A DNA stretch of 64,000 nucleotides from a bacterium (GTDB lineage Bacteria; UBA8248): assembly GCA_965204535.1 (NCBI GenBank), contig CBDBEV010000001.1, forward strand, positions 832,001 to 896,000, in the 5' to 3' direction. This document shows positions 1 to 64,000 of the stretch, piece after piece. Within the stretch, counting starts at the first letter, position 1, and each line of letters starts with the position of its first letter. Below the pieces are notes generated by a model. It saw only the letters and a list, made by a program, of their open reading frames with translations. It was not told where the DNA came from and did not search any database. Made by a program: the position numbers and the translations under genes.

Positions 1-946
1 GCAGGTTTTGCAGAAATTGCGGCAGGATGAAGGTGGTTCCGAACATCACGATACCGAAGATCAGCACCACGAAGCACGAGGCGCTCAGGTTCAGGTTCAT
101 GAGAACCCTGAAATCGACGATGGGTTCCTCCGTCCTGAGTTCCCATAAGACCAGCGCCGTCAGGGTGATGACGGTGAGTATCGTCATCACGATGATGAGG
201 TTCGAATCGAACCAGTCTTCATCCTGCCCGCGCTCCAGGACGACCTGGAGCGCGGTGAGGCCGACTCCGATGAGGATGATGCCCATCCAGTCCACCTTTT
301 TGATTCCGCGCTTCATGTGGGGCGGGTCGTAGACATAGATGGAAACGAGAGTGAGTCCGACGGCGGCGACGGGCACGTTGATGTAGAAAACCCAGGGCCA
401 GCTCAGCGTTTCCGTGATCCACCCGCCCACCACCGGACCCATCGCGGGCGCAAGAACCACGCCCGCCGCGAACATGGCCATGGCCCAGCCTTGTCTGTTG
501 GCCGGATAGGTTTCGCGCAATATCGCCTGCGCTACAGGGATGAGCCCGCCGCCGCCGAGTCCCTGGAGGATGCGATAGACGAGCATCTGGGTAAAGGTTT
601 GCGAGGTGCCGACGAGAATCGACGCCAGGGTGAACAAGACGAAGGAGATGAGAAAATAGCGTTTTCGTCCTAGCAGGGTACTCCACCAGGCCGACATCGT
701 GATCGTGATGATCTGGGCGATGGTGTAGATGGTCGCCACCCAGGTGATGGTGGACAAGTCGACGTTGAACGAACCGCGCATGTGCGGCATCACCACGTTG
801 ACGATGCTGGCGTCCATGATGGAGATGAACGCGGCCGAGACGACCGCGAGCGTAATCATCGCGCGGTTGAAGGGAGAGGGGTAACTTGTGTGCGAGGCGG
901 CTTCCCCTCCGCTTCCGGGAGCGGATGATGTCGTTTCTTCGTTCAA
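1..946 (-). CDS. DHA2/EmrB-QacA family MFS efflux permease (3' part outside window)
   Basis: Minus-strand frame from TTG at 946 (TTGA overlap with upstream stop) reads ...AFISIMDASIVNVVMPHMRGSF...TWVATIYTIAQIITI..., typical of DHA2 N-termini; directly downstream of an EmrA-like gene; runs off the window. Confidence 0.9.
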   Translation of the reverse strand, partial: MNEETTSSAPGSGGEAASHTSYPSPFNRAMITLAVVSAAFISIMDASIVNVVMPHMRGSFNVDLSTITWVATIYTIAQIITITMSAWWSTLLGRKRYFLISFVLFTLASILVGTSQTFTQMLVYRILQGLGGGGLIPVAQAILRETYPANRQGWAMAMFAAGVVLAPAMGPVVGGWITETLSWPWVFYINVPVAAVGLTLVSIYVYDPPHMKRGIKKVDWMGIILIGVGLTALQVVLERGQDEDWFDSNLIIVMTILTVITLTALVLWELRTEEPIVDFRVLMNLNLSASCFVVLIFGIVMFGTTFILPQFLQNL

Positions 947-2289
947 GGTTTCTGGTTATGCGGTTTTTTGTTCACGGGATACGCCAACAGGCGGGGACCG
1001 CGCCGAATCTTGGTGTCCACGGTCACATAGGCGGACATGCCGACCAGGAAGGGGAATTTTTTTTGGGGTTTTTCGTCCAGCAGGATCTTCACGGGAATAC
1101 GGCGTGTGACTTTCACCCAGTTGCCGGTGGCGTTCTCGGGCGGCAGGAGGGAGAATGTCTCACCCGTACCCGAATACAGGCTCGCGACGTGACCCTTGAA
1201 CGTTCGGTTCGGGTAGGCGTCGAGAACGATTTCCGCTGGCTGGCCAACATGGATGCCTTCGAGTTTGATTTCTTTGAAATTCGCCCGGATATACGCCTTC
1301 TCAAGCTGAACGATGAGGAGCAAAGGACGCCCGGGTTGCACGTAGGTTCCCGGGTCTACGGATTTTTCCACGTAGCCGGATACGGGCGCGCGAATCTCGG
1401 TGTAGGAGAGGAGAAGTTCCTTTTCCTTGTGCGCGGCCAGGGCTTCTTCGAGTTCGGCCTTCAGGGATTCGGCGTCATGGCTCTTCACGCGCCGGGAGCG
1501 GTCCTCGTTTTCTGCCAGCGCCACGGCGGCTTGCGCCTCTTCCATCTGGTTGACGATGGCCGAAACCTTGTTTTCCTCCACGTTGAGTGCGGCCCGCGAA
1601 GCGTCGTAGTTTGCCCTGGCGACGTCATGAGATACGCGCGCGAGCGCTAAATTTTCATCCGAGATGATTTTCTGGCCATGCAGGCGCCGTTTTCTGTTCA
1701 AATCCTCGCGCGTCTGTTTCATCGTGGCCGCATGGGCGAGCGTTTCATTTTTCCTTTGAACGAGCAAAGCGCGGGCTGAGCGGAGAGTGCGCCGCAGAGT
1801 CTCGAGACGTGCGCGGGCTTCCTGCTGAAGGCCGCTGGCTCGGCCCATGGAGTGGGTGACGGACTCTTTGCTCGCCTCATATTTCGCGAGGGCAACGGCC
1901 ACGGCGGCCTTTGTTTTTTGAAGGGCCACCTCATGACGCCGCTTGTCGAGGACGACGAGGAGGTCCCCTTTCCGGACCGCCTGATTGTCCTTGACTAGGA
2001 GTTTTTTCACCACACCCGCGATTTCAGTGCTCACAGGCGTCAGTGTGCTCCGGACGTAAGCGTTGTCCGTCGAGACGAATCGCTCCCAGTTTTGCCACCA
2101 GAAATATCCCGCTTCGGCAGCGAAGAACAGGCCCACGCCGAGAGCCAGGAAAAGGAGGAACTTCCTGACGAAAGAGAGGGTAAAGCGCTTTTGCCGGGGG
2201 CGCTGCTTGTTAGTGGACGGCGGGTTTTTCTCCTCCTCGGCGGGTCCGGTGAGGGAGGGATTTTCCCCATCTGGCGGTTTGTCCGTCAT
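943..2289 (-). CDS. HlyD/EmrA family membrane fusion protein
   Basis: Single TM anchor, VSTDNAYV and LLPPENATGNWVKVTRRIPVKI motifs, long coiled-coil hairpin. Confidence 0.93.
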   Translation of the reverse strand: MTDKPPDGENPSLTGPAEEEKNPPSTNKQRPRQKRFTLSFVRKFLLFLALGVGLFFAAEAGYFWWQNWERFVSTDNAYVRSTLTPVSTEIAGVVKKLLVKDNQAVRKGDLLVVLDKRRHEVALQKTKAAVAVALAKYEASKESVTHSMGRASGLQQEARARLETLRRTLRSARALLVQRKNETLAHAATMKQTREDLNRKRRLHGQKIISDENLALARVSHDVARANYDASRAALNVEENKVSAIVNQMEEAQAAVALAENEDRSRRVKSHDAESLKAELEEALAAHKEKELLLSYTEIRAPVSGYVEKSVDPGTYVQPGRPLLLIVQLEKAYIRANFKEIKLEGIHVGQPAEIVLDAYPNRTFKGHVASLYSGTGETFSLLPPENATGNWVKVTRRIPVKILLDEKPQKKFPFLVGMSAYVTVDTKIRRGPRLLAYPVNKKPHNQKP

Positions 2290-2504
2290 CGCAGAATCCG
2301 TGGTTGAGCGAGTGCGCCGATTTGTCGAGAAGCGCGATATTTGAAGATAACCTGCTTAAGTTACAGCAAATAAAGCGGTTTTGTCATTGCAGACGGCTAA
2401 AAATGACATGATGAGATGAACCCACGTTTGCGCGTGCGTCCTGGAGCCCCGGTGTGCTTATAATCCTCATGAGTTGTGAGCAAAGAAACCGGGGAGGAGT
2501 CTAC

Positions 2505-4061
2505 ATGTTCGCCGTAGCGGCGGCCCATGAAAAAGCGGTGGAAGCGGGTTTGCGCGTCATGGAAGAAGGGGGAGACGCCTGCGATGCGGCGGTGGCCGTT
2601 TCCCTGGCCCTGGGTGTGGCGGAGCCTTTCTATTCCGGGCTGGGCGGCGGAGGCGTGGCGCTCATCTGGCGCGAGGACGAGAAAAGAGCCGGGTTCGTCG
2701 ATTTCAGCAACGAGTGCCCCCTCGGAATGGAACCCGGCATTTTCGAGTGCGATGAATCCGGACGGCACAAAGATGATGCGCACAGTCGGGGCCATCGTTC
2801 CATCCTGATTCTGGGTCTGCTGCGTGGGCTGGAGGCGATTCACCACGAATACGGGCGGCGGCCTTGGAGCGATTTGTTCGAGAGTGCCATCCACTTCGCA
2901 GATGAGGGTTTTGAGGTCGGCTGGTTCTACCGCCTACAGCAGGAGGAGTCGCGCTTTAAGGAGCTTTGTGCGGTATATCCCGAACTCGGGAGAATTCACT
3001 CGGTATCCGGTGAACCGCTTGCCGAAGGCGCGCTCCTGCGCCAGCCGGATTTGGCGGGAACGCTTCGCGAGCTAGCAGAAAAAGGCGCAGACGCCTTTTA
3101 CGAGGGTGTGCTTGCAAAGGCCATTGTGGATGAGGTGAATAGCGGCGGTGGTTATCTGGGAGCGTCTGATCTCTTAAACTACCGCGTGCGGTGGATGGCG
3201 CCGCTTGCTTCAAGCTATCGGGACCATCGTTTCTTCACCGCGCCGCCTCCTTCTTCCGGGCTCATCCTGATTCAGATATTGAATTTTTTAGAAGTTCTCC
3301 TGCCCGAATGGGATGAGGCGGATGAGGCTGCGCGCGGCCTGGCGCTCGCTCGCGCCATGGGTGTGGCGTTTCGAGACAGGTTCTCGGTCTATGGCGATCC
3401 CTATCATTACGACATGCCTGTGGAGCGCCTCCTGAGCAAGGAGTATGCCGCCGCCGCGATGGCCGAGAAGCGAGCCCCCGGCATTCACGTTCACGACATG
3501 GAGGCGGGTTCCACCACCCATTTCACGATTATGGATTCGCTGGGCAACGTGGTCTGCCAAACGCAGACCCTGGGCTTGGGGTGGGGGTCGGGCGTCGTGC
3601 CGCCAGGCACAGGGGTCATTCTGAACAACCACACGAACTGGATGGACCCCCGCCCGGGACGCGGGAATTCTTTGGGCGCAGGCAAACGCCCCATGGCGGG
3701 CTATGCCCCAACCCTCGTTTTCGAGGGTGAGAAATTGCGCTTAGGCGTCGGTAGTCCCGGCTCCTATCGTATCCCCACGGCGGTGGCCCAGGTCATCCTC
3801 AATCTGTTTTACCGGAAGATGAGCCTACAAGAAGCAGTGGAAGCCCCCCGCATGCACTTGGATATCGGCCCCATGCACGCTGAAGATACTGTGGACGAGG
3901 TAGTTTTAGAATTATTGCGGCAGAGCGGTTTTGAGGTTTCGCCCTATGCGTACCCCCACCACTTCTTCGGTGGCGTGCATGCTGTGCATGTGGAAGATGA
4001 CGGCCGCCTCATGGCCTTTGGTGATCCTCGTCGCACGGGAAGCGCGGGAACGATTGGATAG
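2505..4061 (+). CDS. ggt: Gamma-glutamyltransferase family protein
   Basis: GGDACDAAVA, SGLGGGG, catalytic-Thr motif STTHFT, DPRR at C-terminus; start at ATG 2505 after GGAGGAG. Confidence 0.88.
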   Translation: MFAVAAAHEKAVEAGLRVMEEGGDACDAAVAVSLALGVAEPFYSGLGGGGVALIWREDEKRAGFVDFSNECPLGMEPGIFECDESGRHKDDAHSRGHRSILILGLLRGLEAIHHEYGRRPWSDLFESAIHFADEGFEVGWFYRLQQEESRFKELCAVYPELGRIHSVSGEPLAEGALLRQPDLAGTLRELAEKGADAFYEGVLAKAIVDEVNSGGGYLGASDLLNYRVRWMAPLASSYRDHRFFTAPPPSSGLILIQILNFLEVLLPEWDEADEAARGLALARAMGVAFRDRFSVYGDPYHYDMPVERLLSKEYAAAAMAEKRAPGIHVHDMEAGSTTHFTIMDSLGNVVCQTQTLGLGWGSGVVPPGTGVILNNHTNWMDPRPGRGNSLGAGKRPMAGYAPTLVFEGEKLRLGVGSPGSYRIPTAVAQVILNLFYRKMSLQEAVEAPRMHLDIGPMHAEDTVDEVVLELLRQSGFEVSPYAYPHHFFGGVHAVHVEDDGRLMAFGDPRRTGSAGTIG

Positions 4062-4118
4062 AGGCGATTTTCTTTTTTTGCGATATATGCGGGATGAGAG
4101 GCAGGTTGACCCCCTCGG

Positions 4119-5297
4119 CTATTGAAAGTCGAGCGTTTTCGCTTCGCGGCCCAGGGCGATTTGCCCGATGGTTTCGAGGCAGCGGTCGTTGGCGGGCGGC
4201 ATGACGATGCCGGCCACGGCGTCTCTCAAGTGACGCTCGAGCGGCAAAGAGCGGTGAAGCCCGCGTCCGCCGCACAGGCGGATTCCCTGCTCGGCGAGTT
4301 CCTTGGCGGCTTCGGTCGCCAGGTATTTCGCCTGGTTGAGGATGAAGGTCAGTTCCATTTTGCCGAGGTTTCCTCTGAGCGCACCCAGTTTTTCGGCGGC
4401 GCGGCGCGCGTTCTCGAGCAGCATGGCCATCTCGCCAATCTGGCGCTGCGTGCGGTCCAGCTCGCCTAGAGGGACTCCCATGCCCGATTTCGTCTTTTTC
4501 ACGTAATCCACCGTGAACTGATAGGCCGCCTCCGCGATACCGATATAGACGGCGGTGTATCCCAGGGACCACATGCTCATGTCCTTGCCCAGAATGCTGC
4601 CCGGCTCCCCGATGATCTCATTTGGCTTCACGGCTACGTCGTGAAACATCAGGGAGTTCGACGCGGTTCCCCGCATGCCGATGGTGTGCCAATCATCCAA
4701 GATTTCGATGTTCTCTCTCGCGGCGGGAATCATCACGTTCAGTAGACCCTCCTGCAGGGTTTCCGCACCGTCGAGGTAACTCCAGGTGAAGTAATACGTC
4801 GCCCCTGTGGAGAGAGAACAGAAATGTTTCTTGCCGTGCAGGCGATATACGCCGTTGTCCTCGCGGATGGAGGTGCGCACCGCCAGCTTGTCGCGGAAGG
4901 AACTGCCCGGCTCGCTCGTGATGGAGGCGAAGATGGCGCCTTCGCTCACCACTTCGGAGAAATAGTGCTCCATCTGTTCTTTGGATGCGATTTGCCCCAA
5001 AAAATCCACGACGGCGCTGTGCATGTTGAACGTGAGGCCCGTGGAGGCGCAGCCTTTCGCAATTTTGGAGAGCACCGTGACGTAAGTGAGAGAATCCGCT
5101 CCGATGCCGCCGAATTCCCTGGGCACCATGAGAGAGAGAAGGCCGGCGTCGGCGAGGTCCTGATAGTTTTCAACCGGAAAGCGCGATTCCTCGTCGATCG
5201 CCTTCGCGCGCGGGGCGAATTTTTCCTGCGCCAGCGATTCGGCGAGGTCGACCCATTTTTTCGATTCGGCGCCAAGCGCGCCTGCAGAACTGTTCAT
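4119..5297 (-). CDS. Acyl-CoA dehydrogenase superfamily flavoprotein (possibly DszC/SfnB-like monooxygenase)
   Basis: SEPGS, GKKHFCS, DDWHTIGMRGTAS, LERHLRDA motifs; start at ATG 5297 (longer ORF overlaps the LLM gene). Confidence 0.85.
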   Translation of the reverse strand: MNSSAGALGAESKKWVDLAESLAQEKFAPRAKAIDEESRFPVENYQDLADAGLLSLMVPREFGGIGADSLTYVTVLSKIAKGCASTGLTFNMHSAVVDFLGQIASKEQMEHYFSEVVSEGAIFASITSEPGSSFRDKLAVRTSIREDNGVYRLHGKKHFCSLSTGATYYFTWSYLDGAETLQEGLLNVMIPAARENIEILDDWHTIGMRGTASNSLMFHDVAVKPNEIIGEPGSILGKDMSMWSLGYTAVYIGIAEAAYQFTVDYVKKTKSGMGVPLGELDRTQRQIGEMAMLLENARRAAEKLGALRGNLGKMELTFILNQAKYLATEAAKELAEQGIRLCGGRGLHRSLPLERHLRDAVAGIVMPPANDRCLETIGQIALGREAKTLDFQ

Positions 5298-5340
5298 CAA
5301 AGGTTTCCTCTTTCTGTTACAGTTGCGGTCTTTTCTCTCA

Positions 5341-6456
5341 TCAATCGTATTCCGCGAGTGCGGGCAAAGGCTGCTCCAGGGTGATGGGCTTGGTATCCTT
5401 GAGCAGGGGCATAATCTCGCGACCGAATATCTCCACTTCCTCGACGTGCGGCCAGCCGGAGAGGATGAACGTGTGGACGCCCACATCCACGTATTCCCTG
5501 AGCGCCTTGGCGATCATGTCGGGCGTGCCAACAAGGGAAGCACCCGCACCTGCGCGAACCGTGTTCACGCCCATCCACAAGGTGTCGGTGATCCAGAGCG
5601 ACTCGCCCTTCGCCAGTTCGTTGACGCGTGTCTGACCGGTGCTCTCCGTTTTGGTTTTCATGTCGGCCCAAGCCTGTACGTTCGAGATGTCGCTCCCCTC
5701 GATGAGCTCTTGCGCAGCTTTTTTTGCCTCCGCCCTGGTCTCCCGGCAGAGGATGTGCATCCGCACGCCGAATTGAATCTTGTCCTCGCGGTCGAACTCG
5801 GCCGCGCGCTGCCTCATATCGAGCACGTCTTTGGCGATGGTCTCCACATCCACGGCGTACATCATGTGCACGTCGGAAAATTTCGCCCCCACCCGGCGTC
5901 CGGGCTCCGAGCTTCCGCCAAGATAGATGGGCGGCCAGGGCTTGGATACGTGGATCGGGAAAAAGGCGGCTTCGCGTATGTCGAAATACTTCCCCTTGTA
6001 GGTGATGGGAGCGTCGGCGCTCCAGATGCGGGTGACGATCTCGAGAAACTCATCCGTCCTGTCGTAGCGCTCATCGTGCACGAGATGGTCGCCGTAGCGC
6101 ATCTGTTCCACGTGACTCGAACCGGTGACGACGTTGAGCGTCAGGCGACCGCCGGTGAGCGCGTCGAGTGTGCTCGCCGTCTGTGCGGCGAATACGGGGC
6201 TGGTGAGGCCGGGGCGGAACGCTACGCAGAATTTGATTCTTTCGGTATGCTGGGCCACGCCTGCGGCCACGAGCCAGGCATCCATGCAATGGGTGCCTGT
6301 GGGTACCAGAAGGTTCACGAAACCGGCCCGCTCGGCGGCGCTCGCCACCTGGGAGAGGTACTCGATAGTGGGTTTTCGCTCAGGCACCCTTGTGTTGATT
6401 TTGTGGCCATCACCCGCCCTGGCCGACGGGAGAAACCAAGCGTATTCCGTACCCAT
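5341..6456 (-). CDS. LLM-class flavin-dependent monooxygenase, SsuD-like (copy 1)
   Basis: WFLP, LLVPTG, AFRPG, GGRLTLNVVTG, LGGSSE, FILSGWPH motifs of the SsuD/MsuD group. Confidence 0.92.
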   Translation of the reverse strand: MGTEYAWFLPSARAGDGHKINTRVPERKPTIEYLSQVASAAERAGFVNLLVPTGTHCMDAWLVAAGVAQHTERIKFCVAFRPGLTSPVFAAQTASTLDALTGGRLTLNVVTGSSHVEQMRYGDHLVHDERYDRTDEFLEIVTRIWSADAPITYKGKYFDIREAAFFPIHVSKPWPPIYLGGSSEPGRRVGAKFSDVHMMYAVDVETIAKDVLDMRQRAAEFDREDKIQFGVRMHILCRETRAEAKKAAQELIEGSDISNVQAWADMKTKTESTGQTRVNELAKGESLWITDTLWMGVNTVRAGAGASLVGTPDMIAKALREYVDVGVHTFILSGWPHVEEVEIFGREIMPLLKDTKPITLEQPLPALAEYD

Positions 6457-6586
6457 ATGCGAAACCTCTGAGGTGAAAGATGCACTCAGTATAGCGCGAA
6501 ATGAACGCGCGTGTATTCACTTCGCCCGATTCTGAAAATACAAACAAGGCGCAAGCGCGTCAATCTCAAGGCCGGAGCCGCGAAGG

Positions 6587-6810
6587 TCAGGCGGGTATCT
6601 GTCCGTTGAGTTGGCGGTACTGAACCGCTTCCGCCACATGCTGAAGAGAGATGTTTTTTCCCCGGCCAGATCGCTGATGGTCCGCGCCACTTTCAGCACG
6701 CGATGATAGGCGCGCGCTGAGAGCCCCAGTTTCTCCACCCGCTACCGTCGAACTCCCTGAGCATCATGAGGGCGAGAAGACCGGCGTCGGCCTTTCCGTT
6801 GTGTTCTATT
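6587..6810 (-). pseudogene. Degenerate duplicate of the comM/yifB 3' end
   Basis: Aligns by eye with 8055-8260 (EKLGLSARAYHRVLKVARTISDLAGEK) but has a frameshift and an insertion. Confidence 0.85.
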
Positions 6811-6811
6811 G

Positions 6812-7927
6812 TCAATCGTATTCGGCGAGGGCGGGCATGGGAGACTCCAGGGAGATGGGCTCCGTATCTTCGAGCAGGGGCATTATCTCGCGTCCGAATA
6901 TCTCGACCTCCTCGACGTGCGGCCAACCTGAGAGGATGAACGTGTGAACACCCACGTCCACGTATTCCTTGAGCGCCTTGGCGATCATGTCCGGCGTGCC
7001 CACTAGGCAGGCGCCCGGGCCCGCGCGAACAGTGTTCACGCCCATCCACAAGGTGTCGGTGATCCAGAGCGATTCGCCTTTCGCCAGTTCGTTCACGCGC
7101 GTCTGGCCTATGCTCTCCGATTTGGTCTTCAAGTCGGCCCAGACCTGCACGTTCGAGATGTCGCTCCCCTCGATGAGCGCTTGTGCGGCTTTTTTCGCCT
7201 CCGCCTTGGTCTCCCGGCAGAGGATGTGCATCCGGACGCCGAATTTTATCTGATCTTCGCGGCCGACCTCCGCTGCGCGCCGCTTCATGTCGAGCGCGTC
7301 CTTGGCGATGGTCTCCACGTCGACGGCGTACATCATGTGCACGTCGGAGAATTTCGCCCCCACCCGGCGGCCGGGCTCCGAGCTCCCGCCGAGATAGATG
7401 GGCGGCCAGGGTTTTGAGACGTGGATCGGGAAAAAGGCGGCATCTCGTATGTCGAAATACTTCCCCTTGTAGGTGATGGGAGCGTCGGCGCTCCAGATGC
7501 GAGTGACGATTTCTAGAAACTCATTTGTCCTGTCGTAGCGTTCATCGTGTTCGAGATGGTCGCCGTAGCGCATCTGTTCCACGTGACTCGAGCCGGTGAC
7601 GACGTTGAGCGTCAGGCGGCCGCCAGTGAGCGTATCGAGCGTGTTCGCCGTCTGGGCGGCGAATACGGGGCTGGTGAGACCCGGTCGGAACGCCACGCAA
7701 AATTTGATTCTTTCGGTATGCTGCGCTACGCCCGCGGCCACGAGCCAGGCGTCCAGGCAGTGGGTGCCTGTGGGTACCAGAAGGTTCACGAAACCGGCCC
7801 GCTCGGCGGCGCTCGCCACTTGGGAGAGGTATTCGATGGTGGGTTTACGCTCAGGCACCTTGGTGTTGATTTTGTGGCCGTCACCCGCTCTGGCCGATGG
7901 GAGAAACCAGGCGTATTCTGTCCCCAT
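6812..7927 (-). CDS. LLM-class flavin-dependent monooxygenase, SsuD-like (copy 2)
   Basis: Same length (371 aa) as 5341-6456; 28 substitutions counted by hand (~92% identity). Confidence 0.92.
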   Translation of the reverse strand: MGTEYAWFLPSARAGDGHKINTKVPERKPTIEYLSQVASAAERAGFVNLLVPTGTHCLDAWLVAAGVAQHTERIKFCVAFRPGLTSPVFAAQTANTLDTLTGGRLTLNVVTGSSHVEQMRYGDHLEHDERYDRTNEFLEIVTRIWSADAPITYKGKYFDIRDAAFFPIHVSKPWPPIYLGGSSEPGRRVGAKFSDVHMMYAVDVETIAKDALDMKRRAAEVGREDQIKFGVRMHILCRETKAEAKKAAQALIEGSDISNVQVWADLKTKSESIGQTRVNELAKGESLWITDTLWMGVNTVRAGPGACLVGTPDMIAKALKEYVDVGVHTFILSGWPHVEEVEIFGREIMPLLEDTEPISLESPMPALAEYD

Positions 7928-8054
7928 ATCGAAAACCTCTGTGGTGAGAGATGCGCCCAGTATAGCCCAAAATGGAGGAGCACGTATCGGCTGCGCCTGT
8001 TTTTAAATACAAACAAGGTGGATGCCCGTCGATCTCAACACAGAGGCCGCGAAA

Positions 8055-9587
8055 TCAGACGGGCATCTGTCTGTCGAGTTGGCGGTACTGAACCGCCTCC
8101 GCCACGTGCTGGGGAGCGACCTCCTTCTCGCCGGCCAGATCGCTGATGGTGCGCGCCACCTTCAGCACGCGATGATAAGCGCGCGCCGATAGACCCAGTT
8201 TCTCCACCGCCAGCTTGAGCAGGCGCCTGCCCTCGGCGTCGAGCTTGCAGTGCTCATTGATGAGAGCGGGCCCCATGTGGGCGTTGGCGTATACGCCCGG
8301 GTGGTCCTTGAAGCGCTCTTTCTGGATTTTCTGCGACGCGAGAACGCGGCTTCTGATCGTCGCTGAACTTTCACCTTCAGGGTCTTCGGCGAGTTCTTTC
8401 CACGGGACCCTGGGTACATTGATGTGGATGTCGATGCGATCGAGAATCGGCCCCGAGATGCGCGAGCGGTAACGAATCACCTGCTTGGGTGTACAGGTGC
8501 ATGCGCCGTCCGTCCGCAGGCCGCAAATGCAGGGGTTCATCGCGGCGGTGAGCATGAAACGGGCCGGAAACGAGAGGCTCGCCTGCGCTCTGCTGATGGT
8601 GATCTTCCCGTCCTCGAGCGGACCACGGAGGGATTCGAGCACGTTTTTCCGAAACTCGGGCAGTTCATCGAGGAACAACACGCCGTTGTGCGCGAGCGAG
8701 GCCTCGCCGGGCAGTGGAAGCGCGCCTCCACCCACCAGACCTGCGTCGCTGATGGTGTGGTGCGGAGCGCGGAAGGGTCTTTCCCGAATCAAGGAATCAT
8801 GTTTCGTGAGTTTGCCAAGCACGCTCCACACCTGGCTCGTCTCGATGGCTTCGTCCAGAGACAGTGGGGGCAGTATGGTGGGGAACCTTTTCGCCAGCAT
8901 GCTCTTTCCGCTGCCGGGCGGGCCTATCATCAGCAGGTTGTGCGATCCCGCAGCCGCAACCTCCACGGAGCGCTTGGCCTGGTGTTGTCCCCGGATGTCC
9001 GAGAAATCGATTCTTTCGACCTCTTTTTTCTCTATGCCGTTCTTCTGGCAACATGCCGGGGGAATCTCTATTTCCTCCCGGATGAATCCCACTACCTGGG
9101 GAAGCGTGTGTACGGGATAAACCTCGAGCTTATCGACGACGGCGGCTTCGGGTGCGTTCTCCGCCGGGAGTACGAGGCCGCGCTTGCCCATCTTCTTGGC
9201 GAGCACGGCCATGTTGAGCGCCCCCCGGATGGGCCGCAGGGAGCCGTCCAAAGCCAGTTCACCCAGAAACAGCAGGGAATCCTCCATTTGAGAGCGCGAA
9301 TGAAACACACCGTTCGCGCGCAGTATCGAGAGCGCAATAGGCAAATCGAAGGCGCTGCCCTCCTTGCGGACGTCCGCCGGTGAGAGGCTGACGGTGATGC
9401 GCCCCATTGGGTAGATGAAGCCCGTGTTGAGGATGGCGGCGCGAATCCTGTCCTTGCTCTCCTTGACGGCGGCGTCGGGCAGGCCGACGGTGGCGTAATA
9501 GGGGAGACCCGGTGCGAGGTCGACCTCCACTTCGACAGGGTAGGCGTCTACGCCCAGTACGGCTGCTGCTTGGGTTTTAGCCAGCAT
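8055..9587 (-). CDS. comM: YifB/ComM family Mg-chelatase-like AAA+ ATPase
   Basis: VGLPDAAVKES, KEGSAFDLPIAL, GPPGSGKS, RPFRAPHHT, GVLFLDELPEF; start MLAK at 9587. Confidence 0.93.
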   Translation of the reverse strand: MLAKTQAAAVLGVDAYPVEVEVDLAPGLPYYATVGLPDAAVKESKDRIRAAILNTGFIYPMGRITVSLSPADVRKEGSAFDLPIALSILRANGVFHSRSQMEDSLLFLGELALDGSLRPIRGALNMAVLAKKMGKRGLVLPAENAPEAAVVDKLEVYPVHTLPQVVGFIREEIEIPPACCQKNGIEKKEVERIDFSDIRGQHQAKRSVEVAAAGSHNLLMIGPPGSGKSMLAKRFPTILPPLSLDEAIETSQVWSVLGKLTKHDSLIRERPFRAPHHTISDAGLVGGGALPLPGEASLAHNGVLFLDELPEFRKNVLESLRGPLEDGKITISRAQASLSFPARFMLTAAMNPCICGLRTDGACTCTPKQVIRYRSRISGPILDRIDIHINVPRVPWKELAEDPEGESSATIRSRVLASQKIQKERFKDHPGVYANAHMGPALINEHCKLDAEGRRLLKLAVEKLGLSARAYHRVLKVARTISDLAGEKEVAPQHVAEAVQYRQLDRQMPV

Positions 9588-9788
9588 GGCATTTCTCCGG
9601 GTTGTCTCGTGGAGTAGCAAAGATAAAGCGAAATATATAACGAAAATATAACGAAATCAACCCCAAATCGGCAATATTTATGAAATTCTACTTTTATTCC
9701 GGACTTCCGCCGGGAGTGTTTTCGATAGGGAAGGGGGGAAGTGAGGGTTTTTAAGTTCGATCATTGCGCCGACGATGACGGGCGCGGC

Positions 9789-11000
9789 TTATTTCCTGGT
9801 AACTTCTGAGCCTGCGGCCATAACGACCTTCGATTCGATGAGTGCGTGAATTTGCTCATCCCGATAAAGAAGAAGATCGCGGAGAATTGCCTCGGTGTTA
9901 CCCCCGTGAAGGGGAGCGGGTGCCGGGTCAGGGTTTCCGTTTGCCGTGCGATTCAGGATGGGGTTGCCCACGATTCTTACAGTTCCGACTTCGGGGTATT
10001 CATATTCGCGGATGAGGTGCCTTGCTTCGACCTGCTCATTGTCAAGCGCGCGATCGAGCGGGTTCACGGGTGCGGAGGGCACCCCCGCCGCCTCGAAGAT
10101 TTCAAGCCATTCCTCGCCCGAGCGGGTCATCAGAATTTCTTCCATAATGGGGAGGAGGACATCCCTGTTCTCGGAGCGCAGGTCGTTTGTGCGGAAACGT
10201 GGGTCGTCCGCCAGTTCATCCATGCCCATGACCTCGCACATCTTTTTCCAGAAGCGCTCCTCGCGCGGGGAGAGGACGATGTAGATCGTGGCCGTCGGGA
10301 ATGCCTGGTAGGGCACCATGTACTCATGGGCGTTGCCGGGCGGCTCTGGTATGTCGCCGTTGTTGAGATACATGGTCGAGATATAGCCGAGCATGGCGAG
10401 TTGAACGTCGAACATCGGCACTTCAAGGTGCGTTCCGCTTCTTCCTTTCGCCTTGGCCAACAGGCCCGCCATGCAGGCGATGGCGGTATAGAGGGCGGTG
10501 GAGATATCCGCCGTGGGCGATCCGTTTCTGGCGGGCGGGCGGTTCGGCTCGCCTGTGATGGCCATGTGGCCGCTTACGGCCTGCTCGACCAGATCGAAAG
10601 CGGGTTTATCGCGCCAGGGGCCTTGTTCCCCGTATCCGCTCGAGTCGACGAACACGATATCTGGGTTCCTCTGCTTCATGACGTCGTATCCAAGACCCAG
10701 CCGTTTCATCGTGCCGGGCCGGAAGTTCACCATTACGGCGTCTGATTCCTCCACTAGGTCCAAAAACACTTCCTTGCCTTCGGGTTTTTTCAGGTCGATG
10801 ACGATACCCTTCTTACCCCGGTTGAAGGTGAGAAAGATGCTCGAAACGGGGCCGATGCCCGCAATGGCGGGGTTGCGCCCGATGTCTCCTTGGGGAGATT
10901 CGACCTTGATGACCTCGGCCCCCATATCGGCGAGGATCATGCTGCCGATGGTTCCGGCGATGACCTGCCCGAGATCGAGGATGCGGTAGCCTGCCAGCAT
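9789..11000 (-). CDS. CaiB/BaiF family III CoA-transferase
   Basis: LADMGAEVIKVE, NRGKK, NFRPG, GYGEQGPWRDKPAFD. Confidence 0.92.
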   Translation of the reverse strand: MLAGYRILDLGQVIAGTIGSMILADMGAEVIKVESPQGDIGRNPAIAGIGPVSSIFLTFNRGKKGIVIDLKKPEGKEVFLDLVEESDAVMVNFRPGTMKRLGLGYDVMKQRNPDIVFVDSSGYGEQGPWRDKPAFDLVEQAVSGHMAITGEPNRPPARNGSPTADISTALYTAIACMAGLLAKAKGRSGTHLEVPMFDVQLAMLGYISTMYLNNGDIPEPPGNAHEYMVPYQAFPTATIYIVLSPREERFWKKMCEVMGMDELADDPRFRTNDLRSENRDVLLPIMEEILMTRSGEEWLEIFEAAGVPSAPVNPLDRALDNEQVEARHLIREYEYPEVGTVRIVGNPILNRTANGNPDPAPAPLHGGNTEAILRDLLLYRDEQIHALIESKVVMAAGSEVTRK

Positions 11001-11016
11001 TGGAGAAATCCTTACA

Positions 11017-11448
11017 TTAAGTTCGGGGAGCGGCCGTCGCCGTCGCCTTGATGAGCACGTCGCCCCGCTGGTTCTCGGCGCTCGCCTCGATTTTCACCAA
11101 CCGTTTTCCTTCTTCTTCATATTGACGCACGACCCTGGCCTTGCAAATCACCATGTCGCCCGGCCATGCCTGCGCGCTGAAGCGTATTTTCAAGTTCTTG
11201 AAAGAATCAGGCCCCAGCCACTCGCTGAGCAGGCGGGCAAGATACCCGCCCTGGAGCATCCCGTGCGCGAAAGGTTTGTCGAAGCCAGCTCTGATGGCAT
11301 AAATCTCATCGTGGTGGTTGGGGTTGAAATCCCCACTTGCGCCCGCGTAGCGGACGAGGTCCGTGCGCGTGATGGGCCCTAAAGTAAGTTCGCACTCGGC
11401 GCCCTCGGGGAGTTCTTCCCATTTCGCGTATTCAACGCTCGTAGTCAT
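11017..11448 (-). CDS. MaoC-like dehydratase (hotdog fold)
   Basis: YAGASGDFNPNHHD...AHGM hydratase-2 motif. Confidence 0.9.
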   Translation of the reverse strand: MTTSVEYAKWEELPEGAECELTLGPITRTDLVRYAGASGDFNPNHHDEIYAIRAGFDKPFAHGMLQGGYLARLLSEWLGPDSFKNLKIRFSAQAWPGDMVICKARVVRQYEEEGKRLVKIEASAENQRGDVLIKATATAAPRT

Positions 11449-11460
11449 GTGAAAGCTCCA

Positions 11461-11928
11461 TCAGGCCTCTTTGGGAGGGGCCGCGGTTTCGATGAGTGTG
11501 CGCCTCGCCACCTGAACCAGTTCGCCCGCCTCGTCCACGAACCTCGTTTCGATGACGACGAAGGTCATCATGCCCCCCCGGCGGCCTTCTTTCTCGCGGG
11601 TGGAGACGATGGCGTTTCTTCCCTTTAGGTTCATGCCGGCTACCAAGGGCTTGTGGTATTCGAATTCCTGCTCCCCGTGGAGGCGCCGTTTGGGGTCGTA
11701 GCCCAGATGCGGCATGGGGTCGTTCCCGGGGTTTTCGTGCCAGAACTGGCGCACGAACGTGGGCGGAGCGAGCAGATCGTCAAAACCCGCTGCTCTGGCA
11801 GCTTCCAAATTCGTATGCACCGGGTCGGTAAGACCCAGGGCGAGGACGTATTCCCTGATTTTTCCGCGCTCGACCCGGAACTCGAACTCGGGGAATGATC
11901 TGTCCAGTACGCTTTTATCCAGCGGCAT
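11461..11928 (-). CDS. MaoC-like dehydratase N-terminal-domain protein (HadA-like partner)
   Basis: VERGKIREY, APPTF, LHGEQEFEYHKPL; adjacent to the MaoC gene. Confidence 0.88.
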   Translation of the reverse strand: MPLDKSVLDRSFPEFEFRVERGKIREYVLALGLTDPVHTNLEAARAAGFDDLLAPPTFVRQFWHENPGNDPMPHLGYDPKRRLHGEQEFEYHKPLVAGMNLKGRNAIVSTREKEGRRGGMMTFVVIETRFVDEAGELVQVARRTLIETAAPPKEA

Positions 11929-12021
11929 GAAATCGCTTCCTCACCAATATCGCTTCTTTGATTAAGTTGTCTTCAGTTTCGGTTTTTTGTGTGAAATCAT
12001 CAAGTATCATCGGCGAGATTC

Positions 12022-13164
12022 TCAAAGCCCCAGCGCCTTGGCGATGATGTTTCTCTGCACCTCGCTCGTGCCCGCGCCGATGGTGGCCAGCCGCGCGTCG
12101 CGGTAGTGGCGCTCCATGGCGTATTCTCCGCTGTAGCCGTATCCGCCCATCACCTGAACGCCCAGGTCGGCCACCCGCTTGTAGGCTTCGCCGGCATAGA
12201 GCTTGAGCGTCGCCGCCTCGATGCGCCCCGCCTTTCCCTGCGAGACCAGCCAGGCGAACCGGTAGACCTGGAGCCGCGCCGTATCGACGAGCATGTGCAT
12301 CTCGGTGAGCATGTGGCTGACGGCCTGGAATTTGCCGATGGGGCGGCCGAACTGCTTCCTCTCCTTTGCGTGATTGAGAGCCAGCTCGAGCGCCGACGCT
12401 GCCGCCCCCGTGCGCGCTGCGGAGAGGCACAGGCGCTCCGTGGTGATGTAGGCCATGAGAGCCTGCCAGCCGTCTCCCACCTCTCCCAGGACATCGGCTT
12501 CGCTCGCCTCCACGGCGTCATAATGCACCACGCAGGTGCCCATCGCGCGGTGGCCGAGCAAATCAAGCTTCGACCAGGTGACGCCCTCGGCGTCGGCGGG
12601 GATGATGAAGTTCGTGATGCCCTCGTGCTTGGCGCCCGAGTTGTCCGTCCGCGCGGCGACGAGGATGTGCGTGGCCGTCGGCATGCCGGAGGTGAAGTTT
12701 TTGGTGCCCGTGAGGCGGAAGCGGTCTTCTTCCCGGTCCGCGCGGGCGATGATGGCCGCAGCGTCGGAGCCGGCGTCGGGTTCTGTGAGGCTGAATGCGA
12801 AATATTTTTCCCCCTGGATGGTGGCGGGAATGAAATCTTTTTTCTGCGCGTCCGTTCCACTGACGAGCAGGGCGTCCACACCGTAGCAGACGTTTCTGAA
12901 GATCATGGTGGCGAGGTCCAGGTAGTGCATCCCAGCGGTTTCGAGGACGAGGGCAAGATCCAGCGCATCGCCTCCCATGCCACCGTACTCTTCGGGTGTG
13001 GATACGCCTATCCACCCGTCATTGGCCAGGGCCTTGTAAGCCTCGACGGGGGCTTCGCCTTTCTTGTCGCAATCCATTGCGTATTCAGGGGGGCAAACCC
13101 GTTCTAAAAGCTCATGCAGCGTGCGGCGCATGAGTTCCTGGCGCTCGTTGAAGGCGAAATCCAA
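12022..13164 (-). CDS. Acyl-CoA dehydrogenase
   Basis: FSLTEPDAGSDA, RKQFGRPIGKFQAV, GGYGY, IGAGTSEVQR. Confidence 0.93.
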   Translation of the reverse strand: MDFAFNERQELMRRTLHELLERVCPPEYAMDCDKKGEAPVEAYKALANDGWIGVSTPEEYGGMGGDALDLALVLETAGMHYLDLATMIFRNVCYGVDALLVSGTDAQKKDFIPATIQGEKYFAFSLTEPDAGSDAAAIIARADREEDRFRLTGTKNFTSGMPTATHILVAARTDNSGAKHEGITNFIIPADAEGVTWSKLDLLGHRAMGTCVVHYDAVEASEADVLGEVGDGWQALMAYITTERLCLSAARTGAAASALELALNHAKERKQFGRPIGKFQAVSHMLTEMHMLVDTARLQVYRFAWLVSQGKAGRIEAATLKLYAGEAYKRVADLGVQVMGGYGYSGEYAMERHYRDARLATIGAGTSEVQRNIIAKALGL

Positions 13165-13271
13165 ACCGGTGAACCTCGATCGTCAAGGGGAATTCCTGAT
13201 TCCGGGAGGCGATTGAACACCGCCACGCTCGAAAAATCAAGCCGCATGCGGGATCGGGCGCGAAAAAGCCC

Positions 13272-14240
13272 TCAATCCAGGACTTCGGGGTTGTGGATGT
13301 TTGTCGGTTGCCCGTCGGCGAAGGCGTTGATTTGATCGAAAGCGATACCGAAATATCTCTCGAACGTGCCGCGCGTGACGTAGCCCAGATGCGGTGTGCA
13401 AACCGTGTTCTCCATGCTCAGGAGTGGATGTTCGGCCCCTCGAACCGGCTCTTTTTCATAGACATCCACGGCGGCGAATCCGGGTCTTCCGGCCTTGAGC
13501 GCCGCTTCGAGCGCTCCTTCTTCTATCAGCCCCGCGCGGCTGGTGTTCACCAAGAGGGCGGTCGGTTTCATGAGGCTCAAATCCTTCGCCGTCACGATGC
13601 CCCTCGTCTCAGGCGTCAGGCGGATGTGCAGGCTCACGATGTCGGACTCGGTGAAGAGCGCCTCTTTGCTGTCGGCCATCGGAACGCCGTCCGTACGGGC
13701 GCGCTCGGCGGAGCCCTCTCTCCCGTAGGTGATGACGTTCATGCCGAATGCTTTAGCCACCGCGGCCACCTGGCTGCCGATGTTGCCGTAGGAATAAACG
13801 CCTAGCGTTTTGCCGTAGAGATCCTCGCCCAGTGTGGTTTGCCAGCCGCCTTCCGCCAGATTCCTGATTTCCTGGGGGATGGAACGCATGGCGCAGTGGA
13901 TGAGGCCCCAGGTGAGTTCACACGTGGAATGCGTACCGCTTCCCCCTGCGGCCACGGCCACCTTGTGGCGCGTGCAGGCTTCCAGGTCGACGTGTCCGCC
14001 GAAGCCTGCGCCCGTCTGACTCACGATTTTGAGATTGGGGAGTCTGTTGAGCAATTCTTCCGTGATGTGGGTTCGTTCCCTGATCAGGACGATGGCTTCG
14101 GCTTCCCGGAACCGCTCCGCGAGCGCGTCGATATCATCGAGCGTGTCGTTGTGGATGGTGACGTCGTGCCCAGCCATCTTGGAGAAACACTCGAGGTGCC
14201 GGATGCAGTCTTGATAATCATCTGAAATCACGACTTTCAT
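13272..14240 (-). CDS. D-2-hydroxyacid dehydrogenase family protein
   Basis: GVYSYGNIG Rossmann-like motif, LVNTSRA, DVYEKEP, TPHLGY. Confidence 0.9.
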   Translation of the reverse strand: MKVVISDDYQDCIRHLECFSKMAGHDVTIHNDTLDDIDALAERFREAEAIVLIRERTHITEELLNRLPNLKIVSQTGAGFGGHVDLEACTRHKVAVAAGGSGTHSTCELTWGLIHCAMRSIPQEIRNLAEGGWQTTLGEDLYGKTLGVYSYGNIGSQVAAVAKAFGMNVITYGREGSAERARTDGVPMADSKEALFTESDIVSLHIRLTPETRGIVTAKDLSLMKPTALLVNTSRAGLIEEGALEAALKAGRPGFAAVDVYEKEPVRGAEHPLLSMENTVCTPHLGYVTRGTFERYFGIAFDQINAFADGQPTNIHNPEVLD

Positions 14241-14371
14241 TCAGGAGTCCTTTCTGGCGCATTCATTGGAAGCAGGGGAAGAAGTCGGTTTTTTGTTAAT
14301 CATCTGAAGATGTATTATTATCCCCCCGGACGGGAATTTTCCCAAGCCGCGTCCGGGTTTCAGGAGAGGTA

Positions 14372-15469
14372 ATGGCAACGGCATCGGAGAGAAAAGTACA
14401 GCTTACCCGGATGGTCAAGGCGGGCGGGTGAGGTTCGAAACTGGGTCCGGAGGACCTGCGAGAGGCATTGAGCCAGTTTGAGCCGTTTTCAGACCCGAAC
14501 CTGCTCTACGGCACGAACGCCGGGGACGACACGGGCGTGTATCGGCTCAGAGAGGATTTGGCCATCGTCCAGACGGTGGATTTCTTCACCCCCATCGTGG
14601 ATGACCCATACGCCTATGGCCAGATTGCCGCGGCCAACGCGCTGAGCGATTGCTTCACCATGGGCGCACAGCCGATCACCGGGCTCAATCTGGTGGGTTT
14701 CCCCTGTCATATCGGACTGGATGTGCTGGGGAGAATCCTGGCCGGCGGCGCGGACAAGATGCGCGAGGCGGGCGGCGTCATCGTGGGTGGCCACAGCGTG
14801 GACGACGTGGAACCCAAATACGGCATCGCCGTTACCGGCACTGTCGACCCTCGGATAATGGTGACCAACCAGGGAGCGAAACCCGGCGACAAGCTCGTTT
14901 TGACGAAGAAAATCGGCACCGGCGTCGTGACGAACGTCACGAAACAGGTGAACCCGGTGCTTAAGGCGGCGCGCGGCATTTTCGGGAAAAACGGAAAGCT
15001 CCGCGACGGCGTGTTCGAAGAGGCCGTGGATTCGATGAAGGCGCTGAACAAAAATGCGAGCGAGTGCATGATGCGCGTGGGCGTGAACGCCTGTACCGAC
15101 GTAACCGGATTCGGCCTCCTGGGCCATCTGCACAACGTCATGGAGGCCAGCGGCGCGCGGGCGCGCGTCGTGTTCTCCGATGTGCCCCGGTTCGAGGATT
15201 TGCTCCCCCACGCCATTGCCGGCACGGCGGGTGGGGGCGATCGCAACCGCCTGTGGACGAAACCCTTCGTCGAGGCGAAACCGGGCGTTGATGAGGAGAT
15301 GCTCGCCCTGCTCAACGATGCGCAGACCTCCGGCGGACTCGTTATTGCGGTGGATGCGAATAAGGCGGGGGCGCTATTGGACGAGCTGCACGGGGCGGGC
15401 GTGGCTCCCGCCGCCGTATTCGGCGAGGTGGTGGAAGGCCCGGCCGGGAGTATTGAGCTAGAGCCGTAA
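14372..15469 (+). CDS. selD: Selenide, water dikinase containing selenocysteine (UGA at 14429-14431)
   Basis: ATG 14372 after AGGAGAGG reads MATASERKVQLTRMVKAGG-U-GSKLGPEDL in frame with the 14468 ORF; UxxK occupies the catalytic CxxK position; DDTGVY, TVDFFTP, DVTGFGL, QTSGGL motifs. Confidence 0.93.
14443..14458 (+). promoter_or_regulatory. Putative bacterial SECIS hairpin of selD
   Basis: GGTCC-GGA-GGACC stem-loop with G-containing loop ~12-25 nt downstream of the UGA. Confidence 0.7.
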
Positions 15470-15496
15470 CTCTTGTCTTTTAGCGAGGGAGCGTTT

Positions 15497-15961
15497 ATGG
15501 AAAAGGCCATGTTCGGCGCAGGTTGTTTCTGGGGAGTGGAGGCGGCGTTCCGCAAGGTGGAAGGCGTGGCGTACACCGCTGTGGGGTACTCGGGCGGCGC
15601 GAAGGACGAGCCCACATACCGGGAAGTATGCACGGGCCGCACGGGGCATGCGGAGGTCGTCTATCTGGAGTTTGAACCCGAAAAAGTCTCCTATCAGGAG
15701 CTTTTGGATCTGTTCTGGCGGATTCACGACCCGTGCACGCTGAACCGCCAGGGGCCCGACGTGGGCACCCAGTACCGCTCGGCGGTTTATTTCTTCTCAT
15801 CCGAGCAGGAAGCCGCGGCGCAGGCGTCCAGGCAGGAGCAGGAGGCGTCAGGGCGTCATTGGGGGCCGATAGTGACCGAGATTACGCAGGCTTCGCGATT
15901 CTGGATGGGCGAGGACTACCACCAGCAGTATGCCGAGAAAAACGGGATCATCTGCCACTAG
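15497..15961 (+). CDS. msrA: Peptide-methionine (S)-S-oxide reductase
   Basis: GCFWGVE, TGHAEVV, RQGPDVGTQYRS, EDYHQQY. Confidence 0.95.
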   Translation: MEKAMFGAGCFWGVEAAFRKVEGVAYTAVGYSGGAKDEPTYREVCTGRTGHAEVVYLEFEPEKVSYQELLDLFWRIHDPCTLNRQGPDVGTQYRSAVYFFSSEQEAAAQASRQEQEASGRHWGPIVTEITQASRFWMGEDYHQQYAEKNGIICH

Positions 15962-15978
15962 GCGCGTCTGATCGCATC

Positions 15979-16018
15979 AGCCCTCGGCGGGGTCACAAGC
16001 CTGCCGGGGGCTTTTTTT
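15979..16018 (+). terminator. Rho-independent terminator downstream of msrA
   Basis: AGCCCTCGGCGGG...CCTGCCGGGGGCT stem followed by T7, between convergent genes. Confidence 0.75.
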
Positions 16019-16020
16019 GG

Positions 16021-16860
16021 TTAACCGTATTGCGCCACGACGCCGGCCAACTCGTCGAGTTTCGGCAAGATGACGTCTTCCTCCGCCGAGGGCAGGGGGA
16101 ACAGGCACCTGCCCACGCCCAGGTCCTCGTAAGCGCGCAACTCCTCCAGGTCGGGGGGCGCAAAGAATATGGTGACCGGAACGGGTGGGCGTCCCGCCTT
16201 GGCGGCCATATCCTGGAGTTCCCGGATTCGCGGCGCGAGGTCCAGGCCCCCGCGCGGCAGCGGCATCCACTCATCCCCGTAGCGAATCACGCGATCGAGC
16301 GTCCTCGCCCCGTTTCCGCCCACGAGTATGGGCGGGTGCGGTTTCCGGACCGGTTTGGGCCAGGACCAGATGCGCTCGAAATCCACGAAATCGCCATGAT
16401 AGCTCGCCTCATCCTCCGTCCAGATGGCTTTCATCGCCTCGATGCGCTCGCGCAGGACGATCCAGCGCTTCTGGTAGTTCGTCCCGTGGTTTTCCATCTC
16501 CTCGCGGTTCCAGCCGCCGCCGATCCCGAAAAGCACGCGGCCGTTCGAGATGTGATCGAGCGAAGCCACCTCGTTGGCCAGGGTGATGGGGTCGCGCTCG
16601 ATGACGAGGCAGATGCCCGTGCCGAGCATGATTTTTTCCGTCGCGGCCGCCGCGGCGCCTAACGCCACGAAAAGGTCGAGCGAGTGGGAGTATTCTTTCG
16701 GGAGTTCCGCACCGCCGGGCCAGGGGGTTTTCCGGCTCGCTGGAATATGGGTGTGCTCCGGGAAGAAGATGGACTCGAAACCCCGGTCTTCCGCCTCCTT
16801 GGCGACCCGGTGCGGGGCAATGGAATAATCGGTCGGGAAAATCGCGACGCCGAATTTCAT
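16021..16860 (-). CDS. LLM-class probable F420-dependent oxidoreductase (Rv2161c-like)
   Basis: MKFGVAIFPTD, FPEHTHIP, GIGGGWNREE, WPKP motifs. Confidence 0.85.
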   Translation of the reverse strand: MKFGVAIFPTDYSIAPHRVAKEAEDRGFESIFFPEHTHIPASRKTPWPGGAELPKEYSHSLDLFVALGAAAAATEKIMLGTGICLVIERDPITLANEVASLDHISNGRVLFGIGGGWNREEMENHGTNYQKRWIVLRERIEAMKAIWTEDEASYHGDFVDFERIWSWPKPVRKPHPPILVGGNGARTLDRVIRYGDEWMPLPRGGLDLAPRIRELQDMAAKAGRPPVPVTIFFAPPDLEELRAYEDLGVGRCLFPLPSAEEDVILPKLDELAGVVAQYG

Positions 16861-16906
16861 GGTGTGCTCTCCTGGTTCTGAATGGTGAACAATGCGCTCG
16901 TCATTC

Positions 16907-18229
16907 CTACCTTATGCCCAGGGGGTTCGGTTTTTGCCCCTCGGGGATGATGGGGTCGTAGGTAAACCCCCTCGTCTTCTCTTGGAATTCCTCCCGCACC
17001 TGCCTCAATACGTTCTCATCGCCGATGAGTTCGAGCGCGGTGGCCGCCATGGTCTTGGCGGCGGTCATCATGCCCTTCTCCCCGATTTCCATCCCGTATT
17101 GCTGGGTGGCGAGCCATGAGTGCCCCGGCGTTCCGGGCGCGTGGCAGGTCGTCATGAGGTTGCCCAGGGGCGTGAGCCAGCTCACGTTGCCGCGCTCGTT
17201 GCTCGGGCGGATGTCCGCCGGGTCGAGGGGGGAGACTTCTTCTGAGAGCGGCGTCTCGTAGCCCAGTTTGCGGGCGAATTCCTTCGCCTCGTCCGAATAG
17301 CTGTGCGCCCCCACGAATTCGAGGTTTCGCTGCACGCAGTGGGCCAGGGCGCTGTTGGGAAGGTTCTCGTACACGGCGGTGAGGAGGGTTTCCTTCATCG
17401 TGGTGCCCGACGCCAGCGCGCCCGCCTTCGCGCAGTTTCGCACGCGTTCGCTCAGTTCGTTCACCATCGCTCTCTTGGGCGCGCGGACGTAGTACCACAC
17501 GCGCGAGTAGGAGGGCACGACGTTGGGCGCCACGCCGCCGTCGGTGATGACGTAGTGGATCTTGACCGGCTCGATGACGTGCTCGCGCATCATGTTGACG
17601 CCGTAGTTCATGATCTCCACGCCGTCGAGCGCGCTCCTGCCGTTCCAGGGGTCGCGGGCCGAGTGGGCGGTCTCGCCGTAAAACTCGAAGACGATGGAGT
17701 CCATCGCGTTGGTGCTGCCGCCCCGGGTGAAGCTCTTATCCCCGGGGTGCCAGGTGACGGCGGCGTCGAGGCCGTCGAACGCGCCGTCGCGCGCCATGTA
17801 CACCTTGCCCTCCAGGGTCTCCTCCGCCGGGCAGCCGTAACATACGACCTGGCCCTTCGTCCCCGATTCGCGCAGGGCGCGCGCCGCCGCAATCGCCGCG
17901 TAGGAACTCGCCGTGCCGAAGAGGTTGTGCCCGCAGCCGTGGCCCTGTTTCTCGTGGGAGTCGCCGCAGTGGGGCAGCGCGTCGTACTCCCCGAGTATTC
18001 CCACGGCGGGGCCGCTATCGCCCCACCTGGCGATGAAGGCGGTGGGCAGGTCGCCCACCCCGCGCTGCACCTCGAACCCGTTTTGCTCGAGCACGTCCTC
18101 GAGCAGTTCCGCGGACTTGAATTCCTCTAAAGCGATTTCCGCGAAGTTCCAGATTTCGCGGGCGATTTCGCGCGCCTCGCCCGCCTGCCCGTCGAGGTAA
18201 TCGACGGCATGTCGTTTGAGATCGTCCAT
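16907..18229 (-). CDS. M20 family amidohydrolase (AbgB-like)
   Basis: GEYDALP, GHGCGHN, CPAEE, WHPG, GRSALD; start MDDLK at 18229 after GGAGGA. Confidence 0.88.
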   Translation of the reverse strand: MDDLKRHAVDYLDGQAGEAREIAREIWNFAEIALEEFKSAELLEDVLEQNGFEVQRGVGDLPTAFIARWGDSGPAVGILGEYDALPHCGDSHEKQGHGCGHNLFGTASSYAAIAAARALRESGTKGQVVCYGCPAEETLEGKVYMARDGAFDGLDAAVTWHPGDKSFTRGGSTNAMDSIVFEFYGETAHSARDPWNGRSALDGVEIMNYGVNMMREHVIEPVKIHYVITDGGVAPNVVPSYSRVWYYVRAPKRAMVNELSERVRNCAKAGALASGTTMKETLLTAVYENLPNSALAHCVQRNLEFVGAHSYSDEAKEFARKLGYETPLSEEVSPLDPADIRPSNERGNVSWLTPLGNLMTTCHAPGTPGHSWLATQQYGMEIGEKGMMTAAKTMAATALELIGDENVLRQVREEFQEKTRGFTYDPIIPEGQKPNPLGIR

Positions 18230-18531
18230 GTCTTCCTCCACATGGTGATGCGGATACCGATGATTGGATGGGGCGATTATAGCCCAGACAAGGCGTTTCG
18301 TATACGGGGCCGCAGGATGAGCCGGTCGCGGCGGCGGGGGATGGGGGCGCGCCCGAATGCGGGCAGTTGCGGGCAAATGCGCGGGAGGCGAAAAACTTTT
18401 TTTTGGCCTGAATCTTAGTGGGCGGCGCTCAGATTTAATTCATAACCTGCATGATTACAATGGTTTACGAGAACGGTATTTTTCAGGAATTTATCGAATA
18501 ACATCGTGAATTTCTCGAATTTTACGGGAAA

Positions 18532-18550
18532 TATGATTATTTTCATTATC
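18532..18550. promoter_or_regulatory. Fur-box-like site
   Basis: Reverse complement GATAATGAAAATAATCATA matches 15/19 of consensus GATAATGATAATCATTATC, in an AT-rich intergenic patch. Confidence 0.5.
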
Positions 18551-18779
18551 GCGCCGTCCTGGAACCCATTCTCGTCACTCTTCCCCGCTCCATCGCCGGG
18601 TCCCATGAGAAAGCCTCCTCTCCCTGCGCCTCCATCCGCCGGGGAAAACCACTTCCCCGCGCAGCGCGCAAGATAGCGCAGTCCGCTGTTTCATTGATGA
18701 CGGCAATTGCGGGGAAATGCGGGGCGGTTTCGAGAGGGCGGGGTTTTGAAAACCTTTGTCTGGCCCTCCGCAAACGGCC

Positions 18780-19560
18780 AACGCCTCTTTCCTCACCCTG
18801 AGTAGCCGCCGAAGGTAAAACGTGACTGAGAAAGGAGCGTTTGTATCGAAGGGCGAGGGGCTCGCGTCGTGGCGAGAGGGCATCCTTCGATACGCGGCTT
18901 CGCCGCTACTCAGGATGAGGCGATGTGGTTTTGTTCGTCATTCCGGCGCATGCCGGAATCCAGAGCGGACGGGCATGGAAGATATGTGGGAATAAGGCAA
19001 GCCGGTGTAGGTTGCCTGGTTCCATGAACACTGGTGCTCTCATTGATTCTGGATTCCGGCTTTCGCCGGAATGACGGCCAAAAACGAACCATGGGCGGTC
19101 ACGGGGGCAGGGCGGACACATAGTCAGACATATATGTCTGACCCCTACGGGTTCGTTTCGATTTTCGTGGCTTGTAGGGACAGGTCGCGACCTGTCCTTG
19201 TTATTCTCCTCATCGACCGAAATAAATCGCCGTCATTCCCGCATCGTGGTTCGGTCTCAATGGGTGCAAGGGGGTGTAGGGGTCGCATATATGCGACCCG
19301 CATCGTGGAGGCGAAAGAAAGGGCCGCATATATGCGGCCCCTACACGCGGGTGGTGGCCTTTACAGATTGCCGAAAGCCGGAATGGCGGCCACGGCGAGC
19401 AGGGCGGCCACAGGGGGCCGCCCCTACGGGTTTGTTTCAATACACGCGGTTTCCGTAGTAGGGACAGGCCCCTGTGCCTGTCCGAGGCCCCTGTGCCTGT
19501 CCGAAACCCCCGCGCCTGTCCGAAACCCCCGCGCCTGTCCGAAACCCCCGCGCCGCATGT
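18780..19560. repeat. Palindromic repeat mosaic 1 (CTGAGTAG/GTATCGAAGG-type, CGTC-type, GTAG-type, 19-bp tandem)
   Basis: CGTCATTCCGGC..GCCGGAATGACG doublet 18936-19076; GTAGGGACAGGTCGCGACCTGTCC; GTAGGGGTCGCATATATGCGACCC; 19-bp tandem 19467-19554. Confidence 0.9.
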
Positions 19561-19712
19561 GCTCATTCGATTGCTTATCCCGCGGCATGAAAGCTATGAT
19601 ACCCTCGCCTTCGCGCGTACCCACGCAATCACTGTTTTCCGGTAACGGTTCAGGGTTTCCTGAAAAAGCCCGCCGGATTGTTGAAATTTTACCTTCTTTT
19701 ATGGAGAAAATC

Positions 19713-20621
19713 ATGGAAAAAAGAACACTCGGTCGCACGGGTCTCGAAGTCACGGTCATCGGCTTCGGCGCCATGACCATCGGCGGCGTGTTCGGCCCGG
19801 TGGATGACGCAGAGTCCAACCGCGCCCTGCACGCGGCCATCGATTCGGGCATGAACTTCATCGACACCTCGGACGCCTACGGCGCGGGCCACAGCGAGAC
19901 CGTCATCGGCAAGTTCCTGAACGAGCGGGCCGACCGCGCCGACATCCTCATCTTCACCAAGGGCGGGAACGACATGTCGACCGGCCGGCGCAATTTCAAT
20001 CCCGATTACATCGCGGGCTGCCTGGAGGGGAGCCTGAAGCGCCTCGGGATGGACGTTATCGACTACTACCAGCTCCACAACCCGAACGTCGACAACATGG
20101 CGGCCGAGGACAGCTACGCGCTGCTCGAGAAGGCCAAGGACGACGGGAAGATCAGACACTGGGGCGTTTCGATAAACACGGTGGAGGAGTGCAACCTCGC
20201 CGCGGAGCAGGACAAGCCCGCCACCATGCAGATGGAGTACAACGTCATCAGCCAGGAGGCGGCGCCCGCCTTCGCCCGCGCGCGCGCGGCGGACGTCGGC
20301 GTGATTTCCCGCGTGCCGCTCAAGCGGGGCTTTCTCTCGGGCCGCATCGACGAGGCGTTCGAGTTCGCCGAAGGCGACCGCAGAAAGGGCATCCTCTCGC
20401 CCGAGAACATCCGCAAGTTCCAGGCCCAGCTCGCCCGCACCCGCGAGGTGGCGGAGAATCTCGGGGTTTCGGCGGCCCAGGCGGCCATCCGCTTCTGCGT
20501 CTCGAACGAGAACGTGAGCTGCGTGATTCCGGGCATCCGGACGCCCGAGCAGTCCCGGCAGAACGCCGCCTGCGGCGAACCCCTGCCCGCCGAGGCCGTG
20601 CGGAGGCTGCAGGAGGTCTAG
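19713..20621 (+). CDS. Aldo/keto reductase
   Basis: RTLGRTGLEV, FIDTSDAYGAGHSE, SLKRLGMDVIDYYQLH, VIPG; the upstream extension in the ORF track is repeat-derived. Confidence 0.92.
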   Translation: MEKRTLGRTGLEVTVIGFGAMTIGGVFGPVDDAESNRALHAAIDSGMNFIDTSDAYGAGHSETVIGKFLNERADRADILIFTKGGNDMSTGRRNFNPDYIAGCLEGSLKRLGMDVIDYYQLHNPNVDNMAAEDSYALLEKAKDDGKIRHWGVSINTVEECNLAAEQDKPATMQMEYNVISQEAAPAFARARAADVGVISRVPLKRGFLSGRIDEAFEFAEGDRRKGILSPENIRKFQAQLARTREVAENLGVSAAQAAIRFCVSNENVSCVIPGIRTPEQSRQNAACGEPLPAEAVRRLQEV

Positions 20622-20629
20622 AAGGCGCG

Positions 20630-21035
20630 GGGGGTCAAACGCGAGTGAGGCGCGAGGAATTGTAGGGACAGGTCGCGACCTGTCCGGGGACCTTGAAAAC
20701 CAACCCCCCCTACCCCCCCTTGACAGGGGGGTATAAAAAGGCGATGCGCCCTCGCCGGGCTGAGGGGGTTTTGCTTTTTCTTGCCCCCCTGTTAAGGGGG
20801 GGTAGGGGGGGTTGCCTTTATCCCTTGAGGAGTGGGTGGAAGAAAAACCCCGATGGGAGTGAATTTCTTCTGCTGAGTCGCGGTTGAGCTTTGCCTTTGT
20901 TCGTCATTCCGGCGTATGCCGGAATCCAGGGACTTTGCTTTTGCATTTGTCTTTTCGCTTTATCGTTTTTCTTGGTTGTCCTGCGATTCGGTGTTCCCGT
21001 CTGCTCTGGATTCCGGCTTTCGCCGGAATGACGGC
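20630..21035. repeat. Palindromic repeat mosaic 2
   Basis: GTAG palindrome at 20662; CCCCCCTACCCCCC-type element 20695-20824; CGTC doublet 20902-21033. Confidence 0.9.
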
Positions 21036-21112
21036 AGTGGTCAATGGCGAGCGAGGAGGGGGTTTTCATCAGCCCATAAGGTGCGATTTCATCGTTCAAA
21101 AAGGAGACGAAA

Positions 21113-21514
21113 ATGCCGGTAACGAATTGGGACGAACTGCCTGTGAAGGTGCCGTTCCCGGGGGTGGAAGTGGGCCTCGTGAGCGGGAAGCACTGCATGA
21201 TCAGCTACATCCACGCGAAAGGCGGGAATTCCACCCGCAGGCACCACCACGAGGCGGAGCAGATTTTCTGCCTCATCAGCGGCTCCGCCCGGGTGCAGGC
21301 GGGGGACGACCCGGTGGCGGTGCTGAAGCCGGGCGACGTCTGGTACGTGCCGCCGCACACCGAGCACCAGGCGGACTACCTCGAAGACACGGTGGCCTTC
21401 GAGGCCGCCGGCCCCATCCGCCTGGACAATTTCGCGGGCTACCTGCACGAGGACACGCATTTCGTCGACCAGCGGGACCTCGCGGCGGACATGGAGCGGG
21501 AGCAGGCCGGGTAG
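21113..21514 (+). CDS. Cupin domain protein
   Basis: HHHEAEQ and PGDVWYVPPHTEH cupin motifs; AAGGAG RBS. Confidence 0.88.
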   Translation: MPVTNWDELPVKVPFPGVEVGLVSGKHCMISYIHAKGGNSTRRHHHEAEQIFCLISGSARVQAGDDPVAVLKPGDVWYVPPHTEHQADYLEDTVAFEAAGPIRLDNFAGYLHEDTHFVDQRDLAADMEREQAG

Positions 21515-21521
21515 GGGAGAT

Positions 21522-22046
21522 CGTAGGGACAGGTCGCGACCTGTCCCTACAATTGACCCCGGAATGATGACTAAAGGCGAACCATGGACGGCAAAGGGGG
21601 TCAGGGCGGCCACGGGGGGCCGCCCCTACGGGTTCGTTGCGATTGTGTAGGGACAGGCCCCCGTGCCTGTCCGAGGTTGCGACCTGTCCTTGCGTATTTC
21701 CTCATCGCCCGAGATAAACCACCGTCATTCCGGCGAAAGCCGGAATCCAGAGCGGACGGGTATGGAAGAAAAGCTGGAATGAGGCGCTCCGGTGCAAGTG
21801 ACCAGATTCTATGAACTCTGGTTCTCTCATCGGTTCTGGATTCCGGCATTCGCCGGAATGACGAACAAAGCCGAATCGCATCTGTAGCGGACAGGCCCCC
21901 GCGCCTGTCCGAGGCCCCCGTGCCTGTCCTGACGAAGGACAACCACGGGAATGGATGTCTTCTATGCGGGCGGCCACGGGGTCAGACATATATGTCTGAC
22001 CCCTACTGGAAAACCAACCCCCCCCTACCCCCCTGACAAGGGGGGC
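21522..22046. repeat. Palindromic repeat mosaic 3
   Basis: Perfect GTAGGGACAGGTCGCGACCTGTCCCTAC palindrome 21523-21550; CGTC doublet 21723-21863; GTCAGACATATATGTCTGAC; partial CCCCCCTACCCCCC element. Confidence 0.9.
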
Positions 22047-22373
22047 TGTCCTTTCAAGAAAAAAAGGCCGACACCCCGCGAAGGGCCGGCGGAAGGCGGG
22101 AGTTGCTGCGACACAATCCCTGAGGTCCGGGGCCCGGCCGCGTCGGGGGCGCCGGCCTGCATGAAGCGCGAAGTGGGGGCCGCCCGTTGTTCCCCCTCCC
22201 GGTTCGAGGACTCAAACTCATAACCGGGAGCGGTACAGTTTGCTCCATCACGAGGGAAGCAACCAACGGGCAACCCCCTGTTTCTTTCCAGTCAGGGAAG
22301 CGTCTCGTATGCGACACACAATCCACGAGGTATTTGACGTGAGAAGTGAACGAGACGCCTCCCTTGGAGGAAC

Positions 22374-24041
22374 CTACTGTTTACGTGCGCCAAATGCGCC
22401 GACCATTCTACCGCTCGTGCTATACGTCGAATGGAATGTCCCGGTTGCAACTTTCGGAACGGTGTCAGTGCCATTGTCTTTGAGTGCTCCAGACCATTCT
22501 CCGGCAGCGGCAGCGGCTGTACCGCCAATAGTCCAGACTGTCTCGTTTCCGGCAGCGTCGGCTGTACCGTCACTACTGATTGGCCCCGTATCTCCGATGG
22601 TGGACTTTTTCAATTCTACAGACCAATCACGCGACATGCCGTCGGCACCCATGAATTGATCGATAGTGCCCGTGATCATGTCGGTATTGAAATCCGCTTC
22701 AAGCGTCGCCCTCGCGGTGAAGTGTCCAGCGTCGTTCGTTCCGCCAGTAGCACTGTAGAGCGCATACTTGCCCGCAGCGCCGCCCATGTATGTTGCTTTC
22801 CCTGCCAAAGCCGCAATGCCGCTAGCGGCTAGAACATCACCTTTGTCGTCCGCAAAAGCACTCACAACATAGTCTCCATTAGCGGGCTTATGTATCCACC
22901 AGCCGTAGGAAGCGTATTCCGTGTCTCTTGATTCCGTGACTCTGGCATTTGGGTTCGTAGGTTTGAACGTCCAAGTTCCGCCAGTAAGAGTGAAGCTGGA
23001 TGCGCCAGCGACCGTAGATGTGCACGTTTCCCCCGTGGTGGGTGCGCAATAGTAAGTGCCTGATACTCCATGAAACCTACCGGGTATTTCAACCCTAGCT
23101 TGCCGAAGTGGGTTTGGCTCGGGCAATTCAAACTTTTTGGTACCAGCAGTTTGAGTGAATCTGGTGCTAGCGACTCTTCCGGGTACGCCAGTAGCAGTTG
23201 TGTCGATACTAAGTTCGCCCTCTGTTAACTGATATTGAAAAGCACCATCAGCAGTTACAGCAGCGGCAGAGCCGAACTTTTTCCCTTCTGTCGGATCGTC
23301 TACGTTCGAGTAAACCACCGCCTCATACATCCCGCCACCAGTAGGTGAAGCTTTATACTTCTTACCTGCCCAACCGTGATTATCAGGAACTCTTGTATTC
23401 TTGTCTTCCGACAATTCAACAGCATCGGCGGCACCAATCGTTACGTTGATCGCATCGCCATCGTCATTGTAGGCACCTGTTCGGGCACTGGTTGCAGTGC
23501 CAAATGGCGTTGTCCCAATACCCGTATGAAGTTTCATGGCCGTCGCCATCATGGCCTTGTCGGCAGCCGTTTTCGCAGCATCCATCGCGGCCATGCGATT
23601 TTCTTTAGCGGTGGTAAGCTGAGATTCGAGGCCGGTAACCGTTAAAGTGTTCGCGGCTTTCTCTTCTGCCGGGACGTTTTCCGCCGCTGCAATCGCCGCC
23701 TTCGCCGCCATAATCGCCGCATCAGCAGCGCTCACCTGAGCCGGAGTGGATTCGTTGTCCACGGCACCTACCGCAGACTGAGCAGCCGTTATCTTCATCT
23801 TGATGTTGTCACGCTCCATAGCCAATTTCTCGGCTGCCAAATCTGCGGCTGAAGTGCATGACATGTCGTCGTTCCATCGGCCACCGCCAGCCTCACATGA
23901 CTGTTGTGTCACCATCGTATCATCTGTTGTAGCCGTGGAAGAGCCGCCCCCACCACCGCCGCAACCCACCAGCGTCAGCGCGAATACCGCCGCCAGCGCG
24001 AAAGCGTAAAGCTTGTTTATCGGTTTCTCTCTGAACATCAT
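22374..24041 (-). CDS. Surface lipoprotein with Ala-rich stalk and C-terminal TbpB/fHbp-like beta-barrel
   Basis: Lipobox LVGC plus poly-Gly linker; Ala-rich helical region; C-terminal ATLEADF...VGAFGARKQ; visibly lower GC than neighbours; AGGAGG RBS. Confidence 0.75.
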   Translation of the reverse strand: MMFREKPINKLYAFALAAVFALTLVGCGGGGGGSSTATTDDTMVTQQSCEAGGGRWNDDMSCTSAADLAAEKLAMERDNIKMKITAAQSAVGAVDNESTPAQVSAADAAIMAAKAAIAAAENVPAEEKAANTLTVTGLESQLTTAKENRMAAMDAAKTAADKAMMATAMKLHTGIGTTPFGTATSARTGAYNDDGDAINVTIGAADAVELSEDKNTRVPDNHGWAGKKYKASPTGGGMYEAVVYSNVDDPTEGKKFGSAAAVTADGAFQYQLTEGELSIDTTATGVPGRVASTRFTQTAGTKKFELPEPNPLRQARVEIPGRFHGVSGTYYCAPTTGETCTSTVAGASSFTLTGGTWTFKPTNPNARVTESRDTEYASYGWWIHKPANGDYVVSAFADDKGDVLAASGIAALAGKATYMGGAAGKYALYSATGGTNDAGHFTARATLEADFNTDMITGTIDQFMGADGMSRDWSVELKKSTIGDTGPISSDGTADAAGNETVWTIGGTAAAAAGEWSGALKDNGTDTVPKVATGTFHSTYSTSGRMVGAFGARKQ

Positions 24042-24308
24042 TTAGTGAGTCCTCCTGAATCAATAGAAAAAGGGATTTTCAGTGAATTTCCGGCTTTCTC
24101 CGATTAACCTCCTTTCGTCAGCTTTTTTTTCGGGCCTTCACAAACCGGTGATTCGTATTTTGGGCCGCCAGAAATACGGCGGATTTGAACCCTTTCATGC
24201 TCCGGGCCGATGGTTCCCCGAGAGGCGGATTCCTGCGGTATATGCCACCGTTCCCGGCCTCCAAAGGCGAGTATCTTTCGCCCACCCCGAACCCGGGCTG
24301 GTGACCGC

Positions 24309-24324
24309 TAATTATCGTTATCAG
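24309..24324 (-). promoter_or_regulatory. Fur-box-like site upstream of the lipoprotein gene
   Basis: Reverse complement CTGATAACGATAATTA is identical to 24484-24499. Confidence 0.55.
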
Positions 24325-24453
24325 CCTCCAGAAGCCCCGTTTTCCGCCGAAAAACCCGTTTCGGGGCGCATTCAGGCCGCAAATAGGCGAAAGATGAGCG
24401 AAAAAAGACGCAAAACGGCGCCCGAAACCCCTCCGGGGACCCCGGAATTGCGC

Positions 24454-24502
24454 TTGACATGGCCGTGAGAGGTGTTATATTTTCTGATAACGATAATTAT
24501 CG
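24454..24502 (+). promoter_or_regulatory. Sigma70-like promoter with adjacent Fur-box-like site
   Basis: TTGACA (24454) - 16 nt - TATATT (24476), then TGATAACGATAATTATCG (24485-24502). Confidence 0.55.
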
Positions 24503-24539
24503 GACTCTAGGAAAGCCGTTTCGGTCGAAATCGACCACC

Positions 24540-25240
24540 GACGTCATCCCTGCGCGGTTATATATGTCCGACATATGCGGATGACGGCCCTTTATGTATC
24601 GCCGAACCCCGGAATGACGATGGAAAGCCGCACCTGCGGGGGCTGTTGAAAAAGTCCCGATGAACGAGGGTTGCAGGTTTTGTAGGGACAGGTCGCGACC
24701 TGTCCCTACGGATACCTCGCCCCAAAATCAACCCCCCCTACCCCCCCTTGTCAGGGGGGTAAAGGTGATGCTCCCCGGCGAGGGGGGTAACAACCCCTTG
24801 CGGGAAGTTGCCGACAGAGTAGAGAAGAAATTCACTCCCCCCTTTGAGGGGGAGTCAACGAGACAAGGGCGAAGCCCGCAGGCGAGTTGGTGGGGGGACA
24901 TGCCACAGAGTAAACCTCCCCCCACCGATTCAGCCTTCGCACAAAACGCTCGGCTTCATCGACTCCCCCTCAAGGGGGGAGTGAATCCTCTCTGCTGAAT
25001 TGCAAACAAGTCTGAAAGGGGGGTAGGGGGGGGTTGCCTTTATCCCATGTCAAGGGCGGCCACGGGGGGCCGCCCCTACGGGTCGTCTTGATACGCGGGG
25101 GCGTAGGGACAGGCCCCTGTGCCTGTCCGAGGCCCCTGTGCCTGTCCGAGGTCGCGACCTGTCCCTACAGCGATTACGCGCCGCAGTTGCAGGGGTCAGA
25201 CATATATGTCTGACGGCGTGTTCGCCCGAAACCCCTACGG
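24540..25240. repeat. Palindromic repeat mosaic 4
   Basis: GTAG palindromes at ~24682, 25055-25170 and 25193; ACTCCCCC(C)TT(T)GAGGGGGAGT doublet 24832-24985 nested in a CCCCCCTACCCCCC element. Confidence 0.9.
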
Positions 25241-26488
25241 GTTCGGCGCGGTGGCCGCCTCCGCCTCAGCCGGATGGATCTCGGCGAAGGAATAATTGCT
25301 GGTCCGGCCATCCGCTTCGAAATCGATGATCTCGGTTTCCCGGATGACCTTCTCGATCATCTCCCGGACGGGCAGGCGCGATTCCAGCCCGCGCAGGTGG
25401 CCCGCGTGCGAGCGGATGGCGGGGTGTTTCGGCACGAACAGCGAGCAGCAGTCCTGGTCGGGCTCGATGGAAATCTCGAACGTGCCGAGCGCTTTCGCCC
25501 CCTCGATGATCTCGTCCTTGTCCATGCCGATCAGGGGCCTCAGGATCGGGGTCTGGGCCGCGTCCTCGATGGCGGCGAGGTTCTGGAGCGTCTGGCTCGC
25601 CACCTGTCCCAGGCTCTCGCCGGTGACCAGGGCGCGGGCGCTCTCGAACCCGGCTATCCGCTCCCCGATGCGCGCCATGAACCGGCGGTAGAGCACGACG
25701 CGGTACTCGGGCCGCGTGGCGAGGACGATCTCCTTTTGCAGGTTGCCGAACGGCACCATGTAGAGCCTGCTCCCCAGCTGGTAGCCGTTCAGCACGCCGG
25801 CGAGGTCTTTCGCCTTATCGGCGGACGCGCGGCTCAAGTAGGGCGCGCCGTGAAAATGGATGAACACCACCTCGCAGCCGCGCTTCATGACCCGCCAGGC
25901 GGCCAGGGGGGAGTCGATGCCGCCCGAGAGGAGCGCGGCCACCCTTCCGAGCGAGCCTGTGGGCAGGCCGCCGGGGCCGGGTATTTTCTCGGCGTACACC
26001 CAGGCTTCCCTCGGGATGGCCTCGACGTGCACCGTGAGGCCGGGGCGATCCAGGTCGACCGGCAGGTGCCTTCTGGCCTGGATCGCGGCGCCGATGGCCC
26101 TGTCCCACTCCCTCGTGCTGACGGGCGTGGCCGGGAAGGATTTGCGGGTGCGCACGCGAAAACTTTCGGTTTTGAGAGGGGCGATCATTTCGAGCGCGAC
26201 TTTCGCCGCCGCCTCGATATCGAGCGGAACGCTTTGCGCCCGGGCGAAGTAGGCCACCCCGAATACTTTCCTGAGGGCCTCCACCAGAGCGTCGGGGTCT
26301 TCCAGGCCGCCCGTTTCCAGAACGAGCCTTCCCGTGCGTTTCCTGACCCTGGCTTCGCAGAATAAAGAGGCCGCGCGCTCGATCCTTTTGGAAAGACGCT
26401 CGATGAAGAGCGGGCGGTTTTTCCCCTTGAGCCCGATCTCATCGTAATGGACCAGGACCGAGAGGTCTTTCGGCTCGCAGGGATTCAC
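25235..26488 (-). CDS. thiI: tRNA 4-thiouridine synthase ThiI (no rhodanese domain)
   Basis: HYDEIGLKGKNR, THUMP region, GGLPTGS, LLSGGIDSP, TGESLGQVASQT, DCC. Confidence 0.93.
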   Translation of the reverse strand: MNPCEPKDLSVLVHYDEIGLKGKNRPLFIERLSKRIERAASLFCEARVRKRTGRLVLETGGLEDPDALVEALRKVFGVAYFARAQSVPLDIEAAAKVALEMIAPLKTESFRVRTRKSFPATPVSTREWDRAIGAAIQARRHLPVDLDRPGLTVHVEAIPREAWVYAEKIPGPGGLPTGSLGRVAALLSGGIDSPLAAWRVMKRGCEVVFIHFHGAPYLSRASADKAKDLAGVLNGYQLGSRLYMVPFGNLQKEIVLATRPEYRVVLYRRFMARIGERIAGFESARALVTGESLGQVASQTLQNLAAIEDAAQTPILRPLIGMDKDEIIEGAKALGTFEISIEPDQDCCSLFVPKHPAIRSHAGHLRGLESRLPVREMIEKVIRETEIIDFEADGRTSNYSFAEIHPAEAEAATAPNP

Positions 26489-26862
26489 GATGCTCTCTCC
26501 AGGCGCACTTCCTCCCCCGAGCGGACGCCCAGGAAATCTTTCGGGTCGCCCGCCACCCTGCCCAGCGGGTTCACGGGGCTGGCCGCGCGGGGCGCATCGT
26601 CCACGCTCGCTGGCGTGCGGCCGAAAAAGACGCAGAACGCGCTGCCGGGCGGCCAGTAGGCGATCTCGCCGACTTTCATCTCCTCGCGCGCGGAGGCTTC
26701 GAGCGGTGCGTCTACGGGAACCTGGAAATAGATTTCCTCGCCCCAGACGTTCGCGGAGCCGGTGATCGGCAATGCCTCCCAGAAGGCGTCCGCGGTTTCG
26801 CTCTCCGTCAGTTCGGCTTCCATGCCTACGCTGCCGGCGGTGATCCGGATTTTTCTTTGCAA
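26485..26862 (-). CDS. Cyclophilin-like fold protein (TM1367/DUF369-like)
   Basis: WGEEIYF, GEIAYWPPGSAFCVFFGRTP. Confidence 0.85.
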   Translation of the reverse strand: MQRKIRITAGSVGMEAELTESETADAFWEALPITGSANVWGEEIYFQVPVDAPLEASAREEMKVGEIAYWPPGSAFCVFFGRTPASVDDAPRAASPVNPLGRVAGDPKDFLGVRSGEEVRLERAS

Positions 26863-26951
26863 GACAGTAACTCTCCCGTTAGTTGGACAAACGCCTCGTT
26901 TCTGGCAACATAGCCGAGCTTCGCCTTGAGGAAAAGGGGCGTTTCATCGCC

Positions 26952-26980
26952 TTGACACCCGTGGGCCTCCTCAATAGATT
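26952..26980 (+). promoter_or_regulatory. Sigma70-like promoter of the ispB operon
   Basis: TTGACA - 17 nt - TAGATT. Confidence 0.55.
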
Positions 26981-27069
26981 GAATTGCTTTTGATATCCTG
27001 TATCGGGGAAAATGGTCGTGGAAATCAAAGCCCCGGTTCGGGAGACGTTTTTTGTCGTTCGGAGGCGAA

Positions 27070-28047
27070 ATGAAATTTTCTGAGATTGCCGATTCAATCG
27101 CTTCCGAGATGAAGGAAGTGGAAGAAGCGATTCACGCGAATTTTCATTCGGACGTCGTCCTGATACCCGATGTGAGCGATTACCTCATCGGCTCCGGCGG
27201 CAAGAGAATCCGCCCGATGCTCCTGGTGCTCGTCGCCAAGGCGTGCGGCTACGAGGGGCGCCGCGCCACGACGATGGGCTGCGTGGTGGAGTACATCCAC
27301 ACGGCCACGCTCTTGCACGACGACGTGGTGGACGACGCGCAGATGAGGCGGGGCAACCCGTCCGCCAACGCGAAATGGAACAACGAGACGAGCGTGCTGG
27401 TGGGCGATTTCCTCTTCGCCAAGAGTTTCTCGCTCATGTCCGCGGACGCCGATCTGCGGATCATCGAGACCATGAGCGAGGCCTGCACCCTGCTCTCGGA
27501 AGGAGAGGTCCTCCAACTGGTCAACATGTACAACCTGAAGCTCACCGAAGAGGAATACCTCGACGTCATCTACCGCAAGACGGCGGCCCTCATCGCCGCG
27601 AGTTGCCGCGTCGGCGCCCTCATCCCCGACAGCCCGCCCACGATAGCGAACGCGCTCCATCAGTTCGGCGTCCAGATCGGCTACGCCTTTCAACTCGTCG
27701 ATGACGCCCTCGACTACATGGGCGACGCGCAGATAACGGGAAAATCCGTGGGCGAGGACCTGCGCGAGGGGAACGTGACGCTGCCCTTGCTCCAGGTCTG
27801 CGCCCGCGCCACGGAGGCGGAATTCGAGCGGTTGAACCACCTGGTGGTTCACGCGGATGACATCCGGGCGGAAGACCTGGACGACGTTCTCGAGTTGATG
27901 AACAAGTACGGCGCGGTGGACTACACCCTCGACAGGGCGCGGGGATACGTGGAGGCGGGGAAGGCGGCCCTCTCCATTCTGCCGGATTCCTTCCATGTCG
28001 ACGTGCTGCGCGACGTCGCCGACTACATTGTCGATCGGGACAATTAG
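27070..28047 (+). CDS. ispB: Long-chain polyprenyl diphosphate synthase
   Basis: GGKRIRP, HTATLLHDDVVD, RRG, FQLVDDALD; GGAGG RBS. Confidence 0.9.
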   Translation: MKFSEIADSIASEMKEVEEAIHANFHSDVVLIPDVSDYLIGSGGKRIRPMLLVLVAKACGYEGRRATTMGCVVEYIHTATLLHDDVVDDAQMRRGNPSANAKWNNETSVLVGDFLFAKSFSLMSADADLRIIETMSEACTLLSEGEVLQLVNMYNLKLTEEEYLDVIYRKTAALIAASCRVGALIPDSPPTIANALHQFGVQIGYAFQLVDDALDYMGDAQITGKSVGEDLREGNVTLPLLQVCARATEAEFERLNHLVVHADDIRAEDLDDVLELMNKYGAVDYTLDRARGYVEAGKAALSILPDSFHVDVLRDVADYIVDRDN

Positions 28048-28672
28048 CCCTCCGCAGGCCCTGCTCTTGCGACAGCTTCAGCATTTCATTCTGGCTTCGG
28101 GTTCCCCGCGCAGAAAACGGCTCCTGGAAGATGCGGGCCTTGTTTTCGGCGTCGTCATGGCGCCCGCCGACGTGGAAGAGGAGGTCGCGCCGGGGCTTGC
28201 GGCCGAAGAGGAGGCCATGCGCCGCGCACAGGCGAAGGCGGGTTTCGCGGCGGAGATGAATCCGGGCGCGTTCGTTCTCGGAGCCGATACGGTGGTCGTC
28301 CTGAATGGCGAAATCCTCGGGAAGCCTTCGGGCGCGGGCGACGCCGCGCGCATGCTGGGGCTGCTTTCGGGGCGGACGCACGAGGTGATCACCGCGTTCA
28401 CGCTCCTGGGGCCGGAATCCCGCCGAGAGGAGGCGGTATCGACGAAGGTGTCCTTCAGGGAGATTGACGAAGAGGCCATCGCGCGCTACGCCGAGAGCGG
28501 CGAGCCGATGGACAAGGCGGGCGCGTACGCGATTCAGGGGATGGGCGGGAGCCTCGTCGACAGGGTGGAGGGAAGCTACACCAACGTCGTGGGCCTGCCC
28601 GTCCCGGAAGTGTTGAATATGCTCATGAGGTGCGGCGTCGTGACGGACGCGCCTCTTCACTCGGCGATTTGA
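28028..28672 (+). CDS. maf: Maf family nucleotide pyrophosphatase (start uncertain)
   Basis: ILASGSPRR, GADTVV, LGKP, DKAGAYAIQG, NVVGLP. Confidence 0.9.
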   Translation: MSIGTISPPQALLLRQLQHFILASGSPRRKRLLEDAGLVFGVVMAPADVEEEVAPGLAAEEEAMRRAQAKAGFAAEMNPGAFVLGADTVVVLNGEILGKPSGAGDAARMLGLLSGRTHEVITAFTLLGPESRREEAVSTKVSFREIDEEAIARYAESGEPMDKAGAYAIQGMGGSLVDRVEGSYTNVVGLPVPEVLNMLMRCGVVTDAPLHSAI

Positions 28673-28689
28673 AGAAACGGGGATGAATT

Positions 28690-29853
28690 ATGCGTCTGGC
28701 TGATCGGATGAATCTGCTCAAAACGGAAAGCGCGTTCGTGGTTCTCGCCAAGGCGAGCGAGATGGAGCGCCAGGGCCGGGACATCATCCACCTGGAGATC
28801 GGCGATACCGATTTCGACACGCCATCGAGCATCGTCGAAGAGGCGTATGCGCAGTTAAAGGCGGGCAAGACGCATTACTGCCCCTCCGCCGGCGTGCTGG
28901 AGCTTCGCGAAGCGGCGTGCGAGTGGCTCGCGCGCGACGGGCGGGGGGCGTATTCGCCCGAAGAGATTGTCGTCGGTCCGGGCGGCAAGCCGTTTCTCTA
29001 CTACACCATCATGGCGACGGCGGGGCCGGGCGATGAGGTGATTTATCCTGACCCGGGATTCCCGGTCTATGAGTCCGTGGCGCTCTATGCGGGCGCGAAG
29101 CCCGTGCCGCTGCCGATACTCGAAGAAAACAACTTCCGCTTCACGCCCGACGATCTGCGCGCGCGCGTCACGGGGAAGACCCGCCTCCTCATCCTGAACT
29201 ACCCGCACAACCCCACCGGCGGGACGCTGACGAGGAACGAACTCGAAGCCATCGCGGAGATCGCGGTGGAAAACGACATCATCGTCCTGTCGGATGAGGT
29301 CTACGCCCACATGCTCTTCGAGGGAGAGCACGTATCGCTCGCCACGCTGCCGGGGATGCGCGAGCGCACCATTATGCTGGAGACGTTCTCGAAAACGTAC
29401 GCCATGACCGGCTGGCGCCTCGGCTTCATCGCCGCACCGGCCGCGCTCGCCGAGCCGCTCGCCCAGCTCATCACCAACTCGGTGAGCTGCGTGCCTCCCT
29501 TTATCCAGTTGGCGGGGGCGAAGGGGCTTCTGGAGGATCAGACGGAAAGCCGCGCCATGATGGATGATTTCAGGCGCAGGCGCGACATCTTCATCTCGGG
29601 CCTGAACGAGGTGGAAGGCATTTCTTGTCAATACCCCGACGGCGCTTTCTATGCGTTCCCCAACGTAAGCCGGATTCCCATGAGCGCGGATGATTTCGCC
29701 GACTATCTCCTCGATGAAGTCGGCGTGGCGACGCTGCCAGGCTCCGCCTTCGGCGTTCACGCGGAGGGTCACCTGAGGATGTGCTTCGCCAACAGCGTGG
29801 AGAATCTGGAGCGGGCCGTGGACCGCATCGCGGACGCCGTGAAGCGGTTGTGA
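28690..29853 (+). CDS. PLP-dependent class I/II aminotransferase
   Basis: PHNPTG, SDEVY, FSKTYAMTGWRLG. Confidence 0.92.
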   Translation: MRLADRMNLLKTESAFVVLAKASEMERQGRDIIHLEIGDTDFDTPSSIVEEAYAQLKAGKTHYCPSAGVLELREAACEWLARDGRGAYSPEEIVVGPGGKPFLYYTIMATAGPGDEVIYPDPGFPVYESVALYAGAKPVPLPILEENNFRFTPDDLRARVTGKTRLLILNYPHNPTGGTLTRNELEAIAEIAVENDIIVLSDEVYAHMLFEGEHVSLATLPGMRERTIMLETFSKTYAMTGWRLGFIAAPAALAEPLAQLITNSVSCVPPFIQLAGAKGLLEDQTESRAMMDDFRRRRDIFISGLNEVEGISCQYPDGAFYAFPNVSRIPMSADDFADYLLDEVGVATLPGSAFGVHAEGHLRMCFANSVENLERAVDRIADAVKRL

Positions 29854-30866
29854 AGATGAACGGCAAGGTGTCCTCTGAATATCTGCCGCGCGTGTTCCTC
29901 TCCCGAAAGTTTCCGCCGCATCATTTCGAGGACCTGAAACGCTCCACCGAATTCATCATGCACGCGAAAGACGTGAAGCCGACTCCCGCCGGCTACAAAC
30001 GCGCCGTGCGCGGTGCGGACGTCCTCATCTCGATGGTGGGAGACGAGATAGACGCCGGCTTCCTGGACGCCGCGCCGCGCCTCAAGCTGGTCGCCAACTG
30101 CGGGGTCGGCTTCAACAATCTCGATTTGGACGAGATCACGAGACGGGGAATTTTGGCCACCAACACGCCCGGCGTCGTTACCGAGCCGACGGCGGAATGC
30201 GCCATGGCGCTCCTGCTCGCGGTGAGCAGGCGGGTGGCGGAGGCGGATTCGTATATCAGAACCGGGCGGTGGAAGGGCTGGACGCCCACGCTTCTCGAGG
30301 GCCGGGGCCTGAACGGCCGGGCTCTCGGTATCGTCGGTCTGGGGCGCATCGGCTGCGCCGTGGCGCGCATGGCGAACGCGTTCGGCATGAAGGTCCGCTA
30401 CTGGAGCCGGAACAGGAAGAGCCACGAAATGGAGCAGGAGACGGGCGTCTCCTACCGCTCATTCGGGGGGCTTTTGCGCGAGTCCGATTTCCTGAGCGTG
30501 CACTTGGCCCTGAACGATGAGACGCGCCGGCTCATCGGCGCAGCGGAGTTCGCCCGGATGAAGGAGGGGGCCGTGGTGATCAACACCGCCCGTGGCCCCA
30601 TTCTGGACGAGAAGGCCCTGGTCGCCGCGCTTCGCTCGGGCCATCTCGGAGGTGCCGGGCTGGACGTGTTCGAGGATGAACCCAGGCCGCACCCGGGGCT
30701 CCTCAGGATGAAGAACGTCGTCATGATGCCGCATCTGGGGACGAATACCGATCTGGGCCGGGACGCGGTCTCGGAGCGCGTGGAGAGAAACGTGAAGGCC
30801 TATCTGCTCGGCAGGCGTCCCCCCGATCTGCTGAACCCCGAAGCCTGGCCCCACAGGAGGCGCTGA
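29850..30866 (+). CDS. Glyoxylate reductase / D-glycerate dehydrogenase family
   Basis: GIVGLGRIG, INTARG, LDVFEDEP, PHLG; GTG start overlaps upstream stop. Confidence 0.88.
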   Translation: MKMNGKVSSEYLPRVFLSRKFPPHHFEDLKRSTEFIMHAKDVKPTPAGYKRAVRGADVLISMVGDEIDAGFLDAAPRLKLVANCGVGFNNLDLDEITRRGILATNTPGVVTEPTAECAMALLLAVSRRVAEADSYIRTGRWKGWTPTLLEGRGLNGRALGIVGLGRIGCAVARMANAFGMKVRYWSRNRKSHEMEQETGVSYRSFGGLLRESDFLSVHLALNDETRRLIGAAEFARMKEGAVVINTARGPILDEKALVAALRSGHLGGAGLDVFEDEPRPHPGLLRMKNVVMMPHLGTNTDLGRDAVSERVERNVKAYLLGRRPPDLLNPEAWPHRRR

Positions 30867-32881
30867 TGCCGGGGCGCGCGAGAAAGACGCTCCGGATCGG
30901 CGTCGACACGGGCGGGACTTTTACGGATTTCATCTCCTTCGACGGCGCCCGCGTGCGCGTCCACAAGGTGCCCTCCACGCCCGATGCGCCCGAGCGCGCC
31001 ATCCTGCAGGGGCTGGATGAGATTCTGGAGGGCCGCGGCCTCGCCCTGGACATCACCCACGGCTCCACCGTGGCGACGAACGCCCTGCTCACCCGCCGGG
31101 GCGCCAGGACCGCCCTCGTCACGACGGCGGGTTTCGAGGACCTGATCGAGATCGGCCGCCAGAACCGGAAAGAACTCTACAATCTCGCGTACCGCAAGCC
31201 GTCGGCGCTCGTGCCGAGAGACCTCAGGATGGGCGTGGCGGAGCGCCTCGATGAAAAAGGCGGCGAGCTCCTCCGCCTGAAGGCATCGGACGTAAGAGCG
31301 CTGAGAGGAAAACTTAAAGAAGCGGGCGTCGAGTCCGTCGCCATCTGCCTGCTGCACGCTTATGCGAACCCTGCGCATGAACAGAAAGTGGCCGACGCGG
31401 TCCGGCGGAGCGGGATTCACGTATCGATGTCCAGCCAGGTGCTGCCCGAGTTCCGGGAATACGAGCGCATGAGCACCACGTGCGTGAACGCCTACGTGTC
31501 TCCCATGATGAACAGGTACTTGAAGGATTTGGAATCGCGGCTCGATTCGGGACGATTGCGGGTCATGCAGAGCAACGGCGGCGTCATTTCGAGCACGATG
31601 GCGGGCGAGGAGGCCATCCGGACGATTCTTTCCGGCCCCGCCGGCGGCGTCGTGGGCGCCTATGAGGTGGCGAAACGGGCGGGGTTTGCGAACGCGATCG
31701 CGTTCGATATGGGCGGCACGAGCACGGACGTCTCCCTGCTGCACGGCGGGGTCGGCTTCACGGCGGAGACGGAAGTCGCCGGCTGTCCGATCCGGGTCCC
31801 CCTCATCGACATCCACACGGTGGGCGCGGGCGGCGGCTCGATCGCCCGGGTCGATCCGGGGGGCGCACTGGCCGTCGGCCCCCAGAGCGCGGGCGCAGAT
31901 CCCGGTCCGATATGCTACGGCAAGGGGGATCAGGTCACCGTCACGGACGCGAACCTGTTCCTGGGCCGCCTCGATCCCGAGCAATTCCTGGGCGGCCGGA
32001 TGGCGCTCGACATGGAGCCGGTGAAAGCCGGCGTCGCGCGACTGGCGAAGTCCCTGCGCCTCGACGACCGGCAGGCGGCCGAGGGCGTGATCCGCGTCGC
32101 CAACCAGCACATGGCGGGCGCGATCCGCCTCATCAGCGTGGAGCGGGGCCACGACCCGCGCCAATTCGCCTTGATCTCCTTCGGCGGCGCGGGAGCGATG
32201 CACGCCTGCTCCCTGGCCGAGATTCTGGGGATTCCGGGCGTCGTCGTCCCGGGTGACCCGGGGATTCTCTCGGCACGTGGCATGCTGACGGCCGACGTGG
32301 TGAAGGACTACGCCCGGACGGTGCTCCTGCCGCTTGCGGGCTTGAACAAGAAAACGCTTGCGAGCCACTTTTCGCCCTTGCTGCAAAAAGGGCGGGAGGA
32401 CCTCAAGTTCGAGGGTTTCGCAAAGCCCGCCTTTTCGCTCTTCATCGACATGCGCTACCTCGGGCAATCGTATGAACTGACGCTCCCCTACCGACCCGAG
32501 ACGGGCGTGGACTTGCGCAAGAGCCTCCGGGCGGCGTTCGATGCGTTGCACGATGAGCGCTTCGGCACCGCAAGCCCCGAGAGCGCCATCGAGGTCGTGA
32601 CGCTGAGGGTCCGGGGCGTGGGGGAGGTGGAGCGTCCGCCCGCGAGGCGGCTTCCGAAGGCCCGGAGAGATGTTTTCGGTGCGCTCATGGGAAGCCGGAA
32701 GATGGTTTTTGGGGGAAAACAAGTCGAGGGCGCGGTCTATATGCGCGATAAATTTTCTCGCGGGAATCGCTTCAATGGGCCGGCGCTGGTGTGTGAGTTC
32801 AGCGCGACGACGGTCGTCCCGCCCGGCTGGGAATGCCGGGTGGACGAGTGGGGCAATCTCGTGTTGAAGAACGCAGGCTGA
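30866..32881 (+). CDS. Hydantoinase A / oxoprolinase family subunit
   Basis: GVDTGGTFTD, HGSTVATN, SGPAGG, DMGGTSTD, SAGADPGP. Confidence 0.92.
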   Translation: MPGRARKTLRIGVDTGGTFTDFISFDGARVRVHKVPSTPDAPERAILQGLDEILEGRGLALDITHGSTVATNALLTRRGARTALVTTAGFEDLIEIGRQNRKELYNLAYRKPSALVPRDLRMGVAERLDEKGGELLRLKASDVRALRGKLKEAGVESVAICLLHAYANPAHEQKVADAVRRSGIHVSMSSQVLPEFREYERMSTTCVNAYVSPMMNRYLKDLESRLDSGRLRVMQSNGGVISSTMAGEEAIRTILSGPAGGVVGAYEVAKRAGFANAIAFDMGGTSTDVSLLHGGVGFTAETEVAGCPIRVPLIDIHTVGAGGGSIARVDPGGALAVGPQSAGADPGPICYGKGDQVTVTDANLFLGRLDPEQFLGGRMALDMEPVKAGVARLAKSLRLDDRQAAEGVIRVANQHMAGAIRLISVERGHDPRQFALISFGGAGAMHACSLAEILGIPGVVVPGDPGILSARGMLTADVVKDYARTVLLPLAGLNKKTLASHFSPLLQKGREDLKFEGFAKPAFSLFIDMRYLGQSYELTLPYRPETGVDLRKSLRAAFDALHDERFGTASPESAIEVVTLRVRGVGEVERPPARRLPKARRDVFGALMGSRKMVFGGKQVEGAVYMRDKFSRGNRFNGPALVCEFSATTVVPPGWECRVDEWGNLVLKNAG

Positions 32882-32890
32882 GAGGGCGCG

Positions 32891-34483
32891 ATGGCGAACA
32901 GGTACGATCCGATACTCCTGGAAGTTTTCCGCAACCTGCTGTTCGCGGCCTCGGAAGAGATGGGCGTGGCGCTCTGCCGCTCCTCGTTCTCCCCCAACAT
33001 CAAGGAGCGCAAGGATTATTCGTGCGCCGTCTTCGATGCCGAGGGCCGGATGGCGGCGCAGGCGGCGCATCTGCCCGCCCACCTGGGCTCCATGCCGATG
33101 TCGGTGGAATACGTCATCGAGCGCATGACGCTGGAGCCGGGCGACGTGGTCGTGCTGAACGACCCCTTCCACGGGGGCAACCACCTGCCCGACATCACCA
33201 TGATCTCACCCGTGTACGGCACGGAGCGGGGGAAGGAAAAACTCATCTATTACGTCGCCAACCGGGCGCACCATGCCGACGTGGGCGGCATCGCGCCGGG
33301 TTCGATGAGCATCACGACGGAGATATTCCAGGACGGCGTGGTGATCCCGCCGGTGAAACTCGTGCGCGGGGGGGAGATGCAGGAAGACGTGTTCGCGCTC
33401 ATCCTCGCGAACGTGCGCACGGCCGAGGAGCGCAGGGGAGACATCGCGGCGCAAATCGCGGCGAACCGCGTGGGCGAGCGGCGGATTCTGGAGATCATCG
33501 AGCGCCACGGCCTCGCCGAGACCCTGCGCTACACGGCCGAGTTGCAGAGATACTCCGAGCGGCTGACCAAGGCCGTGATACGCGACATTCCCGACGGGCG
33601 CTACCGCTTCGAGGATTATATGGACGACGACGGTTTCGGCAGCGGCCCTGTTCCGATACGGGTGGAGATCACCGTGCGCGGCTCGAAGATGCGCGTGGAT
33701 TACACAGGCTCCGCTCCGCAGACCCAGGGCAGCGTGAACGCGGTGGAGTCCATCGCGCGCACGGCGGCCTACTACGCCCTGCGCTGTCTGGTGCCCTACG
33801 ACATACCGAACAACTCGGGCTGCATGGACCCCATTGAGGTGGTGGCGCCCTCTGGAACCGTGGTGAACGCTGAGTTTCCCGCCGCTGTCGCCGGCGGAAA
33901 CGTGGAGACGAGCCAGCGAATGGTCGACGTGATATTAGGCGCGCTCGCGAAAGCCTGTCCCGGCAAGATACCCGCAGCGTCGTGCGGCACGATGAACAAC
34001 TTGACGGTGGGGGGTCTGGACCATCGCGCGGGGCCACGGCAGGGCCGCCCCTACGCCTACTATGAGACCACGGGCGGCGGCATGGGCGGCGGCCCCTGGG
34101 GCGACGGGGAAGACGCCATCCACACCCATCTCACCAACACCCTGAACACCCCGATCGAAGCGCTCGAGCATGCCTATCCGTTCCGCGTGAGCCGCTACAC
34201 CGTCCGCCGGGGCAGCGGCGGCGGGGGAAAACACCGCGGCGGCGACGGCATCATCCGCGAGATCGAACTCCTGGGCGACGCCACCGTCTCGTTCATGACG
34301 GAGCGGCGGGAGAAGCCTCCCTGGCCTCTCAATGGGGGCGAACCCGGCATGAAGGGAAGAAACTCGCTCATCAAGGTAGATGAAACACAGGAATTTCCCG
34401 GCAAGGCGCGTCTCTCGGCGAAGCGCGGGGACAGGATACGCCTGGAAACGCCCGGCGGCGGCGGTTGGGGCAGGAAGGATTGA
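32891..34483 (+). CDS. Hydantoinase B / oxoprolinase family subunit
   Basis: SPNIKERKDYS, NDPFHGGNHLPD, HHADVGG, TPGGGGWG. Confidence 0.92.
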   Translation: MANRYDPILLEVFRNLLFAASEEMGVALCRSSFSPNIKERKDYSCAVFDAEGRMAAQAAHLPAHLGSMPMSVEYVIERMTLEPGDVVVLNDPFHGGNHLPDITMISPVYGTERGKEKLIYYVANRAHHADVGGIAPGSMSITTEIFQDGVVIPPVKLVRGGEMQEDVFALILANVRTAEERRGDIAAQIAANRVGERRILEIIERHGLAETLRYTAELQRYSERLTKAVIRDIPDGRYRFEDYMDDDGFGSGPVPIRVEITVRGSKMRVDYTGSAPQTQGSVNAVESIARTAAYYALRCLVPYDIPNNSGCMDPIEVVAPSGTVVNAEFPAAVAGGNVETSQRMVDVILGALAKACPGKIPAASCGTMNNLTVGGLDHRAGPRQGRPYAYYETTGGGMGGGPWGDGEDAIHTHLTNTLNTPIEALEHAYPFRVSRYTVRRGSGGGGKHRGGDGIIREIELLGDATVSFMTERREKPPWPLNGGEPGMKGRNSLIKVDETQEFPGKARLSAKRGDRIRLETPGGGGWGRKD

Positions 34484-34564
34484 GCGGGTTCAGCCTTTTC
34501 GGGGTAGTTGGATAACTCGGCTTACGTCATCTACGGCGCGCTCTCCTCGCCAAGAAGAATTTCA

Positions 34565-34865
34565 AATCAACTCCCCCCACCGGTTCGGTTTCGGGCAAAA
34601 CCCCCCTCACCTCACCGACTCCCCCTCAAGGGGGGAGTGAATCCTCTCTCATCGGGGTTTTTCTTCCACCCCCTTGTCAGGGGATAAAGGCAACCCCCCC
34701 TACCCCCCCTTGTCAGGGGGGTATGAAAAGGCGACGTCCACCGCCGGTAGAGGGGCTTTTGTTTTTTCTTACCCCCTGGTCGGTGTAGTAATCCCCCAAC
34801 CCTTATCAGGGGGCTTTGTTTTTTTTACCCCCCTGTCAAGGGGGGGTAGGGGGGGTTGCTTTTCA
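34565..34865. repeat. Palindromic repeat mosaic 5
   Basis: GACTCCCCCTCAAGGGGGGAGTGA half element plus CCCCCCTACCCCCC element 34680-34864. Confidence 0.88.
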
Positions 34866-34919
34866 GGCAGGGGCTGTTTTCCGGCGTTCCCGGCTTATCC
34901 GGTAATCGCCGAAAATCTT

Positions 34920-35804
34920 CTATCTTTCCAGGTACTTCGCAGGAATCGAGTTTATCGCTCCATCCATCATGGACTTGATCCGGTTGATTTCATTCAAAAT
35001 TTCCCGATGGCTTGAACACCCGCTTAGAGAACCTTTACAACCTTGAGCCGCCTTGATTCTCCGCTCCTCCAAAGGCGAGACCGAACGGGCGTAATCCAGA
35101 TAGGCCCCGCACCGCACCTGCTGAACCTGATAAAGCGTCTCTTTCTTATCATACCAACCGGCAAGAGAGGGTCTTTGTACACAGCGCTCGGCGGAACGCC
35201 GCATTTTCCCCAAAACGTCGAGCGTATCGACATAGGACAGCCTCTCCCGGCTGTTCACGATATCCCCTAAAGCCTTGTTATATCCATTAAAGTAAAGCTC
35301 GGGAATGGTGGCGAACACGTAATAACTGGTATAAACCTGATACTCTATCTCTTCCATATCCAGTGTAGTACCTTTAGGATAATTACCTAGAGACTCTATC
35401 ATCCGCGCCGCTTTTTCATAATAATGAACCGCCGAATTATAGTCTTCCAGATTACCGATACGGCCTCTTTCCGCCCTGTCAAAAGACCTATTCGCCATGA
35501 AATAAAGACCCAACAGATGCGTGGCGGAAATGTGGCCTGAATCGGAGGCTCTTTGCAGATGAGCCATTCCTTCCTTTTCTTTTCCAATACATACAGAAAT
35601 AATACCTAAACTATATATAAACAAAGATTTTGGATGTTTTTTTATTAGTTGATGGAATTTATTATATCTTTCTAAATTATCATTACCACCACATTTAATT
35701 AGATCCACAGCTCCAAAGGAATTCGAAGCAAAAACAAATCCAATCCCGACCAGCAAAACGGCCAGCTTCACCGCCTTGGGACATGCCCCGCGCCCGAATC
35801 GCAT
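34920..35804 (-). CDS. Secreted Cys-rich hypothetical protein with Sel1-like repeat
   Basis: Signal peptide-like N-terminus; EGMAHLQRASDSGHISATHLLGLYF resembles a Sel1 repeat; AT-rich; start after AAGGAGG. Confidence 0.65.
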   Translation of the reverse strand: MRFGRGACPKAVKLAVLLVGIGFVFASNSFGAVDLIKCGGNDNLERYNKFHQLIKKHPKSLFIYSLGIISVCIGKEKEGMAHLQRASDSGHISATHLLGLYFMANRSFDRAERGRIGNLEDYNSAVHYYEKAARMIESLGNYPKGTTLDMEEIEYQVYTSYYVFATIPELYFNGYNKALGDIVNSRERLSYVDTLDVLGKMRRSAERCVQRPSLAGWYDKKETLYQVQQVRCGAYLDYARSVSPLEERRIKAAQGCKGSLSGCSSHREILNEINRIKSMMDGAINSIPAKYLER

Positions 35805-35944
35805 CGCCGCCTCCTTCCGCTTCAAAAGTTTTTTTCGTGAGTTTCTTCGTCGATTGCAGTTGCCCCCGTATTTAATCCGAGAACTCGATGCGTGACAAGG
35901 GGGTGTTGGAGGAGGCGGCCCCTCCCTCACCGGGTGGAATTGAT

Positions 35945-36040
35945 TGTAGGGGCCGCATATATGCGGCCCTGCCTTTTATCGGCAAAACACGGAACCGTCC
36001 CCTGCAATTCAGGTGGTACCCCGCCGGCATGACGACAGTG
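35945..36040. repeat. Palindromic repeat remnant 6
   Basis: GTAGGGGCCGCATATATGCGGCCC and a degenerate CGTC-type end. Confidence 0.75.
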
Positions 36041-36060
36041 GGTCATCTCGATAAGATAAG

Positions 36061-36089
36061 TTGACAAATAGTAACATTTAAGTTACCTT
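36061..36089 (+). promoter_or_regulatory. TA promoter with palindromic operator
   Basis: TTGACA - 17 nt - TACCTT, with GTAAC-N6-GTTAC inverted repeat overlapping spacer and -10. Confidence 0.6.
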
Positions 36090-36095
36090 TATCGA

Positions 36096-36425
36096 ATGAT
36101 CGAGGTAAGAGAGTACATCGACACCGTTGGCCGCAGCCCATACGCCAGATGGTTCAATCGGCTGAATGCCCAGGCTGCAGCCAAGGTCGCAATGGCGACT
36201 GTTCGGATGGCGCAGGGAAATCTCTCGAACACCAAGGGCGTAGGCGGCGGCGTGTTCGAATACAGAATCAACTTCGGCCCCGGCTACCGGATCTATTTCG
36301 GAAAAGATGGGGATACCCTCATCATTCTCCTGGGAGGAGGAACCAAAAGCCGCCAGCAAGTCGACATCGAATTGGCCCGCAGTCTTTGGCGGGAATACAG
36401 ATACCGCATACACGAGGAGAACTAA
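36096..36425 (+). CDS. Type II TA toxin, RelE/ParE (HigB-like) family
   Basis: EYRINFGPGYRIYFG, LLGGGTKSRQQVDI addiction-module-killer motifs. Confidence 0.9.
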   Translation: MIEVREYIDTVGRSPYARWFNRLNAQAAAKVAMATVRMAQGNLSNTKGVGGGVFEYRINFGPGYRIYFGKDGDTLIILLGGGTKSRQQVDIELARSLWREYRYRIHEEN

Positions 36426-36427
36426 CC

Positions 36428-36745
36428 ATGCCACTCACGCGGGATTTCAGGGAGACGATTCAGGCAAGGGTTCAGCGCGACCCGGCCTTCCGGGAGGAGT
36501 TATTGAAAGAAGGCGTCGAATGCCTCCTCACTGGCGAGGTGGAAGTCGGCAAGGCGGCCCTGCGCGATTTCATCAACGCGACGGTGGGCTTCGAGACCTT
36601 GGGTTCTCTCACAGGGAAATCACCCAAGAGCCTCATGCGCATGTTCGGGCCCGATGGCAATCCACAGGCCAGGAACCTCTTCGACGTCATCGCCCGGCTC
36701 CAGGAAAGCGAGGGGCTCAGGCTCGAAGTCCGTGCGGTTCGTTAG
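36428..36745 (+). CDS. Cognate HTH antitoxin / transcriptional regulator
   Basis: MPLTRDFRETI...KSLMRMFGPDGNP; follows the toxin with GAGGAG RBS (toxin-first order). Confidence 0.88.
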   Translation: MPLTRDFRETIQARVQRDPAFREELLKEGVECLLTGEVEVGKAALRDFINATVGFETLGSLTGKSPKSLMRMFGPDGNPQARNLFDVIARLQESEGLRLEVRAVR

Positions 36746-36749
36746 ATTT

Positions 36750-37256
36750 TATGGGCGACCACAGGGGTGGCAGACATATATGTCTGACCGTGTGTCCGCC
36801 CTTTTCTGTTTTTCGTCAATCCGATTGTAGGGGTCGTTCGCGAACGACCCCTACGGGAGGTCAAACACGAGCGCAGGAGGAGGCTTTTTCAACAACCCCA
36901 CACATGCGTCACTTTGCATTTGCCCGTCATTCCGGCCTTGCGCCGGAATCCAGAGCCGATGAGAGAATTCCGGGTCGAGAGAATCCCGCCGCCTGAATCG
37001 GTTTGCCGCGTTCGCGTTTTTCTTCTACGTCCGTCCGCCTGGATTCCGGCATTCGCCGGAATGACGAACGAAACCGCACCCGCTTCATCCTGAGTAGCGG
37101 CGAAGCCGCGTATCGAAGGATGGCCTCTCGTGCCGGCGCGAGCCCCTCGACCTTCGATACGCCGCCTTCGGCGGCTACTCAGGGTGAGGAAAGAGGCGAT
37201 GGCGGTTTCCAGGGGACAAATACAGGAGTTTTCACCCCCCTCTGACAAGGGGGGTG
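36750..37256. repeat. Palindromic repeat mosaic 7
   Basis: GTAGGGGTCGTTCGCGAACGACCCCTAC; CGTC doublet 36925-37066; 37030-37210 is an inverted copy of 18780-18970. Confidence 0.9.
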
Positions 37257-37415
37257 CTTTTCATGACGGGCCGCGAAATTCCCGGAACGATTTTGCCCTT
37301 TGGCCTTTTCTTTTATAAGATACGTCTGAGGAAGGTTGATATTTTATTTTTCATGCGGCTGTGCCCTGTTTCCGGGCCGGCCTTTCTTTGTTGATGCGCA
37401 TGGGAGGAGCGTCCG

Positions 37416-38333
37416 ATGCCCGGTGAGCGATTCGTCTATCTCAACGGTGAGATCATGGAAGAGAAAAGCGCCAGGATATCGCCCTTCGATCGCGGCTTCC
37501 TCTGGGGCGACGGGGTGTACGAGGTGACCCCGTGTTTCGATGGAAAGCTGTACCGGCTCGACGATCATATCGACCGTCTCTACCGCTCGCTCAAGTACGT
37601 CCGCATCGAGGTGGGTCTCAGCCAGGCGGATATGAAGCAGGCGACGCTGGCCACCCTGGAGTCGAACCTGTGCCGTCTGGAGGAGGGCGCCATGTACCGC
37701 GTCGGCCACTGGGTGACCCGCGGATATGACGATCCCTCCATGGCGGCGGGCGCGGCGGGGCCCGCTTCGGTGTTCATATTCTGGCGGCCCGTGAACGTCG
37801 CCTCTTTCGCCGAGCGGTATCTGAACGGCGTGCGGCTGGCGATTACGCCCACGAGGCGCAATCCGCCCGAGTGCATCGAGACGAGGGCCAAGGTGACGAG
37901 CAAGATGAACCAGATTCTGGCGGAACTGGACGCCGCCGCATCGGGTTCCCTGTCCCTGATGCTCGACATTCGCGGGAACGTGGCGGAAAACTCGGTCGCC
38001 AATTTCTTCATGGTGAAAGACGGCGCGCTCTGGACGCCGCCCGAGAGGAACATCCTGCAGGGGGTGACCCGCATCGCGGTGTTCGAGCTGGCCGCGCGCC
38101 TGGGAATCGCCGTCGAGGAAAGGGACATGACGACCTACGACTTGGCGCAGGCAGAGGAGTATTTCATCACCTCGAGCGCGATATGCGCCATGCCGGTGCG
38201 CGAGATCGACAGCTTCCAGCCGAGCGCGCCGGTTCCGGGGCCGGTCACGAAGTGCCTGATCGAGGCGTTCGTGGAGGATACGGGGTATGACTTTCGCGAG
38301 CAGGTGAAGGAAAAGATGACGGAAGGCGCCTGA
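37416..38333 (+). CDS. Class IV PLP aminotransferase (IlvE/D-amino-acid type)
   Basis: DRGFLWGDGVYE, AK catalytic Lys, ENSVANFF, ILQGVTR. Confidence 0.9.
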   Translation: MPGERFVYLNGEIMEEKSARISPFDRGFLWGDGVYEVTPCFDGKLYRLDDHIDRLYRSLKYVRIEVGLSQADMKQATLATLESNLCRLEEGAMYRVGHWVTRGYDDPSMAAGAAGPASVFIFWRPVNVASFAERYLNGVRLAITPTRRNPPECIETRAKVTSKMNQILAELDAAASGSLSLMLDIRGNVAENSVANFFMVKDGALWTPPERNILQGVTRIAVFELAARLGIAVEERDMTTYDLAQAEEYFITSSAICAMPVREIDSFQPSAPVPGPVTKCLIEAFVEDTGYDFREQVKEKMTEGA

Positions 38334-38373
38334 GGCGCGGTTTTCGATTATTTCAACGCCGGAAGAGGAAGAA

Positions 38374-38853
38374 ATGCCGTATTACATCACCAAAGCGAGC
38401 CTCGAGGGGCTGAGGCAAAAGGTCGAAGAGATTCAGTACCGTCTGAAGCATGAGGTGTCGAAAGAGATCGGCAGGGCGGCGAGCCTGGGCGATCTGAGCG
38501 AGAACGCCGAGTGGGAGGCGGCCATCGAGCTGCAGGGCAACCTCAAGAACGAGGTGAGCCGGATCATGGACAAGATCCGCGAGGCGAGCGTGATCGAGGA
38601 ACTCCCCATCTCGGGCGATCGCGTCACCATCGGCACAAAAGTCACGCTCTTCGACCTGGACAAGAATGAAGAGCTTACCTACGAGATACTGGGTGAGGAG
38701 GAAAGCGACCTCCCCAACGGAATCATATCCTTCAGCGCGCCGCTCTCGCGCGGGCTCATGCAGAAAGAACCGGGCGATGAGGTGGCGGTTCAGCTGCCCG
38801 GCGGCGTGAGAAATTTCGAGATCGTGGACGTCGAAAAAATCGAATTTCCCTGA
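38374..38853 (+). CDS. greA: Transcription elongation factor GreA/GreB family
   Basis: GDLSENAEW, ISFSAPLSRGL. Confidence 0.9.
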   Translation: MPYYITKASLEGLRQKVEEIQYRLKHEVSKEIGRAASLGDLSENAEWEAAIELQGNLKNEVSRIMDKIREASVIEELPISGDRVTIGTKVTLFDLDKNEELTYEILGEEESDLPNGIISFSAPLSRGLMQKEPGDEVAVQLPGGVRNFEIVDVEKIEFP

Positions 38854-38858
38854 TTTTC

Positions 38859-39632
38859 ATGAGACGACTCGATATCGGCGACAGGCTGCTTGCGTATCTC
38901 GTCTTCGCGGCGGCGGTCGTTCTGGTCACCTTCTTCGCGTTCCAGCACGAATTATCGCGCGAATGGCATCTGCCGGGTTCCCCGACGCTGTATCTGTTCG
39001 GCGTCGCGGGGACGCTCCTCCTGTGCGTGTCCCTGGTATTCGTGGTCACGAAGCGAACGGGCGCGGGCGGCTCTCCCCTCGGCTGGTTCTCCGCCCATGT
39101 CGTGACGGCCACCCTGGGCGGCGTGCTGGTGACGATCCATTCCGGCGGGTTTGTTCGCTATGCGCCGGCGCTGTTGCTCGCAGCGCTTTTGCTTCTGGTG
39201 ATCCTGGGCGTGTGGGCGCGCGTCCGCCTCTCGAAAAATATGGCGGCCACGTTCGCCTCAAGGGAGCAATCCTTCTCCCCGCCCGGTTCCGAAGACCGGG
39301 AGCGCCTGGCCCGCCTCATCGAAGAGAAAGAGTCTTTATTGTCGAGGCTCGAACCGGGAGCGGACGAGGGCACATTTTCCCCCAGGCTCAGGCACTGGTT
39401 CTCAAGGCCCGCGCTCACGTTCGCCTACGCCCGTCTTATCGGCCGGGAAAACAGGCTGCTGGGCACCCGCGCAGGTGTATCTGCCGCGCAGGCGTACTGG
39501 CGGGTGGTTCACATCGTTTTGGCGTTTGCCTTCGTTCTCGGTATTCTGGGACACGTCGTCACCGTCACGTTTTTCGCCGGTTATGTCTCGGGCGGGGGAG
39601 AGATATACTGGTGGCACCTGACGAAGTGGTAG
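38859..39632 (+). CDS. Integral membrane protein, putative diheme b-type (ferric reductase-like TM)
   Basis: About 5 hydrophobic helices; two helices each carry H-x13-H (SAHVVTATLGGVLVTIH; VVHIVLAFAFVLGILGH). Confidence 0.6.
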   Translation: MRRLDIGDRLLAYLVFAAAVVLVTFFAFQHELSREWHLPGSPTLYLFGVAGTLLLCVSLVFVVTKRTGAGGSPLGWFSAHVVTATLGGVLVTIHSGGFVRYAPALLLAALLLLVILGVWARVRLSKNMAATFASREQSFSPPGSEDRERLARLIEEKESLLSRLEPGADEGTFSPRLRHWFSRPALTFAYARLIGRENRLLGTRAGVSAAQAYWRVVHIVLAFAFVLGILGHVVTVTFFAGYVSGGGEIYWWHLTKW

Positions 39633-39639
39633 CCCGCGC

Positions 39640-39930
39640 GTCCGGGTTGTTGAGGAAATCTGCCTGCAGAGGGGGCGGGGGGGTCTTTAACAGGCGAGAA
39701 GCCGTGTAGGGGCCGCATATATGCGGCCCGTGACGGGCGGCGAAAGGAGTCGCCTCTCTCGACTGGAAAACCAACCCCCCCTACCCCCCCTTGACAGGGG
39801 GGCAAGAAAAAGCAAAGCCCTCTCAGCCCGGCGGGGGTGCATCGCCTTTTTATACCCCCCTGTCAAGGGGGGGTAGGGGGGGTTGCCTTTATCCCCTGAC
39901 AAGGGTGGCTTTTTCGACACCCCTCCCTTA
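39640..39930. repeat. Palindromic repeat mosaic 8
   Basis: GTAGGGGCCGCATATATGCGGCCC and CCCCCCTACCCCCC element 39766-39895. Confidence 0.9.
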
Positions 39931-39941
39931 AGGAGTGAGTC

Positions 39942-42893
39942 TTGAGCAAGCTGGCCTTGATGATCGATCTGGAGCGGTGCTTCGGCTGCAAGAGCTGTGA
40001 GGCGGCGTGCAAGCAGGAGCACAGGCTGGGGCCCGGCGAATACCGGAACAAGGTGGTCTGGCTGGGGGACGCCTCCACGGGAACGCCTGATTTCCTCACG
40101 CTGACCTGCCAGCATTGCGAGCGCCCCGCCTGTCTCAGGGCCTGTCCCGTTCATCCCAAGGCGATAACGAAAGACCCCGATACCGGCGTGGTGGAGGTGC
40201 ACGAAGCCCTTTGCACGGGCTGCGGGGAATGCGTCATGGCGTGTCCTTACAGCGCGATGGGCTATGACGCGCAGGGGCATCATTCGGTGAAATGCGACCT
40301 TTGCCCCGATCGGCGGGAGAAGAATCTGGAGCCCGCCTGCGCCGAGATCTGTCCGGGCTACGCCATCTCGTTCGGCGAAAGGGATACGCTTCTCGAAAAG
40401 GCGGAGGGAGAGGGTCGTCATCTTCGGGATCACGATCATTTTCTCCTGAAGCCGCAGACGATATATCTGGAGAAAATCGCGAGGGAAAATGGCCGCGTGA
40501 ACGGCGCGGAAAGTTCAAGTTTGGGTGAAAAACCGAGCCGGCCCCGTTTTGTGGAATCCCCCGAAGCAAGTGAGGTTTTCAAAGAAAAAGGCCCCGATTT
40601 TCCCTACCTGCACGATAAAAACGCGCTCCAGGCGGACCGCGTCGAGCCGGGGGGATGTAATTTCTGCTTCAACTGCTGCACCGCCAAGTTTCATTTCCAG
40701 GGCGATAAACTCATCAACGTGACGGGGAACGACGAAGACCCCGTCCTGGACGGAAAAATCTGCCCCAAGGCGCAGTTCACGCTGCAACTCCATCACAACG
40801 AACACCGCCTGAAGTACCCCCTCAAGCGCGTCGGCCGCCGGGGCGAAAATGCGTTCGAGCGCATCACCTGGGAGCAGGCGCTCGATGAGATCGCCGCGAA
40901 ACTCGAAGTCCTGAAGGAAAAGTGGGGCACGGAGGCGCTGGCGATGTTCGTCGGGACCCGCACGGGGTTGATCACCCAGAAAGGCTACGCGCGGCTGTTC
41001 AGCCAGATGTGGGGAACGCCGAATCTTCAGGGGACAGACCCGTTCTGCGCGGCGGGCAAGGTGGTCGCCTACGAGGTGACGCACGGTATCAACGGCAACG
41101 GGAACAGCTATACGCCCGAGGACATCGGCAGCGCGGGGATGTATCTCTACGTCGGGGACAACCAGGCGGAGACGCGGCCAGTCTACTTCGGCAAGGTGAA
41201 CGACTGGCGCATCAGGAACAAGACGAAGATGGTCGTGGTCGACCCGAGGTACACCGCCACGGCGAGCAAGGCGGATAAATGGCTCGCCATCCGCCCGGGC
41301 ACCGACATGGCCCTGGGCCTCGCCATGGCGCACCATATTCTCTCTGAAAATCTGCACGATGCGCGTTTTTGCGATGAATGGGTGCTGGGCTGGGAGCGCT
41401 GGCGTGATTTCATTATCGCAAAGGGATATACCCCCGATTGGGCGGAGGGCGTGACGGGCATAGCAGCGGATGAGATTCGCGCGCTCGCCGGGGACGTGGC
41501 GAGGGCGGACGGCTGCGTCATCTTCGGGAGCCGGGGACTCAACCAGCACACCAACTCGGTGCAGACCAACCGGGCGTTCATGTTCGTCGCCGCGATAACG
41601 GGGAACTGGGGCCGCAGGGGCGGCGCCTACGTGAACATGACGGCGGGGCCGCCCATCGCCGCCAACGCGCCGGAGCACAGAAGGGCGGAAATCCAGAAGC
41701 CGATGGTGCGCAGGAGTCCGGCGGGCTGGCTGAGCGCCATGCGGGAGGGCAAGCCGTATCCCGTCAAGGGCCTCATCACGTGCAACAACCCGCTTGCGCA
41801 ATGGCCGGGTCAGGATGAGGCGCGTGAGGCATTCAAAGCGCTCGACCTCATCGTCCACATCGAGTTGTTCGCGAACGAGACCTCAGCCTATGCGGATTAC
41901 GTGCTGCCGGCGGCGGGCGGGATCGAGAAAGGCGAGCTGGGCCGCACGAACGACGACAGGAGAGTCGTGTGGATCGACAAGATGATCGACCCGCCGGGAG
42001 AGGCGAAGCCCGATGGATGGATATGGACGGAACTCGGGCGGCGCCTCGGGTTCGGCGACGTGATGAAAGAGGAATACAAGGACCCGGGCAGGTTCTGGGA
42101 CGAGATGTGCATCGACAACGATTTCCTGCGCGGCGTGACGCAGAAGAGGCTCCACTCGGTTCCCTACCGGTGGGTGCGCTTTCCCGTCGCGAGCGAGGAC
42201 GCCCCCGAGCAGGAGACGCTTTACCTCGAAGGAACGACCGCCACGGGGCAGCCCGAGGGCAAGCGCTTCCCGACGCCGAGCGGGCGGCTCGAGTTCTGGA
42301 CGGAAGCGCTGGAGGAAAAATTCAAGAAAGTAGGCCTCTCCGCATTGCCTGAGTTCTACAGCGAGAAAGAGAATCTCCTGGGGTTGCCCTATCTCGAATA
42401 TGAACACGAAGATGACGATCTGGCGATCATCTCCCCCTTCTCCAAGACACCCACGGGTTCCCGCGCCGCCAGAATCGTTCAGCCGGATGAGAAAGACTTA
42501 GGTCAGGCGCTTCGCCGGCAAGGCTTCGAGACGACGCTGATAACGGGCCGCCCGCCCGCGCCGCATTTTCATAGCTGGACGCATTATTTCTGGCAGGCGC
42601 AGGAGATGTGGCCGGACCTCTATTGCCAGATACATCCCGAAAAAGCGGGGGAACTGGGAATCGAAGACGGCGAGAGAGTCCGGGTGGAGACGGCGCACGG
42701 CGCCATCGAGGCGATGGCCTGGGTGAACGCAGGCATCCGGGAGGACGCGGTATACGTTCCCATCGGCTGGGGGGAGCGCCAGCCCTACCATCCCTGGCGA
42801 TCGGTGAATTTCCTGACGGACATCGCTCAGCGCGACCCGTGCTCGGACCAGACGAACCTCAAGAGCCTGCTGTGCCGAATTTCCCGGGCGTGA
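39942..42893 (+). CDS. DMSO-reductase-family molybdopterin oxidoreductase fused to N-terminal DmsB-like 4x[4Fe-4S] domain
   Basis: Four ferredoxin Cys clusters in the first ~150 aa, FS0 motif CNFCFNCC...CPK, RLKYPLKR, IRPGTD, ADYVLPA, C-terminal molybdopterin-binding domain; no Tat motif; TTG start after AAGGAG. Confidence 0.88.
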   Translation: MSKLALMIDLERCFGCKSCEAACKQEHRLGPGEYRNKVVWLGDASTGTPDFLTLTCQHCERPACLRACPVHPKAITKDPDTGVVEVHEALCTGCGECVMACPYSAMGYDAQGHHSVKCDLCPDRREKNLEPACAEICPGYAISFGERDTLLEKAEGEGRHLRDHDHFLLKPQTIYLEKIARENGRVNGAESSSLGEKPSRPRFVESPEASEVFKEKGPDFPYLHDKNALQADRVEPGGCNFCFNCCTAKFHFQGDKLINVTGNDEDPVLDGKICPKAQFTLQLHHNEHRLKYPLKRVGRRGENAFERITWEQALDEIAAKLEVLKEKWGTEALAMFVGTRTGLITQKGYARLFSQMWGTPNLQGTDPFCAAGKVVAYEVTHGINGNGNSYTPEDIGSAGMYLYVGDNQAETRPVYFGKVNDWRIRNKTKMVVVDPRYTATASKADKWLAIRPGTDMALGLAMAHHILSENLHDARFCDEWVLGWERWRDFIIAKGYTPDWAEGVTGIAADEIRALAGDVARADGCVIFGSRGLNQHTNSVQTNRAFMFVAAITGNWGRRGGAYVNMTAGPPIAANAPEHRRAEIQKPMVRRSPAGWLSAMREGKPYPVKGLITCNNPLAQWPGQDEAREAFKALDLIVHIELFANETSAYADYVLPAAGGIEKGELGRTNDDRRVVWIDKMIDPPGEAKPDGWIWTELGRRLGFGDVMKEEYKDPGRFWDEMCIDNDFLRGVTQKRLHSVPYRWVRFPVASEDAPEQETLYLEGTTATGQPEGKRFPTPSGRLEFWTEALEEKFKKVGLSALPEFYSEKENLLGLPYLEYEHEDDDLAIISPFSKTPTGSRAARIVQPDEKDLGQALRRQGFETTLITGRPPAPHFHSWTHYFWQAQEMWPDLYCQIHPEKAGELGIEDGERVRVETAHGAIEAMAWVNAGIREDAVYVPIGWGERQPYHPWRSVNFLTDIAQRDPCSDQTNLKSLLCRISRA

Positions 42894-43430
42894 CCTGTCC
42901 GAAGTCGTGATTTGTCCTATCGGTCGGATTTGAAATTCACTTCCCCCTTGAGTGGACTGTTGAAAAAGCATTTATCAAAAGAATAACCCCCCCTACCCCC
43001 CCTTGTCAGGGGTCAAACGCGAGTGATGAACGAGCGTTTGCATAAGCCATTAACGAGAAACACATCGCCTTGCAAAACCTCCCTCTTCGGTCGGTTTTGA
43101 CCCCTGACAAGGGGGGTAGGGGGGGTTGCTTTTCCAGTCGAGGATGATCACCACCGTCATTCCGGCGGCGGGATTCCGTCTTGCTGCGCATTGGTGTAGG
43201 GGTCGCATACATGCGACCCACATCGTAAAGGCGAAAGAAAGGGCCGCATATATGTCGGACATATATGTCCGACCTACACGCGGGTGGCGCCCTTCGCATA
43301 TCGCCGATTGCCGGAATGACGACCGAAGGAAGTCCACGGGCGGCCACGGGGGGCCGCCCCTACGGCGATACACGCGATTTTCGTAGGGACAACCCCCCGT
43401 GGTTGTCCCAGATCCCTGTGCCTGTCCGAG
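42893..43430. repeat. Palindromic repeat mosaic 9
   Basis: CCCCCCTACCCCCC element ~42985-43135; GTAG doublet nested in CGTC ends 43155-43321 (paralog of 19231-19390); GTAGGGACAACCCCCGTGGTTGTCCC. Confidence 0.9.
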
Positions 43431-43431
43431 G

Positions 43432-43893
43432 CTATTCAATCGGGTCGGGCCGGACGGGTACGCAGATTTCGGTTCGGATGTCGGTTTCCGCCGTATCGCG
43501 GGGGTCGGTGACGTAACGATACACCAGCGGGCCTTCCCTTCTCTTGAACCCGCTGTGCGGCAGCCATTGTTCGAGCATCTCGCCCAGTGTAAGCCTGAGC
43601 GTGTCGTATCCCCCGGTGTGCACTCCCACCGCATGCCATCCGCCCGGAAAGTCCGTCTCATGCAGTTCTTCAGGTCTTGGCAGATCCGAAAGCGCGCGCC
43701 GGCACGCTTCGTATCCCTTCTCTCCATGGTCGAGTCCGCAAGCGGGGCCGATGCGGGGGAGGTTCCCGCAGATCCTGAGCAGGCGCGCCTGGATGAGGCC
43801 GATGGTCTCAGGGCCGGCGGGTGCGTCGGTGCGAAGCGCCCAGAGCTTCAATCCGTCCAGTTCCAGGACTTTGACCGGCTGCGAAGTCCTCAT
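43432..43893 (-). CDS. GyrI-like small-molecule binding protein
   Basis: GGWHAVGVHTGGYD...WLPHSG...YVTDP...TEICVPV. Confidence 0.8.
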   Translation of the reverse strand: MRTSQPVKVLELDGLKLWALRTDAPAGPETIGLIQARLLRICGNLPRIGPACGLDHGEKGYEACRRALSDLPRPEELHETDFPGGWHAVGVHTGGYDTLRLTLGEMLEQWLPHSGFKRREGPLVYRYVTDPRDTAETDIRTEICVPVRPDPIE

Positions 43894-44282
43894 GGGGCGT
43901 TCTTTAAGCTTCTCGATTTCAGGGCGTTTTGCAGCACGCGCCGGGCGAGTACGGCGCAGTGGCGTTTATGGGTGGGGAGGCCGCCGACGCTTTGCGCGAT
44001 CTCCTCCGCGGTGATTTCTCCAAGTTCCTCCACCGTTTTCCCGCGCACCATATCCGTCAGGGAACTCATGGCGGCGGTGATCGCCCCGCAGCCGATAATC
44101 CTGAGCTTGGCGTCCGAAACCGCCTCGCCCTCGAATTTGAGGTAGAGCGTCACCTCATCGCCGCAGACGGGGTTCGTTCCGCTCCCCTCGGCGTCCGCGT
44201 CTTCGATGACGCCGATGTTGCGCGGGTCCGCGATGTGGCGGAGCACCGTCTCGTTATAGTGGTAGTCGTCTCTGGGAGCCAA
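43890..44282 (-). CDS. iscU: Fe-S cluster scaffold IscU/NifU
   Basis: NPVCGD, GCGAITA, LPTHKRHC. Confidence 0.9.
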   Translation of the reverse strand: MAPRDDYHYNETVLRHIADPRNIGVIEDADAEGSGTNPVCGDEVTLYLKFEGEAVSDAKLRIIGCGAITAAMSSLTDMVRGKTVEELGEITAEEIAQSVGGLPTHKRHCAVLARRVLQNALKSRSLKNAP

Positions 44283-44291
44283 AGGTTCTTC

Positions 44292-45461
44292 TCACGTTTT
44301 CGTTGATTTGAGGCGGGGCGCCATCTCGCGCACCTTGCTGACGGCCTCGGGCAGCACTTCGAGCAGCCTGTCGATGTCCGCATCCGTGTTGCCGTAGCCG
44401 AGGCTGAACCTGAGCGAGCCCTGCACGGTTTCCTGGGGCAAATCCATCGCCAGCAGAACGTGGCTGGGCTCGGGGGAACCCGAACTGCAGGCCGCGCCCG
44501 TGCTCACGGCGATGCCCTCGAGATCGAGGCGGATCAGGAGGGTTTCCCCTTCCGCGCCGATGAAGCCCAGGTTCGACGTGCCGGGAAGGCGGTGGTCCGT
44601 ATCGCCGTTGATCAAGACATCGGGAACGTGTTCGCAGATTTCGTTTTCGAGACGGTCTCTCATGGCGGCGACGTTCTTGGCGGATTGCGGGCCTTCTTCT
44701 TTCGCGATGCGGCAGGCCTCTCCCAACGCCACGATGCCGGCCACGTTCTCCGTGCCCGAGCGCAGTTTCTGCTCCTGCCCGCCGCCGATAATCAGGGGGT
44801 CGAGCTTCGTTCCCTTTTTGACGTATAAAAAACCCGCGCCCTTCAAGGCATTGAATTTGTGCCCGGTGGCGGAAAGCAGAGACACGCCGGCGCGCTCCAC
44901 GTCGATGGGTTCCTTGCCCATCGCCTGTACGGCGTCGGTGTGAAACAGGATGCCGCGCTCCCGGCAAATCGCGCCGATCTCATGGATCGGCTGAACCGTG
45001 CCGACCTCGTTGTTGCCCCACATGACGGATACGATCTTCGTATCCGGCCGGATCGCCGCCGCCACGTCTTCGGCGGAGACGCGCCCTTTGCGGTTCGGCT
45101 TCACGTAGGTGACTTCCGCCCCCTCCGCTTCCAGGGTCTGGCACGTCGCGAGCACGGCCTCGTGCTCGATCGCCGTGGTGACGACATGGCTCGTACCTTT
45201 CGCGGCGGAGACGACGCCCCGAAGCGCCCAGTTGTCGCTCTCCGTACCGCCTGAGGTGAAGAAGATTTCATCGCTATCCGCGGCGCCGATGAGGGCCGCC
45301 GCATGGTCGCGGGCGTTTTCAATCGCGATTCTGGTTTCGCGGCCGTACCGGTGAATGCTGTTCGGGTTTCCGAATTTCTCGCCGAGATAGGGCTGCATCG
45401 CGGCCAGAACCTCAGGCCGCATCGGGGTGGTCGCGTTGTGGTCCATGTAGATGGTGTTCAT
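44292..45461 (-). CDS. iscS: Cysteine desulfurase IscS/NifS
   Basis: [42 protein letters not shown]. Confidence 0.93.
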
Positions 45462-46165
45462 GGGGTCTCTTGTTTTTCCCCTGTCGGCTCCCGCGCCTGA
45501 GCCAGTTCTCTCTCGAGGGCCGCGATGCGCTGGTTCAAAGCCTGAATGGCTGCCTCCACCGGGTCGGGCAACTCGTGGTGCTCGAAAGATACGGGGAGCA
45601 GATCGTCCGTTTTGCCTTGCCCCTCCCGGTAGACGATGCGCGCGGGCACGCCGACGACCGTGCAGCCGGGCGGCACGTCCGAGATGACGACCGAACTGGC
45701 GCCGATGCGGGAGCCTGCGCCGATGACGTGCGGGCCCAGCACCCGGGCGCCGACGCCGACGACCACGTTATCCTCCAGAGAGGGATGCCTTTTTTCTTTC
45801 TTGAGGCTCACGCCGCCGAGCGTCACCCCCTGGTAGATGGTGCAGTTTTTCCCGATCTGCGTCGTTTCACCGATGACGACGCCCATTCCGTGATCAATGA
45901 AAAGCCCTTCGCCGATCCGCGCGCCGGGGTGAATTTCGATGCCCGTGATGAACCGGTTCCAGTGGCTCAGCCAGCGCGCCAGGAGCAGGAATCCCCGCTT
46001 CCAGAAGAAATGGCCCATCCGGTGCAGGCAGACGGCGTGAAATCCCGGATAGCAGAGAATCACCTCCAGTTTCGACCTGCAGGCGGGGTCGCGCTCCATG
46101 ACGGCGGCGATGTCCTTTCGCATCGATTCGAATCCGCGCCTGAAACTTCCGAGGAGTCCGCCCAT
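45458..46165 (-). CDS. cysE: Serine O-acetyltransferase
   Basis: [30 protein letters not shown]. Confidence 0.93.
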
Positions 46166-46278
46166 GGCTCCTAAACCCTAAGTCAAAGAAAAACCGGGGA
46201 AACAGGCGTGCTCCCCCACGTTACTCCTCCATCATAGCACAGTGTGTTTCGATACGCCTTTCGCCCAGGCGGGTCACG

Positions 46279-46695
46279 CTAATACTTCTTTGAAAAATAA
46301 TCGTTTAGAATGTCTGCGTGATCAAATGCGATTTCAGGGGGCAGGGAATTTTCGCCGAAAACGCCTGCGCGCCTCGCGTCGTCCCGCGCTTTTAAGACTC
46401 CGCCAAGAACCCTTGCGATGAACACGACGGTGACGTTGTGCTGCCTCTCGTCGCGCCCGGGGTCGCTGTAGGCATGAAACTGGCGAATCAGTTTCACGTC
46501 GAGCGAGGTTTCCTCTTTGGCTTCTCGTATTGCCGCGCTTTCGAGCGTTTCCCCGTAGTCGACAAACCCGCCCGGCAGCGCCCAGCCGTAGGGAGGATTT
46601 TTCCGCTCAATCATCACGACCCCTTGCTCGCCGTTCTCATCCTCGATTTCGATGATGACGTCCACCGTAAGATAAGGATTTCTGGGGAGATTCAC
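46279..46695 (-). CDS. NUDIX hydrolase
   Basis: [24 protein letters not shown] Nudix box. Confidence 0.92.
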
Positions 46696-46811
46696 CTGTG
46701 TGCTCGCTTTTTATGGGAATTATATACCTAAGTAACATCCGTCCCTTTGCTCAACGGAGCGGCTGGCATATCGCCATAAAGCAGAACCTCTAAGGTATGG
46801 GGATAGCAGTC

Positions 46812-46865
46812 ATGTCCAATAAGGCGTTGGGCAAATCCCGCCGGAAAGAAATGTCCCTAGCAGAT
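46812..46865 (+). pseudogene. Possible 5' remnant of an IS1595-family transposase
   Basis: MSNKALGKSRRKEMSLAD ~100 bp inside the left end resembles recalled IS1595 transposase N-termini (not verified by search). Confidence 0.4.
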
Positions 46866-47118
46866 CCAGATATCTGACGATAAGGTAATCGAAATCTTCG
46901 CCGATACCAGAAAATCGGTTGGCGACGGCCCAAATTACCAGCAGCATTATTTCCGCAAAGGCGACTGTCTCGTCGGTGTGATCTATCAGCCGCAATATAG
47001 GGCGTGGTGGAAAGACTCCTCCGATCCTCCACTGGAAAAGCCCCGGATAGGATTCGAATAGGGAATTATATACCTGACTTTACAGGCAAGAAGAACAGTA
47101 TCCTCCCTGACCTACGTA

Positions 47119-47325
47119 TCAGTTGGCTGCCTGATATAGCCTTTCAAATATCTCCTTGATCGGTGCGTCATCTGGTGCAGTGAAGCCCGCCGCACGTTTA
47201 GATAGTTCAAGGCGAAATTTTAATTTCTGGTTCTCATCCAGTAGCGGAGTAAGTACGCCGACAATTTCGCAACATGCGATTATAAGTGCTCTGATTTCTT
47301 TTCCCTGAGCCTCGCTCTCGTACAT
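47119..47325 (-). CDS. Small hypothetical protein (cargo)
   Basis: 68-aa ORF abutting the upstream gene with AAGGAG RBS. Confidence 0.6.
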   Translation of the reverse strand: MYESEAQGKEIRALIIACCEIVGVLTPLLDENQKLKFRLELSKRAAGFTAPDDAPIKEIFERLYQAAN

Positions 47326-48120
47326 TTATTCGTCTCCTTCTGTATGTCCGGTAGCTTCCAGTATTTGCCCGACGAAAGGCTTGTCGATGGAATCCGCCGC
47401 CGAATACCATTCGCCCAGATAACTGTCGATTTTTTCCGAGGAGTCGGGGAGCCTGCTGATCGCATTCCAACCCGCTGGAGCGGATTCAAAGATTGGCAGA
47501 AGCTGTTTTGCAACCAAGCCATTTAAGGGTCGGTCATCCATATTTTCCTGATAGGGGTCTTTCCGTAACTCTTCCTCGTGAGCTACCAGCCATTCTTTAA
47601 GGTCGATTGTTTCGGGGAGTTGGATCTCCGGGCGGGAGAGCCGGTTCTCCACATAGACCGCTAGGTGCTTGGCATAATCTTTCCAGTTTGAATATGGCGG
47701 CGCATCGGGCCACCGCCGCGCCATCTGGCGAAGCGTAAAAAGAGAGGCGACCTCGCAAATTACCTCATGAAACCAACGGTTCGGTTTTTGCCTCAATCGC
47801 TCATAATCAGATAAAACATGACAGAATTCATGTGAGAACTGGAATGCGAATTGGCACCAGTCCCGATCGCGGGCCGTAAGCTGGATGGATATTGGTTCAT
47901 GCGTAGAAGTACGATAGTGGATTCGCGGCTCGAAATCCCATGCTGGCGAAGCTTTTACATGGATCGTTCCAGCAAAAGGGTTTCTCAGCAATCGGTTCAT
48001 ATGAGATGCCGTATCCGTCAGAAGTCTTTCAATATCGCATCGCTTGGCTTCGCCCCAATCGTCTGACAACACTTTAATTTGCGCTATAAATTCCACCAGT
48101 TCGGCCCTCCCGGCGTACAA
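47326..48120 (-). CDS. Putative HExxH zinc metallopeptidase-like protein (cargo; start uncertain)
   Basis: FSHEFCHVL plus downstream WFHEVICE providing a possible third ligand. Confidence 0.65.
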   Translation of the reverse strand: MYAGRAELVEFIAQIKVLSDDWGEAKRCDIERLLTDTASHMNRLLRNPFAGTIHVKASPAWDFEPRIHYRTSTHEPISIQLTARDRDWCQFAFQFSHEFCHVLSDYERLRQKPNRWFHEVICEVASLFTLRQMARRWPDAPPYSNWKDYAKHLAVYVENRLSRPEIQLPETIDLKEWLVAHEEELRKDPYQENMDDRPLNGLVAKQLLPIFESAPAGWNAISRLPDSSEKIDSYLGEWYSAADSIDKPFVGQILEATGHTEGDE

Positions 48121-48766
48121 AGCCTACCTAAACCATCTCATTAAAACCCAGCCCTCCCGCCAGGATTGACTCGTTCGGATAAGTCGCTGTTCTATTTTTT
48201 CGACTCGCTCACCATGTTCGCCGTTCTATTTTCATGGCTCGTTCTGGCGGGAGGGCTGGGCATCTCGGGCGTTGCTCGATATTGATTGCAACATGATTTA
48301 CCGGGGCCATCCCTTCCCCCTGCCTGCCGCGCCGCTTAGGTAGCTGACGCTAGGCAAGCCGCTCATGCTCAATGATGTTCGTAAATCATGGCTCTTGGCG
48401 GGAGGGGATGGCCTTCTTAAGGCCGATGAGCAAAATTACCATGCTTGCAATATCCGATCAATTTTCATTACAATGCGCCTCGCCAAACGCAACACGCATA
48501 GACCCAGCATCACCGGGTCGCCCGCTCAATAGAAGACCGTGCCTCCCAGCGCGGGAATAGGCGGGAAACTCACCTTATGCGTGATGTGTTTGGCAACCGG
48601 CCCGGCCTAGATGGGCTAGGCAGCCATATATGAGAGCGCGGGAACCTCGGCCTTAGACCCGAAACCCCCGCATAGTGGGGTATAGGGCCACCATACGATC
48701 AAAGGTCGCAGAATCTAAGTATCACACCCCACCTTTACTGGTAATTCAAAACGGGAGGGGTGCAGT

Positions 48767-49675
48767 GTGAAAGCCTTATTCGGGTGTTTTCTATGGCTAT
48801 GCCTCATCTTAGTTGTTCTGGCAGTAATCGGATCTGTCGTGTCGGATGATGCGCCCGAAGATGAAAAAGTCGTCGCCAAGCAGGTCGAGGATAAGCAGAC
48901 AGAAATCCCTCCCAAGCCCAAAAAGGAAGCTCCCCCCAGAGAGGCCCCGCCCGTGGCCTCGAAGAAACCGGAAAAGGTCGTCCATCCGGTAAAGTATGAG
49001 GTCATGGAGCAAAACCGGAGGCCATATCAGGGTCGGAATCGCATACTCATGAAGATACTGGCCCCAAAGGCCAAGGAAACCGACGTTATCATCAAGACGA
49101 TGATGGAGGCGGCTGTAAATACGCAGATGGCTACGAACGCCCATGTCGTTTCCGTCTCCCTTTATCATAAGAAAAAAGATTCGGGCATCGGCATCATAGA
49201 GTATTCGGTTGATGGATGCGGATGGACGAAGGGCGAGTGCGGGAAACCCTCTCCATGGACGAGCCTGACCGTATGGGAGCAGGGGAAAGGTGGAATGCTA
49301 ACTGCCGTGAAGAAAATCCCCGATTACTTGGCAGATGACTATAGCCCGCCATCCCCGGAGCAGCTACAGGCGGCGAACGAAAAGGCATGTGATGCCGACT
49401 TGCAATGCTGGATGGACAAATGGATTATCGAGGCTTCCTTGCACTGCAAGAGCGCGGTCGAGAGCCAGGCCCGCTATGCTCACCAATGGACGGACGGATG
49501 GCTGGATATGAAGTTTCCTCGGGCAAGATGGAAAGATCGCTCGAAAGGTATTCTGTCCTACTGGGGCGATAAGGTGCAGTTTCAAAACGGATTCGGCGCG
49601 TGGGTCAAAATGGCTTACTGGTGCGATTTCAACCCCTACACCAAAGAAGCTAAGGCCCGCGTTTTTCAGAGGTAG
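48767..49675 (+). CDS. Membrane-anchored hypothetical protein with Pro/Lys linker and Cys/Trp-rich C-terminal domain (cargo)
   Basis: N-terminal TM helix, low-complexity linker, CDADLQCW...GDKVQFQNGFGAW...CDFNP; GGGAGG RBS. Confidence 0.7.
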   Translation: MKALFGCFLWLCLILVVLAVIGSVVSDDAPEDEKVVAKQVEDKQTEIPPKPKKEAPPREAPPVASKKPEKVVHPVKYEVMEQNRRPYQGRNRILMKILAPKAKETDVIIKTMMEAAVNTQMATNAHVVSVSLYHKKKDSGIGIIEYSVDGCGWTKGECGKPSPWTSLTVWEQGKGGMLTAVKKIPDYLADDYSPPSPEQLQAANEKACDADLQCWMDKWIIEASLHCKSAVESQARYAHQWTDGWLDMKFPRARWKDRSKGILSYWGDKVQFQNGFGAWVKMAYWCDFNPYTKEAKARVFQR

Positions 49676-49753
49676 GGGCAAGCCTGCGGATTTCCCTTTA
49701 CATTTTCAATACGCCGCTCTAGGGTGTAGTGGAGCATTGCAAAAAGAGCGGCC

Positions 49754-49900
49754 ATGTAAAAGCGTAAAATTCTCAAGATAAAATCCACCAATTACTAGCC
49801 GAACAAAGCCGAACTCAAAGAGGAAATCCATATCCCCACGACCTTGGAAAATCTCGCTAAGGCCATCGTTCAGGATGTGAAAATCAAGCAAGAAAAATAA
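49754..49900 (+). pseudogene. Degenerate small ORF (two internal stops)
   Basis: M*KRKILKIKSTNY*PNKAELKEEIHIPTTLENLAKAIVQDVKIKQEK; resembles recalled small ORFs accompanying IS1595 transposases (unverified). Confidence 0.45.
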
Positions 49901-49917
49901 GGAAAGGGATTAAGCAC

Positions 49918-50121
49918 ATGCCCTTCTTCCGATTGGAAAAACATAAAGACGGAAACGGGTTTCATAAAATCCACGTTAACGGTTGCTCGTCATTACCCCC
50001 CGAGAATGAAACCGTTCTTTTGGCTGGAGATTCTTATAAAGAAGCAGAGAAAGATGCCCAAATGGGAGGATACTATTTCCCTGTTATTCGATGCGAGCGT
50101 TGCCTGTCTCAGAAGCAGTGA
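49918..50121 (+). CDS. Small putative metal-binding protein (cargo)
   Basis: HKIH...GC...CERC motif in a 67-aa ORF with purine-rich RBS. Confidence 0.6.
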   Translation: MPFFRLEKHKDGNGFHKIHVNGCSSLPPENETVLLAGDSYKEAEKDAQMGGYYFPVIRCERCLSQKQ

Positions 50122-50350
50122 TCGACATAACTTTACTAAAGCCGAATGTTACTAAGGTATATAAATCTCCTTTTTATGGATAGATAGCCTAGGACGCCAC
50201 CGGATTTTCGCATATGAAGCCGCGCCCTTGCGAGTACGTTTCATCGGCCCATATAATGCAATCCGTCCAAAAGAAAGTTCCGCCGCCTACCGATTCATTT
50301 CGAATCGGGGCATCGTCAATTTTTAGCTTCCAGAATGCAGGGGTGATGAA

Positions 50351-51322
50351 ATGGTAAAGTTCAATATGGCGCCTACCGCCAGACGAATCGTAGAGCAGGT
50401 TCTTGACGTGAAAGAGGGCGAGCTGGTGCTTCTCGTGACGGATTCGGATCGCCCCGCTTCGGTCACCGAAGCGCTGGCCCATGCCTTGAGCGGCGCGGGC
50501 GCGAAGCTCTCCGTCATGCACATGCCCCCTCACATGAACGGGGGGATCGACCCGCTGCCTCACGTGGGGGCGGCGATGGCGGCTTCCGACGTGGTGATAC
50601 TCCAGACCAGCTTCGCCACCATCCATACCGAGACGGCGAGGAACGCGCTCAGGGAGGGCGCGCGCGTTCTGGACATGTGGGGATGGCGCGAGGACATGAT
50701 GGTCGCAGGCGGCGCCCTGGCCGATTACGACGAGGTCGCCCGGGTCACCCGGACGATTTCCGACATTTACACCGAAGCCAAAACGGGCCGGTTCACGACG
50801 CCCGATGGATGCGACATGGAGTTTTCGCTGGAGGGCAGGACCTGTTTCCCGCTCATCGGCGTGGCGAGAAAATCCGGCGAATTCGCGGCGTGTCCCGATG
50901 GGGAAGCGGCCATGAGTCCCCTGGAGGGCACGTCGAACGGCGTGATGGTGAATCCCTTCTCCATCGAGCGGAAGGATCTGGGCTTCGTCACCGAGCCCAT
51001 GCGTCTCGAGATCAAGGACGGCAAGGTGGCTTCCATCACCGGGAGCGCCGCCGCGGACAGGTTCTGGAAACTGCTGGATGAAAATGGGGACTTGGCGAAG
51101 AACGTGGCGGAATTCGCCATCGGCACGAATCCGGCATGCCGCCCCCGGGAGACGATGCGGGAGGCGAAAAAGACGTGGGGCACGTGCCACATGGCGGTGG
51201 GCGACAGCGGCAGCATCGGGGGCGTGATCGAAGCCCCGCTCCACATCGACATGATCTTCGACAACCCCACCGTATGGGCGGATGAGCAGATGATCATCCA
51301 GGACGGAAAGATTCTGGTTTAG
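50351..51322 (+). CDS. M29 aminopeptidase-like / NicX-like protein
   Basis: PDGEAAMSP, AEFAIGTNP, EAKKTWGTCHMAVGD, LHIDMI. Confidence 0.8.
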   Translation: MVKFNMAPTARRIVEQVLDVKEGELVLLVTDSDRPASVTEALAHALSGAGAKLSVMHMPPHMNGGIDPLPHVGAAMAASDVVILQTSFATIHTETARNALREGARVLDMWGWREDMMVAGGALADYDEVARVTRTISDIYTEAKTGRFTTPDGCDMEFSLEGRTCFPLIGVARKSGEFAACPDGEAAMSPLEGTSNGVMVNPFSIERKDLGFVTEPMRLEIKDGKVASITGSAAADRFWKLLDENGDLAKNVAEFAIGTNPACRPRETMREAKKTWGTCHMAVGDSGSIGGVIEAPLHIDMIFDNPTVWADEQMIIQDGKILV

Positions 51323-51374
51323 TCCTCATATGTAATAAATCCGCCCCAGCCGCGCCCGATGATGAAGGACGAAG

Positions 51375-52247
51375 ATGTCAAAAGCCCTGCTCCTTGAAGG
51401 CAAACCTGTGGCGGAAAAGGTGATGGAGGAGCTCAAGGCCTCCATTGATGCGCTGCTTCCACAGATGGGCAGGCCTCCGGGGCTCGCCGTCGTTCTCGTG
51501 GGCGAGGACCCGGCCTCTCAGGTGTATGTCCGCATCAAGGGTCGTTCCGCCAAGAAACTCGGCATCCGGACTTTCGATCACCATTTGCCCGAGGATACGA
51601 GCCAGGATGATATCGTCTCGCTCATCGAAGCGTTGAACCGCGATGAAAAGGTGGACGGGATACTGGTGCAGTTGCCGCTTCCAGGACACTTGAACGAAGA
51701 AGAAGTGCTGCGCAGGGTATCCCCGCAAAAAGACGCCGACGTGTTTCACCCCGAAAACTTTGGAAAACTGGCGCTCAAGCAGGGTACGCTCAAGCCCTGC
51801 ACGCCCGCCGGCGTGATCGAGATTCTGAAGTTCTACGATATCGGCCTGGAGGGGAAGAAAACCGCCGTCATCGGGCGCAGCAAGATCGTGGGGCTTCCCC
51901 TGGCCATTCTGATGATGCAAGAGAATGCGACGATAACGGTGTGCCACTCCCGGACGCGCGATATCCCCGCCATCACGAGAGAAGCCGACATCGTCGTGGC
52001 CGCCATGGGGCGGCCGAAATTCCTGACGGCGGACATGGTTCGCGAGGGAGCGGTCGTGGTCGACGTCGGCATCAACCGGGTGGATGGGGAATTGGTCGGT
52101 GATTGTGATTTCGAACCTCTGCTCGAAAAGGTTTCCGCCATCACGCCGGTGCCGGGCGGGGTGGGGCCCATGACGGTCGCCATGCTGATGATGAACACGA
52201 CGCAAGCGTATTCTCTCAAATCGCAAGAAGCGAGGGCATCGAACTGA
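51375..52247 (+). CDS. folD: Bifunctional methylenetetrahydrofolate dehydrogenase/cyclohydrolase
   Basis: ASQVYV, GILVQLPLP, PCTPAG, GRSKIVGLP, TPVPGGVGPMT. Confidence 0.95.
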   Translation: MSKALLLEGKPVAEKVMEELKASIDALLPQMGRPPGLAVVLVGEDPASQVYVRIKGRSAKKLGIRTFDHHLPEDTSQDDIVSLIEALNRDEKVDGILVQLPLPGHLNEEEVLRRVSPQKDADVFHPENFGKLALKQGTLKPCTPAGVIEILKFYDIGLEGKKTAVIGRSKIVGLPLAILMMQENATITVCHSRTRDIPAITREADIVVAAMGRPKFLTADMVREGAVVVDVGINRVDGELVGDCDFEPLLEKVSAITPVPGGVGPMTVAMLMMNTTQAYSLKSQEARASN

Positions 52248-52260
52248 TAAGGGATTTCGG

Positions 52261-53661
52261 ATGAGCGTAGACCTTCTGGGTGACAATACGCCTCGCTCGG
52301 CCCCGGCGGTGCTCACCGTCTCACAGCTCAACGCGCGCGCGAGAGAATTGCTGGAAGATGAATTCGGCGAGGTTTTGGTCGAGGGTGAAATCTCCTCCTG
52401 GAGCACCTATCCATCCGGGCATTCCTATTTCGACCTGAAAGACGCTACGTCCAGGGTGAGCGCCGTGATGTTCTCGGGCCGCAGGCGTTTTCTGCGCTTT
52501 GAACCCGAAGCGGGCATGCGCGTGATGCTCCGGTGCCGGGTGACGCTTTATGAGAAAGACGGACGCTTCCAGGTGTCGGCGCTGTCCATGGAGCCCCTGG
52601 GAGAAGGCGCGCTGGAGGTCGCTTTTCACCAGTTGCACGAGCGGCTGGAAAAAGAAGGTTTGTTCGATCCTTCGCGGAAAAAGGAGATTCCCGACCGCCC
52701 CCGCCGCGTGGGGTTGGTGACGAGCCGGGAAGGCGCCGCCCTCCGGGATATGCTGCGGGTTTTCAAGGAGCGCGCCCCGATTGTCGAACTCGTGGTCCTC
52801 CACACCCGGGTGCAGGGCGAGGGTGCCGCATCGTCCATCGCTTCGGCGATTCGAAGGGTGGATAAGAATCTCGCGAGCATGGGGCGCCCCGTGGACCTCA
52901 TCATCACGGGCCGCGGCGGAGGGAGCCGGGAGGATTTGTGGGCGTTCAACGAAGAAGAGGTGGTTCGGGCAATCGCCGGATGCGCGACGCCTCTCATTTC
53001 GGCGGTGGGGCATGAGGTCGATACCTCGCTGAGCGATCTGGCCGCCGATGAATCGGCGCTTACGCCCACGGCGGCGGCGGAGCGTGTGGCCAGAGGCTGG
53101 ATTGATGCCGCCCGGGACATTACCGGCTTGATCCATGACGCGCGACGGGCAGCCGAGACTATCCTGGCCTCTCTGGATGACAAGTTGTCTCGTTTTCTCA
53201 GGGAACCTGTATTCAGAAGGCCCGAGGCTCCGCTCGAATCGTTGGCGCAGCGTCTGGATGCGCTCTATGAACGCATGATCAGAGAAGCCGGACACCAACA
53301 GCAGATGAAATGGACGCATTTGGCCGGAATGGTCCCGAGGCTGCGCGCCCTCTCGCCCAAAGAAAAAATTCTTGTATCCGTATCGAAACTTGACGATAAT
53401 CTGAAGCGCTTGCGTATGGCGAATGGATTGTTTCTGCAGAACAGGGCGGACGCGCTCGAGAACGCCGCCGGGCGCCTTGAGTTGGTATCGCCGCTGGCCG
53501 TTTTGGCGCGGGGGTATAGCCTGGCCTACAGGGAGCCCGCCGGCGCATTGGTGAAAAAGGCCGAAGATGTGAGGGTTGGTGAATCCGTGCGGCTTCGTTT
53601 ATCGCAAGGCGGCTTGATGTGCCGGGTAGAAGAAGTCTTTCCCGAGGGAGAGGGCCCATGA
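52261..53661 (+). CDS. xseA: Exodeoxyribonuclease VII large subunit
   Basis: SGHSYFDLKD, RGGGSREDLWAFN, SAVGHEVD, TPTAAAE, LARGYS. Confidence 0.95.
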   Translation: MSVDLLGDNTPRSAPAVLTVSQLNARARELLEDEFGEVLVEGEISSWSTYPSGHSYFDLKDATSRVSAVMFSGRRRFLRFEPEAGMRVMLRCRVTLYEKDGRFQVSALSMEPLGEGALEVAFHQLHERLEKEGLFDPSRKKEIPDRPRRVGLVTSREGAALRDMLRVFKERAPIVELVVLHTRVQGEGAASSIASAIRRVDKNLASMGRPVDLIITGRGGGSREDLWAFNEEEVVRAIAGCATPLISAVGHEVDTSLSDLAADESALTPTAAAERVARGWIDAARDITGLIHDARRAAETILASLDDKLSRFLREPVFRRPEAPLESLAQRLDALYERMIREAGHQQQMKWTHLAGMVPRLRALSPKEKILVSVSKLDDNLKRLRMANGLFLQNRADALENAAGRLELVSPLAVLARGYSLAYREPAGALVKKAEDVRVGESVRLRLSQGGLMCRVEEVFPEGEGP

Positions 53662-53927
53662 ATACGGTGGATGAATCCGCGAATCCCGATGCGGGACCAA
53701 AAAGTTTCGAGGCTGCGCTGGAGCGTCTGGAAGCCATCGTGGAAGAACTCGAAGAGGGCGAGCCTTCCCTGGAAAAGGCGGTTTTGCTGTATGAAGAGGG
53801 CGTGAAGCTCTTCCGCTACAGCCGGGAGCAGTTGAGCGCGGCGCAAAAGAAGGTGGAAGAACTCGCCGGGGAATCGGAGGAAACTCTATCGTTGCAGCCG
53901 TTCGAAGATGGTGACGATGATGAATGA
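53658..53927 (+). CDS. xseB: Exodeoxyribonuclease VII small subunit
   Basis: SFEAALERLEAIVEELE...YEEGVKL; synteny xseA-xseB-ispA-dxs. Confidence 0.93.
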   Translation: MNTVDESANPDAGPKSFEAALERLEAIVEELEEGEPSLEKAVLLYEEGVKLFRYSREQLSAAQKKVEELAGESEETLSLQPFEDGDDDE

Positions 53928-54834
53928 GGGCGAACTCCCCGTCGTCATCGACGCAGCGGCTTACCTGAGCGTCTGGGCGAAACGTGTGGAAGAAGAACTC
54001 GACCGCCTCGTGACGGAATCCTCGGAACCGCCCGAAATCTTCGAGATCATGCGCTACAGCCTTTTCGCCGGCGGAAAGCGCCTGCGCCCCGTGCTTTGTG
54101 TGGCCGGATGCGAAGCCGTAGGCGGAGACCCCGAATGTATCCTGCCTGCCGCATGCGCCCTCGAGTGCATTCATTCTTATTCCTTGATCCATGACGATTT
54201 GCCCGCCATGGACGACGACGACTTGAGACGCGGGATGCCGACGAGCCACAAGGTGTATGGGGAGGCGGCGGCGATTCTCGCCGGTGACGGGTTGCAGGCC
54301 CTGGCCTTCGAGTTGATGGCGAATGAACGAATGGGTGCGAAAGTTTCGCCGGAGCGTCATGTGAGAGCGATTCGCATGGTCGCCGATGCGGCGGGCGCGA
54401 CGGGTATGGTGGGAGGACAGCTTTTGGACATCCGAGCCAATGGCCGTGTGAGTGATATGGCGCATTTGGAGGAAATCCACAGAAGGAAGACGGGTGCGCT
54501 TTTGAGGGTTTCCGTTTGCCTGGGGGGCCTCCTCGGCGGCGGTGATGAAGCGCAATTGGCAGCGCTGCGTGTTTACGGCGAGAAGATCGGGCTGGCGTTT
54601 CAAATCGTGGACGACATTTTGGACGTGGAAGGCGATGAGGCCCTCATGGGAAAACCCATAGGCTCGGATGAGGGATTGAACAAGGCCACCTATCCCGCCT
54701 TGTATGGCATGGAAGAATCGAAAAAACTCGCGCGTTCCACTTGCGAGGAGGCCTTGGGAGCGCTCGAAATTTTCCCGAATAAAGCGCCTGAATTGGAATC
54801 TTTGGCGCATTTTATTATCTTGCGTCGGTTTTGA
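53920..54834 (+). CDS. ispA: Farnesyl diphosphate synthase
   Basis: GGKRLRP, HSYSLIHDDLPAMDDDDLRRG, FQIVDDILD. Confidence 0.93.
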   Translation: MNEGELPVVIDAAAYLSVWAKRVEEELDRLVTESSEPPEIFEIMRYSLFAGGKRLRPVLCVAGCEAVGGDPECILPAACALECIHSYSLIHDDLPAMDDDDLRRGMPTSHKVYGEAAAILAGDGLQALAFELMANERMGAKVSPERHVRAIRMVADAAGATGMVGGQLLDIRANGRVSDMAHLEEIHRRKTGALLRVSVCLGGLLGGGDEAQLAALRVYGEKIGLAFQIVDDILDVEGDEALMGKPIGSDEGLNKATYPALYGMEESKKLARSTCEEALGALEIFPNKAPELESLAHFIILRRF

Positions 54835-54949
54835 CGATTGATTATCATTTTGTAGTTAATCTTTGGGTGAGGGTGGAATGTCGGTTTCCGAGACATCCCC
54901 TTGATGAAATCAGATTCGATTTGCGATGAGTTCCCGTGGGGGAGGTGAT

Positions 54950-56884
54950 ATGGGCGAATTGCTTGAACGTATTGATAGCCCGGCGGATTTGAGACAACTA
55001 CCGGAAGAGGAGTTACCTCAAGTCGTGGATGAACTCCGCGACATGGTCATTCAGGTGACCTCTAATACGGGTGGGCATCTCGGCGCATCTTTGGGAGCCG
55101 CGGAACTCATTGTAGCGCTTCACTATCTCTATGATACGCCGAAGGACAAGTTGATCTGGGATGTCGGCCATCAGGCCTACACGCACAAGATCCTCACGGG
55201 ACGCCGGGACCGGTTCCATACGCTGAGGCAGTGGGAGGGGGTTGCCGGCTTCCCGGACAGGCGCGAGAGTGAATACGACCATCTGAATGTGGCGCATGGC
55301 GGCACGTCCATTTCCGCTGCCCTGGGAATGGCCACGGCGCGGGACCTCTCGGGCGAGGATTTTCAGGTCGTCGCCATCATCGGAGACGGCAGCCTGACCG
55401 CCGGCATGGCGATGGAAGGGCTCAACAACGCCGGCGATTCGAAGCGGAACCTCACCGTTATTCTCAATGACAATAAAATGGGAATTTCGCATAACGTAGG
55501 CGCCATGTGCTCGTATCTGGCGCGAATCATGACGGGTGAATGGTCGAACCGGGCCCGCAAGGTGCGTGCGGAAGTCCAGAAAATAATCAGCCACCTTCCC
55601 GTGGTGGGGAGTCATGCCGTCACGCTGATGGACAGGGTGGAGGAGTCTCTCAAGAATATCATCGTGCCGGGAATTTTGTTCGAGGAGTTGGGTTTCCGGT
55701 ACATCGGCCCGGTGGATGGGCACAGGCTCGATTTGCTGATTCCCACCCTCAGAAACGTGAAAAATCTGGATGGCCCCAACCTGGTGCACGTCGTCACCCG
55801 AAAAGGTTACGGGTATCCCTATAGCGAGGCGGAACCCATCACCTATCACGGCGTGACGAAATTCAATCCCGAATCCGGTGAATTCCACAAGAAAGCGCCC
55901 GGCCCTCCCGGCTACTCCAAAGTTTTTACCGATACCATGGTCAAACTCAGCCAAAAGGATGAAAAGATAGTGGCTATCTCGGCGGCCATGCTGGAAGGTA
56001 CGGCGCTCGTGAACTATCAAAAAGTGTTGCCGGAGCGCTGCTTTGACGTAGGGATGTGCGAACAGCATGCGGTGACTTTCGCCGCAGGCCTTGCGCTCGA
56101 GGGAATGAAGCCGGTCGCCGCGATTTACAGCACGTTTTTGCAGCGGGCTTATGATCAAATCATCCACGACGTCTGCCTCACGAACGTGCCCGTTACCTTT
56201 GCGCTGGATCGGGCCGGTCTCGTGGGCGATGACGGGCCCACCCACCAGGGAGCCTATGACCTGGCCTATCTCCGGTGTCTGCCGAACATGGCCATCATGT
56301 CGCCCAAAGACGAAAATGAACTTCAGAAAATGGTCTTGACCGCGATCGAACATCCCGGTCCGGCGGCAGTCCGCTTCGCGCGCGGCTCCGGCGAAGGGGT
56401 GCCGATGGACGAGGATATCGAGACGATTCCCATCGGGGAGGCGGAATCGCTTCGCGACGGCGAAGACGTCGCTCTCATCGCCCTGGGTCCCATGGTGGGC
56501 CTTTCCATGGAATCCGCCGGGCAATTGGCGGAACTCGGGATTGAGGCGTCGGTCTTGAATCTCCGCTTTGTGAAGCCGATGGATGAGGAGAAAGTCTTGG
56601 AACTCGCGAGGCGCTGCAAACGCGTCGTCACGATCGAGGAGGGAACGCGCATCGGTGGAATGGGCGCCGGCGTTCTGGAGCTTTTGGCGGCGCATGGCAT
56701 CCGGGACGTTTCCGCCACGGTCTTGGGCATTCCCGACCGGTTTATCGAGCACGGGGCGCCTCAACTCCAGCGCGACGACTGTGGACTTACGCCGGGCGAT
56801 ATCACCCAGGCGGCTCGCGATCTGATGGAAGGCAAGGCTGATTCTGCCGATCTGGCGGCGCATGGCAAAGAAACAGAGGCTTGA
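54950..56884 (+). CDS. dxs: 1-deoxy-D-xylulose-5-phosphate synthase
   Basis: GGHLG, WDVGHQAY, GDGSLTAG, YSTFLQRAYDQ, DRAGLVGDDGPTH. Confidence 0.96.
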   Translation: MGELLERIDSPADLRQLPEEELPQVVDELRDMVIQVTSNTGGHLGASLGAAELIVALHYLYDTPKDKLIWDVGHQAYTHKILTGRRDRFHTLRQWEGVAGFPDRRESEYDHLNVAHGGTSISAALGMATARDLSGEDFQVVAIIGDGSLTAGMAMEGLNNAGDSKRNLTVILNDNKMGISHNVGAMCSYLARIMTGEWSNRARKVRAEVQKIISHLPVVGSHAVTLMDRVEESLKNIIVPGILFEELGFRYIGPVDGHRLDLLIPTLRNVKNLDGPNLVHVVTRKGYGYPYSEAEPITYHGVTKFNPESGEFHKKAPGPPGYSKVFTDTMVKLSQKDEKIVAISAAMLEGTALVNYQKVLPERCFDVGMCEQHAVTFAAGLALEGMKPVAAIYSTFLQRAYDQIIHDVCLTNVPVTFALDRAGLVGDDGPTHQGAYDLAYLRCLPNMAIMSPKDENELQKMVLTAIEHPGPAAVRFARGSGEGVPMDEDIETIPIGEAESLRDGEDVALIALGPMVGLSMESAGQLAELGIEASVLNLRFVKPMDEEKVLELARRCKRVVTIEEGTRIGGMGAGVLELLAAHGIRDVSATVLGIPDRFIEHGAPQLQRDDCGLTPGDITQAARDLMEGKADSADLAAHGKETEA

Positions 56885-57674
56885 TAAGTTACTCGTCGAA
56901 CGTGCGCTGGCCCCGAGTCGGGAGCGTGCGCGCAGCCTGATTCTGGCAGGTCTTGTGAGTGTCGACGGCGAACCCGCCACGAAGGCGGGTTCTTCGTTTC
57001 CGGAAGACGCATCCATCACCCTCAAGGAAAACCCTTGTCCCTATGTCAGCCGGGGAGGCCTGAAGCTCGCAGGCGCGCTGGATTTTTTCGGGGTTGAGCC
57101 ACTGGATAAATACTGCATGGATGTCGGCGCGTCGACGGGTGGATTCACCGACGTGCTGCTCACCCGTGGCGCCCGCCGCGTTGCGGCGGTGGACGTGGGC
57201 AAGGGTTTGATTGACTGGAAGTTGCGGAATGACCCCAGGGTCACTCTTTTAGAAGGCGTGAACGCCAGGCATCTGACGCCGGAAATTTTTCAAACGCTGG
57301 CGGGCGAAGAACGGCCGGGTTTATGCGCCGTGGATGTTTCGTTCATCTCCGTCATGAAGGTGCTCGAACCGGTTCATGAGTTGCTCGACGATGATGGAGA
57401 GATGCTCGTTCTCATCAAACCACAGTTCGAAGTGGGGAGGGGACGTGTGGGAAAGGGCGGAATCGTTCGCGAGCCCGCGCTTCACCGTGAAGTGCTTCTC
57501 CGCGTCTGGGATGAAACGCTTCGGGCGGGATTGACTCCCCGGGGCATCGCATCGAGCGCGATTGCGGGCGCAAAGGGAAACCGGGAATTCTTTCTGCACC
57601 TGAAGCCCGGGGCGAATTCTCCGGAGCCGCACGATATGGTTGAGAACGTCCTGGCGAAGAATCTCGCAACTTAG
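56862..57674 (+). CDS. tlyA: TlyA family rRNA methyltransferase
   Basis: RLDKLL S4 domain, YVSRGGLKL, DVGASTGGFTD, LIKPQFE, GNREF. Confidence 0.94.
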   Translation: MAKKQRLDKLLVERALAPSRERARSLILAGLVSVDGEPATKAGSSFPEDASITLKENPCPYVSRGGLKLAGALDFFGVEPLDKYCMDVGASTGGFTDVLLTRGARRVAAVDVGKGLIDWKLRNDPRVTLLEGVNARHLTPEIFQTLAGEERPGLCAVDVSFISVMKVLEPVHELLDDDGEMLVLIKPQFEVGRGRVGKGGIVREPALHREVLLRVWDETLRAGLTPRGIASSAIAGAKGNREFFLHLKPGANSPEPHDMVENVLAKNLAT

Positions 57675-58459
57675 GAAATCTTTATTATCCCGGCATCCAG
57701 CTTGGGAACGACCCTCGTAATATCCTTCTGCGCGCAGAAGGATATGTCCTCGTCAAGTCCCAGGGACGATAAGTGTCTGCCCCACCAACTGTGAAAAAGC
57801 ATCTTTTCCAGGTTTTTTTCAGCACCAAGGGCAACATGCAGGGCTGCCCGGGCGGTGTCGGAGAATTCCAGTTTTTCCAGATGCCTGGACAAGATTTGCA
57901 GGAGCATGCCCGCCCCTACGGTATCTTCTTCACAATAAGCGCCTTCGCGGCCCGAGCAGGCGATCAGGAGGGATTGATTCGGGTTTTCATGAAGAATAGA
58001 CCCGATGCGTTCGGCCGCAGCGGTAATGTTCACGAAAGCGGCGGTGAAAATTTTTCCGCAACTTTTTACGGCTGCGAGTGTTTTGGTGCCGTTGCTCGTT
58101 GAGAGTATCAGGGTTTTCCCGCTGATTCTCCGGCGCGTGTATTCGAGCGGAGAGTTTCCCCCGTCGAATCCTTCAATCGGCTTGCCGTCCTGCTCTCCTC
58201 CCAGAATGATTTGTTCGGCGCCATGCACGTGTCTCAGCTTCCGGGCCAGTTCATGCGCCATCTCAGGAGACGCGCATGGATATATCGCGGAACATCCGTT
58301 CTCCAGGATGACGGCGATGTTCGTCGTGGCTCTCAGTATATCGATTACGACGCACACAACGTGTTGTGCATTATCAGCGTGTGCCCGATGCGCATCTTTG
58401 AGTCTCGTGGGGATTTCCGGGTGGGAAAAGGAGACGTCACACCAGATACTTTCGCTCAC
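57671..58459 (-). CDS. comB: 2-phosphosulfolactate phosphatase family
   Basis: VVIDILRATT, GGE, GNSPLE, STSNGT, EDTVGAG. Confidence 0.88.
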   Translation of the reverse strand: MSESIWCDVSFSHPEIPTRLKDAHRAHADNAQHVVCVVIDILRATTNIAVILENGCSAIYPCASPEMAHELARKLRHVHGAEQIILGGEQDGKPIEGFDGGNSPLEYTRRRISGKTLILSTSNGTKTLAAVKSCGKIFTAAFVNITAAAERIGSILHENPNQSLLIACSGREGAYCEEDTVGAGMLLQILSRHLEKLEFSDTARAALHVALGAEKNLEKMLFHSWWGRHLSSLGLDEDISFCAQKDITRVVPKLDAGIIKIS

Positions 58460-59445
58460 AAGGGTGATTCCCAGATAATGTCCAGATAGAAATAGTCACT
58501 GCACAGCGAGGATAACAGGACTTCGGCCCGCCTTTGTTCGCCGCCTTCTTGTTTCGGGACGCGCACTCTCAAAAGGGTATCGGGGTCTCTCATGTCATCG
58601 ATAGTCCGAAACCAGTCGTCCGTGGTCGTCCCGTCCCCGGCGGAATAGGAAAGCGTTTTCATGGTGCGCGCATTGATGATTTTTCGTTCGAGTCGAACCA
58701 GAGAGCCTCTCTCGTCCATTTCTCCCAAAACGATGGAGCGTTCCCCCAGATTGTGATCGCTGAACCGCAAACCCTCGGGCGAGCCGCTGTAGCACGCGGC
58801 GCCGCCGCTCCACCTGGCGACGTCCATGGGTTTGTGGTAGTGGCCGATGGCCACATAACCGAAGGGCAGACGCTTCAAATCTTCGGCCTCGAATGGATGT
58901 TCCTTGAATGCAGGGTGCTCTGAGGCGAGAGCGGCTTCCGAACCGTGCAGAAGCAGGATGGACCTGTCGCTTACATCCGGTTTCCGCGTGAGGATTTCTT
59001 GCAAAGGCGGTTTGAAGGCGTCTTCGGTATCCCAGGGGATTCCGGCAATCGTGAGATTGAGTTCGCCGATATTTTCTTGCGCCAACCCGGCAGCGGGGTC
59101 ACCGTGGAACAGGTGGATGTAATTTGCCATTTCGGGGCGATTCCACACGGATTTCGGGTGCATCGGGTCGTGGTTGCCGGGTATGGCGAAACAGCGCACC
59201 CCTTTTTTGGACAAGTGCGCGAGATTCTTCGAGACGATTTCTACGTCACGTTCACCTGGGTGCGGCGTGTCGAACAGATCGCCCGATACAAGGAATACCT
59301 GTGCGCCCCATTTGAGGGTTTCGCGAACGGTGCGGAAAAACGTTACCCGAAGGTCGGCCTGGCGCGCCGTCGCTTTGCGAGGCGGGAGATAGCCGAAGTC
59401 ATAGCCGAGATGGAAATCGCCGCAATGGGCAAATCGAAAGTTCAC
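58456..59445 (-). CDS. SbcD/Mre11-like metallophosphoesterase (DNA repair exonuclease family)
   Basis: DFHLG, GDLFD, PGNHD, LLHG, IGHYH, YSGSPE; GTG start after GGAG. Confidence 0.85.
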   Translation of the reverse strand: MNFRFAHCGDFHLGYDFGYLPPRKATARQADLRVTFFRTVRETLKWGAQVFLVSGDLFDTPHPGERDVEIVSKNLAHLSKKGVRCFAIPGNHDPMHPKSVWNRPEMANYIHLFHGDPAAGLAQENIGELNLTIAGIPWDTEDAFKPPLQEILTRKPDVSDRSILLLHGSEAALASEHPAFKEHPFEAEDLKRLPFGYVAIGHYHKPMDVARWSGGAACYSGSPEGLRFSDHNLGERSIVLGEMDERGSLVRLERKIINARTMKTLSYSAGDGTTTDDWFRTIDDMRDPDTLLRVRVPKQEGGEQRRAEVLLSSLCSDYFYLDIIWESPL

Positions 59446-59607
59446 GCTGGCTCCAGGGACCAATACAACGATGGTTCTGTCATGTGTATGTTGTAGTCGG
59501 CAAAATCTGAAAATGTGAGAAATTCGTGTTTCGACTTCGTCTTGACAGTATGTGTTACCCCCGCCGATGATGTGTGCTTTGAGACATATACAATAGGAGA
59601 AGTGGTT

Positions 59608-61317
59608 TTGGCAAAGAAATCGAGGTTAAAGGCCTCGAAAAAATCTTTTTCCAGGGAAGATTTGGACAGGGCCGCCGCCATCGCGGCCGGTCTCGAAGCA
59701 TCGTTCACGGTTCCTCCTCCACCGGGCGCCATGGCGCCTGCGCCTTTATTGGACGAAATCAGAGAAATGGGAGATGTCGGGCTCGCCGGCGTATTCAATC
59801 ATCTGTCCTCTACGACTCGGGAGGGCCGTATTCCCACGCTCCTCGCTCTGCGCGAGCTTGGGGATGCATCCGTCGCTCAAAAGCTTGTAACGCTTATTCG
59901 GACGATGCGGTGGTCGATACCGGGACTCGCGGCGCTGTTGGAGACTCTTCAGGCGTTGGATGCGCGAGCAGAATTGCCGGATGGTTTCGATCCGGAAAAT
60001 TTAGGCCGCGCTCAGGAAGTTTCTGAGCGTTTCAGCCAGAATGAGTCCCTCACGGTCGATTCCGCAACGTCCCTTGTATCGTCGTTGAATGACCTGCCTC
60101 CTTTTTTGCAGGAAGTCGTGTTGCGTGACGGCCTCGAGAACGAGCCGGACGTTTCAGGGAATCGCCTGCTCATGCTGGCGGAAGCGATGGGCGGTGAAGG
60201 AACGTTAACGCCCCCATACTTCATTCAAATTCTGGCGGATACGGCTACGCAGGAGGCCGCGATTGCGCTTCAAAAGCTCTCGGAATCCAGCAGGGACAAG
60301 GATACGTTGTCACGAATCCGCAAAGCGATATTTCGGTTGAAAAGCAAAGGCGTTGAAGTTGAAAAATTGCCGGATGCGGGTGTTCGTACTGCCCAACGCT
60401 CAAATTATCCTGACTATGTATATGCCCTGGTAAGCGTCGTAGACGGGAGTGGGCAGATGCTTTTGTGGCTTGCCCGCTCGAGGGTTCCACGCGGGAGGTA
60501 TCTCGTGCAGGCGCGTTTGCACCGGGGGCGAGGCATTGTCGAGTTCACGGATGCGGAGGTGAGCGCCAAAGAGCTGCGCGATATTTTCCGCCGAATTTCA
60601 GAAACGCCCGCCTTGGCGTCACAGGAAGTGCCTGCCGGATACGCCGTTTGGCTTCTGGAGCGCGGCCAGCGCGAAAACGAAGAAGCGGATACGCCGCTGC
60701 CGCGTGGTTATACGCACGCGAAGCTCATGCTCGATCCTTTGTCGGAGGCCGACGCGTTTCCCGCGGAGGGGCCGCATCCCGTCCGCGGGATGGTGAGTTC
60801 TCTTGCGGAAGACGAGAACAGGATGGATGTGCGCACGATTTTCTCCCACCGGCCTTTCTGGGGTTGGGTGATGGATGCAGAGCGCGTGGAGCCGTATTTC
60901 CAGGGATTTATGGAGTCGATGGAAAGTCAGGTGGCGTTGGACGAAAGACAGAAAAAAGAGCGTCTTCAGCAGATAGTGGAAAACGGCGCAAAAGAAATTT
61001 TTCAGGATGCGGCGTTGCGGGAGCGCATATCGGGCCAACTGGAAGACAATGGATACGTTTTCCATCTGGCGGGCGATGAAGCGATGGCCCGGGAATGCGT
61101 GACGCTGGCGGATGAAATGCGGGTGGATACGGATGAGCCCACGCCGCTGTTCGTCGAAATGGTTCAGTATTCCATCTATGCGATGCTAAATCGCGTTATC
61201 CGCCAGATCCGGGAGTCTCATGGCGTGGAAGGGGAAATGCAGGAAGAGAATGTCGAGGATGGCGGTGTTTCGGAAGATACCGATTCTGAGGATTCACCGA
61301 TCATCATCACGCCGTAA
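59608..61317 (+). CDS. Hypothetical protein, largely alpha-helical
   Basis: Long ORF with host-like codon usage; AGGAG RBS before TTG 59608; acidic C-terminal tail. Confidence 0.75.
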   Translation: MAKKSRLKASKKSFSREDLDRAAAIAAGLEASFTVPPPPGAMAPAPLLDEIREMGDVGLAGVFNHLSSTTREGRIPTLLALRELGDASVAQKLVTLIRTMRWSIPGLAALLETLQALDARAELPDGFDPENLGRAQEVSERFSQNESLTVDSATSLVSSLNDLPPFLQEVVLRDGLENEPDVSGNRLLMLAEAMGGEGTLTPPYFIQILADTATQEAAIALQKLSESSRDKDTLSRIRKAIFRLKSKGVEVEKLPDAGVRTAQRSNYPDYVYALVSVVDGSGQMLLWLARSRVPRGRYLVQARLHRGRGIVEFTDAEVSAKELRDIFRRISETPALASQEVPAGYAVWLLERGQRENEEADTPLPRGYTHAKLMLDPLSEADAFPAEGPHPVRGMVSSLAEDENRMDVRTIFSHRPFWGWVMDAERVEPYFQGFMESMESQVALDERQKKERLQQIVENGAKEIFQDAALRERISGQLEDNGYVFHLAGDEAMARECVTLADEMRVDTDEPTPLFVEMVQYSIYAMLNRVIRQIRESHGVEGEMQEENVEDGGVSEDTDSEDSPIIITP

Positions 61318-61337
61318 CCTCATAATTGGAGAATTCG

Positions 61338-61736
61338 ATGGAATTCGGTTTTGATCATATTCACTACGTTTGCGCAGACGTGAAGGCGTTTGCCGAGTAT
61401 TTCAAAAACGTGTTCGACGCTGAAATCATTCGCTACGATGAGGATTTCAAGGGCTCGCCCAACGCGGCGGTCCAAATCGGCCGTCTGGTGATATTCGCGC
61501 GCGGCGTCAGACCCGAGGAGACGCCGGATTCAGTCGGGCCGGAACTGGTTCAGGGCCTGGATCATTTCGGGTTCGGTGTTCCGGATGTGGAAGCCGCCGT
61601 CGAGTGGCTGAGGGGCAAAGGGGCCGAGATTATGATGGAGCCCGTGCGCCGCGGGGTAGGCGGGCGGATGATCGCCTATGTCCGAGGGCCCGGGAATATC
61701 CGCATCGAGTTGTGCGAGAACCCGGCGGCTCTTTAA
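61338..61736 (+). CDS. VOC/glyoxalase family protein
   Basis: FDHIH, GLDHFGF, GPGNIRIEL. Confidence 0.88.
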   Translation: MEFGFDHIHYVCADVKAFAEYFKNVFDAEIIRYDEDFKGSPNAAVQIGRLVIFARGVRPEETPDSVGPELVQGLDHFGFGVPDVEAAVEWLRGKGAEIMMEPVRRGVGGRMIAYVRGPGNIRIELCENPAAL

Positions 61737-61862
61737 TATACGCTCGCATCCCGAGAACCGGAATCAGCGGAGGCGCAACAGCGGGCTTTCTTGACATCAT
61801 GATTCGCGATTGTTTCATTGCGACTGAATCACCAGGACAATTACCCTTGGAGGATAAAACCG

Positions 61863-63110
61863 ATGGTCGATTTCCAGCTCACGCCCCGGCAAATGGAACT
61901 CAGGGATACTGCGAAAAGATTTGCCACCGAAGTGATGATCCCCGCCGCGGAGGTCGCGGACCGCATCGAGGATCCCGAAGCATCCTTTAACTGGGAAGTC
62001 ATCAGAGAAGGTTCCAAACGAGGCCTCAGGACGCTCACCGTCCCGAAAGAATTTGGAGGTGAAGGCGCCGACGTGCTTTCCTGCGCCATTGTGGGCGAGA
62101 CGATGGCCTATGGGGATTTGGGACTGGCTGTCGCCTTTGATCAGACATGGAAGATCATGACGTCGATTGCCAACATGGCGGATGAGGAACAGCAAAAACG
62201 CTGGCTGCCCAAAATCATGGATGATGACGAGTGTATTCTGGCGACCGCCTGGACGGAGCCCATGGCGGGTAGTGACAACGTCTGGCCCAACCAGAATCCC
62301 GGGGCGGGAATTCAGACGTATGCAGAGAAGAAAGGAGACCGTTGGGTGTTGAACGGCACCAAGCGTTACATCTCCAATGGGGGTCTCGCCAAAGTTTATC
62401 AAATCGCCGCCCGCACGGATAAAGACAATCCGATGATGAACAGTCTCACGGCTTTTTTGGTGCCCTCTGACGCGAAGGGTTTTGAAGTGACGGAGGTGTG
62501 GGACAAACTCGGCCAAAGGTGTGTTCAAAACGGCACGCTGGAGTTTCACGATGTGGAAGTCCCGGCGGAAGACCAAATCGGGGAAGTGGGCCAGGCTCTG
62601 CCCGCCCTGGCCAATCTGTTCATCAGACACGGGAGCAACATCCAGGCGGGCGCCACCGTCTTGGGGGTCGCGCAGCGCGCGTATGATCTCTCTTTGCAGT
62701 ATGCCCATGCCCGAATCCAGGGAAGCGTGCCTTTGCTCGACCATCAGCTTCAGCAAATCAGACTTGCGCGTATGGCGATGAAGATAGAAGCGTCACGCTC
62801 TTATTTGTGGCGCACGGCGTGGTCCACCCAGCTTGAGGAGATGGACCGGAAAAATGCGATGCTGAGCAAGGTATTCGCATCCGAGTCCGCCGTACAGGTC
62901 TGCCAGGAGGCGATGGAGCTTTGGGGGGCGGCGGGGTATATGCGGAAAAACCCCATCGAAAAGCTCATGCGCGATGCCTTGAGCTTCCTGCATTCAGACG
63001 GCACGAACGACGTGTTGACGCTGAAGGCGGCAGGCTTTCTCGAAGATCCGCCGCAAGTGGATGATATTATTTATTCCCCTCGGGTCGCCGAGGCGGCGGC
63101 GGGCAGGTAG
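61863..63110 (+). CDS. Acyl-CoA dehydrogenase
   Basis: TEPMAGSD, NGTKRYISNG, KLGQR, WGAAGY, EKLMRDA; GGAGGA RBS. Confidence 0.92.
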   Translation: MVDFQLTPRQMELRDTAKRFATEVMIPAAEVADRIEDPEASFNWEVIREGSKRGLRTLTVPKEFGGEGADVLSCAIVGETMAYGDLGLAVAFDQTWKIMTSIANMADEEQQKRWLPKIMDDDECILATAWTEPMAGSDNVWPNQNPGAGIQTYAEKKGDRWVLNGTKRYISNGGLAKVYQIAARTDKDNPMMNSLTAFLVPSDAKGFEVTEVWDKLGQRCVQNGTLEFHDVEVPAEDQIGEVGQALPALANLFIRHGSNIQAGATVLGVAQRAYDLSLQYAHARIQGSVPLLDHQLQQIRLARMAMKIEASRSYLWRTAWSTQLEEMDRKNAMLSKVFASESAVQVCQEAMELWGAAGYMRKNPIEKLMRDALSFLHSDGTNDVLTLKAAGFLEDPPQVDDIIYSPRVAEAAAGR

Positions 63111-63178
63111 GGTTTTTCGCTGGACGCTGGAGATTCAAGATTGGAGGTGAGCATGGAGGGTTGCTCTTCTCCATAGAG

Positions 63179-64000
63179 TTAGTTCCTGAAAGCGGTGATC
63201 AGGACTCCGCCTGTGACGACGCAAATCGTGGCCAGAACAGTCTTGCGGTTGATTGTTTCGAGCTTGCCCAGGAAAAAATAGCTCAGAACCAGTACCCAGA
63301 TCGGTGCGATCCGGCTCAGGGGCAGCGCAGTGGAAACGCTCGCCATCGTAAAGGCTGTCCAAAGCATAAACGAGCTGCAAATACCGATGGTGCCTGCGCC
63401 TCCCACCCATAGAAGACCTCTTCTTTTGCCTCGAATCTCACTTTGGCCGGGCAGGATTGGTTTCGTGAGCAGAAGTAAACAGTTGGCTGTGGCGAAGGAG
63501 ACGGCCATGCCGACGCTGGGTGTCATCTGATGCGTATATGCGAGTTTGGCGAAGATGGGCGCTATCGCATAGGCCAGTGATGCAACGAGCGGAAATATCA
63601 GCGCTCCCCGAAACCAGCTTTTGAAAGATTGGGATTTATCGTCTTGTATCCCGAGAATGGATACCCCGATGACGATGCCCAGGGTGCCGAGTACGACCAT
63701 GGTTGTCGGCGTTTCTCCCAAAATCAGGATCGCGAAAAAGGTTCCCCAGATCGGGGCCGCCGAGGATATGGGCACGCTGCGGCTGAGCCCGATACGGGAG
63801 ACGCCCACCAGGTAGCAATATCTGCCTATGGTGGGACCCGCGGCGCCCACGGCGGCGTACCAGAAGATGGCTTCTGCCTTCGAAGTAAAAAGTGTGCCGT
63901 TCAAGAGAGACATGACGAAGCCGCCCAGGCTTACGATTCCATTGACTATCAAGGCGGCGGCAAGGGGAGATACGCTCCTCATTCCTTGCCTGAGAAAAGT
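63179..64000 (-). CDS. DMT/EamA family transporter (5' end probably outside window)
   Basis: Multiple TM helices with two EamA repeats (ILILGET; FFLGKLE); frame remains open to the window edge. Confidence 0.85.
   Translation of the reverse strand, partial: TFLRQGMRSVSPLAAALIVNGIVSLGGFVMSLLNGTLFTSKAEAIFWYAAVGAAGPTIGRYCYLVGVSRIGLSRSVPISSAAPIWGTFFAILILGETPTTMVVLGTLGIVIGVSILGIQDDKSQSFKSWFRGALIFPLVASLAYAIAPIFAKLAYTHQMTPSVGMAVSFATANCLLLLTKPILPGQSEIRGKRRGLLWVGGAGTIGICSSFMLWTAFTMASVSTALPLSRIAPIWVLVLSYFFLGKLETINRKTVLATICVVTGGVLITAFRN

What the first reader, a model, noticed from the sequence alone, without database searches (positions are those of the whole stretch)
19085..21731. Interchangeable palindromic heads on a conserved GTAG scaffold
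Seen: 19085-19239 and 21578-21731 share the scaffold CGAACCATGG..CAGGGCGG[head]CCCCTACGGGTTCGTT..GTAGGGACAGG[head]CCTGTCCTTG..CCTCATCG..CGTCATTCC, but the heads differ (GTCAGACATATATGTCTGAC vs GGCCACGGGGGGCC; TCGCGA vs a CCCCGTGCC/TTGCGA hybrid). Likewise GGGCCGCATATATGCGGCCCCTAC at ~19321 appears at ~43241 half overwritten by GTCGGACATATATGTCCGAC. At least six different GTAG heads occur, each keeping its symmetry. Established: GTAG-REPs are substrates of RAYT (TnpA-REP) HUH enzymes. Inference: hairpin heads are repeatedly written into existing REP sites, leaving stacked partial heads as a record of successive events. This is my best candidate for an undescribed system.
Basis: partly seen in the sequence, partly recalled or inferred. 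Interest (0 to 1): 0.7.

Follow-up and report, generated by a model that had tools for sequence, protein, structure and literature searches.

The report
REP hairpins overwritten in place
In this uncultured bacterium and its close relatives, new short DNA hairpins (REP repeats) sit in place of older ones at the same spot with half of the old hairpin left behind, which likely records how the repeats' own cutting enzyme rewrites them, a step that was suspected but whose mechanism is open.

Summary
The genome holds 648 GTAG-REP hairpins in 16 classes. 74 are followed by the loop and 3' arm of another hairpin (background 2%; two other abundant hairpin families 0/144 and 2/241). The complete head always touches the GTAG foot. 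Orthologous sites in 91-95%-ANI relatives carry different heads behind the same foot with flanks kept, three species giving three heads at window 43383. The same overwriting occurs inside RAYT genes. One intact RAYT (TnpA-REP subclass 2.4 by motifs) lies elsewhere, and five RAYT clades in the genus each carry their own head class. This is a known system (REP/RAYT). Change of REP type at orthologous places is reported (Nunvar 2013; REPORTH 2024) without a mechanism. The new part is the frozen intermediates, whose foot-side junction sits where E. coli TnpA-REP cuts (C|TAC). Likely mechanism: RAYT nick, trimming, copying of a donor hairpin, re-joining (inferred). Limits: most turnover is whole-element, mixed stacks were not seen in 80 distant RAYT loci, and the 155-nt scaffold is a two-copy duplicate. 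This scan has noted half-copy stacks and mutually replacing REPs on other DNA.

The parts
19085..19239 (.). Composite element 1 (tail-to-tail REP pair with flanks); paralogue of 21578-21731
19093..19107 (-). Older, decayed 3' half of an H-like head (third layer of the stack)
   Evidence: sequence
19110..19122 (-). 3' half (13 nt: loop and 3' arm) of an overwritten I-type head
19123..19148 (-). Head G: GTAG foot plus complete hairpin, written over the I head
19174..19197 (+). Head A1, plain
19276..19344 (.). Head-to-head REP doublet: head D (+, 19276-19299) and head C (-, 19321-19344), the un-overwritten paralogue of 43196-43277
19402..19427 (-). Head H
19455..19554 (+). Doubled foot (3 extra nt), head A2 (19462-19483) and four stacked 3' halves at 19-nt period; the orthologue in G002 has one foot and head B
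19713..20621 (+). Aldo/keto reductase family gene (host gene, used as ortholog anchor)
20662..20685 (+). Head A1; orthologue in G002 has an S head stacked on it (+20 nt), in G011 a B head
21113..21514 (+). Cupin-like gene (host gene, anchor)
   Evidence: weak matches only
21523..21550 (.). Double-foot A1 REP (foot at both ends)
21578..21731 (.). Composite element 2; paralogue of 19085-19239
21604..21629 (-). Head H, plain
21647..21689 (+). Head A2 (21651-21672) stacked on the loop and 3' arm of A1
21884..21929 (+). Head S (A2 core with one extra foot-side base that pairs with the base after the hairpin) stacked on an A2 half
21968..22006 (-). Head G stacked on the 13-nt 3' half of head H
43196..43277 (.). 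REP doublet whose C end is overwritten by head F (43254-43277, -), leaving 43241-43253
43383..43427 (+). Head B plus an A2 half; same foot carries A1 in G002 and A2 in G011

Best explanation
These are GTAG-REP hairpins of a subclass 2.4 RAYT system in which new heads stand directly behind the GTAG foot of older ones with the old loop and 3' arm left behind, and the RAYT nuclease likely starts the overwriting by nicking the complementary strand at C|TAC. Shown: polarity, retained flanks, different heads at one orthologous foot, the same events inside RAYT genes, specificity to GTAG hairpins. Inferred steps: (1) RAYT nicks the inverse strand in CTAC and holds the 5' end as phosphotyrosine; (2) the free 3' end loses a few bases of the old foot-side arm; (3) host polymerase extends it on another REP, often one that is itself a stack, sometimes folding back so that the new stem comes out perfectly symmetric; (4) the new end is joined back at the foot. 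Later slippage between the direct repeats collapses a stack into a clean replacement or extends it into same-type arrays.
For: Polarity and excess: 74/648 vs 2%; 48 of the 74 have a different 3' arm from the head in front. Head F 20/20 and head G 30/30 stand on an old half, mostly 13 nt (degenerate halves judged by eye). Specific to GTAG heads: 0/144 and 2/241 in two other hairpin families. Paralogues with both flanks but no overwrite: 7/20 (F), 11/30 (G); F is scattered over the flank tree (18 changes, shuffles 16-20). Orthologues: window 43383, 20662, 19455 and C2:796444. Inside RAYT genes, where the outer flank is unique coding DNA, new heads begin right after GTAG (+15 nt in two G004 genes, +24 nt in G014), and a +24 stack brings a stop into one of two G013 paralogues. 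Added length follows the donor, not the target: +24 on three different head classes. E. coli TnpA-REP cleaves inverse REPs at C|TAC (PMC3333891 section 18), and nick-primed synthesis is its authors' model. Three heads have a doubled foot, as joining a copied CTAC to a cut TAC would give; 37 of 43 heads with an atypical foot-side start are stacked, and in about 20 the extra bases pair with the bases after the hairpin (counted by eye). A collapse is seen at C2:796258.
Against: No activity is shown, and events cannot be dated against RAYT presence. G000's only RAYT belongs to the A2/B clade, while many overwrites involve C, D, E, H and I heads; G011 has swapped heads but no RAYT was found with this query. 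Heads F, G, S and T are not the basic internal head of any RAYT among the 30 loci read. The foot-distal junction follows no C|T or C|A rule (by eye). G stacks cluster on the flank tree (19 changes, shuffles 20-30) and 20/30 have another G stack as nearest neighbour, so many are copies of fewer events. Mixed stacks were 0 of 252 heads in 80 distant RAYT loci, with same-type halves 8 against 5 on the control side (the library there was limited to heads of the same locus). No significant strand bias (19 vs 31, p=0.12). Most site turnover is gain or loss of whole elements (157/209).
Confidence: 0.55

Rival explanations
1. Host-only copy-choice: the replication fork stalls in the hairpin, switches template to another REP by microhomology, and returns at the shared foot; quasi-palindrome template switching perfects the stems. 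RAYT only supplies the abundant donors.
For: Fold-back-like extra bases. Template switching is known to create and perfect hairpins (PMC8794818, PMC7202029; listing and start of abstracts only). No dinucleotide rule at the distal junction. Swaps also in G011, where no RAYT was found.
Against: Two equally abundant hairpin families in the same genome show no stacks (0/144, 2/241). Return at a 4-5 nt foot in unique coding DNA, several times independently, is a lot to ask of microhomology.
Confidence: 0.22
2. A few ancient chimeras spread by whole-element copying and by ordinary gene conversion between long paralogous repeats; stacks are debris of local duplication.
For: Composite elements share long flanks; G stacks cluster; head F is old and shared by 13 genomes; 26 of 74 stacks repeat the same arm; whole-element turnover dominates. 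An earlier scan note read similar half-copy arrays this way (e1-6969072, unchecked).
Against: Overwrites inside RAYT genes have no long outer homology to any donor; one donor class lands on unrelated head classes with the same added length; F stacks are no more clustered than shuffled labels.
Confidence: 0.13
3. RAYT cut-and-join without synthesis: an excised single-stranded head is inserted by two strand transfers.
For: TnpA-REP recombines single-stranded REP substrates in vitro (PMC3333891; PMC8266576). F-on-C and G-on-I junctions fall at C|A and C|T.
Against: Other junctions (S, U, T types) do not end in C; simple insertion would keep the old arm whole, yet 4-11 nt of the old head are missing in the genus RAYT loci; extra paired bases point to synthesis.
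Confidence: 0.1

Closest known systems
TnpA-REP subclass 2.4 / RAYT group 4 (Quentin et al. 2018, PMC6006769)
   Same: NHVH, WQ and YIRNNP motifs, 198 aa, REPs inserted in frame between HUH and Tyr, long and double-foot REPs.
   Different: The passages and supplement text read describe REP insertion in the gene and double-foot REPs, not polarised stacks or head replacement (figures not seen). Bertels 2017 found group 4 flanked by low-copy 16-mers only; here there are hundreds of copies.
REP orthoswitch (Nunvar et al. 2013, PMC3686654) and REPIN type change at orthologous spaces (REPORTH, 10.1101/2024.10.14.618302)
   Same: REP class changes at a fixed place while symmetry is kept; REPORTH suggests RAYTs can modify or replace REPINs.
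   Different: Those are group 3 systems, seen as end states, with the mechanism called speculative. Here the intermediates remain, with polarity and junctions.
E. coli REP/BIME with TnpA-REP (Ton-Hoang et al. 2012, PMC3333891; PDB 4ER8)
   Same: GTAG foot, HUH-Y1 fold, cleavage of the inverse REP at C|TAC, nick-primed synthesis model.
   Different: BIME amplification repeats whole units of one family; here single heads of other families replace part of a head.
GTAG and CGTC repeat superfamilies (Di Nocera et al. 2013, PMC3733652)
   Same: Head-head and tail-tail dimers, heterodimers, mosaics with CGTC repeats.
   Different: Hybrid dimers there join two whole REPs of different families; no half-head stacks in the passages read.

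Membership tests
GTAG-REP superfamily | GTAG tetranucleotide at the foot of a short stem-loop | tested here: met
   882/18,880 vs 0.7-0.9% for control tetramers; folds
GTAG-REP superfamily | High copy number, mainly between genes, often as inverted doublets | tested here: met
   648 exact heads; doublets; intergenic in the window; genome-wide intergenic share not computed
TnpA-REP subclass 2.4 (RAYT group 4) | Motifs NH[IFV]H, WQ, YIxNNP; about 194 aa | tested here: met
   NHVH, WQ, YIRNNP, 198 aa
TnpA-REP subclass 2.4 (RAYT group 4) | REPs inserted in frame between HUH and Tyr; flanking REPs | tested here: met
TnpA-REP subclass 2.4 (RAYT group 4) | Long REPs with three G-C pairs at the base, and double-foot REPs | tested here: met
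   C, D, H, I, K heads start with three G-C pairs (A and B with two); double-foot A1 and K common
TnpA-REP subclass 2.4 (RAYT group 4) | HUH-Y1 transposase fold and profile match | tested here: inconclusive
   Fold matches ISDra2, IS608 and 4ER8 (E 7e-6 to 3e-5); PF01797 over its cut-off; NF047646 63 bits, under its cut-off of 80, with the REP insert splitting the match
TnpA-REP subclass 2.4 (RAYT group 4) | Placement among the paper's reference proteins | not tested
   tree holds only genus sequences
TnpA-REP subclass 2.4 (RAYT group 4) | REP-dependent ssDNA cleavage and strand transfer | not testable with these tools
   needs purified protein
REPIN-RAYT of groups 2 and 3 | RAYT of group 2 or 3 | tested here: not met
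   motifs and internal REP fit group 4; it works like a REPIN system without being one of these groups
IS200/IS605 insertion sequence | Multi-copy element with an IS200 TnpA | tested here: not met
   single copy in G000; NF033573 31 bits, cut-off 55

The most novel reading that the evidence does not exclude
The subclass 2.4 RAYT is a site-specific DNA rewriter: it nicks at the REP foot, primes copying of any nearby REP hairpin, fold-back synthesis makes the new stem symmetric, and the strand is sealed back at the foot. This would be the missing mechanism of REP orthoswitches and of paired stem changes, it rewrites the enzyme's own gene and swaps gene halves at the internal REP, and it produces 'passenger' heads (F, G, S, T) that spread only by overwriting others.
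Probability: 0.35. Interest if true: 0.8.

Novelty: new variant of a known kind. Interest (0 to 1): 0.56.

Why it matters
How REP classes are replaced at fixed places while both stem arms change together has been open since RAYTs were found (Nunvar 2010, 2013: mechanism speculative; REPORTH 2024: 'modify or replace'). This lineage keeps the intermediates, with a fixed foot-side junction, defined donors and targets and donor-specific added lengths, which give exact substrates and predicted products for an in vitro test. It also shows a group 4 RAYT with hundreds of REP doublets, which the REPIN literature read here reserves for groups 2 and 3.

Tried and rejected
Rfam scan of the window: no match. 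Sequence search of PDB with the RAYT: none; the fold search did find it. tblastn for further RAYT copies in G000: only matches to the REP-encoded insert among the 60 rows printed. 'Scaffold' as a genome-wide chassis: rejected, two full copies. Same-strand 5' arms after a head (60/648) are mostly the inverted partner of a doublet and say nothing on polarity. New head copied from the partner at the other end of the same doublet: rejected for F and G, whose partners are C/D and A2. Fixed C|T cutting at the distal junction: not supported (by eye). Replication-strand bias: not significant, and the skew is patchy. Generality in distant group 4 loci: not found. Strain-level head polymorphism in public runs: contigs break at the repeats, no informative joint; runs with small word shares were not used as evidence. 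Of the 25 'different' G000 sites, most are point changes and at least four are non-REP hairpins. A scripted junction table over three genomes was not obtained, so junction lengths rest on the listed alignments, and counts by eye. Literature searches without a description of such stacks: (0 papers); subscription papers are not covered.

Full report
Setting. The window is G000:C2:832001-896000 of a 4.56-Mb, two-contig genome. Records of relatives are titled Nitrospinota, Nitrospinaceae or Ca. Tectomicrobia; the best independent holder among public runs is a sponge metagenome. Heads are named by letter and defined by window coordinates in 'parts'.

Observation. GTAG is followed by a hairpin five times more often than control tetramers. 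648 exact heads fall into 16 classes. 74 of the 648 are followed within 22 nt by a 3' arm, against 2.0% of random windows and 12 of 648 on the outer side; 26 repeat the same arm and 48 carry another, one of them probably chance. The order is constant: foot, complete new hairpin, then loop and 3' arm of the old one. Cases that look reversed are double-foot REPs overwritten from their other foot (by eye; the output was cut, so I saw only part of that list). Head F stands on C, D or E halves in 20 of 20 copies and head G on H- or I-like halves in 30 of 30. Two other hairpin families of similar abundance show 0 of 144 and 2 of 241, the two being G-run artefacts. The 155-nt scaffold itself has two full copies.

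In place or copied? Paralogues: 7 of 20 F stacks and 11 of 30 G stacks have an un-overwritten paralogue sharing both flanks. On trees of 50-nt flanks, F needs 18 changes (shuffles 16-20) and G 19 (shuffles 20-30), so F arose many times and G partly spread as ready-made composites; such short trees are weak. Orthologues: I fetched 1.6 Mb of G002's 4.4 Mb (95.4% identity over 1.22 Mb aligned) and 0.4 Mb of G011 (91.0% over 0.27 Mb). Of 209 G000 sites in the G002 comparison, 157 share no outer flank, 27 are identical and 25 differ, mostly by point changes. The informative ones: window 43383 carries B in G000, A1 in G002 and A2 in G011 behind the same foot; window 20662 carries A1, S-on-A1 (+20 nt) and B; window 19455 carries A2 with a doubled foot against B in G002; C2:796444 has a T head (+24 nt) in G002; C2:927349 has A1 in G002 and A2 in G011 with the partner head kept; C2:796258 is a stack in G002 and G011 but collapsed in G000.

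The enzyme. One Y1 transposase was found in G000: 198 aa, NHVH/WQ/YIRNNP, a REP doublet with stacked halves in frame between HUH and Tyr, flanked by REPs. The model (mean pLDDT 71, insert disordered) matches ISDra2, IS608 and TnpA-REP 4ER8. These are the marks of subclass 2.4 in Quentin 2018. 18 of 23 genomes of the genus have such genes. Twenty intact ones, of 30 loci fetched, form five groups, each with its own internal head class (4 changes, the minimum; labels set by eye). The internal REP is a fixed site in unique DNA, and it is overwritten too: +15 nt in two G004 genes and +24 nt in G014, starting right after GTAG, and +24 nt with a stop codon in one of two G013 paralogues.

Mechanism. 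Shown: the foot-side junction is fixed, a few bases of the old arm are lost (4-11), flanks stay, and the added length follows the donor (+13 for F, +24 for T on three head classes). Established: E. coli TnpA-REP cuts inverse REPs at C|TAC (PMC3333891 section 18) and leaves a 3' end that can prime synthesis. Inferred: nick at the foot, trimming, copying of a donor, re-joining. Two signatures fit: three doubled feet, and extra foot-side bases, about 20 of 43 pairing with the bases after the hairpin, on heads that are stacked in 37 of 43 cases (by eye). Against: no dinucleotide rule at the distal junction; F, G, S and T are no RAYT's own head; no RAYT found in G011; no significant strand bias; and none of 252 heads in 80 distant RAYT loci had a mixed stack, against 13 of 183 in 9 of 30 genus loci (two genus loci are the same gene and some heads are counted twice). 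Those distant loci do carry several symmetric heads side by side, some identical to H, I and K, so head diversity is general to the subclass while mixed stacking may be special to this genus. Head F was found in 13 of 23 genomes of the genus and in none of 28 others of the class, with free double-foot copies in three.

What is known. Orthoswitch (PMC3686654, passages); paired stem changes at orthologous RAYTs (PMC2817692, passages); REPIN type change at orthologous spaces (REPORTH preprint, passages); GTAG/CGTC families and hybrid dimers (PMC3733652, passages); cleavage rules (PMC8266576, passages); group 4 not linked to REPINs (10.1101/119735 and 10.1101/2021.07.10.451892, passages); Quentin 2018 (passages, section 13, supplement text). 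Figures were not visible, and Figure S10 of Quentin may show stacks; preprint supplements were closed. Template-switch papers were seen as listings only. Searches gave no description of polarised half-head stacks.

Verdict. A real, recurrent, GTAG-specific overwriting of REP heads in a known kind of system. New variant; interest 0.56, because it turns an open question into a defined assay. In-place replacement is about 0.9 likely; the RAYT-primed copying model about 0.55.

Noticed in passing
G002:C1:1659164-1659736 and 1662414-1662911 vs G000:C2:933914-933978 and 931147-931349; G000:C1:983506-984099: Two RAYT genes of G002 are absent at the orthologous places in G000 (one leaves only a double-foot REP). 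G000's RAYT lies at another site together with a REP-bounded upstream piece that resembles G002's second locus, so RAYT genes seem to move or be lost at REPs, whereas RAYTs are usually described as immobile.
   Followed up: partly
L040 (G034:C1:484942-485445): RAYT whose N-terminal half groups with the I-head clade and C-terminal half with the A1-head clade: likely recombination at the internal REP.
   Followed up: partly
G000:C2:974643-974714: The spacer of an I-head doublet is inverted between G000 and G002 with both flanks kept.
   Followed up: no
L001:1020-1233: 3.3 copies of a 65-nt tandem repeat just downstream of the RAYT gene; not examined.
   Followed up: no
window 18936-19075, 20696-20815, 20903-21033, 21723-21863: Two other abundant hairpin families (CGTC type, 144 heads; C-rich type, 241 heads) are interleaved with the GTAG REPs; their enzymes were not sought.
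   Followed up: partly
L001:2400-2699; L007 and L012 downstream of the cupin gene: Small unannotated ORFs with a hydrophobic N-terminal stretch sit between REP clusters; no NCBIfam match for the L001 one.
   Followed up: no
genome-wide: Heads C and D show opposite strand preference relative to local GC skew (54:24 and 19:41), meaning C/D doublets are oriented.
   Followed up: no
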